Below are positions 1 through 41,415 of a stretch of DNA of 41,415 bases, in pieces. The DNA is taken from positions 1-41,415 of the forward strand of contig DASZGZ010000043.1 of assembly GCA_035938355.1 (NCBI GenBank), in the 5' to 3' direction. A program made the translations under genes and the position numbers. Under the pieces are notes generated by a model. That model did not search any database and had not been told where the DNA came from. It saw only the letters and a list, made by a program, of their open reading frames with translations. How positions within the stretch are numbered: position 1 is the first letter of the stretch; each line of letters opens with the position of its first letter. The stretch is from Acidobacteriaceae bacterium. Its GTDB lineage: Bacteria; Acidobacteriota; Terriglobia; Terriglobales; Acidobacteriaceae.

Positions 1-659
1 GCCGCGCGGACTTCACCGTCAACACCGGTTGGAACAACGGGGGCGGCGGCGGCAGCCAGACCATCACCTGCTCTTCAGATGAGGGCGGGCGGCATAACTG
101 CCCCGGGGACACACGCGGCGGTGTGCAGATGACCAACCAGCGCAGCGGAGCAGCCTGCACGCAGGGCTACAGCTGGGGATATGACCGCAACGGCATCTGG
201 GTGGATCACGGATGCCGCGCGGACTTCACCGTCAACACCGGTTGGAACAACGGGGGCGGTGGCGGCGGCCAGACCATCACCTGTTCTTCGGATGACGGCA
301 ACCGGCATACCTGTCCTGTCGATACACGTGGCGGTGTGCAAATGACCAACCAGCGCAGTGGATCAGCCTGCACCCAGGGCTACAGTTGGGGTTACGACCG
401 CAACAGCATCTGGGTCGATCATGGTTGCCGCGCAGATTTCGCGGTCAACACGGGCTGGAATAACGGCGGTGGAGGCGGCCAGACCATCACCTGTTCCTCC
501 GATGATGGCAACCGGCACTATTGCGCTGCGGACACACGGCGCGGTGTGCAGATAACCAATCGACGCAGTGAAGCGCATTGCGAGCAAGGCTATAGCTGGG
601 GATTCGATCAGCGAGGCATCTGGGTGGATCATGGCTGCCGCGCCGATTTCCTGGTGCGT
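1..659 (+). repeat. Intragenic tandem repeat, period 213/213/210 nt
   Basis: GCCGCGC(G/A/C)GA(C/T)TTC recurs at 1, 214, 427 and 637. Confidence 0.9.
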
Positions 660-662
660 TGA
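3..662 (+). CDS. DUF3011-repeat protein, 5'-truncated by the window edge
   Basis: Frame open from nt 3 to TGA at 660-662. At least three ~70-aa repeats of TITCSSDDG..C..DTR.GVQ..NQRS...C.QGYSWGYD..GIWVDHGCRADF joined by Gly linkers; the motif matches my recollection of DUF3011. Confidence 0.8.
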   Translation, partial: RADFTVNTGWNNGGGGGSQTITCSSDEGGRHNCPGDTRGGVQMTNQRSGAACTQGYSWGYDRNGIWVDHGCRADFTVNTGWNNGGGGGGQTITCSSDDGNRHTCPVDTRGGVQMTNQRSGSACTQGYSWGYDRNSIWVDHGCRADFAVNTGWNNGGGGGQTITCSSDDGNRHYCAADTRRGVQITNRRSEAHCEQGYSWGFDQRGIWVDHGCRADFLVR

Positions 663-727
663 TTCTGTGCGAAGATGAACCGCGAATTCGACCGGCCGGC
701 GCTCGTTTAACTGGCCGGCTCCGATTC

Positions 728-1147
728 TCAGCCGAAAACCAGGGTGGCTGCTCCGCCGGCAATCAGCAGGCCGCCCACTACCTTGTGCACGGTGAGTCCT
801 TCTCCCAAAAATATCCATGCAAACAGGATGACCAGCACCACGCTGAGCTTGTCGATAGGCGCGACCGCCGAAGCGGGACCCAGCTGCAGCGCACGGAAGT
901 AGCACAGCCATGAGAGCCCAGTCGCAATACCGGAAAGCGCGAGAAAAAGCCAGGAGCGGCTCGAGATCGCCGCAATGTCGTTATGCTTGCCAAGTGCGAT
1001 TGCGATGGCCCAGGTGAAGACGAGCACCACCGTGGTGCGGATTGCGGTGGCGAGGTTTGAGTCGATGCCGGCGACGCCAATTTTGGCCAGAATCGCCGTT
1101 GCCGCCGCGAACAATGCCGAAAGAAGCGCCCACACAAGCCATGTCAT
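728..1147 (-). CDS. EamA/DMT-family small membrane transporter
   Basis: 139 aa, about 5 TM; WALLSALFAAATAILAKIG and GPASAVAPIDKLSVV motifs. Confidence 0.88.
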   Translation of the reverse strand: MTWLVWALLSALFAAATAILAKIGVAGIDSNLATAIRTTVVLVFTWAIAIALGKHNDIAAISSRSWLFLALSGIATGLSWLCYFRALQLGPASAVAPIDKLSVVLVILFAWIFLGEGLTVHKVVGGLLIAGGAATLVFG

Positions 1148-1176
1148 GGACCTAGGATATTCGGTCGGGTGGCCAC

Positions 1177-1857
1177 TCAGCCGATGAGCTGTGCCAGCTT
1201 CTCTTCGAGCGATGCGATGCGTTCCCGGAGTTGCCTCACTTCGCTTTCGAGGGTTGCGATTCGCTCCGTAGCTCCGTCGTGCGTCGAATCTGGGGATGAG
1301 TTGCGGCGATGCGAATGCTCAGTGGTCGTTCCGGAGACGGGCTCGGGCACGGGCGAGAGCAGATGGACGTAGCGCAGCTCGCGGGAGCCGGGTTCACGCG
1401 GCAAAGCGCGGGCGAGGGGCGGCTCGCGCTGACCAAGCTGCTGCAGGGTGCTTTCCACCTCATCCATCCCGGTGAAGTTGTGCATCCGTTCGCCGCGGCT
1501 GCGCAATTCGCCTGGAGTCTGCGCTCCACGGAGCAGTAGAACGCACAGAATGGCAAGTTCGCCGCGGCGCAGGTTGAATATTTCACCAATGTGGTGGGCG
1601 TATTTCGCAACGCGGCTGTCCGTTCCACGAACCGGTGCCGCGAGTCCCTTGTCTTCTAGCTCATGCAGCGCCATACGGACTTCGTCTTCACCCAGCTCCA
1701 TGAGCGGATAGCGGCTGGTGCGCTGGTTGCACGCATTCGTTAAGGCCAGCAGTGACAGCGGATAGTACTCCGGAGTGGTGGTCTCCTTCTCCAGCAGCGA
1801 ACCCAGCACGCGAGCGGCGGGCGCGGAGAGATGCAGTTGCGATTCCGGCATGAACAT
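1177..1857 (-). CDS. YceH/DUF480 family protein
   Basis: RVLGSLLEKETTTPEYYPLSL..LTNACNQ and LLLRGAQTPGELR motifs, C-terminal coiled coil. Start moved to ATG at 1857, which has an AGAGGAG RBS upstream. Confidence 0.88.
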   Translation of the reverse strand: MFMPESQLHLSAPAARVLGSLLEKETTTPEYYPLSLLALTNACNQRTSRYPLMELGEDEVRMALHELEDKGLAAPVRGTDSRVAKYAHHIGEIFNLRRGELAILCVLLLRGAQTPGELRSRGERMHNFTGMDEVESTLQQLGQREPPLARALPREPGSRELRYVHLLSPVPEPVSGTTTEHSHRRNSSPDSTHDGATERIATLESEVRQLRERIASLEEKLAQLIG

Positions 1858-1927
1858 GGCTCCTCTACTCACCTTATCGCGAGGCCCTCGAACGCTGCTC
1901 ACAGAAGTCCCGTAATCTTAGGGAAGA

Positions 1928-3118
1928 ATGTCGAGCTCGACACTACCCGCGCTGCTGCGTGCAAAGACTGCGCAACGCGCCGTGGCAGCGTACTTTCTGG
2001 CCAACGGCGTCGTGATGGGCGCGTGGGTACCCCACGTGCCTGACCGGGCGCGCGACCTGCATCTGGATCCGGGCGCGCTTGGCTGGGCCCTACTGGCCAG
2101 CGGTCTGGGTGCGGTGCTGGCGATGCCGCTTGCTGGCCGGCTCACTGCCCGGCTCGGAAGCGGTGCGGTAACCCGAGTGTCGGGCATCGCCTTCCCTGTG
2201 ATGCTGAGCGCCGTGGTGTTGTCCCCCACTGCTCTGCTTATGACGCTGTCGTTATTGTGCTTCGGTATCGCGGGCGCCAGCATGGACGTCTCAATGAATG
2301 CGCAAGGCATCGCCGTGGAAGAGCAACTGGGCGAGCGCACCATTTCACGGCTACATGGCATGTGGAGCATCGGGTGCTTCACCGGCGCCGCCATCACTAG
2401 TTTCATGCTGTCATGGCACGTGCCAGCGCGAGCCATCGTGCTCAGCTTCTCAGCGTTCGTAATCCTGCTGGTCATTGCGGCAACGCCGTATCTATTTACC
2501 CGTCGCGAGGAAGGTTTGCACGAGCAGCCCCATGCGCTGCGACCACATGGGCGTCTTTTGCTCCTCGGGTTGGTGGCCTTCGTATCCATGGTTTGCGAAG
2601 GATCGATCGCCGATTGGAGCGGACTTTACCTGCGCGTGATTCGCGGCGCGGGACACGGCGTTTCCGGGTATGGATACGCTGCCTTCGCAGCGCTGATGGT
2701 GACGGGCCGTCTGTCGGGTGACTCGGTGGTGGCGCGATTCGGTGAAGAGCGGACCCTCCTCGTAGGAGGGTTGCTGGCCGCAGCTGGGTTAGGAATCGTG
2801 GTCGGAAGTGGCTGGCAGCACATGACGAGTGAGTTCTGGTGGCTGTTTGGTTTCGCACTGGTAGGTGCGGGCTTGGCCAACGGCTCACCGGTGATCTATC
2901 GCACTGCGGGTCGCGTGCGGGACGTCCCGGCCGGCGCGGGCATCGCAACCACCGTCGGCATTGGTTATGCCGGTCTGCTGGCTGGTCCGCCCGGGCTGGG
3001 ATTCGTGGGAAAGCACGCCGGGCTCACGTCGATTCTGCTCTGCGTTTTAGTGCTGTGCTGTGTGATGGCGCTGTCCTCGCGGCTGGTGCGCGGACTAGCC
3101 GGCCCCTCGTCGGTTTAG
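1928..3118 (+). CDS. MFS transporter
   Basis: 396 aa, about 12 TM; GASMDVSMNAQG and EGSIADWSGLYL motifs. Confidence 0.88.
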   Translation: MSSSTLPALLRAKTAQRAVAAYFLANGVVMGAWVPHVPDRARDLHLDPGALGWALLASGLGAVLAMPLAGRLTARLGSGAVTRVSGIAFPVMLSAVVLSPTALLMTLSLLCFGIAGASMDVSMNAQGIAVEEQLGERTISRLHGMWSIGCFTGAAITSFMLSWHVPARAIVLSFSAFVILLVIAATPYLFTRREEGLHEQPHALRPHGRLLLLGLVAFVSMVCEGSIADWSGLYLRVIRGAGHGVSGYGYAAFAALMVTGRLSGDSVVARFGEERTLLVGGLLAAAGLGIVVGSGWQHMTSEFWWLFGFALVGAGLANGSPVIYRTAGRVRDVPAGAGIATTVGIGYAGLLAGPPGLGFVGKHAGLTSILLCVLVLCCVMALSSRLVRGLAGPSSV

Positions 3119-3121
3119 TTT

Positions 3122-4006
3122 TCAATGCGTCGCCGGCGCCATCCACTGGTTCTCCCGCATCCAGCTTTCCAGCAGTAGGGTCCACAGGTGCAAAGGCGGC
3201 AGATGCTCTGCAAGATCCACCCCGTGGTGACCGTGTTCGAACATATGAAACTCCACCGGTACCCCCGAGCGCTGGCACGCAGCCACGTAAAGCATGCTGT
3301 TCTGCGACGGAACGACGTCATCGTCGTTGGTGGTGAAGATGAAGGCCGGAGGACTGGTCGGCGTTACGTGATCTTCGGCCGACAGCAGAGCCACCTGCTC
3401 CGGATCCGGCATCGGACCAATCAGATGCTGCCGCGAATCGGCATGCCCGAAGTCGGGCTTCATGCTGATGACGGGATACGCCAAGATGACGAAGTCGGGC
3501 CGATCGCTTGCATGCTCAACCGGATCGGCGCTTGCCGGTACGCCGTTGTCGAAGAACGTGGCAAGAATGCTGGCGATGTGGCCACCGGCTGAGAAGCCCC
3601 ATGTACCCAAACGGTCTGGCGAAAAGCCGAAGTTGTCAGCTTGGCTGCGCACGAGCCGCATGGCACGCTCGGCATCCGCAATCGGCGCCGGATAACGGTA
3701 GGGCGCAACGCGATAGTGCAGGACAAACGCGGCGACCCCTCGCTGTGCAAGCCACTCCGCCGGTGCGGCGCCTTCGCGGTCCGCGACCACGTTGCTGTAA
3801 CCGCCACCGGGAATGACCAGGACGGCGGTGTGCATTGGATTCGCGGCGGGCAGATAGACATCGATCGTCGGACGATCCGCATCGGCGTGACCGAGCGCTC
3901 CAGGGACGGGGCCGGGATAGACGTTGAGCGTCTTACTGACGGATGTTTGCGCACCCAGCAGGCCAGGAACAGAAGCAAACAGGAGCAAAAAAGCGAAGTG
4001 GCGCAT
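3122..4006 (-). CDS. Secreted alpha/beta hydrolase (carbohydrate esterase-like)
   Basis: Signal peptide; PGGGY oxyanion loop, GFSAGG nucleophile, DDVVP Asp and GHHG His. Confidence 0.88.
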   Translation of the reverse strand: MRHFAFLLLFASVPGLLGAQTSVSKTLNVYPGPVPGALGHADADRPTIDVYLPAANPMHTAVLVIPGGGYSNVVADREGAAPAEWLAQRGVAAFVLHYRVAPYRYPAPIADAERAMRLVRSQADNFGFSPDRLGTWGFSAGGHIASILATFFDNGVPASADPVEHASDRPDFVILAYPVISMKPDFGHADSRQHLIGPMPDPEQVALLSAEDHVTPTSPPAFIFTTNDDDVVPSQNSMLYVAACQRSGVPVEFHMFEHGHHGVDLAEHLPPLHLWTLLLESWMRENQWMAPATH

Positions 4007-4050
4007 GGCGGCAAGTGTAACCGCGTTCTGCGGTCGCCCGCCGTTATAGG

Positions 4051-5277
4051 TTAGGTCGTGATCTCCGCGCCGCGGGATTCACGAGCAAACGACATCACGA
4101 CCGCGATGAAGAGCGCAACGGCGATGGTGGTCGCTGCCAGAACGGGCCCGTAGCTGCCGGTATGCTCCGCCATGCGGGCCTGGATATTTGTAACCTTCGA
4201 CGCGATGAGATTTCCCAACTGGTAGACCACGCCGGGAAAGGTGGCACGGACGGGCCCGGGTGAGATCTCGCTGAGATAGACCGGTACAACGCCCCAGGCA
4301 CCCTGCACCATGAATTGCAGCAGGAACGCTCCACATGCGAGAGCAAGGCGCCCATGTGCGAGCATGGCCAGCGGCGTGACGGGAATGGCGAGCAAAGCCG
4401 CGGTGATAATCGCGCGCTTTCTTCCCCATCGCTCCGACAGCATGCCAAAGACGATGCCGCCCATGATCGCCCCCAGCGCGAGCACGATACCGATCGCTCC
4501 CACGGTATGCGCATCGAAGTGATGATCGCTCTGCAGGAAGAGCGGGTGATTATCCTGGCTGCCGTGGCTGAAGGCGTTAAACCCGGACATGAGCAGAACA
4601 AGGAACAGGAATAGTGGCAGATAGCTGCGTATGCCCTGCCATAATCCGGAAAAGGACATTCCGGTGCCGCGCGCCGCTCTGCCCTGCTGCCACGCAGGGG
4701 ACTCTTCAACTTTGAAAGCGATGTAGCCTGCGACCAGCGCCGGCATTGCACCAACAATGAACATGCCGCGCCATCCCACAGTTTGGAACACCAATCCAAA
4801 GACCGCTGCAGCCACCAGATAGCCGACGGCGTAGCCTTCCTGTAAAAGACCCGAGAAGAAGCCGCGATTTTCCTTTGGCAGCGTTTCAAAGGCCATCGCA
4901 GCGCCGACGCCCCACTCACCACCCATGGCGATGCCGAATAATGCACGCAGAACCAGCAGGATGTGGAGCGACGGCGTAAAAGCGCAAGCCAGTTCCAATA
5001 CGGAATAACAGAGAATATTGAGCATCAACGTTGGCCGCCGCCCGAAGCGATCCGCCATCCAACCGAAAAGGAGCGCTCCCAGGGGCCGGAAGGCGAGTGT
5101 CAAGAAATACGCCTCGGTAACGGCGCTTTTGGCTACCTTGAAGTCTGTCGCAATGGCGGATACACAAAAGACGAGAATGAAGTAATCGAACGCATCAAGC
5201 GACCAGCCAAGGAAGCATGCGGCAAAGGCATGACGTTGCTTGGCCGTGAGGGTGCGGAATGGAGTGAAGAAATTCAC
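4051..5277 (-). CDS. MFS transporter, SHS (sialate/carboxylate:H+ symporter)-like
   Basis: GWSLDAFD, ADRFGRR, GIAMGGEWG and QGAWGVVPVYLSE motifs; GTG start. Confidence 0.88.
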   Translation of the reverse strand: MNFFTPFRTLTAKQRHAFAACFLGWSLDAFDYFILVFCVSAIATDFKVAKSAVTEAYFLTLAFRPLGALLFGWMADRFGRRPTLMLNILCYSVLELACAFTPSLHILLVLRALFGIAMGGEWGVGAAMAFETLPKENRGFFSGLLQEGYAVGYLVAAAVFGLVFQTVGWRGMFIVGAMPALVAGYIAFKVEESPAWQQGRAARGTGMSFSGLWQGIRSYLPLFLFLVLLMSGFNAFSHGSQDNHPLFLQSDHHFDAHTVGAIGIVLALGAIMGGIVFGMLSERWGRKRAIITAALLAIPVTPLAMLAHGRLALACGAFLLQFMVQGAWGVVPVYLSEISPGPVRATFPGVVYQLGNLIASKVTNIQARMAEHTGSYGPVLAATTIAVALFIAVVMSFARESRGAEITT

Positions 5278-5503
5278 TAGACAGAGGCCAGCATAGCAGC
5301 CGGCGTTTTCAAGAAATTCATGCGCATCCCTGCCACAGGCCGGTCACGGATGACCGGCGAAGCATCACAACCAGAAGCGACTTAACCACCGTGGACCATT
5401 GCGGTCGATCGTGGAGTACGAGATGGGTTTCAGATAGAACAAATTCTTTTCCACCTGCCGTAGCTTGATTTGAACGTCTGGTGTTTTGAGAAAGGAGGTC
5501 AGA

Positions 5504-6016
5504 GTGGAGAGGCTGGAACCCGACGTCGAAGAAGCGCACCTGTCCAGCAATCCGGCGGAAGCCGTGCTGGCCAGCCTGGAGCGAGCCACTGAGTATTTCC
5601 GGCGAGAGATCCATCTGGTTTTGCGCGCCCGCGGCATGACCTCCACCCAATACAACGTGCTACGCACTCTCTACAACGCGGAACCTGGCGGCATTACCTG
5701 TTCGGAGTTGGGGAGCCGGTTGACGGGGACGGATCCCGATATCACGCGACTGCTGGATCGGCTGGCAAAGCAACGGCTGGTGCTACGGCGTCGTGACCAG
5801 CGCGATCGTCGCGCTGTGCTCACTGAGATTACCGTCGAGGGGCGGGAACTGGTGGAGTCCGTCATCCCATCCCTGGATAGCCGGCTTCGCGATCTTTTCG
5901 ATCACATGGCCCCGGCGCGGGTGCAATTGCTGACCGACCTGCTCGATGAGGCGATAACGACTGAGAGGCAACAAGACCGCGCACCGCAATCTTCGCCCAA
6001 GGCAAAGGCGGGTTAA
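5504..6016 (+). CDS. MarR-family transcriptional regulator
   Basis: QYNVLR..PDITRLLDRL..RDQRDRR winged helix. GTG at 5504 is preceded by AGGAGG. Confidence 0.88.
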   Translation: MERLEPDVEEAHLSSNPAEAVLASLERATEYFRREIHLVLRARGMTSTQYNVLRTLYNAEPGGITCSELGSRLTGTDPDITRLLDRLAKQRLVLRRRDQRDRRAVLTEITVEGRELVESVIPSLDSRLRDLFDHMAPARVQLLTDLLDEAITTERQQDRAPQSSPKAKAG

Positions 6017-6086
6017 TCAGATAAACAATCGAAGCGGGAACCTGTGTCTAAAGGCGCTTCAGAAAGTTCGCTTCCGCAATAGAGAG

Positions 6087-6896
6087 TTATTTCTGTGCAG
6101 GAGCGGAATGTTGTGCAGGCGCCGGGGTGAGCACCGCATCGCCACCTTCAGCATTGACCGCACCATCTGCAAATTTCTTGTGCAGCTGGTGATGCAGGCA
6201 GTAGAGTGCCAGTTCGAGGCGGTCCGAGACGCCGAGCTTGTCATAGATCTTGCGCAGATAATTCTTGATGACTTGCTCAGTCGTACCCAACTGGTAGGCA
6301 ATCTCTTTGTTGCGTTTGCCCTGCGTGATGCAGGTGATGATCGCCATCTCCTTGGGCGAGAGACGGGGCTGGCTCTTGGGACTGGTTAGTGCGGTAGCCT
6401 GAGAGCGGTAGGCCTCGATCACCCAGTTGACCGACTGGTTGTCAATCCAGGTTTCTCCCTGTGCGATCTTACGAACGCATTTAACCAGCAGATCCGGCGA
6501 GATGGACCGCGGAATGATGCCACGTACGCCACGGCGATAGAGTTCGACCGTATTCTGCTCGTCGGTAGAAACGGCCTGAATAATGATCTTGACCTGCGGA
6601 TTGCGCCGCACGATTGCGGGGATAGCATCCGTGGTACCCGAGATGAGTCCGCCTTCGAGGATTACCAGATCGGTTGGAAACCTCTGAATCGCCGCTTCCA
6701 GGTTCTGGAGGTTATCGACCTGTGCAACTACCCGAATGTCATCTTCCAGCGCAAAGATCTTACGCATGCCGACGCGATAGATCGCCTGGGAATCCGCAAG
6801 AATAATGCGGACGATGTTCGGTTCGGTCGATGTGGTGGGCTCGACCGGATCGTCGGGAATGGTCTCGTCAAGCATGTCAGGCTTGGCTGCGCTCAT
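6087..6896 (-). CDS. NarL/LuxR-family response regulator with atypical receiver domain
   Basis: REC-like N-domain plus LuxR HTH (LSPKEMAII..GKRNKEIAYQLGTTEQVIKNYLRKIYDKLGV). The phospho-Asp position reads DLVILE. Confidence 0.9.
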   Translation of the reverse strand: MSAAKPDMLDETIPDDPVEPTTSTEPNIVRIILADSQAIYRVGMRKIFALEDDIRVVAQVDNLQNLEAAIQRFPTDLVILEGGLISGTTDAIPAIVRRNPQVKIIIQAVSTDEQNTVELYRRGVRGIIPRSISPDLLVKCVRKIAQGETWIDNQSVNWVIEAYRSQATALTSPKSQPRLSPKEMAIITCITQGKRNKEIAYQLGTTEQVIKNYLRKIYDKLGVSDRLELALYCLHHQLHKKFADGAVNAEGGDAVLTPAPAQHSAPAQK

Positions 6897-6904
6897 AATG
6901 AATT

Positions 6905-7243
6905 CTACTGACTGAAGTAATATTCGTCGATAACCGCTGCGGCACTCCAGCAGGTGTCACTGGTGTTGCAGCGTACCACACGGCCAGTGCAGTGAACCAC
7001 AACGTCTGTCGGGGTCCCCATGGCCTCTGCCGGCATCTTCATTGTAAAGCGTACCTGCGTCTGAACTTCGAGTGGTCGGGGAAGAGTAAATGCGACTCCT
7101 GTTGCGGAGATATTCTCCGTCATGGCCGCGATCTCACCAGCCGCGGTAAAGAGTCGCAGAGGGATCTGAAGCGGAAAGCGAACGGCATTTCTCAGCTCAA
7201 CTGGGGCATCCGCTCGTGCCTGTGCCGAGAGTGCGGGGGTCAT
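6905..7243 (-). CDS. Stand-alone PilZ-domain protein
   Basis: RxxxR (RNAVR) and (D/N)xSxxG (NISATG) c-di-GMP motifs; 112 aa. Confidence 0.85.
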   Translation of the reverse strand: MTPALSAQARADAPVELRNAVRFPLQIPLRLFTAAGEIAAMTENISATGVAFTLPRPLEVQTQVRFTMKMPAEAMGTPTDVVVHCTGRVVRCNTSDTCWSAAAVIDEYYFSQ

Positions 7244-7537
7244 GGGGCCACTATAAGTGCAAGGCGCGGACTAGGCCCATCCCACGAAGAGAGTAGCGAA
7301 ACACCCTGCTGGAGAGGCACTACGACGGGCACATGTGACTCTTTCACTCTATTGGGGTCGAAATAGATAACGACACTACCCGGCGCGAAATGAATAACTT
7401 GGTACGTCGGTAATATTACCATTCTCTCCAACGCTAAATTCCACCAAAGTTGTAGCAAGGCCAGGCAACCTCGGCTAAGGTTCGGAATACGTAGGCGATA
7501 CGCCACGTGCAGTACAGACCCTTGGGAGGCCCTTCCT

Positions 7538-7852
7538 ATGAAGCTGCTGTCAGTCGCAGCCTTGTCCGCCGTTCTGGTAGTACCGTGCTTTGCTAACGCG
7601 AAAGTATCGGCCGGAAGTCCGAACTTGCCTTTTCCGCGTGACCTCGGCAAATCCGTTGCGATGGGCAGCCCGAATCTGCCGTTTCCTCGCGACCTCGGCA
7701 GATCTGTCGCGAGTGGCAGCCCCAACCTGCCCTTCCCTCGTGACCTCGGCAAATCCGTCGCGAGTGGCAGCCCGAATCTGCCCTTCCCTCGTGACCTCGG
7801 AAGGTCTTTCAGTCCCAATCTTCCTTTCCCGCGCGATCTCGGAAAGTCCTAG
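7538..7852 (+). CDS. Secreted multi-copy peptide precursor (5x SPNLPFPRDLG[K/R]S)
   Basis: GGGAGG RBS at 7524-7529; Sec-type signal MKLLSVAALSAVLVVPCFANA; repeat cores differ almost only at synonymous sites. Confidence 0.88.
   Translation: MKLLSVAALSAVLVVPCFANAKVSAGSPNLPFPRDLGKSVAMGSPNLPFPRDLGRSVASGSPNLPFPRDLGKSVASGSPNLPFPRDLGRSFSPNLPFPRDLGKS
7613..7849 (+). repeat. Coding tandem repeat, 51-nt period (last linker shortened), 5 copies
   Basis: CC(G/C)AA(C/T)(C/T)TNCCNTT(T/C)CCNCG(T/C)GA(C/T)CTCGG recurs five times in frame. Confidence 0.95.
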
Positions 7853-7938
7853 TTTCTGACAAGCACTGACACCTTCGAATAATCGAAGAATCAGTTCACT
7901 GTAGCGTATGCTCTTCGATGGGATGAAATCGGAGAGCA

Positions 7939-8730
7939 ATGCGCTTTTTGACCGTTGATTCCGTAGGTTTTGCGGTAGGCCTGCTCCTGCAGGCGGCGCT
8001 GTGTTTGGTCATCTTCCGCAAACGACTAGCGCGTCTCTATCCGATCTTTGTCCTTTATCTCCTGCTGAATTTGATTGAGGATCCACTCGGCTGGTTTTTG
8101 CGCGGCCATGTGAGTGCGTATCGTCACTTCTACTTCATCGTCACCATTCTTGATTACGTCCTTCAGCTCCTGATCATCTTCGAGATTGGTCAGAACGTGG
8201 TGCGCCCCTCGAGGCGTTCCATCCACTTTCCAATCCTGCCGATTGCCACTGTCGCCGTCTTGCTGTGCGCTATCGTTGCGGCGAGCTTTTCGCGTCAGGT
8301 TCAGGCCGGTGGAACCGAACACCTAGTTCAGGTATCCATGCAGGTAACCCTTGGATTGGCGATTCTCAAACTTTTGGTCTTTGCAGCACTGGCAGGTTTT
8401 GCACAGGTTTTAGGCATTGGATGGAAGAGCCATGTGCTCCAGCTTGCCACCGGCTTGGCGTTTTATGCCGGGGCGTCTCTGCTTATACAGATCAGTTCAA
8501 GTCACCTAGCGACAGGGGACAGGGCATCCTATATTGCTCATCTTGTTAGACTTTCGCAGATTCAGTCTGCCGCCTACAACTTCACTTTGGCATTCTGGAT
8601 CTGGGCTTTTTCCCGAAATGAATCACCACGCAAAGATTTCACTCCACAAATGCAAGAAGTTCTGGTAACAATAGCTGAGTCAGCCAAACGTACTCGTTTA
8701 TCTGTTACCCGGAGCAATGAACGCAGATGA
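7939..8730 (+). CDS. Hypothetical ~7-TM integral membrane protein (candidate peptide receptor)
   Basis: 263 aa with seven hydrophobic segments and a ~38-aa hydrophilic C-tail; GGAGAG RBS; no recognisable enzyme motif. Function is inference. Confidence 0.8.
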   Translation: MRFLTVDSVGFAVGLLLQAALCLVIFRKRLARLYPIFVLYLLLNLIEDPLGWFLRGHVSAYRHFYFIVTILDYVLQLLIIFEIGQNVVRPSRRSIHFPILPIATVAVLLCAIVAASFSRQVQAGGTEHLVQVSMQVTLGLAILKLLVFAALAGFAQVLGIGWKSHVLQLATGLAFYAGASLLIQISSSHLATGDRASYIAHLVRLSQIQSAAYNFTLAFWIWAFSRNESPRKDFTPQMQEVLVTIAESAKRTRLSVTRSNERR

Positions 8731-9248
8731 CGTTCTCACTATTCCAGATACTGCTCGCCGTGGCCCTCCTCGCATTTGTGGGAGTGTGGCGTCGTCAGCA
8801 GGCAAAGCGGAAACAGCGCAGCTGGGATGAGATTGTTGCGGCGCTTCGGGCAAATGACTGGGGCCTGGACGAAGTCTCTGAACGGTATCTCTATCGCGGC
8901 GGCATCAAAGCGACCCCTGCCGACATATGGAAGAGAATCGATGGCGCACGCGGCTTGTGGGCGATGTACTGCAACGCTCCGCTGCTGGTGCAGCTTGCGG
9001 ATTATGCCGCCGAGCATGGCACCGATCCAGACGAAGCTCTCTTAGAGGGCCTGCGCAGCGATGCCTTCCAGATCCGCCTATGCGTGCTGATGGCGCTCAT
9101 TAAATACGCTATGTCCCACTCGACAATCGGCGCGTCCGTCAATGCACACCGTGCGACGGCTCTCTACAGCGAGATGCTGGCACACCTGACGACGCTCTTC
9201 CAGGAAAGTGCCGGCCAACTCTTCCCCAAATATCTGGAAGCAATGTAA
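8727..9248 (+). CDS. Hypothetical membrane-anchored protein
   Basis: 173 aa; N-terminal TM followed by WRRQQAKRKQR; ATGA overlap with the 7-TM gene. Confidence 0.8.
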   Translation: MTFSLFQILLAVALLAFVGVWRRQQAKRKQRSWDEIVAALRANDWGLDEVSERYLYRGGIKATPADIWKRIDGARGLWAMYCNAPLLVQLADYAAEHGTDPDEALLEGLRSDAFQIRLCVLMALIKYAMSHSTIGASVNAHRATALYSEMLAHLTTLFQESAGQLFPKYLEAM

Positions 9249-9264
9249 TCCCTCCTCCGGAATC

Positions 9265-9304
9265 AAGTGAAAAGAGCCTGCCGAAACGGCAGGCTCTTTC
9301 ACTT
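9265..9304. terminator. Bidirectional intrinsic terminator
   Basis: AAAGAGCCTGCCG-AAA-CGGCAGGCTCTTT hairpin between convergent genes. Confidence 0.9.
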
Positions 9305-9324
9305 TCCCACTGAAGATTCGCCAG

Positions 9325-10308
9325 TCAGCCGAGCGTCTTCTCCGCGAAGCTGCGCAGCTCCTGGTACTCGCTCTCGCTCAATGTGAACGATGCGGCGGAA
9401 AACGTGCCGTCTACCTGATCCGGCCGCCGCGCACCGACGATCGCAGCCGTCACAGCAGGATGGTGCAACGTGTAGGCCACCGCCACAACCCCGGGCTCGA
9501 CTCCGTGCTTTTTGCCGATGATGCGAAGCTGTTCCACCAGCGCCAGGTTTTTCTCGAGCCTCGGAGCATTGAAATCTGCACTCCTGCGCCGCCAGTCATC
9601 CGGCGGCAGCTTCTGGATGCGCTCCGGAGTCATTTTTCCCGAGAGCAGGCCGGATGCCATGGGCGAGTAGTTGATGACGCCGACCCCGTGTTTCTGGCAC
9701 CACGGCAGGATCTCAGCTTCGACCTCACGACGGATGATCGAATAGGGCGGCTGTAGAGAGGTGATCGGGGCGATCTTCGCGGCGCGCTCCATCTGCGCGA
9801 CGTTGAAGTTGGAGACGCCGATATAACGGACCTTGCCTTCCTGCTTCAGCAGGGCCATGGTTTCCCAGCCCTCTTCGATCTCCCCTACCGGATCCGGCCA
9901 GTGGATCTGGTAGAGGTCGATGACATCGAGCTTGAGCCGCCACAGCGATGCCTCAATTTCCTCACGCACCGAAGCTGCTTTCAGGCTCCGGTAGATCTTG
10001 CGATCGCGGTCCCAACGCATGGAAGATTTGGTGAAGACATAGGGCTTGTGCGGTGACTGTTTCAGAGCACGTGCGACCACATCTTCCGAGTGGCCGAGGC
10101 CGTAGATGGCTGCGGTGTCGATCCAGTTGAGGCCGAGATCCAGAGCGCGTTCGATCGCGGCGACCGAATCTGCATCTTCCTGGTGGCCCCACGCGAACTG
10201 CCAGTCGCCGCCACCGATCGCCCAGGCGCCAAAACCGATGCGGGTGATGTGCATGTCTGAGTTACCGAGTTGACGAGTGGCGAGATGCGCTGCAATTGAG
10301 GAAGCCAT
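9325..10308 (-). CDS. Aldo/keto reductase
   Basis: IGFGAWAIGG, WIDTAAIYG, IDLYQIHWPD, IGVSNF and SLQPPYS motifs. Start placed at ATG 10308. Confidence 0.92.
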   Translation of the reverse strand: MASSIAAHLATRQLGNSDMHITRIGFGAWAIGGGDWQFAWGHQEDADSVAAIERALDLGLNWIDTAAIYGLGHSEDVVARALKQSPHKPYVFTKSSMRWDRDRKIYRSLKAASVREEIEASLWRLKLDVIDLYQIHWPDPVGEIEEGWETMALLKQEGKVRYIGVSNFNVAQMERAAKIAPITSLQPPYSIIRREVEAEILPWCQKHGVGVINYSPMASGLLSGKMTPERIQKLPPDDWRRRSADFNAPRLEKNLALVEQLRIIGKKHGVEPGVVAVAYTLHHPAVTAAIVGARRPDQVDGTFSAASFTLSESEYQELRSFAEKTLG

Positions 10309-10555
10309 ATAACTTTCGATGCGGTCAGGCGCGATTCGTTTCTCAGTTCGCAAGAGCGCTGCGAGAGCGGCGGGCCATGCTGCCGGAGACATCGACCAGC
10401 GACACCGTGCGTCTCGGCAACCTCGGCTGACCGGCAAGGGCCGGCAGCAAGGCACAGCTTTCCGTCACGCACCATGACTCGGGAGGGCCAGTTTAAGAGT
10501 CGCATCGCTTCGGGCTGCATGAAAACGAATAGGAATCGCGATTTCGGGCGCAGGC

Positions 10556-10584
10556 TTGCGGAAAACCGTTGATTTCGCCATACT
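10556..10584 (+). promoter_or_regulatory. Putative sigma70 promoter of the rpsP operon
   Basis: TTGCGG-N17-CATACT about 120 nt upstream of rpsP. Confidence 0.6.
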
Positions 10585-10705
10585 TGATGGGTTGGGAGTA
10601 GTGCGGGTGGGACCTCATCCGTATCGCCGTCGCTGGCAATCGCCGGCTGGCCGCTGAACCATCCCGAGACGATTCTAAGAGTTTGCTGAAAGGAACAGGA
10701 ACCCT

Positions 10706-10966
10706 GTGCTGATGATTCGTTTGGCGCGCTTTGGAGCGCGTAAGCAGCCGTACTACCGTGTGGTCGTAATCGAGAAGGACCGCGCACGCAATGGCCGTTC
10801 CATTGAAGTGGTGGGCACCTATAACCCGCGTACCAATCCAGCGAGCGTGCTGCTGAAGAAGGACCGCATCGAACACTGGACCGGCAACGGCGCGCAGCTT
10901 TCCGATCGCGTGGCCAAGCTGCTCAAGGACTACAAGGAAGCTCCGGCGTCCACTCCGGCTGCCTAG
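10706..10966 (+). CDS. rpsP: 30S ribosomal protein S16
   Basis: MIRLARFGARKQPYYRVVV..RARNGRSIEVVGTYNP. Confidence 0.97.
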   Translation: MLMIRLARFGARKQPYYRVVVIEKDRARNGRSIEVVGTYNPRTNPASVLLKKDRIEHWTGNGAQLSDRVAKLLKDYKEAPASTPAA

Positions 10967-11032
10967 CAATCTGTATGTGCGTCTCGCCATTTCGCGGGAC
11001 GCGGTCTTCCCTTCGCCACACGCTGGAGTTTC

Positions 11033-11371
11033 ATGACCCACGACGAGAAGCTGGACGCCGCAGAAGAGTTGATGACGCAGATTGCCCGCGCCCTGGTAGA
11101 TCACCCGGACGAGGTCTCAGTTGAAGCTGTCGAGGGTGACGAAGGCGACGACACGACGGTACTCGAGATGCGCGTCGCTCCGGATGATGTGGGCAAGGTG
11201 ATTGGCAAGCAGGGACGCACAGTACGCTCCATGCGCACGATTCTCTCTGCCGTCGGTCAGGGTCATCATCTGCGTTACGAGCTCGACGTGGTGGAAGACG
11301 AAGATGAAGAGGACGACGAAGACGCGGACGGCACCACCATCGGTGGCAGCGAGTCCACGACGGCGGGCTGA
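11033..11371 (+). CDS. khpA: KH-domain RNA-binding protein KhpA
   Basis: LVDHPDEV..DDVGKVIGKQGRT motif; canonical position after rpsP. Confidence 0.92.
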   Translation: MTHDEKLDAAEELMTQIARALVDHPDEVSVEAVEGDEGDDTTVLEMRVAPDDVGKVIGKQGRTVRSMRTILSAVGQGHHLRYELDVVEDEDEEDDEDADGTTIGGSESTTAG

Positions 11372-11382
11372 TCGCCGCGGTC

Positions 11383-12006
11383 ATGTCTCTTGAAGATCGC
11401 GAGCTAGACTTAGTTCTGCTGGCGCACCTGGTCCGTACGCAGGGCCGTCATGGCGAGCTAATCGCCGACATCCTGACAGATTTTCCTGACCGCTTCAAAG
11501 AACGCACCCACGTGTGGCTGCTGCCACCAGATGGGAAAACTGCGCCTCGCAAGGCGGAGATCGAACGCCACTGGCTGCATAAGGGCCGAGTCGTCCTGAA
11601 GTTCGCAGGGGTGGATTCGATCTCCGATGCGGCGCTGCTCGCCGGATATCAGGTTGCGATTCCACGTGAGCAGCGCGCCCCGCTCGCCGAGGATGCCGTT
11701 TACGTCGCGGACCTGATCGGATGCCATCTGATCGACGAGGCGAACGCATGCGCTAACCTTGGCCCGGTGTTGGATGTGGCGCGAGGCACAGGCGGCGCGC
11801 TCGATATGCTGGTGCTGAACCGCGGCAACGAAGAGCTGCTCATTCCCTTCGCGAAGGCATACATGGTGCAGATTGACCTGGAAAAGCGCGTACTGCGAAT
11901 GCGGCTTCCGGCGGGCTTGACGACGATCAACTCGCCGCTGAGTGCTGAGGAGCGGGCTGAGCAGCACGAGACATCCGAGGAGGACGAAGCCGGCGATGCG
12001 CTTTGA
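11383..12006 (+). CDS. rimM: Ribosome maturation factor RimM
   Basis: [26 protein letters not shown] and ELLIPF motifs; synteny. Confidence 0.95.
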
Positions 12007-12814
12007 CATCCTCACTATCTTTCCCTCGTTTTTTGACGGCTTTCTGACGCACGGCGTCGTGCGTCGCGCACTCGAAAACGACATCGTCCAATGTGAGCGG
12101 CGCGATCTCCGCGACTTCACGACCGATCGCCATCGCACTGTGGACGACCGACCCTTTGGAGGCGGCGAAGGCATGGTGCTGAAACCGGAACCACTGGCGG
12201 CAGCCATCGAGTCGCTTGACGTGCGCCCCAAAACCGAACGCGATCCGGGACGCGAGAGCGTGATTTTGCTCTCTGCACAAGGCGAGCGCTTCACTCAGTC
12301 TGTTGCGCGCGAACTAGCGCAACTGGAGCGCGTTGTGCTGATCTGCGGACGTTATGAGGGGGTGGACGAGCGCGTGAATACGCTGTTCTGCGACCGCGAA
12401 CTGTCGATAGGCGACTATGTGCTGACCGGCGGTGAGCTGGCGGCGGCCATCGTCATCGATGCGACGACGCGGCTGCTTCCGGGTGTTCTGGGAAATGAAG
12501 CTTCATCTGCCTACGAAAGTTTCGGCGTGGCTGATGCCGGCGCATCTGAGCAAGGAGAGGCTCCACGCTCCACACATGGCAGCGGTGGGTTGCTGGACTA
12601 TCCACACTACACAAGGCCCGCAGAGTTTCGCGGGTTGGCCGTGCCTGAGGTGCTGTGCGGTGGCGACCACGCGGCGATCCGCAAATGGCGACGCGAGCAG
12701 GCGCTGCTGAAGACGATGCACAATCGCCCTGATCTGTTAAGGAACGCAGACCTGAGTCCTGCTGATCGCAATTTCCTCGATCGGGCTGCGCACAAGGGCC
12801 ACACAGCAGACTAG
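11996..12814 (+). CDS. trmD: tRNA (guanine37-N1)-methyltransferase
   Basis: [43 protein letters not shown] and YPHYTRP. Start ATG 11996. Confidence 0.97.
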
Positions 12815-13935
12815 TGCTGCGGCTGATCCGCTGCAGCATCCTCCACCCAGTAGTTCCTCCGCGCGGTGATTTGCAGATTCGGGTAGTCCTTCAACTGCAG
12901 CTTGAGCGTATGCATGCCCGGATGCGGCGCCTCCGGGCGGAAGCTGAGCGTGTAACGATTGGGCACGTGATTGGAAACCGTCAGCATGCCCTTTTGCAGG
13001 CTCTTGCGGTCTTTGAATGAGTAGTATTCGCCGCCGGTGAGATGCGCGACTGTCTCGGATGCGTTGCGGCGTATGGCACTCGCGGCCAGAAGTGCTGCCA
13101 ACTTGGCTACACGAAGCGGTGGTGCCAGGAGACCTATGCAGTCGTAGGTCTTCTCTAACTTACCTTTCGCTTCGGATGGATCTTCATTCGGATCCTGCGC
13201 CAGGCACCCACCGGGAGGGCCTGGATCGCCGTGACCGGGCGTCCGCGATGGCTTTGGCTTCATGATTGTTTTCGTGGACGAGAAGCCGAAACTGTAGATC
13301 ACCGTGTTCGTGTCACTGACTGAGCGCACTGCATCTTCGAGTCCAATGTGGCTGCCGTGATCGACCGTTTCGCTAATCAGCAGAATGGCCCGTCGATATT
13401 CCGGAGGCTGCTTCTGTAACTGATCAACCGAGAATTTGAGACCGTCGAGAATTGCCGCGCCGCTGTCTCCGGCTTCGAGATCGTGTAGGCCGACCGCGAT
13501 GGCGTTAATGTCAGGAGTGAAGTCTTCAAGCACGCGGGGTTCACTGTCGAAACCGACGAGCGCGACACGATGCGGGACATCTCCGATCAACGCTTCGATC
13601 GTCGAGCCGAGGTTTCGATAGTCGTCGAGATGTCGTGCGCCCGCGCCCCCGGTCTCCACTGCGACTACCAGCGCGAGCGGTTCCCTGTCAGTGTCCTGCT
13701 CGAGCGAAGGCTTCTGCGGGACGTCATCGTCAGTGAGCGAAAAATCGTCAGCGCCCAAGGTGAAGACCAACTCGCCGGACTTTGTCCGCACCAGTGCCGG
13801 GACTAGAACGAGTGTGGTGCCGGCGTGAAAGACGGTACCGGCCGGCGCAGGGGCCGCCGGAGCCTGGGCGGCGACAAACGTTCCGGTGAGAAGGACATAC
13901 ACTAGGCTGAGGCCCGCTAAGAATCGCATACACAT
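12811..13935 (-). CDS. Secreted VWA-domain protein (Acidobacteria type)
   Basis: Signal peptide; [34 protein letters not shown] and YTLSFRP..PGMH motifs. Confidence 0.82.
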
Positions 13936-13981
13936 GAGCTTGAACCGCAGTGTAGTCCTCCACAGTTGCGTCTTCTTCCAG

Positions 13982-14010
13982 GTGCGGATTGAGGCAAAGT
14001 TGTGTACACT
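13982..14010 (+). promoter_or_regulatory. Putative own promoter of rplS
   Basis: GTGCGG-N17-TACACT ending 31 nt before the ATG. Confidence 0.45.
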
Positions 14011-14041
14011 AGAAGTTCGAACTAATCCCTAGGAAATTGTC

Positions 14042-14395
14042 ATGTCCATTCATCCAGTAATGCAGCGCCTTGCCGAGAAGCTCCAGCGTACGGACCTTCC
14101 CGATTTCGTCCCCGGCGACACGGTACGCGTGCAGGTAAAGATCAAGGAAGGTGAGAAGGAGCGTCTGCAGGCCTTTGAAGGCATCGTGATTGCCAAGAAG
14201 CATGGCCCGCAGGGATCCTTCACCGTCCGCAAGATGAGCTTCGGTCAGGGCGTGGAGCGTATCTTCCCGCTCAACTCGAAGGTGGTGGACAAGGTCGAGA
14301 AGGTTCGTTCGGCCCGTGTCCGTCGCGCCAAGCTCTTTTACCTCCGCGGCCTGCGTGGCAAGGCTGCCCGTCTGAAGGAAGTGGAGCGCACTTAG
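14042..14395 (+). CDS. rplS: 50S ribosomal protein L19
   Basis: [40 protein letters not shown]. Confidence 0.98.
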
Positions 14396-14415
14396 CGTCT
14401 TCGTCAGCATTTCGC

Positions 14416-14452
14416 GAAGGCCCTGGGGCGCCGCCTCAGGGCCTTTCCCTTT
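14416..14452 (+). terminator. Intrinsic terminator after rplS
   Basis: AAGGCCCTGGGGC/GCCTCAGGGCCTT hairpin followed by a T-rich tract. Confidence 0.75.
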
Positions 14453-14556
14453 CTGCATTGCAGAATCGGGTTCGGCTTCATTTCTGAGGCTCACTTTCCA
14501 AGTTGCAGTTCTTTCAGGTCCGGCCCATGGCCGTTCCTCACTTGAGCGAGTGTCTT

Positions 14557-16407
14557 ATGAAAGCCTCTCGAAGCAATCATGCGATGCGTGATGTTCTGAC
14601 TTTTCTTTTCCGCCACTGGCGCCGCGAGGCGTGGCTGGTGGCCGGCGTTGCCGGAGCCATGCTTATGGCCACGGTGGCCGATCTCTTCATGCCGCTGTTC
14701 GCCGGCCGGCTGGTCGATGCCGTGTCCATGCACGCGACGCATGCGAAGGCGCAGGCGCTGCATGCAGCGTTATGGGCGCTCGGCAGCATGGCCGCACTCG
14801 GAGTCGTGCTGGTGGTAGGGCGCTACTATGCACTGGTTGCCATCATTCACCTGACGCTCCGGCTGATGTCTCGCTTCGCAAGGGATGCCTTCTGGCGAGT
14901 GCAACGCTTCTCCACGGACTGGCACGCGAACAACTTTGCCGGCTCCATCGTGCGGCGCGTGACGCGTGGCATGTGGGCCGTCGACATGATGGATGACACG
15001 CTGCTGCTGGCGCTGCTGCCAGCGCTGCTGGTCCTCATCGGCTCCTCCGTGCTGCTGGGCTGGCACTGGCCGGCGATGGGCGCCGTGGTGGGTGCGGGTG
15101 CCGTCGCATATGTCGCGCTCTCGGTTTGGCTGTCGCTGTACTATGTCGCGCCGGCCGCACGGCTCTCCAACGCCCAGGACACACTGGTGGGCGGAGCCAT
15201 GGCGGATGCCGTGACCTGCAACGCCGTTGTGAAGTCCTTCGGCGCGGAGAGCCGCGAGGACGAGCGGCTGGGCATCGTCATGGGCAAATGGCGGCGACGC
15301 ACATTACGGCACTGGGTACGCGGTACGCAGAGCGGCAGCATGCAGCAGCTTGTGTTGCTGGTATTGCGCGCAAGCGTGACCGGCTGCGCGGTGTGGCTAT
15401 GGTGGAGCGGACGTGCCACTGCGGGCGATGTCACGTTCGTGCTCACCAGCTACTTCGTCGTTCACGGATACCTGCGCGATGTCGGCCAGCATGTGGCCAA
15501 TCTGCAGCGCAGCGTGAATGAAATGGAGGAGATGGTCGCGATGCACACGCATCCGCTGGGCGTGGCAGACCGCGCTGGCGCGCGTCCGCTGCGGATCGGC
15601 GAGGGCCAGGTGCTGTTCGATCGCGTGACCTTCCGCTACGGCGGTCAGCCGGAACCGCTCTTTCGCGATTTCTCGCTGCGCATCGCAGCGGGAGAGCGCG
15701 TGGGGCTGGTGGGCCACTCCGGCTCCGGAAAAACGACCTTCGTGAAGCTGCTGCAGCGACTCTACGATGTGACGGATGGCCGCATCCTGATCGACGGACA
15801 GGAGATCGCCAACGCTACGCAGGTGTCGCTGCGCGCTCAGCTCGCGCTGGTCGCGCAGGACCCGGTGCTGTTTCACCGGTCGCTGGCGGAGAACATTGCG
15901 TACGGCCGGCCGGGCGCTTCGATGCAGGAGATCGAGCGCGCGGCGCGCCTTGCCAATGCGCATGAGTTCATCGCGAGGCAGCCTAAGGGCTATGCCACGC
16001 TGGTGGGCGAACGCGGTGTCAAGCTCTCCGGCGGCGAGCGGCAAAGAGTGGCGCTGGCCCGCGCCTTCCTGGCGGATGCACCGATCCTGATTCTGGACGA
16101 AGCGACCTCCAGCCTCGATTCTGAGTCGGAGGCACTCATCCAGGAAGCGATGGAGCGGCTCATCCTTGATGCGGATGGGGGCAGGACGGCGATTGTCATC
16201 GCTCACCGGCTCTCCACGGTGCGGATGCTCGACCGCATCCTTGTTTTCGAACAGGGCGCGGTCGTCGAAGAGGGCCGTCATGACGAGCTGGTCCAGCGAA
16301 CTGGTGGCGTCTACAAGCGGCTCTTCGAACGGCAGGCCATGGGATTGCTGCCGGACGAAGACAACGACGAGGATGCCAGCAAGGAAGAGGCCGAGCTGAG
16401 CGCCTAA
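14557..16407 (+). CDS. ABC exporter, fused permease/ATPase (MsbA/multidrug-like)
   Basis: TM domain, Walker A GHSGSGKT, LSGGERQR signature, ILDEATSSLD. Start uncertain (14557 or 14584). Confidence 0.92.
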   Translation: MKASRSNHAMRDVLTFLFRHWRREAWLVAGVAGAMLMATVADLFMPLFAGRLVDAVSMHATHAKAQALHAALWALGSMAALGVVLVVGRYYALVAIIHLTLRLMSRFARDAFWRVQRFSTDWHANNFAGSIVRRVTRGMWAVDMMDDTLLLALLPALLVLIGSSVLLGWHWPAMGAVVGAGAVAYVALSVWLSLYYVAPAARLSNAQDTLVGGAMADAVTCNAVVKSFGAESREDERLGIVMGKWRRRTLRHWVRGTQSGSMQQLVLLVLRASVTGCAVWLWWSGRATAGDVTFVLTSYFVVHGYLRDVGQHVANLQRSVNEMEEMVAMHTHPLGVADRAGARPLRIGEGQVLFDRVTFRYGGQPEPLFRDFSLRIAAGERVGLVGHSGSGKTTFVKLLQRLYDVTDGRILIDGQEIANATQVSLRAQLALVAQDPVLFHRSLAENIAYGRPGASMQEIERAARLANAHEFIARQPKGYATLVGERGVKLSGGERQRVALARAFLADAPILILDEATSSLDSESEALIQEAMERLILDADGGRTAIVIAHRLSTVRMLDRILVFEQGAVVEEGRHDELVQRTGGVYKRLFERQAMGLLPDEDNDEDASKEEAELSA

Positions 16408-16412
16408 GTCGC

Positions 16413-16453
16413 AAGGGGTCGCGTTGCCGTACCCGGTGACGGGGCCTTTTTTT
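16413..16453 (+). terminator. Intrinsic terminator
   Basis: Imperfect GC hairpin (GGTCGCGTTGCCG/CGGTGACGGGGCC) followed by T7. Confidence 0.65.
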
Positions 16454-16484
16454 CGACAAGCCTTCCAGACGTACACTGGGGCAG

Positions 16485-17273
16485 ATGTCCCCGGCGAAGG
16501 TCATAAGCGAACAGGAAATCGAGCGGCTCGAAGAGGATTCGCTCTCTCCTTCTGCGCGCAAGATGCGCATGCTGAAGAAGCTGCACTGCGGACTGCGCTA
16601 TGAAAAACAGGCGCGCGCTGCGGGGGCAGTGATGGTGGCCGGCGTGGACGAGGTCGGTCGCGGTGCATTGTTTGGGCCGGTAGTCGCGGCCGCGGTCATC
16701 CTTCCGCCGGAATGTCGCATTCGCGGGCTGCGCGATTCCAAACAACTGGAGCGCGAGGATCGCGAACGCCTGGCGAAGGTGGTCGAGACACGCGCCATCT
16801 GCTTCGCCATCGAAGAAGTGGACGCGGAGACGATCGACCGCGTGAACATCTACCAGGCGTCGAAGCTGGCGATGCTGGGCGCCGTGGCGCGACTGATGCC
16901 TGCCGCAGACCATCTGCTGATCGACGCCATGCGCCTCGATCTGCCATGCGCGCAAACCAGCATTATCTATGGCGACTCCCTCTCCATTTCCATTGCCGCT
17001 GCTTCAGTGGTCGCCAAGGTCTACCGCGACCGGCGCATGTGCGAATACCACGAGCAATGGCCGCAGTACGGATTGCACTCGCACAAGGGGTATTCCACAC
17101 CGGAGCACAAGCGCGCGCTGGCCGAGCATGGCCCTACGCCGCTTCACCGCTTCAGCTTCCGTCCCGTCGCACAGCGTTCCCTACCCTGGGATTATCCGAC
17201 CGCGATCGATAGCTTTCTTGAAGGAGAACAGCTTGTCCCTACGCCTGATGTGCGTGACGGCACACCCGGATGA
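16485..17273 (+). CDS. rnhB: Ribonuclease HII
   Basis: AGVDEVGRGALFGPVVAAAV, LRDSKQL, SIAAASVVAKVYRD and HKGY. Confidence 0.96.
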   Translation: MSPAKVISEQEIERLEEDSLSPSARKMRMLKKLHCGLRYEKQARAAGAVMVAGVDEVGRGALFGPVVAAAVILPPECRIRGLRDSKQLEREDRERLAKVVETRAICFAIEEVDAETIDRVNIYQASKLAMLGAVARLMPAADHLLIDAMRLDLPCAQTSIIYGDSLSISIAAASVVAKVYRDRRMCEYHEQWPQYGLHSHKGYSTPEHKRALAEHGPTPLHRFSFRPVAQRSLPWDYPTAIDSFLEGEQLVPTPDVRDGTPG

Positions 17274-17988
17274 TGAGAGCGGCGGTTTCGGCGGCGCGCT
17301 GCTGATGGCGCACGCCCGCGGCGCCGACACAACGGTGATCTGCCTGACCGAAGGCCGTGCAGCATCCAATCGCGGCGACGCCCGCAGTGATGATGAGCTT
17401 GCGGCTGCGCGTATCGCGGAGTTGGAGATCTCCTGCGGCATTTTGGGAGTGACCCGCTATGAAGTCTGGAAATATCCGGACGGGGCGCTGATCCAATCCG
17501 ACCTCTCTGAGGTCACCACCCGGCTGGTGGAGCGCATGCGGCAACTTCGCCCGCATATTGTGCTCACCTTCGGAGGCGATGGGGGTCCAAATTTGCATCG
17601 CGACCACGCGGTTGCGAGCTTTGCGGCGACGGCTGCCTTTCACTGGAGCGGCCGCACCAACTTCGCGCAGCAGCAGCTGAAGAACGGTCTCGCCCTATGG
17701 GCACCGCAAAAGCTCTATTACGCGTCTACGAACTTTACGATTTCGAAATTCAAGGAGGAGGCCGCCGTGGCGCCGCGCACTCCGGCATCCATCAAACTGG
17801 AACTCGGGCCGCTCCAGGAAGTAAAGCGGCAGGCCATCGAGGCGCACGACACGCAGAGCGTCATGAGCCGCGCAGCCGAGGCGTATGAGAAGTACGGACA
17901 TGAGGAGCGCTATCTGCTGGCTTCCGCGCGGCACCCAGAACGGTTTCAGCATGAGACCGACCTCTTCGCCGGCATCGAAGAGGTTTAA
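17233..17988 (+). CDS. PIG-L/LmbE-family deacetylase
   Basis: AHPDDE and HRDH metal motifs. TTG start at 17233 with AAGGAG RBS, overlapping the rnhB end. Confidence 0.88.
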   Translation: MSLRLMCVTAHPDDESGGFGGALLMAHARGADTTVICLTEGRAASNRGDARSDDELAAARIAELEISCGILGVTRYEVWKYPDGALIQSDLSEVTTRLVERMRQLRPHIVLTFGGDGGPNLHRDHAVASFAATAAFHWSGRTNFAQQQLKNGLALWAPQKLYYASTNFTISKFKEEAAVAPRTPASIKLELGPLQEVKRQAIEAHDTQSVMSRAAEAYEKYGHEERYLLASARHPERFQHETDLFAGIEEV

Positions 17989-18016
17989 AGCAGGCCCGCC
18001 GGGGGACAGCAACGGA

Positions 18017-19072
18017 ATGCGCAGTCATCGGCAACTCGCTTCCCTGTTCGTCACGGTGGTTGCCGCACTGGCCGTGCCCTTCGCGGCCGCGCAAAGCAGC
18101 GACACGGGAAACGTAACCGGACATGTCTACTGCGCGGACACCCAGAAGCCCGCCCGCTTTGCCAATGTCCGTCTCCAGCCGGTGGATGAGCAGGAGGGGC
18201 AGTTTTCCGGGCGTTTGGGCGGCCGCGGCGGCTTTGCGACAACCGGCTCCGATGGCTCCTTCCGGATCACAGGCGTATCCCCCGGCGACTACTACGCGGA
18301 CATCATGATGCCGGGATATATTCAGCCGTTTCGAGGGCTGATACGCAACCTTGACAACCTTACGCAAGCAGAACGAGACCACATCACGGCTCAACTGACC
18401 CGGGTCAGCGTAGCGGCGAACCAGAGCGCGAATGTGCAGGTGATGATCTATCGCGGAGCCACCATCAGCGGGACCGTGAGCTTCGACGACGGTGCGCCTG
18501 CCGCCGGCGTGGCGTTACAGGCTTTCGTCCTGCCGTCGAATAGCAGCGCACAGGCTGCAAGCGGCACGCAGCAGCAGAGCTTCGCCGGCTTCGCGCAGAC
18601 AGACGATCGAGGACAGTTTCGTCTGACCGGCCTGGCCGACGGCACCTACATTGTCTTCGCTGCCCCGCGATCGATCTTCCCTATCTATTACGGCAACACG
18701 ATTGAACGCAGCCACGCGAAGAAGCTCGACGTGCATGCCGGAGATGAGCTGCCGGGCGTTGACATCCAGGTTCCTGCTGCCGGGATGCATTCTGTAAGCG
18801 GCGTCGTAGTGTCGAAGCAGGACGGCCATGCACTGTCCAGGGCATCGGTGCAGCTCCGTCTCAGTTCAGGGGACACCGGCACGATCAGCGCGACCACTGC
18901 GCCCGACGGCACTTTTACCTTCAACGCAGTGCCTGATGGCAAGTTCACGGTTCAAATATCGAATGCGTATGATCCGGCAACGCGCACTGGATACACGAGC
19001 TCAGGGCAGGCGCTCGAAGTGGATGGCACAGACGTCTCCGGCCTGGTGGTAAATGCGGCCCCCAGCAACTAA
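18017..19072 (+). CDS. Secreted carboxypeptidase-regulatory-like (beta-sandwich) repeat protein
   Basis: Signal peptide; three T.SDG.F/TDDRGQF..GL.DG.Y-type repeats. Confidence 0.75.
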   Translation: MRSHRQLASLFVTVVAALAVPFAAAQSSDTGNVTGHVYCADTQKPARFANVRLQPVDEQEGQFSGRLGGRGGFATTGSDGSFRITGVSPGDYYADIMMPGYIQPFRGLIRNLDNLTQAERDHITAQLTRVSVAANQSANVQVMIYRGATISGTVSFDDGAPAAGVALQAFVLPSNSSAQAASGTQQQSFAGFAQTDDRGQFRLTGLADGTYIVFAAPRSIFPIYYGNTIERSHAKKLDVHAGDELPGVDIQVPAAGMHSVSGVVVSKQDGHALSRASVQLRLSSGDTGTISATTAPDGTFTFNAVPDGKFTVQISNAYDPATRTGYTSSGQALEVDGTDVSGLVVNAAPSN

Positions 19073-19090
19073 ACCTGAAGATTGTTTCTC

Positions 19091-19747
19091 TCAGACCGCG
19101 GCCATGCGACGCTGCCGCCTTCTTGTGTCGACGAACGACCAGACCGGACGAGCCAGTAGCAGCATCGCCAAAACGATCGTGAGCTTCAAGGGATCGAGGA
19201 CGCCGGTCTTCACGATCCACCAGTAGTGAACGATGCCAAGGACCGCTGCGACGTAAACCAGCCGATGAAGCAGCTGCCAACGCTTCCCCAGCTTGCGGAT
19301 GGACCACTGCGTCGATGTGAGTGCGAGTGGCAGCAGCAGCAACCACGCAGAGAAGCCGACGATGATGTAGCGGCGTCTACTCAGATCATTCAGCAGTGTC
19401 GGCCAGTCAAAGTTGGCATAGAGCTTGAGGTAGATCAGCAGATGAACGCATGCATAGAAGAACGCGTAGAGGCCAAGCATGCGGCGAAAACGCACAAGCC
19501 AGCCGAGGCTCCTGCTGATGCGGCGCACCGGTGTAATGGCCAGCGAGATGATCAGAATGCGCAGTGCAGCGAAGCCTGTGCCATGGGAGAGAGTCGCAGT
19601 CGGGTCCGGTCCCAGCAGAGCCACAGCACCCGGACGCGTGAGGTCATGATAGGTATGCCACGCCAGAATCAGAAACGGGGTCAGGCAGGCAAAGTGGACC
19701 AGGACCTTCAGGACAATGACAAAGCGATTCGGCATGGAAAAACTCAA
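19091..19747 (-). CDS. msrQ: Methionine sulfoxide reductase heme-binding membrane subunit
   Basis: RRMLGLYAFFYACVH, LALTS and WQLLHRLVY motifs; follows msrP. Start may be ATG 19735. Confidence 0.93.
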   Translation of the reverse strand: MSFSMPNRFVIVLKVLVHFACLTPFLILAWHTYHDLTRPGAVALLGPDPTATLSHGTGFAALRILIISLAITPVRRISRSLGWLVRFRRMLGLYAFFYACVHLLIYLKLYANFDWPTLLNDLSRRRYIIVGFSAWLLLLPLALTSTQWSIRKLGKRWQLLHRLVYVAAVLGIVHYWWIVKTGVLDPLKLTIVLAMLLLARPVWSFVDTRRRQRRMAAV

Positions 19748-19755
19748 TCGTGCTC

Positions 19756-20724
19756 TCAGAAGTTCTTCTTAAGATCCATTCCCTTGTAAAGGCTCGCAAC
19801 CTGGTCGCCATATCCGTTGAACATGAGAGTGGGCTGGCGCTGCTTGAAGAGCGAAGCGCCGATGCGCCGTTCCGTCTTCTGACTCCAACGCGGGTGATCG
19901 ACATTCGGATTCACGTTTGAGTAGAACCCATATTCGTTCGACGCCATCATGTTCCAGGTGGTCGGCGGCTGCTTGTCAGTGAAGTGAACGCGCACGATGC
20001 TCTTGGCTGATTTGAAGCCATACTTCCACGGCACGATCACACGCACCGGCGCCCCGTCTTGGTTCGGCAATGTCTCCCCGTAGAGGCCGAAGGTGAGCAA
20101 GGTGAGTGGATGCATTGCCTCATCCATGCGCAGTCCTTCAGAGTAAGGAAAGTGAATTCCCGACTCATTGATCTCGGGCATCTGCTTCTGGTCTGCCAGC
20201 GAGAGGAACTGAACGTATTTCGCGCCCGGCTGTGGGTCGCACTGTTTGATGAACTCAGAGAGCGAATATCCGGCCCACGGAATCACCATGCTCCATCCCT
20301 CGACGCAACGGAAGCGATAGACGCGCTCCTCCAGCGGCCTCAGCTTTAACAGCGTATCGATGTCGACTGTCTTTTTGTTCTTCGCCAGGCCAGTCACCTG
20401 AACCGTCCATGGGCGCGTATGCATGGCGCCCGCATTGCGCGCAGGATCGCCTTTATCTGTGCCGAATTCGTAGAAGTTGTTGTAGTGGGTGATGTCCTGA
20501 TACGAGGTCGGCGTCTCTCCTTTTAGAGAAAGCGCGCTCTTGACTGTCTGAAGCTTCTCCGCCGCATGCGCAGTGCCGGGAGAGACCCAACGGGTGATGC
20601 GCTCCGCCCCCAGCGCCGCCACCCCAACAGCCGCCATGCCGGTCATGAATGTGCGCCGGTTCAGGTAATCAGCCCTCGGAGTAATCTCTGATGCGGGAAT
20701 GTCGGGGGCCTTACGGATCAGCAT
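19756..20724 (-). CDS. msrP: Methionine sulfoxide reductase molybdo-catalytic subunit
   Basis: Tat motif NRRTF; [23 protein letters not shown] and [12 protein letters not shown]. Confidence 0.96.
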
Positions 20725-20854
20725 GTGTTCTCCAGGTTGTTCTCGATGGCGGCCTTCGCGGCGGCCTCCGATAGCTTGGACGCCTGCGAGAGGCTCCGGT
20801 TACAGTACGCGCGGCATGCAGTTCCAGATGACTTCTTCGCGTACACAGCTGATT

Positions 20855-22288
20855 CTACTGGGTTTCTTTCGCGGCTTTGGCGAAGGGCCATGCAGCATCG
20901 CGACGGGCGCGCCACAGGTACATGGCCACGCCGGAAATGGTGACGACCAGGGCAGCGACAATCTCTCGCCCGGCATGGGCCCGCGAAGCCAGCACGAACA
21001 GAAAACCGAGCGTTGCCAGAATGACGGGGAGCGGATAGAGCCAGATGCGGAAGGGCCGCGGCATATCTGGCCGTCGTCGCCGCAGCAGCACCACGCCCAC
21101 CTGCTGCAGCAAAAATTGCAGCACAATGCGCAGGGCCACCAGCGCAGCGATGATCGCCTTCAGGTCGAAGAAGCAGCAGATACACGCGATGGCGCCCAGC
21201 AGCAAAAGCACGTTTGCCGGAAATCCTCCGCGGGGGTGCAGGCGTGCCAGCGGCCGAAAGTAGTTCCCTTCGACTGCCGCGGCCCAGAGCACACGAGAGG
21301 CGCCTAATAGCAGTGAGAAGAGCGAGCCGAAAGCCGTCCAGATAACCAGCCATGCGCCCACTTTCGCCCACACCGGTCCGAAGCTACGGCCGAGCAGCTC
21401 AGCAACCATCGCGGTGTGGCTGGCGCTGGGACGGTTGCTCGTGAATTCCTGCCACGGAATGACTCCCAGCACGCTGATGTTCATTAGCAAATAGAGCGCG
21501 GCAATAATCAGGATGGAGCCGATGATGGTTCGTGGAAGCGTGCGGCCGGGGTCGCGCACCTCGCCTGCCAGATACGCAATGGTGTAGTAGCCCCAATAAT
21601 CGTAAGTGGCGATCAGCATGGCCGCGCCGAGTCCGATCAGGAAGCGATGATTGAGTTGAAACGCGCCCGCGGGGAAAGAGAACGCCTGGCGCGCGTCAAA
21701 GTGTGCGAAGCCGGCGACGATGGTAATCCCCAAGGTCAGGATGACTCCGGCCCAAAGCACCCATGCCATCCGCTTGATGGCGCGCAGCCGGCGGTAGAGA
21801 AGGACCACCACCAGGGCCACTACTGCCACTGCCATCAGGCTCGAGCGCTGAATGTGCTGGAGCGGACCAGAGGCCGCCAGCCGCATAGACAGAGCCGGAT
21901 ACAGGTAGCTCGCATATTGCGCGAGACCGATCGCTCCCGAAGCCATGACCAGCGGGGCGGTGAGCGTGAACTGCCACACATAGAGGAAGGAGACCAGCCG
22001 GCCGGCCCGACCTGGCCCATAGATTTCACGCAGGAAGGCGTAGGACCCACCAGCCTCCGGCAGTGCAGCAGCCAGTTCCGCCCAGACCAGCCCATCGCAC
22101 AACGCGAGGCAGGCGCCGAGGACCCAGCCAAGCATGGCTTGCGGCCCGCCCATAGCAGCAACGATGAGCGGCAGCGTGATGAACGGACCCACGCCGACCA
22201 TCTCCAGCATGTTGAGCGCGAGCGCGCTGCCCTGCCCCAGCTCACGCGACAGGTGGGGCGACGGCGTTGTGGCTTGGTCGGTCGGCAT
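20855..22288 (-). CDS. APC-family amino acid permease
   Basis: MVGVGPFIT, AELAAALPEAGGSY, YDYWGY and RPFRIWLYP; about 12 TM. Confidence 0.9.
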   Translation of the reverse strand: MPTDQATTPSPHLSRELGQGSALALNMLEMVGVGPFITLPLIVAAMGGPQAMLGWVLGACLALCDGLVWAELAAALPEAGGSYAFLREIYGPGRAGRLVSFLYVWQFTLTAPLVMASGAIGLAQYASYLYPALSMRLAASGPLQHIQRSSLMAVAVVALVVVLLYRRLRAIKRMAWVLWAGVILTLGITIVAGFAHFDARQAFSFPAGAFQLNHRFLIGLGAAMLIATYDYWGYYTIAYLAGEVRDPGRTLPRTIIGSILIIAALYLLMNISVLGVIPWQEFTSNRPSASHTAMVAELLGRSFGPVWAKVGAWLVIWTAFGSLFSLLLGASRVLWAAAVEGNYFRPLARLHPRGGFPANVLLLLGAIACICCFFDLKAIIAALVALRIVLQFLLQQVGVVLLRRRRPDMPRPFRIWLYPLPVILATLGFLFVLASRAHAGREIVAALVVTISGVAMYLWRARRDAAWPFAKAAKETQ

Positions 22289-22403
22289 GCTTTGAGATCG
22301 GGCGCCATGCGATCACCACACCCGCTCCACGCAGTGTAGCTGGCGGCCGTTCCTTGCGCCGGATGCTCGCGCACTTCCTGAGCGGACGATACACTCAAAG
22401 CTC

Positions 22404-25226
22404 ATGCACCCACGGCGCGCGCACCTTTTCTCACTGGCTGCCTTGCTGGCGACCACACTCTTTGCGCAGACTGCCGCCACCGATCTGCCGACCACCTCTG
22501 CTGCCCGCATCGAGGCCATGCCGTTGCCGGAGAACCGGGGCGCTGCTGCGCTTTACGAGAACCTGAAGCGACTGGATACCACCGCCAGCCTGATGATGAT
22601 CGTCGCCCACCCCGACGACGAAGACGGCGGAATGCTGACCTATGAAAGCCGCGCGCTCGGCGTGCGGACCGCCCTGTTCACGCTTACCCGTGGCGAAGGC
22701 GGCCAGAATGCAATGTCCGCAGACGACTACGACGCGCTGGGGCTGATCCGCACCAATGAGCTGCTGCGTGCGGATGAATATTACGGAGTCGACCAGCAGT
22801 ACTGGGGCAGCGTGGCGGACTACGGCTTTTCGAAGACCATCGAAGAGGCTCTCGGACAATGGGGCCACGACCGTGTGCTCTACGACGCCGTCCGCGCTGT
22901 CCGCATGTACCGGCCTATGGTGGTTTGCTCGGTCTTCGTCGGTGGCGTGACTGACGGTCACGGACACCACCAGGTTGCCGGCATGCTGGCCCAGGAGGTC
23001 TTCAACGCTGCCGGTGATCCAAAGGTCTTCCCCGATCAGATCGCTGCAGGACTTCAGCCCTGGAAACCGCTCAAGGTCTACGCCCGCGTGCCCGGCTTCT
23101 CGCTGTCGCCGAAAGGCATGTTCGACTACGCGACCGGGAAGTACGCACCCGTTCGTTTCCACGACTACGTCAATGACACGGACATCAACGGCATTCCAGC
23201 GACCAACATCACTATCGAGGAGGGCGAACGCGATGCGTTGCAGGGTCAGACGTATATCCAGATCGCCCGGCGCGGTCTGGGCGAGCAGCGTTCGCAGCAT
23301 GAAGGACCGAATGTGCCCCTGCCCGGCGAGGCATCCAGTGCCTACCACCGCTATGGCTCCCGTGTGCCTGCGCAGCCGGACGAGGATAGCTTTTTCGATG
23401 GAGTCGACACCTCGCTACCTGGGCTGGCGAAGCTGGCCGGACCAGACGGCGCATTTCTGCAACAGCCGCTGTCGCGCATCCATGAAGTCGTGGCGCAGGC
23501 AATCCTGAATTATTCGCCGGATCACCCAGAGAAAACAGCGCCGTTGCTTGGAGACGTGTATCGGCGGACGTCGAAGCTGCTGGACGACGTAAAGACCAGC
23601 AATCTGAGCGCGGAGCAGAAGGCCTCTATTGAGCGCGAGCTTGAGATCAAGCTGCAGCAGGCAAATGACGCGCTGGTCCAGGCACTTGGCATCGACATAA
23701 CCGCGCTTATGACTCCGGGAAACAGCTCCCGCGGTATCGAACTCTACGCCGGCCCGCGAGGCGCCCTCCCGTCCACTCCGCAGCCGACGCCGGCGCAGGT
23801 CACGCCCGGTTCGGATTTCCATGTTCGCGTGCACATCCGCGCTCCCAAAGCCGTCAAGCTCGGAAAGGTCGGGCTCGAGACCCCCCAAAAAGAACACTGG
23901 ACCGTAGAGCGCGAGGGCGCACCGGGCCTCGATGATCCTCACAGCACCAGCGGGGACGCCGTCTTTCATGTCACCGTTGCTCAGGATGCTGCGCCCACCG
24001 CCCCGTATTTCTCCCGCCCTTCCACCGAGCAGGCCTACTACGACATCTCCGAGCCGCAATACCGCAATCTTTCCTTTGCGCCCTACCCGGTAACGGGCGT
24101 CGCCATCTTCGACTACGATGGCGTGCCTGTGCGGCTGGCGCAGGCGGTGCAGACCATGCATCTCGAGCTGGGGCCGGGTGCCGTGTATGCGCCGCTGGTT
24201 GTTACCCCGGATCTGTCTGTCTCTCTTGGGCAGCCTTGGATCGTATTACCGATTTCTGCCACTGATGGCACACGGCACGACCTCTCTGTGCCGGCGCACC
24301 TGCATGCAACGCAGGCCGCCGCGGGTACGCTGCGGCTGGAGCCTCCACAGGGCTGGCAGGCAACGCCCGCGACAGCGGACTTTCATTTACACGCTGGAGA
24401 GGATGCCGTTTTCACCTTCCAGGTGCACGCACCCACGCTCGAAGCCGCCAGCTATCCCATCACTGCAGTAGCGGAGAGCGGCAATAAGCGGTTCACCGTC
24501 GGCTACGAAACGGCTGGCTATGGTGCGCTGATCCCGTACAACCTGTATCGCGAGGCGCGCACGAACGTACGCGGCGTGAACGTAAGCGTCGCCGGCGGCC
24601 GCCGGGTCGGCTACGTCATGGGCACGGGCGACATGCTTCCGAGCGCCATCGAGCAGCTCGGCCTGCATGTCGACCAGCTTGCCGATGCGGACCTCCTGAA
24701 TGGTGATCTGTCGCAGTATCAGACCATTGTTCTGGGCATCCGTGCCTACGCTGCCCGCGCAGCGCTGCCGCTTGCCAATGCGCGTCTGCTGGCCTGGGTA
24801 CATGCGGGCGGCACCCTGGTCGCGATGTATCAAGGGACGGAGTTTGACCACGGTTACGCGCCCTACGAGATGCATTTGAACGCAAGGGGCATTCCCGAGC
24901 GGGTGGTGGACGAGCGAGCGCCCGTTGCGCTGCTCGATCCGAAGGACCAGCTGTTGAGCACGCCGAACCAGATCACGGAAGCGGACTTCGACGGCTGGGC
25001 GGAGGAGCGGGGCCACTCCTTCATGAGCTCGTGGGCTCCCGAGTTCGCAGCGCCAACCGAGACACACGACCCCGGGCAGGACCCCCAACGCGGAGGCCTC
25101 CTGCACGCGAAATTCGGCAAGGGCGAATACATCTACGTTGCCTTTGCCCTCCATCGGCAGACGCCGGAGGGTGTGCCGGGGGCATACCGGCTGCTGGCTA
25201 ACTTGATCAGCGCCGGGTCGCCTTAG
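22404..25226 (+). CDS. Large secreted PIG-L/LmbE-family deacetylase with Ig-like (NEW3-like) and C-terminal alpha/beta domains
   Basis: Signal peptide; AHPDDED, TRGEGGQN, DYGFSKT and HGHHQ; PPQGW beta domain; C-terminal GYVMGTGD..GWAEERG..GAYRLLANL. Confidence 0.88.
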   Translation: MHPRRAHLFSLAALLATTLFAQTAATDLPTTSAARIEAMPLPENRGAAALYENLKRLDTTASLMMIVAHPDDEDGGMLTYESRALGVRTALFTLTRGEGGQNAMSADDYDALGLIRTNELLRADEYYGVDQQYWGSVADYGFSKTIEEALGQWGHDRVLYDAVRAVRMYRPMVVCSVFVGGVTDGHGHHQVAGMLAQEVFNAAGDPKVFPDQIAAGLQPWKPLKVYARVPGFSLSPKGMFDYATGKYAPVRFHDYVNDTDINGIPATNITIEEGERDALQGQTYIQIARRGLGEQRSQHEGPNVPLPGEASSAYHRYGSRVPAQPDEDSFFDGVDTSLPGLAKLAGPDGAFLQQPLSRIHEVVAQAILNYSPDHPEKTAPLLGDVYRRTSKLLDDVKTSNLSAEQKASIERELEIKLQQANDALVQALGIDITALMTPGNSSRGIELYAGPRGALPSTPQPTPAQVTPGSDFHVRVHIRAPKAVKLGKVGLETPQKEHWTVEREGAPGLDDPHSTSGDAVFHVTVAQDAAPTAPYFSRPSTEQAYYDISEPQYRNLSFAPYPVTGVAIFDYDGVPVRLAQAVQTMHLELGPGAVYAPLVVTPDLSVSLGQPWIVLPISATDGTRHDLSVPAHLHATQAAAGTLRLEPPQGWQATPATADFHLHAGEDAVFTFQVHAPTLEAASYPITAVAESGNKRFTVGYETAGYGALIPYNLYREARTNVRGVNVSVAGGRRVGYVMGTGDMLPSAIEQLGLHVDQLADADLLNGDLSQYQTIVLGIRAYAARAALPLANARLLAWVHAGGTLVAMYQGTEFDHGYAPYEMHLNARGIPERVVDERAPVALLDPKDQLLSTPNQITEADFDGWAEERGHSFMSSWAPEFAAPTETHDPGQDPQRGGLLHAKFGKGEYIYVAFALHRQTPEGVPGAYRLLANLISAGSP

Positions 25227-25244
25227 ACGCAGCGCAGCTGCAGC

Positions 25245-25326
25245 GGTAACACTGCGCTCATCAATTCCTCATCATCTATTCAACCAGCATTCTCCAATCA
25301 TTCACATTTGGCTGCCAGCCTATGAC
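25245..25326 (+). promoter_or_regulatory. 11-bp-periodic direct-repeat array (OmpR/PhoB-type binding sites) and -10 element
   Basis: GGTAACACTGC/GCTCATCAATT/CCTCATCATCT/ATTCAACCAGC/ATTCTCCAATC/ATTCACATTTG, then 10 nt, then TATGAC. Confidence 0.55.
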
Positions 25327-25406
25327 TACGTGTCACCCGTGTGTCCCGCTGCCCGCAGTTAGAGTCTCGGGAAACCGGTTTGTGACAATTTTTGGAGAGA
25401 GGCTGA

Positions 25407-27260
25407 ATGAAAAACCATTTGAAGACGATGGCGACCTGTGTGCTCGTGTCGGCCATGGCGACCGGCCACGCGCAGACGACAGCTGCCAGCGGCGACGCTA
25501 CGGGTAAAAGTACTGTCCGGCATAAGACAGCAGCGAAAGCGGCACATCGTCCGTCCGTCGAGACGCAGATTCAACAGCTCCGCGATGAGATGGAGACGCA
25601 GATCAACCAGCTGAGACAGCAGTTGAACGACAGCAATGCGCAGTTGCAGGCAGCCCAGCAAGCGGCCGCAGCCGCCAATGCAGCAGCAGCGCAGGCACAA
25701 CAGCAGGCCCAGCAGCAGCAACAGCAGACCACGGAGAATGCGACTGCCGTTTCAAACCTGCAGGGTGCGGTCAGCGATCTGAAGACAACCAGCACCTCTC
25801 TCGCGTCGACCATTCAGGAGACGCAGACGAACTTGACCAAGAAGATCGAACAGCCTGACGAGATCCACTTCAAGGGCGTTACGATTTCGCCGACGGGCTC
25901 CTTCATCGAAGCCGCGACCGTGTATCGCAGCGCTGCCATCGGCGGCGACATCAACACGCAGTTCACCGGCATTCCACTTCAGCATTCGAATGCAGCGCAG
26001 CTGAGCGAGTTCTACGGATCGGGCCGTCAATCCCGCCTGGCCCTCAAAGCAACCGGCAAACTGGCCAGTGTGGATATGACCGGCTACTACGAAATGGACT
26101 GGCTGGGAACCGGCATCACCTCCAACAACAACCAGTCGAACAGCTACGTCGTCCGCCAGCGCCAGCTCTGGGCACGAGCCGCCTTCCACAGCGGGTGGAA
26201 CATCAGCGGAGGCCAGATGTGGACATTGGCAACAGAAACCACCCACGGTCTGGACAATGGCACGGAAATCCTTCCCGCCGTTATCGACCCACAGTACGTC
26301 GCTGGCTTTGTCTGGGCGCGGCAGTATGGCTTCCGCGTGACCAGGGACTTCGGGGACAAGATCTGGATCGGCGCCTCGGCGGAAAATGCCGAGACACTCA
26401 ATCCTGCCGGGTCGAGCCTGCCTGTCAACCTGCTGCTCGGTTCCGACGGCAACAGCGGCGGCCTCTTCAACCCGACCGCGAACTACTCGTTCAACCTCGC
26501 ACCGGACATGATCGCGAAGGTCGCCTTCGAGCCGGGCTTTGGCCACTATGAGGTCTTCGGCATTGCCCGCTTCTTCCGCGATCGTATCTATCCCAACATG
26601 GTCGTCACCACCGTCAACGGCGTTACGACCGTTACCGGCACCTCGGCAGGCGCGTACAACGACAGCACGGTCGGTGGCGGCATTGGCGCCAGCGGTCGCG
26701 CGACGCTGCTCAACAAGAAGCTCACCGTTGGTCTAAAAGGCCTGTGGGGTGATGGAACAGGGCGCTACGGCTCTTCGACCATCGCCGATATCACACTTCG
26801 TCCCAATGCACAGATCGCTGTGCTGCATAACTTCGACGCACTGGGAACAATTGAAGCAAACCCAACCCAGCGCCTGAATCTGTACCTTAACTACGGCGGC
26901 GACTACATTGGACGGCGCTACTTCGGCAAAGTTGGCTACGGCTCGCCGCTTACCAACATGAGCGGCTGCAATACCGAACCGTTGCCAAGCACGACGGTCA
27001 CATACCCGAACAGCGGCGACGGCTTTACACCGTCGACGCCCGCCAACTGCGGCAACCAGACCAAGGACGTCCAGGAGTTAGCCACCGGCTACTGGTACGA
27101 CTTCTACCGCGGACCCATGGGTCGTTTCCGTCAGGGCATCCAATACAGCTACTTCCAGCGCAACATCTGGTCTGGCGCTGGTGGTACGACAAACCCTGGC
27201 GGCGGCGCCGAGGGTACCGACAACATCTTCGAGACCTCCATCCGCTACTACCTGCCGTAA
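25407..27260 (+). CDS. Outer-membrane porin-like beta-barrel protein with N-terminal coiled coil
   Basis: Signal peptide, Q/A-rich coiled coil (about aa 50-145), amphipathic beta-strands, C-terminal ETSIRYYLP. Confidence 0.75.
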   Translation: MKNHLKTMATCVLVSAMATGHAQTTAASGDATGKSTVRHKTAAKAAHRPSVETQIQQLRDEMETQINQLRQQLNDSNAQLQAAQQAAAAANAAAAQAQQQAQQQQQQTTENATAVSNLQGAVSDLKTTSTSLASTIQETQTNLTKKIEQPDEIHFKGVTISPTGSFIEAATVYRSAAIGGDINTQFTGIPLQHSNAAQLSEFYGSGRQSRLALKATGKLASVDMTGYYEMDWLGTGITSNNNQSNSYVVRQRQLWARAAFHSGWNISGGQMWTLATETTHGLDNGTEILPAVIDPQYVAGFVWARQYGFRVTRDFGDKIWIGASAENAETLNPAGSSLPVNLLLGSDGNSGGLFNPTANYSFNLAPDMIAKVAFEPGFGHYEVFGIARFFRDRIYPNMVVTTVNGVTTVTGTSAGAYNDSTVGGGIGASGRATLLNKKLTVGLKGLWGDGTGRYGSSTIADITLRPNAQIAVLHNFDALGTIEANPTQRLNLYLNYGGDYIGRRYFGKVGYGSPLTNMSGCNTEPLPSTTVTYPNSGDGFTPSTPANCGNQTKDVQELATGYWYDFYRGPMGRFRQGIQYSYFQRNIWSGAGGTTNPGGGAEGTDNIFETSIRYYLP

Positions 27261-27274
27261 CGAGACGAAGCCTG

Positions 27275-27312
27275 AACAGCAAGGGCACCCAATGCGGGTG
27301 CCCTTGCTGTTT
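27275..27312 (+). terminator. Intrinsic terminator
   Basis: Perfect 16-bp stem AACAGCAAGGGCACCC-AATGC-GGGTGCCCTTGCTGTT. Confidence 0.9.
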
Positions 27313-27375
27313 CCCGGGGCAAGTCATCACCGCCCGGGCGTGTGTTACCGTTATTTAGCAGCAGAGCGGTACTGT

Positions 27376-27451
27376 GAGCTCGTAGCTCAGTTGGTAGAGC
27401 AACGCACTTTTAATGCGTGGGTCCTGGGTTCGATTCCCAGCGAGCTCACCA
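27376..27451 (+). tRNA. tRNA-Lys (UUU)
   Basis: 76 nt; acceptor GAGCTCG/CGAGCTC-ACCA, D-arm TAGCTCAGTTGGTAGAGC, anticodon arm ACGCA-CTTTTAA-TGCGT, T-loop GGTTCGATTCC. Confidence 0.98.
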
Positions 27452-27475
27452 ACAGATCGCCGCTGCTCCCGTTCC

Positions 27476-28117
27476 ATGCCAACAACACTTTCCACATTGG
27501 TCGACGCGTGCGCCATCGTGCAGCTACAGGATGCGCGCACCCGGCTGTGGCACCAGGCGCCGCCCGAGTCGATTCAGGATGGATCGCTGGAGGGCCTGGT
27601 GGAAGCGCAGCATGCGGCCAACTTCACGCTATGGCATGCCGAGGACGAGGCCCGTCGGCCTTCCGCGGACGACTCCGCGATCGCCGCGGTCAAGCGCGAG
27701 ATCGATCGCGTGAACCAGATACGCAATGACACGACAGAGCGGATCGACGCCTCGCTGCTCTCCAGCCTCCGCGAGGCGGCGCTTCAGGATGCGGCAAGGT
27801 TGCAGCATGGCGAGCAGCACTCGGAGACACCCGGCATGATGATGGACCGGTTGTCGATACTGTCGCTGAAACTGTTTCATACTCAGGAGGAGATGGACCG
27901 TGCCGGCGCTCCGATGGGGCATCGCGAGCGGAACGCGGAGCGGTTCGCTGCCTTAAAGGAGCAGCGGGAAGATCTGGCCGCGTGCCTCGAGCGGCTCTGG
28001 GGCCAGGTATGCGCCGGCGAGCGCTACTTTAAGCACTACAGACAGTTGAAGATGTACAACGATCCCGAGCTGAACCCGGTTCTCTACCAGGCGAAGACGG
28101 GCAGAAATAGGCTGTAG
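27476..28117 (+). CDS. DUF4254-domain protein
   Basis: LWHAEDEAR..KREIDRVNQIRND..ETPG..DRLSIL.LK..H and QLKMYNDP. The ORF extension into the tRNA is discarded. Confidence 0.8.
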   Translation: MPTTLSTLVDACAIVQLQDARTRLWHQAPPESIQDGSLEGLVEAQHAANFTLWHAEDEARRPSADDSAIAAVKREIDRVNQIRNDTTERIDASLLSSLREAALQDAARLQHGEQHSETPGMMMDRLSILSLKLFHTQEEMDRAGAPMGHRERNAERFAALKEQREDLAACLERLWGQVCAGERYFKHYRQLKMYNDPELNPVLYQAKTGRNRL

Positions 28118-28244
28118 TCAGGCGCGCCTGACCCGGTGGTGTGGTTGACGGACCCTGGGGTCGGGAGTGTACAACGGCTGGAACAGAGGCCACAGTGAAC
28201 CCCTGCCCGAATGCAGGTGGGTGTGACTCAAGGACAATCAACCG

Positions 28245-28799
28245 ATGGCAAGCACAGGCACAACCAAGGCGCGCGGTCCCAAGACGATCCAGGGCAAGGT
28301 ACGCACCATGACCGATCCGGCTCAGCAGAAGACCATGCAGGAATACGAATTGGCCCTGAAGGCGATGCAGGAGGGCAAGTACGAGAAAGCCCGCGAAGGT
28401 TTCCGCAAGCTCAGCGAGCAGAGCTCGCCGGAAGTCGCGGAGCGGGCGCGCGTGTATTTCGAAGCCTGCGGGCGCCAGGCAGCGAAGCAGGAGCGCAAGT
28501 TCACAGGCCCGGAGGAGCAGTACGATTACGCGATCTCACTGCTCAATACCGGCCTCTATGACGAGGCGCGGGAGCAGCTCGAGGCGATCCTGGCCAAGGC
28601 GCCGCAGACTGACTACGCGCTCTACGGTCTCTCTATTTTGGAGAGTATGACGGGGCAGACCGAGCAATGCCTGGAGCACCTGTCCGCAGCCATCAGCATG
28701 AACCCGCAGAACCGCATTCATGCGCGGGTCGACTCGGACTTTCAGGACATGGCAGACGATCCGCGGTTCACCGAGCTGCTCTATCCGGAAGTTCAATAG
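28245..28799 (+). CDS. TPR-repeat protein
   Basis: YELALKAMQEGKYEKA and YDYAISLLNTGLYDEA helical repeats; C-terminal ARVDSDFQDMADDPRF. Confidence 0.82.
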   Translation: MASTGTTKARGPKTIQGKVRTMTDPAQQKTMQEYELALKAMQEGKYEKAREGFRKLSEQSSPEVAERARVYFEACGRQAAKQERKFTGPEEQYDYAISLLNTGLYDEAREQLEAILAKAPQTDYALYGLSILESMTGQTEQCLEHLSAAISMNPQNRIHARVDSDFQDMADDPRFTELLYPEVQ

Positions 28800-28833
28800 C
28801 TCGCGAGTTTAGTGAGAAAAAGGAACCGCAGCA

Positions 28834-29970
28834 GTGACGCTGGTGATTCCAGGCAGTTCGTTGGCACAGCAGGAGGCGGCAGCCGACCCCCGCCACCGGG
28901 GGACATCGTTGCGCGTGGTAGCGATTGGCGGGGGCACCGGCCTCTCTACACTGCTGCGTGGATTGCGCCGTTATGCTCCGTCTCCACAGCCGGCCGAGGC
29001 TGACACCGCGGCCGTACCGAGCCTGATCAGTGACCTGGCAGCAGTCGTCACCGTGACCGACGATGGCGGCTCCAGCGGGCGGCTGCGGCGGCACTTCAAC
29101 ATGCTGCCGCCGGGAGACCTGCGCAACTGCATGGTGGCGCTGGCGGACGACGAGGCCCTGTTGTCGCGGCTCTTCCGGCATCGTTTCTCTTCGGGAACTG
29201 CCGCGGCGGCAAACGGGAACGGGGATTCCCAGACGGCCTCGCTCGAAGGGCACAGCTTTGGCAACCTCTTTGTCGCCGCGCTGGCCGAGATCACCGGCGA
29301 CTTCGCGCAGGCGATCAAGCTCTCGTCGCAGGTGCTGGCGACCCGGGGACACATCTATCCGGCAACCACAACCAACGTGACTCTCTCCGCACGCATGGAC
29401 GACGGCTCGACGGTCGAGGGCGAGACGAACATCACGGCAAGCAAGCACCGCATCTGCGAGCTGACGCTCGAGCCGGCAGGCGCCGAACCGCTGCCGGAGA
29501 CACTGGATTCGATTGCGCGCGCTGACCTGATCACGCTGGGTCCGGGATCGCTCTACACCAGCCTGATCACCAACCTGCTGGTGAAGGGCATTCCGGAGGC
29601 CCTCGCGGCTGCCCACGGGCTGCGGGTGTTCATCTGCAACCTGATGACGCAGTCGAACGAGAGCCTGGGGCTAACGGCCTCACAGCATATCGAGAAGATC
29701 TACGAGCACACGGGGCAGGCGATCTTCGACTACGCCGTGGTGAACACCGCGCCGGTAAGCGAGACGCTGCTGCGCAACTATGCGCGCGAGGGCGCGACGC
29801 CGATTGTGCCGGACATCGAGCGCATCGAGGCGCTGGGTGTGCGGGTGATCCCGGGGAACTTCGCGGCGGAGGGCGACACGCTGCGCCACAACGCGGACCG
29901 GGTAGCTGAGACGCTGCTGCATCTGGGGCTCGACGCGGATCTCGATGCGATTCGCAACGTAACTGCCTGA
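28834..29970 (+). CDS. yvcK: YvcK/GlmR (UPF0052) UDP-GlcNAc-binding protein
   Basis: VAIGGGTGLS, VTVTDDGGSSG, PPGDLRNC, GHSFGNL and GPGSLYTS. Confidence 0.92.
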   Translation: MTLVIPGSSLAQQEAAADPRHRGTSLRVVAIGGGTGLSTLLRGLRRYAPSPQPAEADTAAVPSLISDLAAVVTVTDDGGSSGRLRRHFNMLPPGDLRNCMVALADDEALLSRLFRHRFSSGTAAAANGNGDSQTASLEGHSFGNLFVAALAEITGDFAQAIKLSSQVLATRGHIYPATTTNVTLSARMDDGSTVEGETNITASKHRICELTLEPAGAEPLPETLDSIARADLITLGPGSLYTSLITNLLVKGIPEALAAAHGLRVFICNLMTQSNESLGLTASQHIEKIYEHTGQAIFDYAVVNTAPVSETLLRNYAREGATPIVPDIERIEALGVRVIPGNFAAEGDTLRHNADRVAETLLHLGLDADLDAIRNVTA

Positions 29971-29973
29971 CTA

Positions 29974-30111
29974 CCCCCTCCCCCCTCCCCCCTCCGGCAC
30001 GGGAGAACGGTTCGTAACCATCGTCGCTGCTATGAGATAGACGGGCTTCCGATAATCAAAATCGTCATTCCACAGGGGTTAGCTGTAAATTCGTCTCCCT
30101 GAAGGACTTAC
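29974..30111. repeat. C-tract plus three 26-bp imperfect repeats
   Basis: C5-T-C6-T-C6-T-CC at 29974-29995; repeats at 30015-30040, 30057-30082 and 30086-30111 share (T/C)AA..TCGTC..TA(G/C). Confidence 0.55.
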
Positions 30112-30433
30112 GGGAGATGTTCTGGGGTCGCCGATCGCTTTCCTGCTGCTACCCCTTATTTCCAGTCTAGCGAACCGGGTGGGGAAATATGGCAGATTTC
30201 CGGTGGCCGTTCCCGCGATGGGAGTTACCCGTTCAGCTGACCATGCGGCGAAGCTGCATCTCACTCCGAAAAGTGGGCCTGGTTACCGGCGAAGCGGCCA
30301 TTGTGTAACTCAGGTACGGATGTTCCTGCGCTATGTTGACGGGTGCTGCGCGTCGCGTTGGCGATAATGGGAGGTCTCCCTGCCGGGAAGAAGATTGAAG
30401 ATGAGAGATATCGTCAGGTGAGCGAGTAATCCC

Positions 30434-31735
30434 ATGTCGAATGCCCAGTTGACTCAAGTTCTTTTCGCGATTCTGTTGCTGGTGGGGCTCGCCCAACTGC
30501 TGGGCTATCTGTTTGTGAAGCTGCGGCAACCCAAGGTGGTGGGCGAGATATTGGCCGGGGTCGTGTTGGGTCCGGCTTTGCTGGGCCGCTTGCCCGCCAT
30601 CTCGCACATCATGGAGAACGCGAAGCACCAGGGGAACATCCTGGATTTTGTGTACTGGCTCGGCCTGCTGCTGCTGATGTTCCTGTCGGGCGCCGAGACC
30701 CAGCAACTGTTTACGCGGGAAGAACGCCGTGAAGTGGGCTGGCTGACGATCGTCGGGACGGGGCTTCCCTTTCTGGTGGGGCTGGCAGTGGGTCCCTGGC
30801 TGATCCGGCCTTCGCTGGCCGGCCCAAATGGCAACCGCGCTTCGCTGATCATCATTCTGGCGGTCGGCGTCGCGGTCACTTCCGTCCCCGTGGTCTCAAA
30901 GATCTTTGCCGATCTGAAGATCCTGCATACCCGATTCGCGCGGCTCGTTCTTGGCGTTGCCGTGCTCGAGGATATCGTCCTGTGGCTCGCTCTGGCTGTA
31001 GCAACGGCGATGGCGGGAAAAGCGGCACTCAGTCCGCGCGCGATGTCGTATCACCTGTTCTCGACGATGGCATATTTCGTGCTGGGGCTCACCATCGTTC
31101 CCCGCGTGATCAAGCGGCTGAACAAGGCGCGGTTCAACGTGCTGGCCCGGCACTCGCCGACGGGCTACGCGATGGCGGTCCTGCTGACCTACTGCGTGGT
31201 GGCCGGATTGCTCGCCGTCAGCATGGTCTTTGCGGCATTCCTGGCCGGGTTCGCCGTGGTGCACAAGAAGCGAAGAATCTTCGCGGATGCGCTGGAGTCG
31301 ATCCGCAAGATGTCCTTCGCGTTTTTCGTTCCGGTGTACTTCTCGATCGTCGGTCTGAAACTGGACCTGATTCGCGGCGTGTCGCTGTGGATGATGGTCG
31401 CGTTCCTTGCAGGAAGCTGCCTCATCAAGGTTCTTTCCGTATCGCTTGCCGGGCGGTTCGCGGGCTTCCGCGGACTGGACCTGATCAACCTGGCGATCAC
31501 GACGAATGCGCGCGGCGGCCCGGGCATCGTGCTGGCCAGCGTGGCCTTCGACGCCGGGATCATCAGCTCGAAGTTCTACACCACACTGGTAGTGGCGGCG
31601 GTGCTGACTTCGCAGATTGCCGGAGCGTGGCTGGAATATGTGCTGCGCAAGGGTTGGCCACTGCTGAAACCGCTTCCCGCGAACGAGGCTGTCGCGGTTT
31701 CACCGGAGAGTCCTTCAAACCTGATCGTTCTCTGA
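30434..31735 (+). CDS. Cation:proton antiporter (CPA2 family)
   Basis: RQPKVVGEILAGVVLGPALLG, TSVPVVSKI, AVLEDI and FFVPVYFSIVG. Confidence 0.9.
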   Translation: MSNAQLTQVLFAILLLVGLAQLLGYLFVKLRQPKVVGEILAGVVLGPALLGRLPAISHIMENAKHQGNILDFVYWLGLLLLMFLSGAETQQLFTREERREVGWLTIVGTGLPFLVGLAVGPWLIRPSLAGPNGNRASLIIILAVGVAVTSVPVVSKIFADLKILHTRFARLVLGVAVLEDIVLWLALAVATAMAGKAALSPRAMSYHLFSTMAYFVLGLTIVPRVIKRLNKARFNVLARHSPTGYAMAVLLTYCVVAGLLAVSMVFAAFLAGFAVVHKKRRIFADALESIRKMSFAFFVPVYFSIVGLKLDLIRGVSLWMMVAFLAGSCLIKVLSVSLAGRFAGFRGLDLINLAITTNARGGPGIVLASVAFDAGIISSKFYTTLVVAAVLTSQIAGAWLEYVLRKGWPLLKPLPANEAVAVSPESPSNLIVL

Positions 31736-31763
31736 CCGCGCAGACGCGCTTGTCCCCGCCACC

Positions 31764-33392
31764 TTACTGGCAGATGAATGATGCGGCGTCCTTGTCGCTT
31801 CCCTTTCCCTTGTAGTGCGCTTGCTGCGGGTACGGGCAGATGGGGCGGGTCATCAGGATCTTGTGCGGGTCGGCGTTGTGGTCGGGCAGCTCTCCGTATT
31901 TGGTGGCGGTGATGGCTTCCGGCGCCTTGCCATCTTCGACCCAATCCTGCAAGGCGTGGATGACGTTGTTTGCGGCGGTGGAATCCTTCATAGCCGGAAG
32001 GCCCCACTGCCCGATGCGGTCCGGGCCGGGACCATCGAAGCAGTGTTTGACACCAGGCATGAGATAGAGGCGGGTGAAGCTGACGGTTTCGTCCTTGCCG
32101 AGCTTCTGCTGCACTTCGTCGTAATAGTGGATGGAGTAGAGCGGACTGATGGCGGCGTCGGCCCAGCCGTGATACATGATCAGCTTGCCGCCGCGCTTCG
32201 CGAAGGCGCTGAGGTCGGGATTGGTGGAGTCGAGTGCTTCGCTGGTCTTCTCGCGTGCGGTGGCGAGGCCAGCGACAGGATCGAAGGTGCGGAAGTCCCA
32301 CTTGGGATCGCTGTAGACCATGTTGGCGAAGTAGCCGCTGCCAAAGCCGGCCATGGCGGACTTGCCTCGCTCGTTGCCCGTGATCCATGAAGGCCAGCCA
32401 TTGGGGTCGAGCTCGCCGCCGGCGGGCATGATGGGCGGGATGGCGGTGTCGCCAACCCTGCGTTCGGTGAGAAGAGTCTTGAGTGACTTGACTTGCGCGG
32501 CGCTGAGACAGTGCTGACCGTTTTCCGATTTGCAGGTGATGCGTGCTGGGTCGAAGTGGCACATGCGCGGATCGTCAACGATGCCGTCGTTGACGTCACC
32601 GGGCAGCTTGTCGAGCTTGTCGCATTGGGCGAGGACGGCGCGGTGGATGAGCGGCACATCGGCGGCGGGGATGTAGCTGGCGTTATCGGCGAGCAAGGTC
32701 TGCATGCCGATGGCGGCGCTGGTGAGCAGGGTGGTCCAGTTGTAGGCGGGGGCGCCGGCGAGGATTCCGTCGTAGTCGGCGGGAAAGCGTTGCGCCTCCA
32801 TGAGCGCTTCGCGTCCGCCGTCGGAGCAGGCGGTGAAGTAACTGTGCGCGACAGGCGTGGCGTAGTAGGCGGCGATGACGGCCTTGGCCTGCTCGGTCAT
32901 CTGGTGGATACCGCGCCATCCGTAGTCGGTGATCTTTTCCGGATGGTGTAGGGCCCAGCGAGCGTCTATGCCATCGGCGAAGTGGCCGGTGTCAGTGCCG
33001 GCGGTTGCGCTGTTGCTGTCGAGAGCGCGGGCCATGCCTTCAAAGTCGATTTCGCCGGCAAAGCCTCCGTTGCCGATGCCGTGAAGGCGGTGGTTCCAGT
33101 TGGAGACGGGGAGCCAGACCTCGATCTGGATATTGGAATCGTCGCTGGGAGCGGCCTGGACTTCGACGCGACAGAAGGCAGCGAGCTGTTTGTAGAGCGG
33201 GATCTGCTCATTGGGACCGGTGGGGCGCGGGGGCGCGACGAAGCCGCCAGCGGGGACGACTTCTGCCGAGAGGACGTGGGCGTGGTCGAGTTGGAGCTGC
33301 TGGAGGTTGGTGCAGCGGCTGGTGTTTGTTGATTGCGCGACCGCGGAAGCGGCGAACACAAGGATGGACGCTAGGAGTGCGAGTGGACGCAT
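31764..33392 (-). CDS. Secreted tannase/feruloyl-esterase family hydrolase
   Basis: GNGGFAG, ACSDGGREA, YDGILAGAPA, YHGWAD, PGVKHC and TRPICPYP. Confidence 0.93.
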   Translation of the reverse strand: MRPLALLASILVFAASAVAQSTNTSRCTNLQQLQLDHAHVLSAEVVPAGGFVAPPRPTGPNEQIPLYKQLAAFCRVEVQAAPSDDSNIQIEVWLPVSNWNHRLHGIGNGGFAGEIDFEGMARALDSNSATAGTDTGHFADGIDARWALHHPEKITDYGWRGIHQMTEQAKAVIAAYYATPVAHSYFTACSDGGREALMEAQRFPADYDGILAGAPAYNWTTLLTSAAIGMQTLLADNASYIPAADVPLIHRAVLAQCDKLDKLPGDVNDGIVDDPRMCHFDPARITCKSENGQHCLSAAQVKSLKTLLTERRVGDTAIPPIMPAGGELDPNGWPSWITGNERGKSAMAGFGSGYFANMVYSDPKWDFRTFDPVAGLATAREKTSEALDSTNPDLSAFAKRGGKLIMYHGWADAAISPLYSIHYYDEVQQKLGKDETVSFTRLYLMPGVKHCFDGPGPDRIGQWGLPAMKDSTAANNVIHALQDWVEDGKAPEAITATKYGELPDHNADPHKILMTRPICPYPQQAHYKGKGSDKDAASFICQ

Positions 33393-33432
33393 GGCGCAAC
33401 CAATCTATCGCATGCGTGGTAACGGATCGTGC

Positions 33433-34650
33433 TCAGGAATTTGCTTCGGTGGTTTTCTTGAGCTGGCCGCAGGCCGCGTAGATGTCGCGGCCGCGGGGGC
33501 GGCGGATGAAGGCGGGGACACCGCGTGCGATGAGGCGCTGCTGGAAGCGGGCTACGTCTTCGCCTTTCGGCTGGTGATAGGGAATGCCGGGGCCAGGGTT
33601 CCAGACGATGAGGTTGACCTTCGATGGGAAGCCGGCGCGGCGAGCGAGGGTGACGACTTCATCGGCATGGATCAACGAATCATTGACGCCACCTAACAGC
33701 ACGTACTCGAAGGTGATCTTTTCGCGCGGGCCGAGCGGCATGCTGCGGGCGGCTTCGATGACGGCTTCGATCGGCCACTTGCGCGTGATGGGCATGACGG
33801 CTTCGCGCACGGTGTTGTTGGAGGCGTTGAGCGAGATGGCGAGGCGGGGGCGGACGGTCTCTTTGGCGAAACGCTCGATGCCGGGGACGATGCCGCTGGT
33901 CGAGACGGTCATGCGTGAGGGGGGCAGGCCGACTTCGTCGACGAGCAGGCGGACGGCGTCCATGAATGCGTTGTAGTTGAGGAAGGGTTCGCCCATGCCC
34001 ATGAAGACGAGGTTGATGCGATCGCGGCCAAGCTCGACCTGATGGCGGCGGAGGAGAGCGACGACCTGCCCGACGATTTCGCCAGCGGTGAGGTTGCGTT
34101 CGATGCCAAGCTTCGCGGTGAGACAGAACTGGCAGTTGACGGCGCAGCCGATTTGCGATGAGACGCAGATGGTGGCGCGCTTGCGAACGGGTGAGGTGTC
34201 CGCTTCGTCGTCGTTGTCTTCGGCTCCGTCGCCATCGGGCATCCAGACGGTCTCGACAGTTTGGTTGCCGGATGCGCCGATGAGGTAGCGCTCGGTGCCG
34301 TCGATGGAGCGAAAGGTTTGAAGAATCGGCGGAAGGCCGACCGCGTAGGCCGCGGCGGCGAGCTTTTCACGCAGAGCGAGTGGCAGGGTGGTGATGGTGT
34401 CGAGGTCGGGGGTCCGGTCGCGATAGAGGGCCTGGGCCAACTGACGGGCACGGAAATTCTGCTCGCCGAGGCCGGCCATGAGCTCGCTAAGTTGCTCAAT
34501 CGAAAGGCCGAACAGGGGTTGCACCGCGGATGGGGCAGCGGTTTGAACCGATTTCGGGCCGTCAGAGTCTAAAATGAAGAAGCTCTCCCCCGTTGGCCCG
34601 GAAGGTGGTTCAGGCAGAGGCTCTGACGGAAATCCGGGATTAAACGGCAT
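33433..34650 (-). CDS. rlmN: Radical SAM rRNA/tRNA methyltransferase RlmN
   Basis: CVSSQIGCAVNCQFC, VFMGMGEP, TVSTSG and RGRDIYAACGQL. Start uncertain. Confidence 0.95.
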   Translation of the reverse strand: MPFNPGFPSEPLPEPPSGPTGESFFILDSDGPKSVQTAAPSAVQPLFGLSIEQLSELMAGLGEQNFRARQLAQALYRDRTPDLDTITTLPLALREKLAAAAYAVGLPPILQTFRSIDGTERYLIGASGNQTVETVWMPDGDGAEDNDDEADTSPVRKRATICVSSQIGCAVNCQFCLTAKLGIERNLTAGEIVGQVVALLRRHQVELGRDRINLVFMGMGEPFLNYNAFMDAVRLLVDEVGLPPSRMTVSTSGIVPGIERFAKETVRPRLAISLNASNNTVREAVMPITRKWPIEAVIEAARSMPLGPREKITFEYVLLGGVNDSLIHADEVVTLARRAGFPSKVNLIVWNPGPGIPYHQPKGEDVARFQQRLIARGVPAFIRRPRGRDIYAACGQLKKTTEANS

Positions 34651-34791
34651 CGAGACAAAGTCCGGCAACAGGCAAGCATAGAGCATTTTTCCTCGAGGTG
34701 TGAGGATCAGATGCTCCAGCATCGGCTGAATGGCACGTACGTGCTTTGCGCGGACTTGTGTCAGCCCCTAACGGATTGAGCGGCGAAATTT

Positions 34792-36066
34792 ATGTTGAAC
34801 GAACGTAGTGTGGAACGAACGGTCCTCCCGAATGGGTTGACCATCCTGACTGAGCGTATGGAGAACGTGCGCTCGGTTGCAATGGGTGTATGGGTGCGGG
34901 CCGGCTCACGGCATGAGATCGCGGAGCTGAACGGCATCTCGCATTTTGTGGAACACATGGTCTTCAAGGGGACCGAGACGCGGACGGCGCAGCGGATTGC
35001 GCGCGAGGTGGACGCGATCGGCGGAAACCTGGACGCCTTTACCGGCAAGGAAACGATCTGCTTCAACATCAAGGTGCTGGACGAGCATGTGCCGACGGCA
35101 CTGGACGTGCTCAGCGACCTGGTGTTGCATCCGATCTTTGCCGAGGGCGACATCCAGCGCGAGCGGGGCGTGATCTTCGAAGAGATCAAGATGGACGAGG
35201 ACAACCCCGACTTCCTGGTGCACGAGATCTTTACCCAGAACTTCTGGAGGGGCCACCCGCTGGGCAAGCCGATCCTGGGGACGAAGGAGACGGTAGGCCG
35301 GCTGGAGCAGGCGAAGCTGTTCGGCTACTACAGCGATCGCTTCCGGGGCGGCAATGTCGTCTTTACCGCGGCGGGGAACCTGGACCATCAGCGATTTGTG
35401 GATGAGGTACGGCGGCGCTTCGAGACGATGCCGGGCGGCGTTCCCGAGGATGCAAACCTGCCGCCGAGCACCAGCGCGAAGATCGTGCTGCGGAACAAAA
35501 AGGCGCTCGAACAGGTGCAGCTATGTATGGGCGTGCCTTCCCTGCCCATCTCCAGCGACCGGCGGTATTGCGCGCTGGTACTGAACACGGTGCTAGGCGG
35601 CGGCATGAGCTCGCGGCTCTTCCAGACCGTGCGCGAAGAGCGCGGGCTGGCCTACTCGATTTACAGCGACCTGAATCCTTACAAGGACACGGGCATGCTT
35701 TGCGTCTATGCGGGCACATCGTCGGACCGGGCACTGCAAGTGATTCAGCTGGTGACGGACGAGTTCCGGCGGCTGAAGCAGGAACCGATGCCGGAGGACG
35801 AGTTGCGGCGCGCGAAGGATCAGTTGCTGGGGAACATCATCCTGAGCATGGAGAGCACCGGGGCGCGGATGTCCAACCTGGCGCGGCAGGAGATGTACTT
35901 CGATCACTTCTTCGGTATCGACGAGGTAATGCAGCAAGTCGAAGCCGTGACTGCAGAGCAGGCGATGACGCTGGCGCGGGAGCTGTTCGATCCGGAGAAG
36001 ATCGCGGTGACCATGCTGGGGCGGCTGGACGGTATCAAGGTGGGGCGCGGCGACCTGATCTGCTAA
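34792..36066 (+). CDS. M16 family zinc peptidase
   Basis: Inverted zinc motif HFVEHMVFKGT; LGGGMSSRLFQTVREERGLAYS. Confidence 0.95.
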   Translation: MLNERSVERTVLPNGLTILTERMENVRSVAMGVWVRAGSRHEIAELNGISHFVEHMVFKGTETRTAQRIAREVDAIGGNLDAFTGKETICFNIKVLDEHVPTALDVLSDLVLHPIFAEGDIQRERGVIFEEIKMDEDNPDFLVHEIFTQNFWRGHPLGKPILGTKETVGRLEQAKLFGYYSDRFRGGNVVFTAAGNLDHQRFVDEVRRRFETMPGGVPEDANLPPSTSAKIVLRNKKALEQVQLCMGVPSLPISSDRRYCALVLNTVLGGGMSSRLFQTVREERGLAYSIYSDLNPYKDTGMLCVYAGTSSDRALQVIQLVTDEFRRLKQEPMPEDELRRAKDQLLGNIILSMESTGARMSNLARQEMYFDHFFGIDEVMQQVEAVTAEQAMTLARELFDPEKIAVTMLGRLDGIKVGRGDLIC

Positions 36067-36157
36067 GGGGCCGGGTCATGCGAAGCCGCGGCGAATTTGG
36101 GAGCGATCGCGCGAGAACGCGGCGGGGCGTGGGGCGCGGCGACCTGATCTGCTAAGG
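36040..36157 (+). repeat. 29-bp perfect direct repeat duplicating the peptidase 3' end
   Basis: GTGGGGCGCGGCGACCTGATCTGCTAAGG at 36040-36068 and 36129-36157. Confidence 0.92.
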
Positions 36158-36411
36158 ACTCGCCGTCCAGGCGAAGGCGCCTGCGGCGCGTTCCGTCGGG
36201 GTCGTCGCTTCCTTTGGTCGCTCACGCCGAGTGTGCTGAGGATGCCCGAGAACCGCAGATCTTCCAGTTTGCTTGGTGAGCGGAATGGGGTTGGGCTGCG
36301 TCTTTCTGAGGCACACTCAGGCTTATTTCCGGTGCCACCGGGATTTTGATACTCTGCGGTCGGCAGTGCCTGCCGGTGCGGGTGCGCCATAGAACTTTAG
36401 AGGGTCGTGTC

Positions 36412-36945
36412 ATGAAGAAGTGGTGGAAAGAGCCGGCGACAGAGGGCTGTCCCCGGCATAGTGAAGCTGGTTTCACGCTGATGGAACTGCTGATCGTGAT
36501 GGCAGTGATCCTGATCCTGATGCTTGTCGCGATTCCGAGCCTGCTGAACATGACAATCCAGGCACATGAGACGTCGGCACTAGCATCGCTGCGCGCGATC
36601 CAGTCCGCGGAAGTCCAATATCAGACGAACTTCCCTGCGAATGGATATGCGTGCACGATTGGCGCGCTGGGAGGCTCCGCAGGTTCCGGTCCGCCGACGG
36701 CGCAGGCGGCGCAGATGCTGCAGTCGACGCTGGCGACGGGACAGAAGGATGGCTATACCTTCACCATCACCAACTGCACCAAGACGCAGAACGCGAACAA
36801 TCAGGACATGTTTACCTCCTACGAGGTGACAGCCGTTCCGCAGACGGTGGGCAAGACGGGACATCGCGGTTTCTGCATGGATATGTCGGGCGAGATCAAG
36901 GCCGATATGGCGGGGGGCACCAACTGCACGGTTCCGATCTCGTGA
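36412..36945 (+). CDS. Type IV pilin / prepilin-type protein
   Basis: G|FTLMELLIVMAVI prepilin cleavage/methylation motif; KDGYTF and YEVTAVP..G.RGFC.D. Confidence 0.9.
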   Translation: MKKWWKEPATEGCPRHSEAGFTLMELLIVMAVILILMLVAIPSLLNMTIQAHETSALASLRAIQSAEVQYQTNFPANGYACTIGALGGSAGSGPPTAQAAQMLQSTLATGQKDGYTFTITNCTKTQNANNQDMFTSYEVTAVPQTVGKTGHRGFCMDMSGEIKADMAGGTNCTVPIS

Positions 36946-37622
36946 GGTTTGGGCAATATTCAAAAGGCCAGCGGCTCTGCTGGCCTTTTGTGTTTCTGAC
37001 GATGCTGCTTTCGTTGCCCATGGGCGCGCAGAAGCTTGCGCCGGCGGCGGCCGAGCTTGCCGCGACAGTGGATCACCACTACAACACGCTGAAGCGGCTG
37101 CAGGTGGACTTTACCGAGACCTACCAGGGCATGGGAATGGACCGGCACGAGAGCGGCGTGCTGCTGCTGGAGAAGCCGGGGCGCATGCGCTGGAACTATG
37201 CCGAGCCACGGGGCAAGGTGTTTGTGCTGGATGGGAAGTACGGCTGGTTCTATACCCCGGGGGATGCGCAGGTGCAGCAGATTCCTGCGAAGAAGCTCGA
37301 CGATCTGCGGTCGCCACTGCGCTTTCTGCTGGGGCATGCGCAACTGACGAAGGAGCTGGACGGCCTGACGATGACTCCGGCGGATGGCGGCATGTTCCGG
37401 CTGCGCGGCGTGCCGAAGGGGATGGAGCAGCGGGTGCGGTCGCTCGAGGTAACTGTCACCGCCGACGGCACAATTCATCGGATGACGCTCGAGGAGCTGG
37501 ACGGTTCGCGGACGAGCTTTGTGTTCGAGCATGAGCAGGCGAATCCGGCGTTGGCCGCGGATGCATTTCACTTCACGCCGCCGGATGGGGTGCAGATGGT
37601 GGAGGGGACGCCGCCGGTTTAA
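36942..37622 (+). CDS. lolA: Outer-membrane lipoprotein carrier LolA
   Basis: ESGVLLLEKPGRMRWNY..P..KVFVLDGK..W.Y and F.FTPP.GV. GTG at 36942 (GTGA overlap) gives a full signal peptide; start uncertain. Confidence 0.85.
   Translation: MRFGQYSKGQRLCWPFVFLTMLLSLPMGAQKLAPAAAELAATVDHHYNTLKRLQVDFTETYQGMGMDRHESGVLLLEKPGRMRWNYAEPRGKVFVLDGKYGWFYTPGDAQVQQIPAKKLDDLRSPLRFLLGHAQLTKELDGLTMTPADGGMFRLRGVPKGMEQRVRSLEVTVTADGTIHRMTLEELDGSRTSFVFEHEQANPALAADAFHFTPPDGVQMVEGTPPV
36961..36995 (+). terminator. Terminator-like hairpin after pilin
   Basis: CAAAAGGCCAGCG-GCTC-TGCTGGCCTTTTG followed by TGTTT. Confidence 0.65.
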
Positions 37623-37683
37623 GTGCTCCTTCATACTTCTGGGAGCACTCTTTAACTGAGGCGCCATTCGCCTCGAAAGAGGG

Positions 37684-38727
37684 ATGCCTGACGTGAGGCT
37701 TGATCGTGTTGTCTATGGTTTTGCTGGCGCGGTGGCCGCGCTTCTTTTTCTTTCCGTTTCGTTAACGCATGCGCAGTCCCCTGGTCGAGTCGAAAGCGTC
37801 CTGACCAAGGTTGCGGATGTCCCAATGCCGGGGCCCGCGGTCCGGTTCGACTACCAGAGCTTCGATCCGTCGAGCGGGCGCTTATACATCGCCCACATGA
37901 ACGCGGATCAACTGGTCATTTTTGATACTACGAAGAGGCAGGTGGTCGCGAATCTCGATGGGTTTCCTCGAGTTCATGGCGTTACCGTGGCCGGCGCGAT
38001 CCATCGTGTATATGCATCCGCTACCGGCTCGCATCAGGTCGTGGCAGTCGACATTGAGACGTTGAAGATTGTGGGGCGCGCCGGTCCCATCGTCTATCCC
38101 GATGGCCTTGCCTATGCGCCAAAGCAAAACAGGATTTTTGTCTCCGATGAACACGGCGGCGTGGACGCGGTGATCGACGCAGCGAGCAACAAGCTGATCA
38201 CGAACATCCGTCTTGGTGGCGGCGCGGGAAACACGGTTTACGATCCGGTCTCGGGTCACATCGTGGTCGCCGTTCATGGCGTGAATGTGCTCGCCATTAT
38301 CGATCCGGAGACGAATCGCATCATCCGGCAGGTGCCACTCGCGGGTATAGAAAACCCTCATGGCATTGCGCTGGATGTCGCGAGCCATATCGCCTTCGTG
38401 GCCGGCGAAGAGAATCACACGCTCGCGATGGTCGATCTGAATGGGATGAAGGTCCTCTCGACCTACCAGGTAGGCGACGATCCCGATGTGCTTGCATATG
38501 ATCCAGGTTTGAAGCGCTTGTATGTTTCGGCAGAGTCCGGCAGGGTCGCCGTGTTCGGGCGCAAGGGCACCGGCCTAGTTCTGCTGGACTCGTTCGATAT
38601 GCCTCATGCTCACACGGTCTCAGTGGATCCGAAGACGCACCTTGTCTATTTCCCGCTCGAGAATGTTGACGGTCGCCCCGTGTTGAGAATCATGAAGCCG
38701 ACGCTTCGATCGGTCGCGACGGAATAG
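37684..38727 (+). CDS. Secreted YncE/YVTN-like beta-propeller protein
   Basis: Signal peptide; RFDYQSFD..RLYIAHM, PDGLAY, PHGIALD and PDVLAYD blades. Confidence 0.85.
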   Translation: MPDVRLDRVVYGFAGAVAALLFLSVSLTHAQSPGRVESVLTKVADVPMPGPAVRFDYQSFDPSSGRLYIAHMNADQLVIFDTTKRQVVANLDGFPRVHGVTVAGAIHRVYASATGSHQVVAVDIETLKIVGRAGPIVYPDGLAYAPKQNRIFVSDEHGGVDAVIDAASNKLITNIRLGGGAGNTVYDPVSGHIVVAVHGVNVLAIIDPETNRIIRQVPLAGIENPHGIALDVASHIAFVAGEENHTLAMVDLNGMKVLSTYQVGDDPDVLAYDPGLKRLYVSAESGRVAVFGRKGTGLVLLDSFDMPHAHTVSVDPKTHLVYFPLENVDGRPVLRIMKPTLRSVATE

Positions 38728-38739
38728 CCTTCTGACCTC

Positions 38740-39213
38740 TCAGGTGCGCAACTTAAAGCTGGCCCTGCTGCCCAGGAGGACCAAGCAGCAGGACCCGAGT
38801 ACAACTGCTACTACCGCAGTGACAACACCTGTGAAAACCATTCCACCAGAGAATGAGCTGAGCATTGTGGAGAGCTGCGCCGGCTGCCTTTGCCAGAGCT
38901 GGGGCAGGTACCATGCGGCCAGAGCGACAGCGTAGAGGGCTGCGAGGATCCGCAGCAGCAGCATGCAGCGCGCGGCGCGTATCAGGGCGAGTTGCTGCCG
39001 TTGCGCCTGCATTTTGTGCCAGACGATGCCGGCGGAGGGAGGACTGCTTTGCGCGGACGTGGTGATTGCGTGACCGAGGAAGAGCTGCGCTACTCGCTTT
39101 GTCTCCGCGCAGGACGCGCACGCGGCGACATGATGCTCCAGATCGGCCGGCCAGCTTCCTGAGCGGGTGGCAGCGGCGACTAGCGGCTCGTGTTCGCAAT
39201 TGTCCTGAGTCAT
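38740..39213 (-). CDS. Putative zinc-binding transmembrane anti-sigma factor
   Basis: C..HVAACASC (HxxxCxxC) plus two TM helices; ATG at 39213 overlaps the sigma stop (ATGA). Confidence 0.78.
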   Translation of the reverse strand: MTQDNCEHEPLVAAATRSGSWPADLEHHVAACASCAETKRVAQLFLGHAITTSAQSSPPSAGIVWHKMQAQRQQLALIRAARCMLLLRILAALYAVALAAWYLPQLWQRQPAQLSTMLSSFSGGMVFTGVVTAVVAVVLGSCCLVLLGSRASFKLRT

Positions 39214-39794
39214 GATGTCTTCCTTTCCGGCCGGAGAAGCCTGGCGGCCTTTTTGCGCGCGCGAAAGAGCAGTGGACGGATGCTGAGAGCGGCGAGGCCG
39301 GTGGCGATGGCGATCTCCTGATGGCTCATGCCTTCGACGTAGGCGAGCCATAACAGTTCGCGCTCTTTCGGCTTCAGGGCCTGCATGACGTGGCGAACGT
39401 CGAGCTGCGTTTCGACATCGCAGGCGTGGGACTGATCAAAGTCCTCTGGCCATTGAGATTCCTGCCTGCGGCGCCACCGATCGCGAAGCAGGTTGGTGGC
39501 GATGCGGAAGAGGTAGGGGCGCGTTTCCGCGGCCGGCAGGGCGGCGGGGTGACGCTGGAGGAAGCGGAAGTAGGTCTCCTGCAGGACGTCGTCGGCAATG
39601 TCCCGTTGCCCGGTGACGCCGATGAGATAGGCATGGATGGGACGCGCTGTGGCATCGTAAAGCAACTGGAATTGCTGCTCATCCATTGCGGTGCTGTCCC
39701 GGGCGTTTCCATCGGCGGCAGCAGCACTCGCCGCAATGGCGGCTGCCGTTATGTTCGGACCGCTCGAATTTGCGAAGAAGAGAATGGCTTCCAT
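39210..39794 (-). CDS. ECF RNA polymerase sigma factor
   Basis: ADDVLQETY..YLFRIATNLLRD (region 2); LKPKERELLWLAYVEGMSHQEIA..LFRAR (region 4). Confidence 0.93.
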   Translation of the reverse strand: MEAILFFANSSGPNITAAAIAASAAAADGNARDSTAMDEQQFQLLYDATARPIHAYLIGVTGQRDIADDVLQETYFRFLQRHPAALPAAETRPYLFRIATNLLRDRWRRRQESQWPEDFDQSHACDVETQLDVRHVMQALKPKERELLWLAYVEGMSHQEIAIATGLAALSIRPLLFRARKKAARLLRPERKTS

Positions 39795-39800
39795 GTTTGC

Positions 39801-40247
39801 TTACGAGCGGGGACCGTTATCCACCAGACCAAAGCTTCGCGAGAGAGCGTAGGTTGCTGCGGCGGCAATGCCGAGACCGATGCCCAACGCAATCGCAAGT
39901 GTGCCCATCACGACGGCTACGTCATCGGAAAGCGTGCGATTTGCATGCAGCAGTAGTAGCGCGCCGCCAAAGACGATCAGCACGATCGATAACTGCACTC
40001 CGATGAGGATGCTACGTAAGGGCGCGGCGCGCGGTTCCCTCTCGCGCTCAAGACGCAGCGCTTCGACGAACTGGCGGCCTGCGTCGGTGGAGACGTAGGT
40101 GAGCAGCGTTTCCGGCGAATTGATCCGTTCGAGGAGCTTGGCCTGGAGGGTGGCCTGAAGCCGCGCCATGACAACGCGCCGGATGGAAGTAAAGATAAGC
40201 CAGGCGATGAAGCCTATCAACAAACAGACAAACAGCGGACCTTCCAT
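39801..40247 (-). CDS. Small 3-TM membrane protein (DUF6249-like)
   Basis: N-terminal TM, LQAKLLERI..LL.Y..TDAGRQF and two C-terminal TMs; AGAGGG RBS before ATG 40247. Confidence 0.7.
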   Translation of the reverse strand: MEGPLFVCLLIGFIAWLIFTSIRRVVMARLQATLQAKLLERINSPETLLTYVSTDAGRQFVEALRLEREREPRAAPLRSILIGVQLSIVLIVFGGALLLLHANRTLSDDVAVVMGTLAIALGIGLGIAAAATYALSRSFGLVDNGPRS

Positions 40248-40288
40248 TTCTCTACCCTCTTTCGTCGTTCTTGCTGCGTTTATCCATA

Positions 40289-40317
40289 CAACGCAAAAAG
40301 GGGGCGGGGAGTTAACA
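40289..40317 (-). promoter_or_regulatory. Putative ECF-sigma promoter
   Basis: Minus strand TGTTAAC-N17-CGTTG, matching the AAC/CGT pattern of ECF promoters. Confidence 0.6.
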
Positions 40318-40397
40318 GAAAAATTTGGGAAATCTGGAAGCCGGCTGACGGAAGGTCGTGCGGGGTTTTGCGCGGGGCCCCACAGTATCATCTTTCC

Positions 40398-41015
40398 ATG
40401 CGAAAGTTGTTCGCTATCTTGTGCCTTGCTTCAGTTTGGATTCCGACCTGTGCTCAAACCTCTTCTGCCGTAACAAGAGCTTATGCGGACAACAAAGGAT
40501 CGCTGCACATCATTACCGCAGATCGTCGCAATTACACGATCCGACCTACGCCATGGCAAGCAGGCGGCGGCTTTGAAGCAATAAAGATTGCACCGGACCG
40601 AAGAACCGTCGGCTGGCTTGCCGACCAAATGCTCGACCCCCTCCAGGCAAACTCAAACGATTCTTATCCGGTCGCTCAGGAACTAGGTATCTGGCGCGAT
40701 GGTCGCGTCATTCGGAGATTCCCTGCGACCGCCCTCGTCATCTGGGACTGGATATTTCTGAACGGCAGCAAGGAAGCGGCATTTCACATTGCTCCGCCGC
40801 GCGGGCAAGATTTCAACTACAATTGTGCCCGCTTTGATATAGACACTGGAAAGCAGATAGCACATTGGAAGCTTGACCGCAGAGATTACGTCGTTCCCGA
40901 TTGGGTTAAGCCGCTGCTGGTGAATGATCCTCTGCCCGATCCGGAAGAGCTTTCCAAGCGGTTTCCAGATGCGCCTACGCCGACAAAGAAGACTGCCCAA
41001 CCTCAGGCGAAATAA
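40398..41015 (+). CDS. Hypothetical secreted beta-rich protein
   Basis: Signal peptide MRKLFAILCLASVWIPTCA; no family recognised. Confidence 0.7.
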   Translation: MRKLFAILCLASVWIPTCAQTSSAVTRAYADNKGSLHIITADRRNYTIRPTPWQAGGGFEAIKIAPDRRTVGWLADQMLDPLQANSNDSYPVAQELGIWRDGRVIRRFPATALVIWDWIFLNGSKEAAFHIAPPRGQDFNYNCARFDIDTGKQIAHWKLDRRDYVVPDWVKPLLVNDPLPDPEELSKRFPDAPTPTKKTAQPQAK

Positions 41016-41083
41016 ATTTCCTTCCGGAACCAACTGCAGGTCCTGAGCTGCGCCCAGGATGACAGACATATTTCTTTCTTTGA

Positions 41084-41413
41084 TCAGTGCGGCAGGTTCA
41101 CAGTCCAGTGGAGGATGGCGTCCGCCAGTTCAGCGCGCTGGCCGGAGTAGCTGTGGTCGGTGTCCCAGTGGCGTTCGGTGACGTGGGTGTCGCCGGCCTT
41201 GGTGAGCGCTTCGACCAACGCGTGGTCAGAGGGGGCGAGGCCCTCGCTGGCGGTGATGACAAAGACGGGGCGCGGCGCGATGGCGGGTGCGAGGTTGAGG
41301 AAGTTGAGCTCCTGCCGGTGGTCGCGGATCTCGCGGGCGAGCGCGAGGCCGCTGGTGCCGGCGAGCGGGGCGAGGTTGTTGTTTTCAGCGAGCGTCTTTC
41401 CTTCGTTTGCGAT
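41084..41413 (-). CDS. C-terminal part of an alpha/beta hydrolase (truncated by the window edge; absent from the ORF track)
   Basis: Hand translation: ..LAPLAGTSGLALAREI..APRPVFVITASEGL..HWDTDHSYSGQRAELADAILHW..*; DHSYS fits the catalytic His region. Confidence 0.7.
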   Translation of the reverse strand: MANEGKTLAENNNLAPLAGTSGLALAREIRDHRQELNFLNLAPAIAPRPVFVITASEGLAPSDHALVEALTKAGDTHVTERHWDTDHSYSGQRAELADAILHWTVNLPH

Positions 41414-41415
41414 CG

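What the first reader, a model, noticed from the sequence alone, without database searches (positions are those of the whole stretch)
6087..9304. Candidate undescribed peptide-signalling system: multi-copy secreted precursor + orphan 7-TM protein + membrane partner, divergent from PilZ + pseudo-receiver LuxR regulator
Seen: the + strand carries a signal-peptide precursor with 5 identical cores, a 263-aa ~7-TM protein, an ATGA-coupled 173-aa anchored protein and a strong terminator. The - strand, from the same ~295-nt intergenic region, carries PilZ and a LuxR regulator lacking the phospho-Asp. No histidine kinase, AgrB, C39-ABC exporter, RRNPP regulator or RiPP maturase is in the locus. Established: bacterial peptide quorum sensing (Agr, Com, RRNPP) typically uses single-core precursors with kinases or intracellular receptors, whereas multi-copy Sec precursor plus 7-TM receptor is the logic of yeast alpha-factor/Ste2 and neuropeptides. 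Inference: a kinase-independent pheromone/receptor module in a diderm, possibly tied to c-di-GMP. The analogy is architectural; homology to GPCRs is not claimed.
Basis: partly seen in the sequence, partly recalled or inferred. Interest (0 to 1): 0.92.

Follow-up and report, generated by a model that had tools for sequence, protein, structure and literature searches.

The report
Bacterial peptide signal, GPCR-shaped receptor
Soil Acidobacteria keep three uncharacterised genes together (a likely exported protein carrying five identical short peptides, a seven-helix membrane protein predicted to be shaped like animal hormone receptors, and a small membrane partner), and the peptide changes between species in step with the predicted outer face of the membrane protein, as it would if this were a private cell-to-cell signal.

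The parts
7538..7852 (+). Multi-copy peptide precursor, 104 aa: predicted Sec signal peptide (about aa 1-21, nt 7538-7600), then five identical 11-aa Pro-rich cores (nt 7616, 7667, 7718, 7769, 7811), each followed by Lys/Arg-Ser
   Evidence: repeat precursor ORF in 28 of 28 orthologous loci
7909..7938 (+). Hairpin predicted to cover the 7TM ribosome-binding site; its 5' arm holds a conserved TATGCT that could instead or also be a -10 box
   Evidence: z < -2 in 21 of 28 loci against 1 of 25 (pilZ) and 1 of 24 (luxR) start regions; alignment; RNAalifold on a MAFFT alignment did not recover it
7939..8730 (+). Stand-alone 7TM protein, 263 aa, predicted N-out/C-in, variable outer loops, conserved inner loops and C-terminal helix; candidate receptor
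8727..9248 (+). Partner, 173 aa: one N-terminal membrane helix and a helical bundle, predicted cytoplasmic; candidate transducer; translationally coupled by ATGA
   Evidence: (pLDDT 90.8)
9271..9299 (.). Intrinsic terminator hairpin between the converging partner and aldo-keto reductase genes, likely bidirectional
7409..7420 (.). Conserved 12-bp palindrome in the divergent intergenic region; candidate operator, regulator unknown
6905..7243 (-). Stand-alone PilZ with RxxxR (aa 18-22) and NxSxxG (aa 44-49) motifs; neighbour, membership in the system not shown
   Evidence: motifs recalled
6087..6896 (-). NarL/LuxR-type regulator with aspartate-less receiver (Glu81); core Acidobacteriaceae gene; neighbour, membership in the system not shown

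Best explanation
The three genes likely form a peptide-pheromone system: an exported precursor would release several copies of a short proline-rich peptide, which would bind the outer face of the seven-helix protein, which would pass the signal to its membrane-anchored partner without a kinase. Shown here: the gene order, selection on the core sequence, conservation of the trio, hypervariability of peptide and 7TM outer face against a conserved partner, their co-variation, and swapping of the core+7TM cassette between species. Predicted: Sec export, N-out/C-in topology, GPCR-like fold, cytoplasmic helical bundle of the partner, an RBS-covering hairpin that would keep receptor scarce relative to peptide. 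Inferred: cleavage in the small/hydrophobic linkers and trimming that stops at the N-terminal X-Pro (Ser-Pro here); binding; contact between the 7TM's conserved inner face and the partner; each allele pair acting as a pherotype. The output is unknown; the adjacent PilZ/aspartate-less LuxR pair is a candidate (about 0.2), not a shown part.
Confidence: 0.62

Rival explanations
1. Cell-autonomous envelope sensor: the peptide (free or membrane-tethered) stays in the producer's periplasm and occupies its own 7TM; loss through a leaky outer membrane, proteolysis or failed export switches the receptor.
For: Diderm host with no dedicated outer-membrane exporter in the locus; hydrophobic C-terminal tails on single-core precursors; same ligand-receptor co-variation expected.
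Against: A private signal gives little reason for cassette swapping between species and strong outer-face diversification; multi-copy precursors have no tether.
Confidence: 0.12
2. Microcin/bacteriocin-like weapon: the Pro-rich peptide inhibits related bacteria and the 7TM (with partner) is the cognate immunity protein or the uptake/killing target.
For: Polymorphic peptide beside a co-varying membrane protein; allele swapping is typical of conflict systems (general knowledge); multi-copy precursors raise dose.
Against: Cores are short, near neutral and not amphipathic or Arg-rich; no exporter, maturase or PADLOC match; fixed chromosomal position in 23 of 23 informative genus regions; none in viral contigs; conserved inner face and conserved partner suggest transduction; peptide-less 7TM clade with its own operator-like motif.
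Confidence: 0.1
3. The 7TM is the processing or modifying enzyme (AgrB/exosortase-like) or exporter for the peptide, and the true receptor or function lies elsewhere.
For: Substrate and maturase co-vary in Agr and ComQXP (PMC6334282 for comQ); polar residues in TM2/TM3 are invariant in the window's subfamily (N44, D48, D72, Q76).
Against: Across 103 family members the conserved residues are Trp, Gly, Tyr, Pro and one inner Glu, with no conserved outer Cys/His/Ser/Asp set; no peptidase or transferase profile match in 145 members beyond single chance hits; GPCR-type matches dominate; 7TMs persist without a peptide gene.
Confidence: 0.08
4. All five genes are one circuit: the peptide/7TM/partner signal feeds c-di-GMP-bound PilZ and the aspartate-less LuxR, which binds the shared palindrome and closes an autoinduction loop (the first reader's full version; an extension of the best explanation, not exclusive of it).
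For: Divergent layout kept in the whole genus and in 10 of 20 other-genus loci; intact PilZ motifs; aspartate-less receiver needs a non-kinase input; intergenic palindrome unique in 3 of 3 genus genomes searched; GPCR-like bacterial 7TMs DgcT/CdgI are fused to c-di-GMP cyclases (PMC10760455, passages).
Against: LuxR orthologue in 117 of 122 family genomes against partner in 74 of 122, including genus g12 with 12 of 12 LuxR and 0 of 12 partner hits; aldo-keto reductase adjacency is commoner (16 of 20); an unrelated gene intervenes in 4 of the 10 linked loci; no GGDEF/EAL gene seen among 70 scanned neighbours of paralogous 7TMs.
Confidence: 0.2

Closest known systems
ComQXPA (Bacillus), Agr (Staphylococcus), ComCDE (Streptococcus) peptide quorum sensing
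   Same: Small peptide gene beside a polytopic membrane receptor; signal and sensing part hypervariable while the output side is conserved, giving pherotypes (PMC6334282, passages read; Agr and ComCDE recalled).
   Different: No kinase domain, no dedicated maturase or exporter, Sec-type precursor, multi-copy cores, unrelated receptor and partner families, diderm host.
RRNPPA systems, Rap-Phr with duplicated pheromones
   Same: Sec-exported propeptide, sometimes with several identical copies (up to 8) matured by extracellular proteases (PMC11343458, PMC5199041; passages read).
   Different: Their receptor is a cytoplasmic TPR protein reached by peptide import; here the candidate receptor is a membrane 7TM and no TPR gene is adjacent.
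Yeast alpha-factor/Ste2, fungal Kex2-processed repeat proteins, neuropeptide GPCRs (recalled); Ustilago Pit2/Gpe1 (PMC13652807, abstract read)
   Same: Secreted precursor releasing short peptides; seven-helix receptor with GPCR-type arrangement (predicted); co-evolving ligand-receptor pairs.
   Different: No sequence homology; no heterotrimeric G protein; linkers mostly lack dibasic Kex2 sites; the presumed transducer is a one-helix membrane protein encoded in the same operon.
Bacterial 7TM sensor domains (7TMR-DISM, HisKA-7TM, 7TM-HD, MASE4 of DgcT/CdgI) and microbial rhodopsins
   Same: Bacterial seven-helix membrane domains; DgcT/CdgI were reported as GPCR-like (PMC10760455, passages).
   Different: Those sensors are fused to kinase, cyclase or hydrolase domains; this family stands alone, matches none of their Pfam profiles in 145 members, and has no Lys in TM7.

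Membership tests
Agr/Com-type two-component peptide QS | Receptor is a histidine kinase | tested here: not met
   No HisKA/HATPase in 145 members; longest of the best 150 representatives is 383 aa and is a partner fusion
Agr/Com-type two-component peptide QS | Dedicated maturase/exporter (AgrB, ComQ, C39-ABC) in the locus | tested here: not met
   70 neighbours of paralogues
Agr/Com-type two-component peptide QS | Cognate response regulator with phospho-Asp | tested here: not met
   Adjacent regulator has Glu81 (Glu also in 7 of 7 homologues printed)
Agr/Com-type two-component peptide QS | Co-varying hypervariable signal + sensor cassette | tested here: met
RRNPPA | Adjacent cytoplasmic TPR receptor | tested here: not met
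RRNPPA | Signal-peptide propeptide, may hold repeated pheromones | tested here: met
   (signal peptide judged by eye and hydropathy)
GPCR superfamily | Seven TM helices, N-out/C-in | tested here: met
   Model; Lys+Arg per loop 3.2, 3.2, 1.3, 8.7 inside against 0.4-0.6 outside; predicted only
GPCR superfamily | GPCR fold | tested here: inconclusive
GPCR superfamily | Sequence homology to a GPCR family | tested here: not met
   Profile vs PDB best E 1.9; 1 of 145 members hits GPR180-TMEM145_TM at E 5e-4, no others
GPCR superfamily | Coupling to heterotrimeric G protein or arrestin | not tested
   Not searched; bacteria lack these by general knowledge
Bacterial 7TM sensors (7TMR-DISM, HisKA-7TM, 7TM-HD, MASE4) | Pfam profile match and fused output domain | tested here: not met
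Microbial rhodopsins | Retinal-binding Lys in TM7 | tested here: not met
   TM7 (aa 198-225) has no Lys
Alpha-factor / Kex2-processed repeat proteins | Dibasic Kex2 site bordering each core | tested here: not met
   Window linkers carry a single Lys or Arg; dibasic sites in only a few of the 44 repeat units listed
RiPP / bacteriocin-immunity | Maturase or exporter in the cluster | tested here: not met
RiPP / bacteriocin-immunity | Growth inhibition relieved by the cognate membrane protein | not testable with these tools
   needs synthetic peptide and mutants

The most novel reading that the evidence does not exclude
Acidobacteriaceae run a third class of bacterial peptide communication: tandem-repeat prohormone-like precursors, stand-alone receptors with a true GPCR fold (about 960 clusters at 50% identity, several paralogues per genome, plus orphan receptors), and a membrane-anchored helical transducer in place of a kinase or G protein, with pherotype cassettes traded between soil species. 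It would be a bacterial counterpart, and possibly a deep relative, of peptide-GPCR signalling.
Probability: 0.4. Interest if true: 0.95.

Novelty: categorically new. Interest (0 to 1): 0.86.

Why it matters
Known bacterial peptide signalling uses kinase receptors or cytoplasmic TPR receptors and is studied almost only in Gram-positives. A ligand-paired, GPCR-shaped, kinase-free receptor family in one of the most abundant soil lineages would add a new signalling class, give testable ligand-receptor pairs (the ligand is written next to each receptor), bear on where peptide-binding 7TM receptors came from, and offer many orthogonal peptide sensors and possibly growth or resuscitation cues for hard-to-culture Acidobacteria.

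Full report
1. Observation. All elements are present at the stated places. The precursor (7538-7852) has a hydrophobic N-terminus ending in A-N-A and five identical 11-residue cores. The copies are only 80-83% alike as DNA, yet all 62 pairwise differences inside the cores are synonymous, so the peptide sequence is under purifying selection. The 7TM (7939-8730) and partner (8727-9248) overlap by ATGA and end at a strong hairpin (z -7.4). PilZ and a NarL/LuxR-type regulator with Glu at the phospho-Asp position are divergent. The host is an Acidobacteriaceae genome, by the titles of its nearest relatives; it is 68% complete.

2. The trio is a conserved unit. All 28 GTDB loci found with the 7TM profile have an upstream repeat precursor and the downstream partner (two precursors cut by contig ends). 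Those loci were found through 7TM C-terminal patterns, so I repeated the test from other anchors. From the LuxR: 24 of 27 other genus genomes matched; of 24 regions fetched from 23 genomes, 23 were informative and all have PilZ plus a repeat precursor, and all 20 long enough have the five genes (largely the same genomes as L001-L023). From the partner: I took 40 of the 92 matches, chosen as not yet examined; 36 have a 7TM directly upstream, and 35 of these a signal-peptide precursor (30 by script, 5 by eye; the last has 8 nt of upstream DNA). Family-wide, of 103 distinct 7TMs, 3 are second copies in tandem; of the other 100, 75 have a detected precursor after five detector hits were rejected by eye, 7 are contig-cut but show the Pro-rich end, and 1 clear plus 2 doubtful were missed by the detector: 83-85 of 100. 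The loose detector fires on 62 of 402 control ORFs. Exceptions are real: 10 peptide-less 7TMs form one clade, 5 more are scattered, and 4 partners stand alone.

3. Range. 963 clusters at 50% identity match the 7TM profile. In a phylum sample it hit 17 of 19 Acidobacteriaceae and 3 of 231 other genomes (only 10 candidates scored per genome); the partner hit 74 of 122 family genomes and 0 of 172 from other families of the class. Precursors vary by clade: 3-14 repeats in the window's clade, single Gly-Gly-x-x-Pro-x-Pro cores with hydrophobic tails, and Cys-pair cores elsewhere. Multi-copy is therefore a clade trait, not the definition.

4. Ligand-receptor signature. In the genus, median identity to the window is 0.64 for the 7TM (21 loci), 0.93 partner, 0.95 LuxR, 0.96 PilZ. 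dN is 0.31 against 0.033-0.053; dS is 1.56 against 0.68-1.19 (18 loci; near saturation); the predicted outer half has dN 0.54, the inner half 0.18. Topology follows the positive-inside rule. For 18 species (window plus L002-L023; dropped: L001 as near-duplicate, L009/L016/L020 truncated, L021/L023 frameshifted) the 10-residue core distance correlates with the outer half (0.56, p 0.0005), not with the inner half (0.14) or flanking genes (0.10); partial on flanks 0.56. Along the gene the signal alternates: outer segments 0.19, 0.26, 0.42, 0.59; inner 0.15, 0.16, 0.17, 0.01, which simple linkage would not give; the signal peptide and the C-tail follow the flanks (0.60, 0.55). The 7TM and flank trees conflict, and AU tests reject all six cross-tested clades (groups were taken from the other data set's tree after both were seen). 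Example: L015 and L018 are 94% alike in flanks but carry different cores and 7TM types. So a cassette from the cores to TM7 moves between species inside conserved borders, as described for comQ-comX-5' comP (PMC6334282, passages).

6. Regulation. A hairpin over the 7TM ribosome-binding site is predicted in 21 of 28 loci against 1 of 25 and 1 of 24 control starts; it would favour peptide over receptor on a shared message. A palindrome at 7409-7420 is conserved in the genus, occurs once in each of 3 near-complete genus genomes, and resembles a box upstream of peptide-less 7TMs; its regulator is unknown. RNA-run contigs identical to the window cover parts of all five genes in 4 soil metatranscriptomes laid, of 24 listed; this shows presence in RNA libraries, not level, strand or operon structure.

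7. PilZ/LuxR. The PilZ keeps both recalled c-di-GMP motifs, and the receiver lacks Asp, Thr and Lys. But the LuxR is a core gene (117 of 122 family genomes), present where the partner was not found, and the pair lies beside the module in 10 of 20 other-genus loci (2 of the 20 cut by contig ends; an extra gene between in 4), less often than the aldo-keto reductase (16 of 20). Synteny explains this as well as function does. No cyclase, phosphodiesterase or recurring kinase was seen among 70 neighbours scanned, of 140 candidate ORFs near paralogues (one locus has a PAS kinase and receiver).

8. Mechanism and rivals. Most likely (0.62): export, linker cleavage and trimming to an X-Pro N-terminus (residues before 107 cores in the genus are small or aromatic, with Ala/Val at -2 to -4), binding to the 7TM outer face, relay through the conserved inner face to the partner, output unknown. 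Rivals: private envelope sensor (0.12), toxin/immunity (0.10), maturase or exporter (0.08). The c-di-GMP extension is about 0.2.

9. Novelty. No Pfam, NCBIfam, PADLOC or PDB family fits either protein; sources call them hypothetical. Ten literature searches listed no description. Papers seen: PMC5199041, PMC11343458, PMC6334282 and PMC10760455 as term-matched passages; PMC13652807 as abstract and outline; no supplements. Repeated pheromones are known in Rap-Phr, and GPCR-like 7TMs fused to cyclases in E. coli, but not a stand-alone peptide-paired 7TM with this partner. Three earlier notes of this scan describe the same system on other DNA; they are AI notes, were read after my main analyses, and are not counted as support; one supplied the lead to PMC11343458. 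Verdict: real, conserved, undescribed in what I could search, function untested; interest 0.86.

Noticed in passing
G000:C175 (L103:1507-3000): Second module in the same genome: 48-aa single-core precursor with a hydrophobic tail, 259-aa 7TM, 176-aa partner, downstream of a thioredoxin reductase-like gene, no PilZ/LuxR.
   Followed up: yes
G000:C393:5279-6166 (L104) and G000:C238:2559-3323: Two further distant 7TM paralogues in the genome; the one beside gyrB has no visible peptide gene, the other is cut by the contig end and lies near an HTH-like gene.
   Followed up: partly
L061-L063, L066, L074, L078, L111, L114-L116: A 10-member clade of peptide-less, partner-less 7TMs with a conserved C-terminal extension; most carry a GTAAY-RTTAC-N4/5-RTTAC box upstream that resembles the window's palindrome region. 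Possible 'solo' receptors under a shared regulator.
   Followed up: partly
L049, L151 and L158-L161: Solo 7TMs inserted between an Hsp20-like and a ClpB-like gene (names recalled from sequence) and solo partners occur in the same genomes (G076, G147): a split second module.
   Followed up: partly
L036, L041, L107, L181: Two 7TM genes in tandem behind one precursor; the second copy lacks the conserved C-terminal helix in L036, L041 and L107.
   Followed up: no
L167, L171: Two near-identical single-core precursor genes in tandem, differing in 1-3 core residues: duplication at gene level instead of inside the gene.
   Followed up: no
L060, L064, L067, L068, L072, L076, L129, L131: Modules with Cys-pair single-core peptides often lie near an unannotated 250-280-aa HTH-like gene (no Pfam hit at 1e-5; XRE-like by recall): another kinase-free regulator candidate.
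   Followed up: no
P0366: Natural 7TM-partner fusion, 383 aa, one sequence on one 7.7-kb contig.
   Followed up: yes
window 7278-7300 and 7436-7458: Further conserved blocks in the divergent intergenic region (CATCCCACGAA and AAATT...AAGTTGTAG), kept even in distant loci L024, L025, L028; likely promoter or operator elements.
   Followed up: no
L021, L023, L001, L022: Frameshifts in the 7TM (L021, L023) or within the repeat array (L001, L022) in these assemblies; assembly error or real breakage not determined.
   Followed up: no
window 27376-27448: One tRNA gene, the only Rfam match in the window.
   Followed up: no
window 25407-27260, 37684-38727, 38740-40391: Long ORFs without Pfam match at 1e-6 (617 aa, 347 aa, and genes flanking an ECF sigma factor at 39210-39794).
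   Followed up: no

What the first reader, a model, noticed from the sequence alone, without database searches (positions are those of the whole stretch)
7538..7852. Five-core secreted precursor under peptide-level purifying selection
Seen: after the signal peptide (AxA site at A19-N-A21) the protein consists only of SPNLPFPRDLG[K/R]S x5 with short linkers (VAMG, VASG, VASG, F). Codons vary between copies (Ser agt/agc, Asn aac/aat, Leu ttg/ctg/ctt, Pro cct/ccg/ccc, Arg cgt/cgc) while the 11-aa core never changes. The shortened last linker shows that the core, not the period, is what is conserved. Inference: a polyprotein cleaved into several identical bioactive peptides.
Basis: partly seen in the sequence, partly recalled or inferred. 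Interest (0 to 1): 0.85.

Follow-up and report, generated by a model that had tools for sequence, protein, structure and literature searches.

The report
Acidobacterial repeat peptide with GPCR-like receptor
Soil Acidobacteria carry a small gene for a predicted exported protein made of five identical proline-rich peptides, beside a seven-helix membrane protein predicted to be shaped like animal hormone receptors; the two change together between species, so they likely form a bacterial peptide-signal and receptor system that we did not find described.

The parts
7538..7852 (+). Precursor ORF, 104 aa: predicted Sec signal peptide + spacer + five identical Pro-rich cores
   Evidence: no Pfam or NCBIfam hit; RNA contigs cover it
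7538..7594 (+). Predicted signal peptide, aa 1-19 (cleavage after A19 inferred; A21 is the alternative)
   Evidence: hydropathy 1.5-3.0 over aa 1-20; A19 kept in 18 of 18 near relatives, A21 in 10 of 18
7616..7648 (+). Core copy 1, SPNLPFPRDLG
7667..7699 (+). Core copy 2
7718..7750 (+). Core copy 3
7769..7801 (+). Core copy 4
7811..7843 (+). Core copy 5 (after the 1-residue linker; protein ends KS two residues later)
7524..7529 (+). Shine-Dalgarno-like GGGAGG, conserved in 14 aligned loci as GGAG(G/A)
7939..8730 (+). TM7: 263-aa seven-helix membrane protein, predicted N-out/C-in, GPCR-like fold; candidate receptor. Outer half variable, C-terminal tail (aa 226-263) nearly invariant
   Evidence: fold; positive-inside; variation; no family
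8727..9248 (+). Partner: 173-aa protein, one N-terminal membrane helix + cytoplasmic helical bundle; start overlaps the TM7 stop (ATGA); fused to TM7 in P0251/P0270 and P0259
6905..7243 (-). Single-domain PilZ protein with RxxxR and [DN]xSxxG motifs (36 of 36 distinct homologues), divergent from the precursor
6087..6896 (-). NarL/LuxR-family regulator with a pseudo-receiver domain (acidic pair DD to DS, phospho-Asp to Glu, Lys to Arg against NarL)
7282..7296 (.). Conserved imperfect palindrome CCAC-N7-GTAG, copy 1 (PilZ side); candidate activator box
7441..7455 (.). CCAC-N7-GTAG copy 2, 20 nt before a -10-like TAAGGT (7476-7481) ahead of the precursor; candidate activator box
7409..7420 (.). 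Perfect 12-bp palindrome GGTAATATTACC, core conserved in the near clade

Best explanation
The gene encodes five identical proline-rich peptide copies behind a predicted signal peptide, and these peptides likely act as a species-specific signal read by the adjacent seven-helix membrane protein, which is predicted to have a GPCR-like fold and would pass the signal inward through a conserved membrane-anchored partner rather than a kinase. Steps: (1) transcription of the locus: RNA contigs cover it (shown as coverage only); (2) Sec export and signal cleavage after A19 (inferred); (3) release of single cores by periplasmic proteases cutting in the linkers, with trimming halted at the N-terminal Ser-Pro (inferred from X-Pro starts and from relatives whose first core begins at the signal cleavage site); five copies raise the dose per transcript (inferred from tandem-gene and single-core alternatives); (4) binding in the outward pocket of TM7 (inferred from co-variation; not shown); (5) relay through the invariant cytoplasmic tail of TM7 and the partner (inferred from conservation, gene overlap and natural fusions); (6) output likely at the divergent PilZ / LuxR pseudo-receiver operon with feedback through a shared promoter box (weakest step). 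Precursor plus TM7 aa 1-225 form a cassette whose alleles are far older than, or exchanged between, the flanking genes (shown by synonymous distances and tree tests).
Confidence: 0.6

Rival explanations
1. The precursor stays whole (or membrane-tethered) in the periplasm and is a multivalent, self-made ligand of TM7; the system reports on the cell's own envelope (export, outer-membrane leak, proteolysis) rather than on neighbours.
For: 32 of 37 single-core precursors have a hydrophobic C-terminal tail; no dedicated protease or exporter in the neighbourhood; all linkage, fold and co-variation results fit equally.
Against: A purely self-sensing pair has no obvious reason to diversify between close relatives or to keep exchanged alleles between invariant flanks. 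Variable linker lengths (16 of 54) and tandem whole-gene copies (L052 x4, L087 x3, L085, L145, L149 x2) point to dose, not geometry.
Confidence: 0.2
2. The cores are proline-rich antimicrobial peptides (apidaecin-like polyprotein) and TM7 is the cognate immunity protein.
For: Polyprotein layout with Pro-rich repeats recalls insect PrAMP pre-pro-polyproteins (PMC11549390, search listing only); fast-evolving adjacent pairs are typical of bacteriocin-immunity loci (own knowledge).
Against: The 11-aa core has net charge 0 and many family cores are neutral or acidic (for example GTDPEPQ types). TM7's cytoplasmic tail and the partner are highly conserved (pN 0.06 and 0.05), which an immunity protein does not need. 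The locus sits at a fixed chromosomal place beside rpsP-rimM-trmD-rplS (31-32 of 76 loci) and has no match in plasmid or phage collections.
Confidence: 0.08
3. TM7 is a membrane enzyme or exporter that processes, modifies or anchors its own precursor (an AgrB- or exosortase-like role), which would also explain co-variation.
For: Adjacent, co-varying genes; no other processing enzyme near the locus.
Against: No invariant column among 145 TM7 homologues; the seven nearly invariant residues (P35, E82, P90, F148, W162, G172, W220) include no Cys, His or Ser and lie mostly on the inner side; the fold matches are receptors; no Pfam/NCBIfam enzyme family recurs.
Confidence: 0.07

Closest known systems
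Rap-Phr / NprR-NprX (RRNPP) peptide signalling of Bacillus (PMC5199041; abstract and passages read)
   Same: Short signal-peptide ORF beside its receptor gene; signal copies duplicated within the gene or as whole genes; rapid diversification and horizontal exchange of cognate pairs; several paralogous systems per genome.
   Different: Receptor here is a seven-helix membrane protein, not a cytoplasmic TPR protein; diderm phylum; multi-copy state is the norm (61 of 98 precursors, up to 19 copies) rather than transient; a dedicated membrane partner exists.
agr (Staphylococcus) and ComQXPA (Bacillus) pherotype systems (own knowledge; PMC8768832 seen as search listing only)
   Same: Variable cassette of peptide + membrane sensor part between conserved signalling genes; adjacent transcription regulator; candidate feedback promoter boxes.
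   Different: No histidine-kinase domain on TM7, regulator lacks the phospho-Asp, no AgrB/ComQ-like enzyme, Sec-type multi-core precursor.
Yeast alpha-factor (MF-alpha) with Ste2, and fungal KEX2-processed repeat proteins (PMC6339444; abstract and passages read)
   Same: Signal peptide + 1-16 near-identical repeats; copy number varies between species; read by a 7-TM receptor.
   Different: Bacterial; no dibasic KR/RR + EA/DA processing signature; no heterotrimeric G protein (own knowledge); receptor gene lies next to the precursor; no detectable sequence homology to GPCRs.
Prokaryotic GPCR-like 7TM folds, including 7TM sensor domains of histidine kinases and diguanylate cyclases (PMC13581589; passages read)
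   Same: GPCR-like seven-helix architecture in bacteria; TM 0.63 to the membrane part of a 696-aa HATPase_c/GAF cluster.
   Different: Stand-alone 7TM without enzymatic output domain, encoded with a candidate cognate peptide; 'Acidobacter' has 0 occurrences in that paper's main text (supplements not seen).
Insect proline-rich antimicrobial polyproteins such as apidaecin (PMC11549390, search listing only)
   Same: Signal peptide + repeated Pro-rich cores.
   Different: Cores not cationic; paired with a co-varying membrane protein and conserved cytoplasmic partner.

Membership tests
RRNPP (Rap-Phr) | Short secreted propeptide gene adjacent to its receptor gene | tested here: met
   85 of 106 loci versus 11 of 600 controls; signal peptide by hydropathy only
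RRNPP (Rap-Phr) | Cytoplasmic TPR-repeat receptor | tested here: not met
   Adjacent protein is seven-helix membrane protein; no TPR family in 145 homologues
RRNPP (Rap-Phr) | Re-import of the mature peptide by Opp | not testable with these tools
   needs experiment
Two-component peptide quorum sensing (agr, ComQXPA, Fsr) | Receptor carries HisKA/HATPase kinase domains | tested here: not met
   TM7 is 263 aa with no kinase domain; search of 500-2000-aa proteins found no fusion, weak evidence
Two-component peptide quorum sensing (agr, ComQXPA, Fsr) | Response regulator with phospho-acceptor Asp | tested here: not met
   Asp to Glu against NarL; Glu in 29 of 34 distinct homologues, 5 not parsed
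Two-component peptide quorum sensing (agr, ComQXPA, Fsr) | Dedicated processing or modifying enzyme in the locus | tested here: not met
   Recurring neighbours in 76 loci are housekeeping or metabolic genes; 30 representatives scanned with Pfam
Two-component peptide quorum sensing (agr, ComQXPA, Fsr) | Hypervariable peptide + sensor cassette between conserved genes | tested here: met
Fungal alpha-pheromone / KEP precursors | Signal peptide plus tandem near-identical cores | tested here: met
Fungal alpha-pheromone / KEP precursors | Dibasic KR/RR/KK site followed by XA/XP spacers before each core | tested here: not met
   Single K or R in each linker of the window; no shared basic site across the family
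GPCR superfamily | Seven-helix GPCR fold, N-out/C-in | tested here: inconclusive
GPCR superfamily | Sequence homology to a GPCR family | tested here: not met
   Profile search of PDB sequences: one unrelated hit at E 1.2; 1 of 145 members hits GPR180-TMEM145_TM at E 5e-4
GPCR superfamily | Coupling to heterotrimeric G protein or arrestin | not tested
   bacteria lack these (own knowledge); not searched
Multi-core RiPP precursors | Tailoring enzyme or RRE protein clustered with the precursor | tested here: not met
Proline-rich antimicrobial polyproteins (apidaecin type) | Cationic Arg/Pro-rich cores | tested here: not met
   core SPNLPFPRDLG has one Arg and one Asp; neutral and acidic cores in relatives
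Proline-rich antimicrobial polyproteins (apidaecin type) | Antibacterial activity | not testable with these tools
   needs experiment
7TM sensor domain of histidine kinases | Structural likeness of the membrane domain | tested here: inconclusive
   TM 0.63 over 194 residues between predicted models, below the tool's bar for naming a family

The most novel reading that the evidence does not exclude
Acidobacteriota run a phylum-wide, kinase-free cell-cell language: neuropeptide-like polyprotein precursors release species-specific Pro-rich peptides that bind stand-alone GPCR-fold receptors, which signal through a membrane-anchored helical partner to transcription factors; alleles are exchanged as pherotype cassettes for kin recognition. 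This would be a bacterial peptide-GPCR-fold pair with a self-encoded ligand, and a handle on the origin of peptide-sensing 7TM receptors.
Probability: 0.4. Interest if true: 0.95.

Novelty: categorically new. Interest (0 to 1): 0.85.

Why it matters
Acidobacteriota are among the most abundant soil bacteria (own knowledge), and the ten paper searches here found no cell-cell signalling system of this kind for them. The trio is in most genomes of the family (295 of 376; up to 6 matches per genome; 1,376 protein clusters at 50% identity), every receptor gene comes with its candidate ligand written next to it, and the ligands are short unmodified peptides that can be synthesised. That makes ligand-receptor specificity, density sensing and kin discrimination in this phylum directly testable, and offers hundreds of natural peptide-7TM pairs for asking whether the GPCR fold bound peptides before eukaryotes or arrived at it twice.

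Full report
Observation. Window 7538-7852 (+) is a 104-codon ORF with a ribosome-binding site. After a hydrophobic N-terminus and a KVSAG spacer it holds five SPNLPFPRDLG[K/R]S units at aa 27, 44, 61, 78, 92 (periods 17, 17, 17, 14). In the 33-nt core 11 columns vary, at least 12 changes, none altering a residue; the chance of this under neutrality is at most 1.5e-6. The motif occurs nowhere else in the genome. The signal cleavage site is more likely after A19 than A21, since A19 is kept in 18 of 18 near relatives and A21 in 10 (inference).

Context. The genome's relatives are Acidobacteriaceae (record titles). Downstream lie a 263-aa multi-helix membrane protein (TM7, 7939-8730) and, overlapping its stop, a 173-aa protein (partner, 8727-9248); divergently a PilZ gene and a NarL/LuxR-family gene. 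Precursor, TM7 and partner hit no Pfam or NCBIfam family, nor does any family recur among 145 TM7 or 97 partner homologues.

Family. A TM7 profile matches 295 of 376 genomes of the own family and 0 of 24 of the other family sampled in the order; a broader profile matches 31 of 301 genomes across the phylum, 22 of 24 in the family and 8 outside it; 1,376 clusters at 50% identity score E<=0.001. This genome (68% complete) has four paralogues. A signal-peptide ORF with repeats or a short Pro motif precedes 85 of 106 TM7 loci against 11 of 600 control ORFs (rule set after seeing examples). Of 98 precursors analysed, 61 are multi-core (2-19 copies) and 37 single-core, 32 of these with a hydrophobic tail; cores differ between species; 58 of 61 repeated blocks have an X-Pro near the start, Ser-Pro in 27. 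Some loci carry 2-4 tandem precursor genes instead of internal repeats; distant ones have Cys pairs. The partner follows TM7 in 108 of 113 loci (98 of 103 without those found through the partner) and is fused to it in P0251/P0270 and P0259. It was not detected by profile in the 23 most distant loci.

Evolution. In 18 orthologous loci, synonymous distances are similar for all genes (pS 0.43-0.64) but amino-acid change is concentrated in TM7 (pN 0.235 against 0.051, 0.034, 0.027), and within it in the outer half (0.337; inner 0.156; tail 0.060). In 17 loci core distance follows the TM7 outer half (rho 0.605, p 0.0005) and not the flanking genes (0.149, p 0.17); partial correlations stay at 0.60 and 0.56. 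Three clades well supported by the flanking genes are rejected by TM7 (AU p 4e-4, 6e-7, 8e-33). Five such pairs have pS 0.23-0.39 in the regulator and 0.07-0.14 in the TM7 tail but 0.70-0.76 over TM7 aa 1-225, and different cores: precursor and receptor body are a cassette of old or exchanged alleles between conserved signalling parts. Linkage and shared ancestry inflate these statistics; they show a cognate pair under diversifying pressure, not contact.

Regulation and expression. The neighbouring regulator is a pseudo-receiver (Glu for Asp in 29 of 34, 5 unparsed) and PilZ keeps both c-di-GMP motifs in 36 of 36. The 294-nt intergenic region holds two CCAC-N7-GTAG boxes, one 20 nt before a -10-like hexamer ahead of the precursor, and a 12-bp palindrome; a shared activator and feedback are inferred, not shown. 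The regulator pair is adjacent in only 34-36 of 76 loci; ten others have an XRE-type gene. Twenty-four soil metatranscriptomes from 24 studies hold part of 6900-9300, six of them half or more. Six runs were laid: contigs cover the precursor, bridge precursor to TM7 (X1, X2) and TM7 to partner (X2, X3). Contigs show presence in RNA libraries, not strand, level or single transcripts.

Mechanism. Most likely (0.6) the precursor is exported, cut in its linkers and trimmed to Ser-Pro-led peptides that bind the outward pocket of TM7, which signals through its invariant tail and the partner to a transcription factor; copies raise dose and allele exchange gives species- or strain-specific channels. 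Shown: repeats under selection, gene linkage, fusion, asymmetric divergence, cassette behaviour, RNA cover. Predicted: signal peptide, folds, topology. Inferred and untested: cleavage, release, binding, relay, output. Rivals are an uncleaved or tethered self-sensing ligand (0.2), a bacteriocin-immunity pair (0.08) and a processing enzyme (0.07).

Comparison. It works like Rap-Phr, whose signals also duplicate within genes and as whole genes (PMC5199041, abstract and passages), like agr/ComQXP pherotype cassettes (recalled), and like yeast alpha-factor with its receptor (PMC6339444, abstract and passages). It fails the defining tests of each: no TPR receptor, no kinase, no phospho-Asp, no processing enzyme, no dibasic sites, no GPCR sequence homology. 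Ten searches of the open literature found no description. This scan had noted the same trio (e1-8533625) and the PilZ/pseudo-receiver operon (e1-5259339) on other genomes; those notes are not independent support. The tally includes one unpublished genome (G594). Verdict: real, part of a widespread undescribed three-gene system; interest 0.85.

Noticed in passing
own genome C175 (L053, L125), C238 (L126), C393 (L127): Three more TM7 paralogues: C175 with a 48-aa single-core precursor and a partner gene; C238 with an 82-aa two-core precursor; C393 with a longer tail and no precursor seen.
   Followed up: partly
L024-L036: At the orthologous locus the precursor shrinks to 32-38 aa: signal peptide, Ser-Pro or Gly-Pro, then a short hydrophobic helix with no Pro-rich repeat.
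   Followed up: partly
L073, L074, L077, L082, L040, L115: Two or more TM7 genes in tandem, or divergent, behind one precursor in one genus, as if a second receptor for another signal were kept.
   Followed up: no
L090, L099-L101, L104, L108-L110, L114, L117; L151: A subfamily with GT[DN]P[DEQV]P-type cores lies beside a 245-aa XRE-type (HTH_31) gene; a similar gene precedes the precursor in L151.
   Followed up: partly
L136, L139-L141: A TM7 subfamily with a long conserved tail and no precursor seen directly upstream (orphan receptors?).
   Followed up: no
L142-L146, L149, L150, L152, L137, L138: Precursors ending in a two-Cys Pro-rich motif (possible disulfide ring), in L145 and L149 as two tandem genes.
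   Followed up: no
window 7250-7255 (minus strand): Invariant -10-like TATAGT seven bases before the PilZ start codon, suggesting a leaderless transcript (inference).
   Followed up: no
L001, L010, L020, L021, L022: Frame breaks inside repeats or TM7 in long-contig MAGs; probably sequencing errors, but slippage in the repeats was not excluded.
   Followed up: no
window 123-662: DUF3011 protein with internal repeats at the contig start.
   Followed up: no
window 16485-17988: The RNase HII-like ORF overlaps the long ORF of a PIG-L-type deacetylase, whose real start is probably internal (families from homologues).
   Followed up: no
window 9810-9901, 19824-19948, 20337-20459: Single low-depth RNA contigs skip 69-123 nt; short sides, probably from other organisms.
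   Followed up: no
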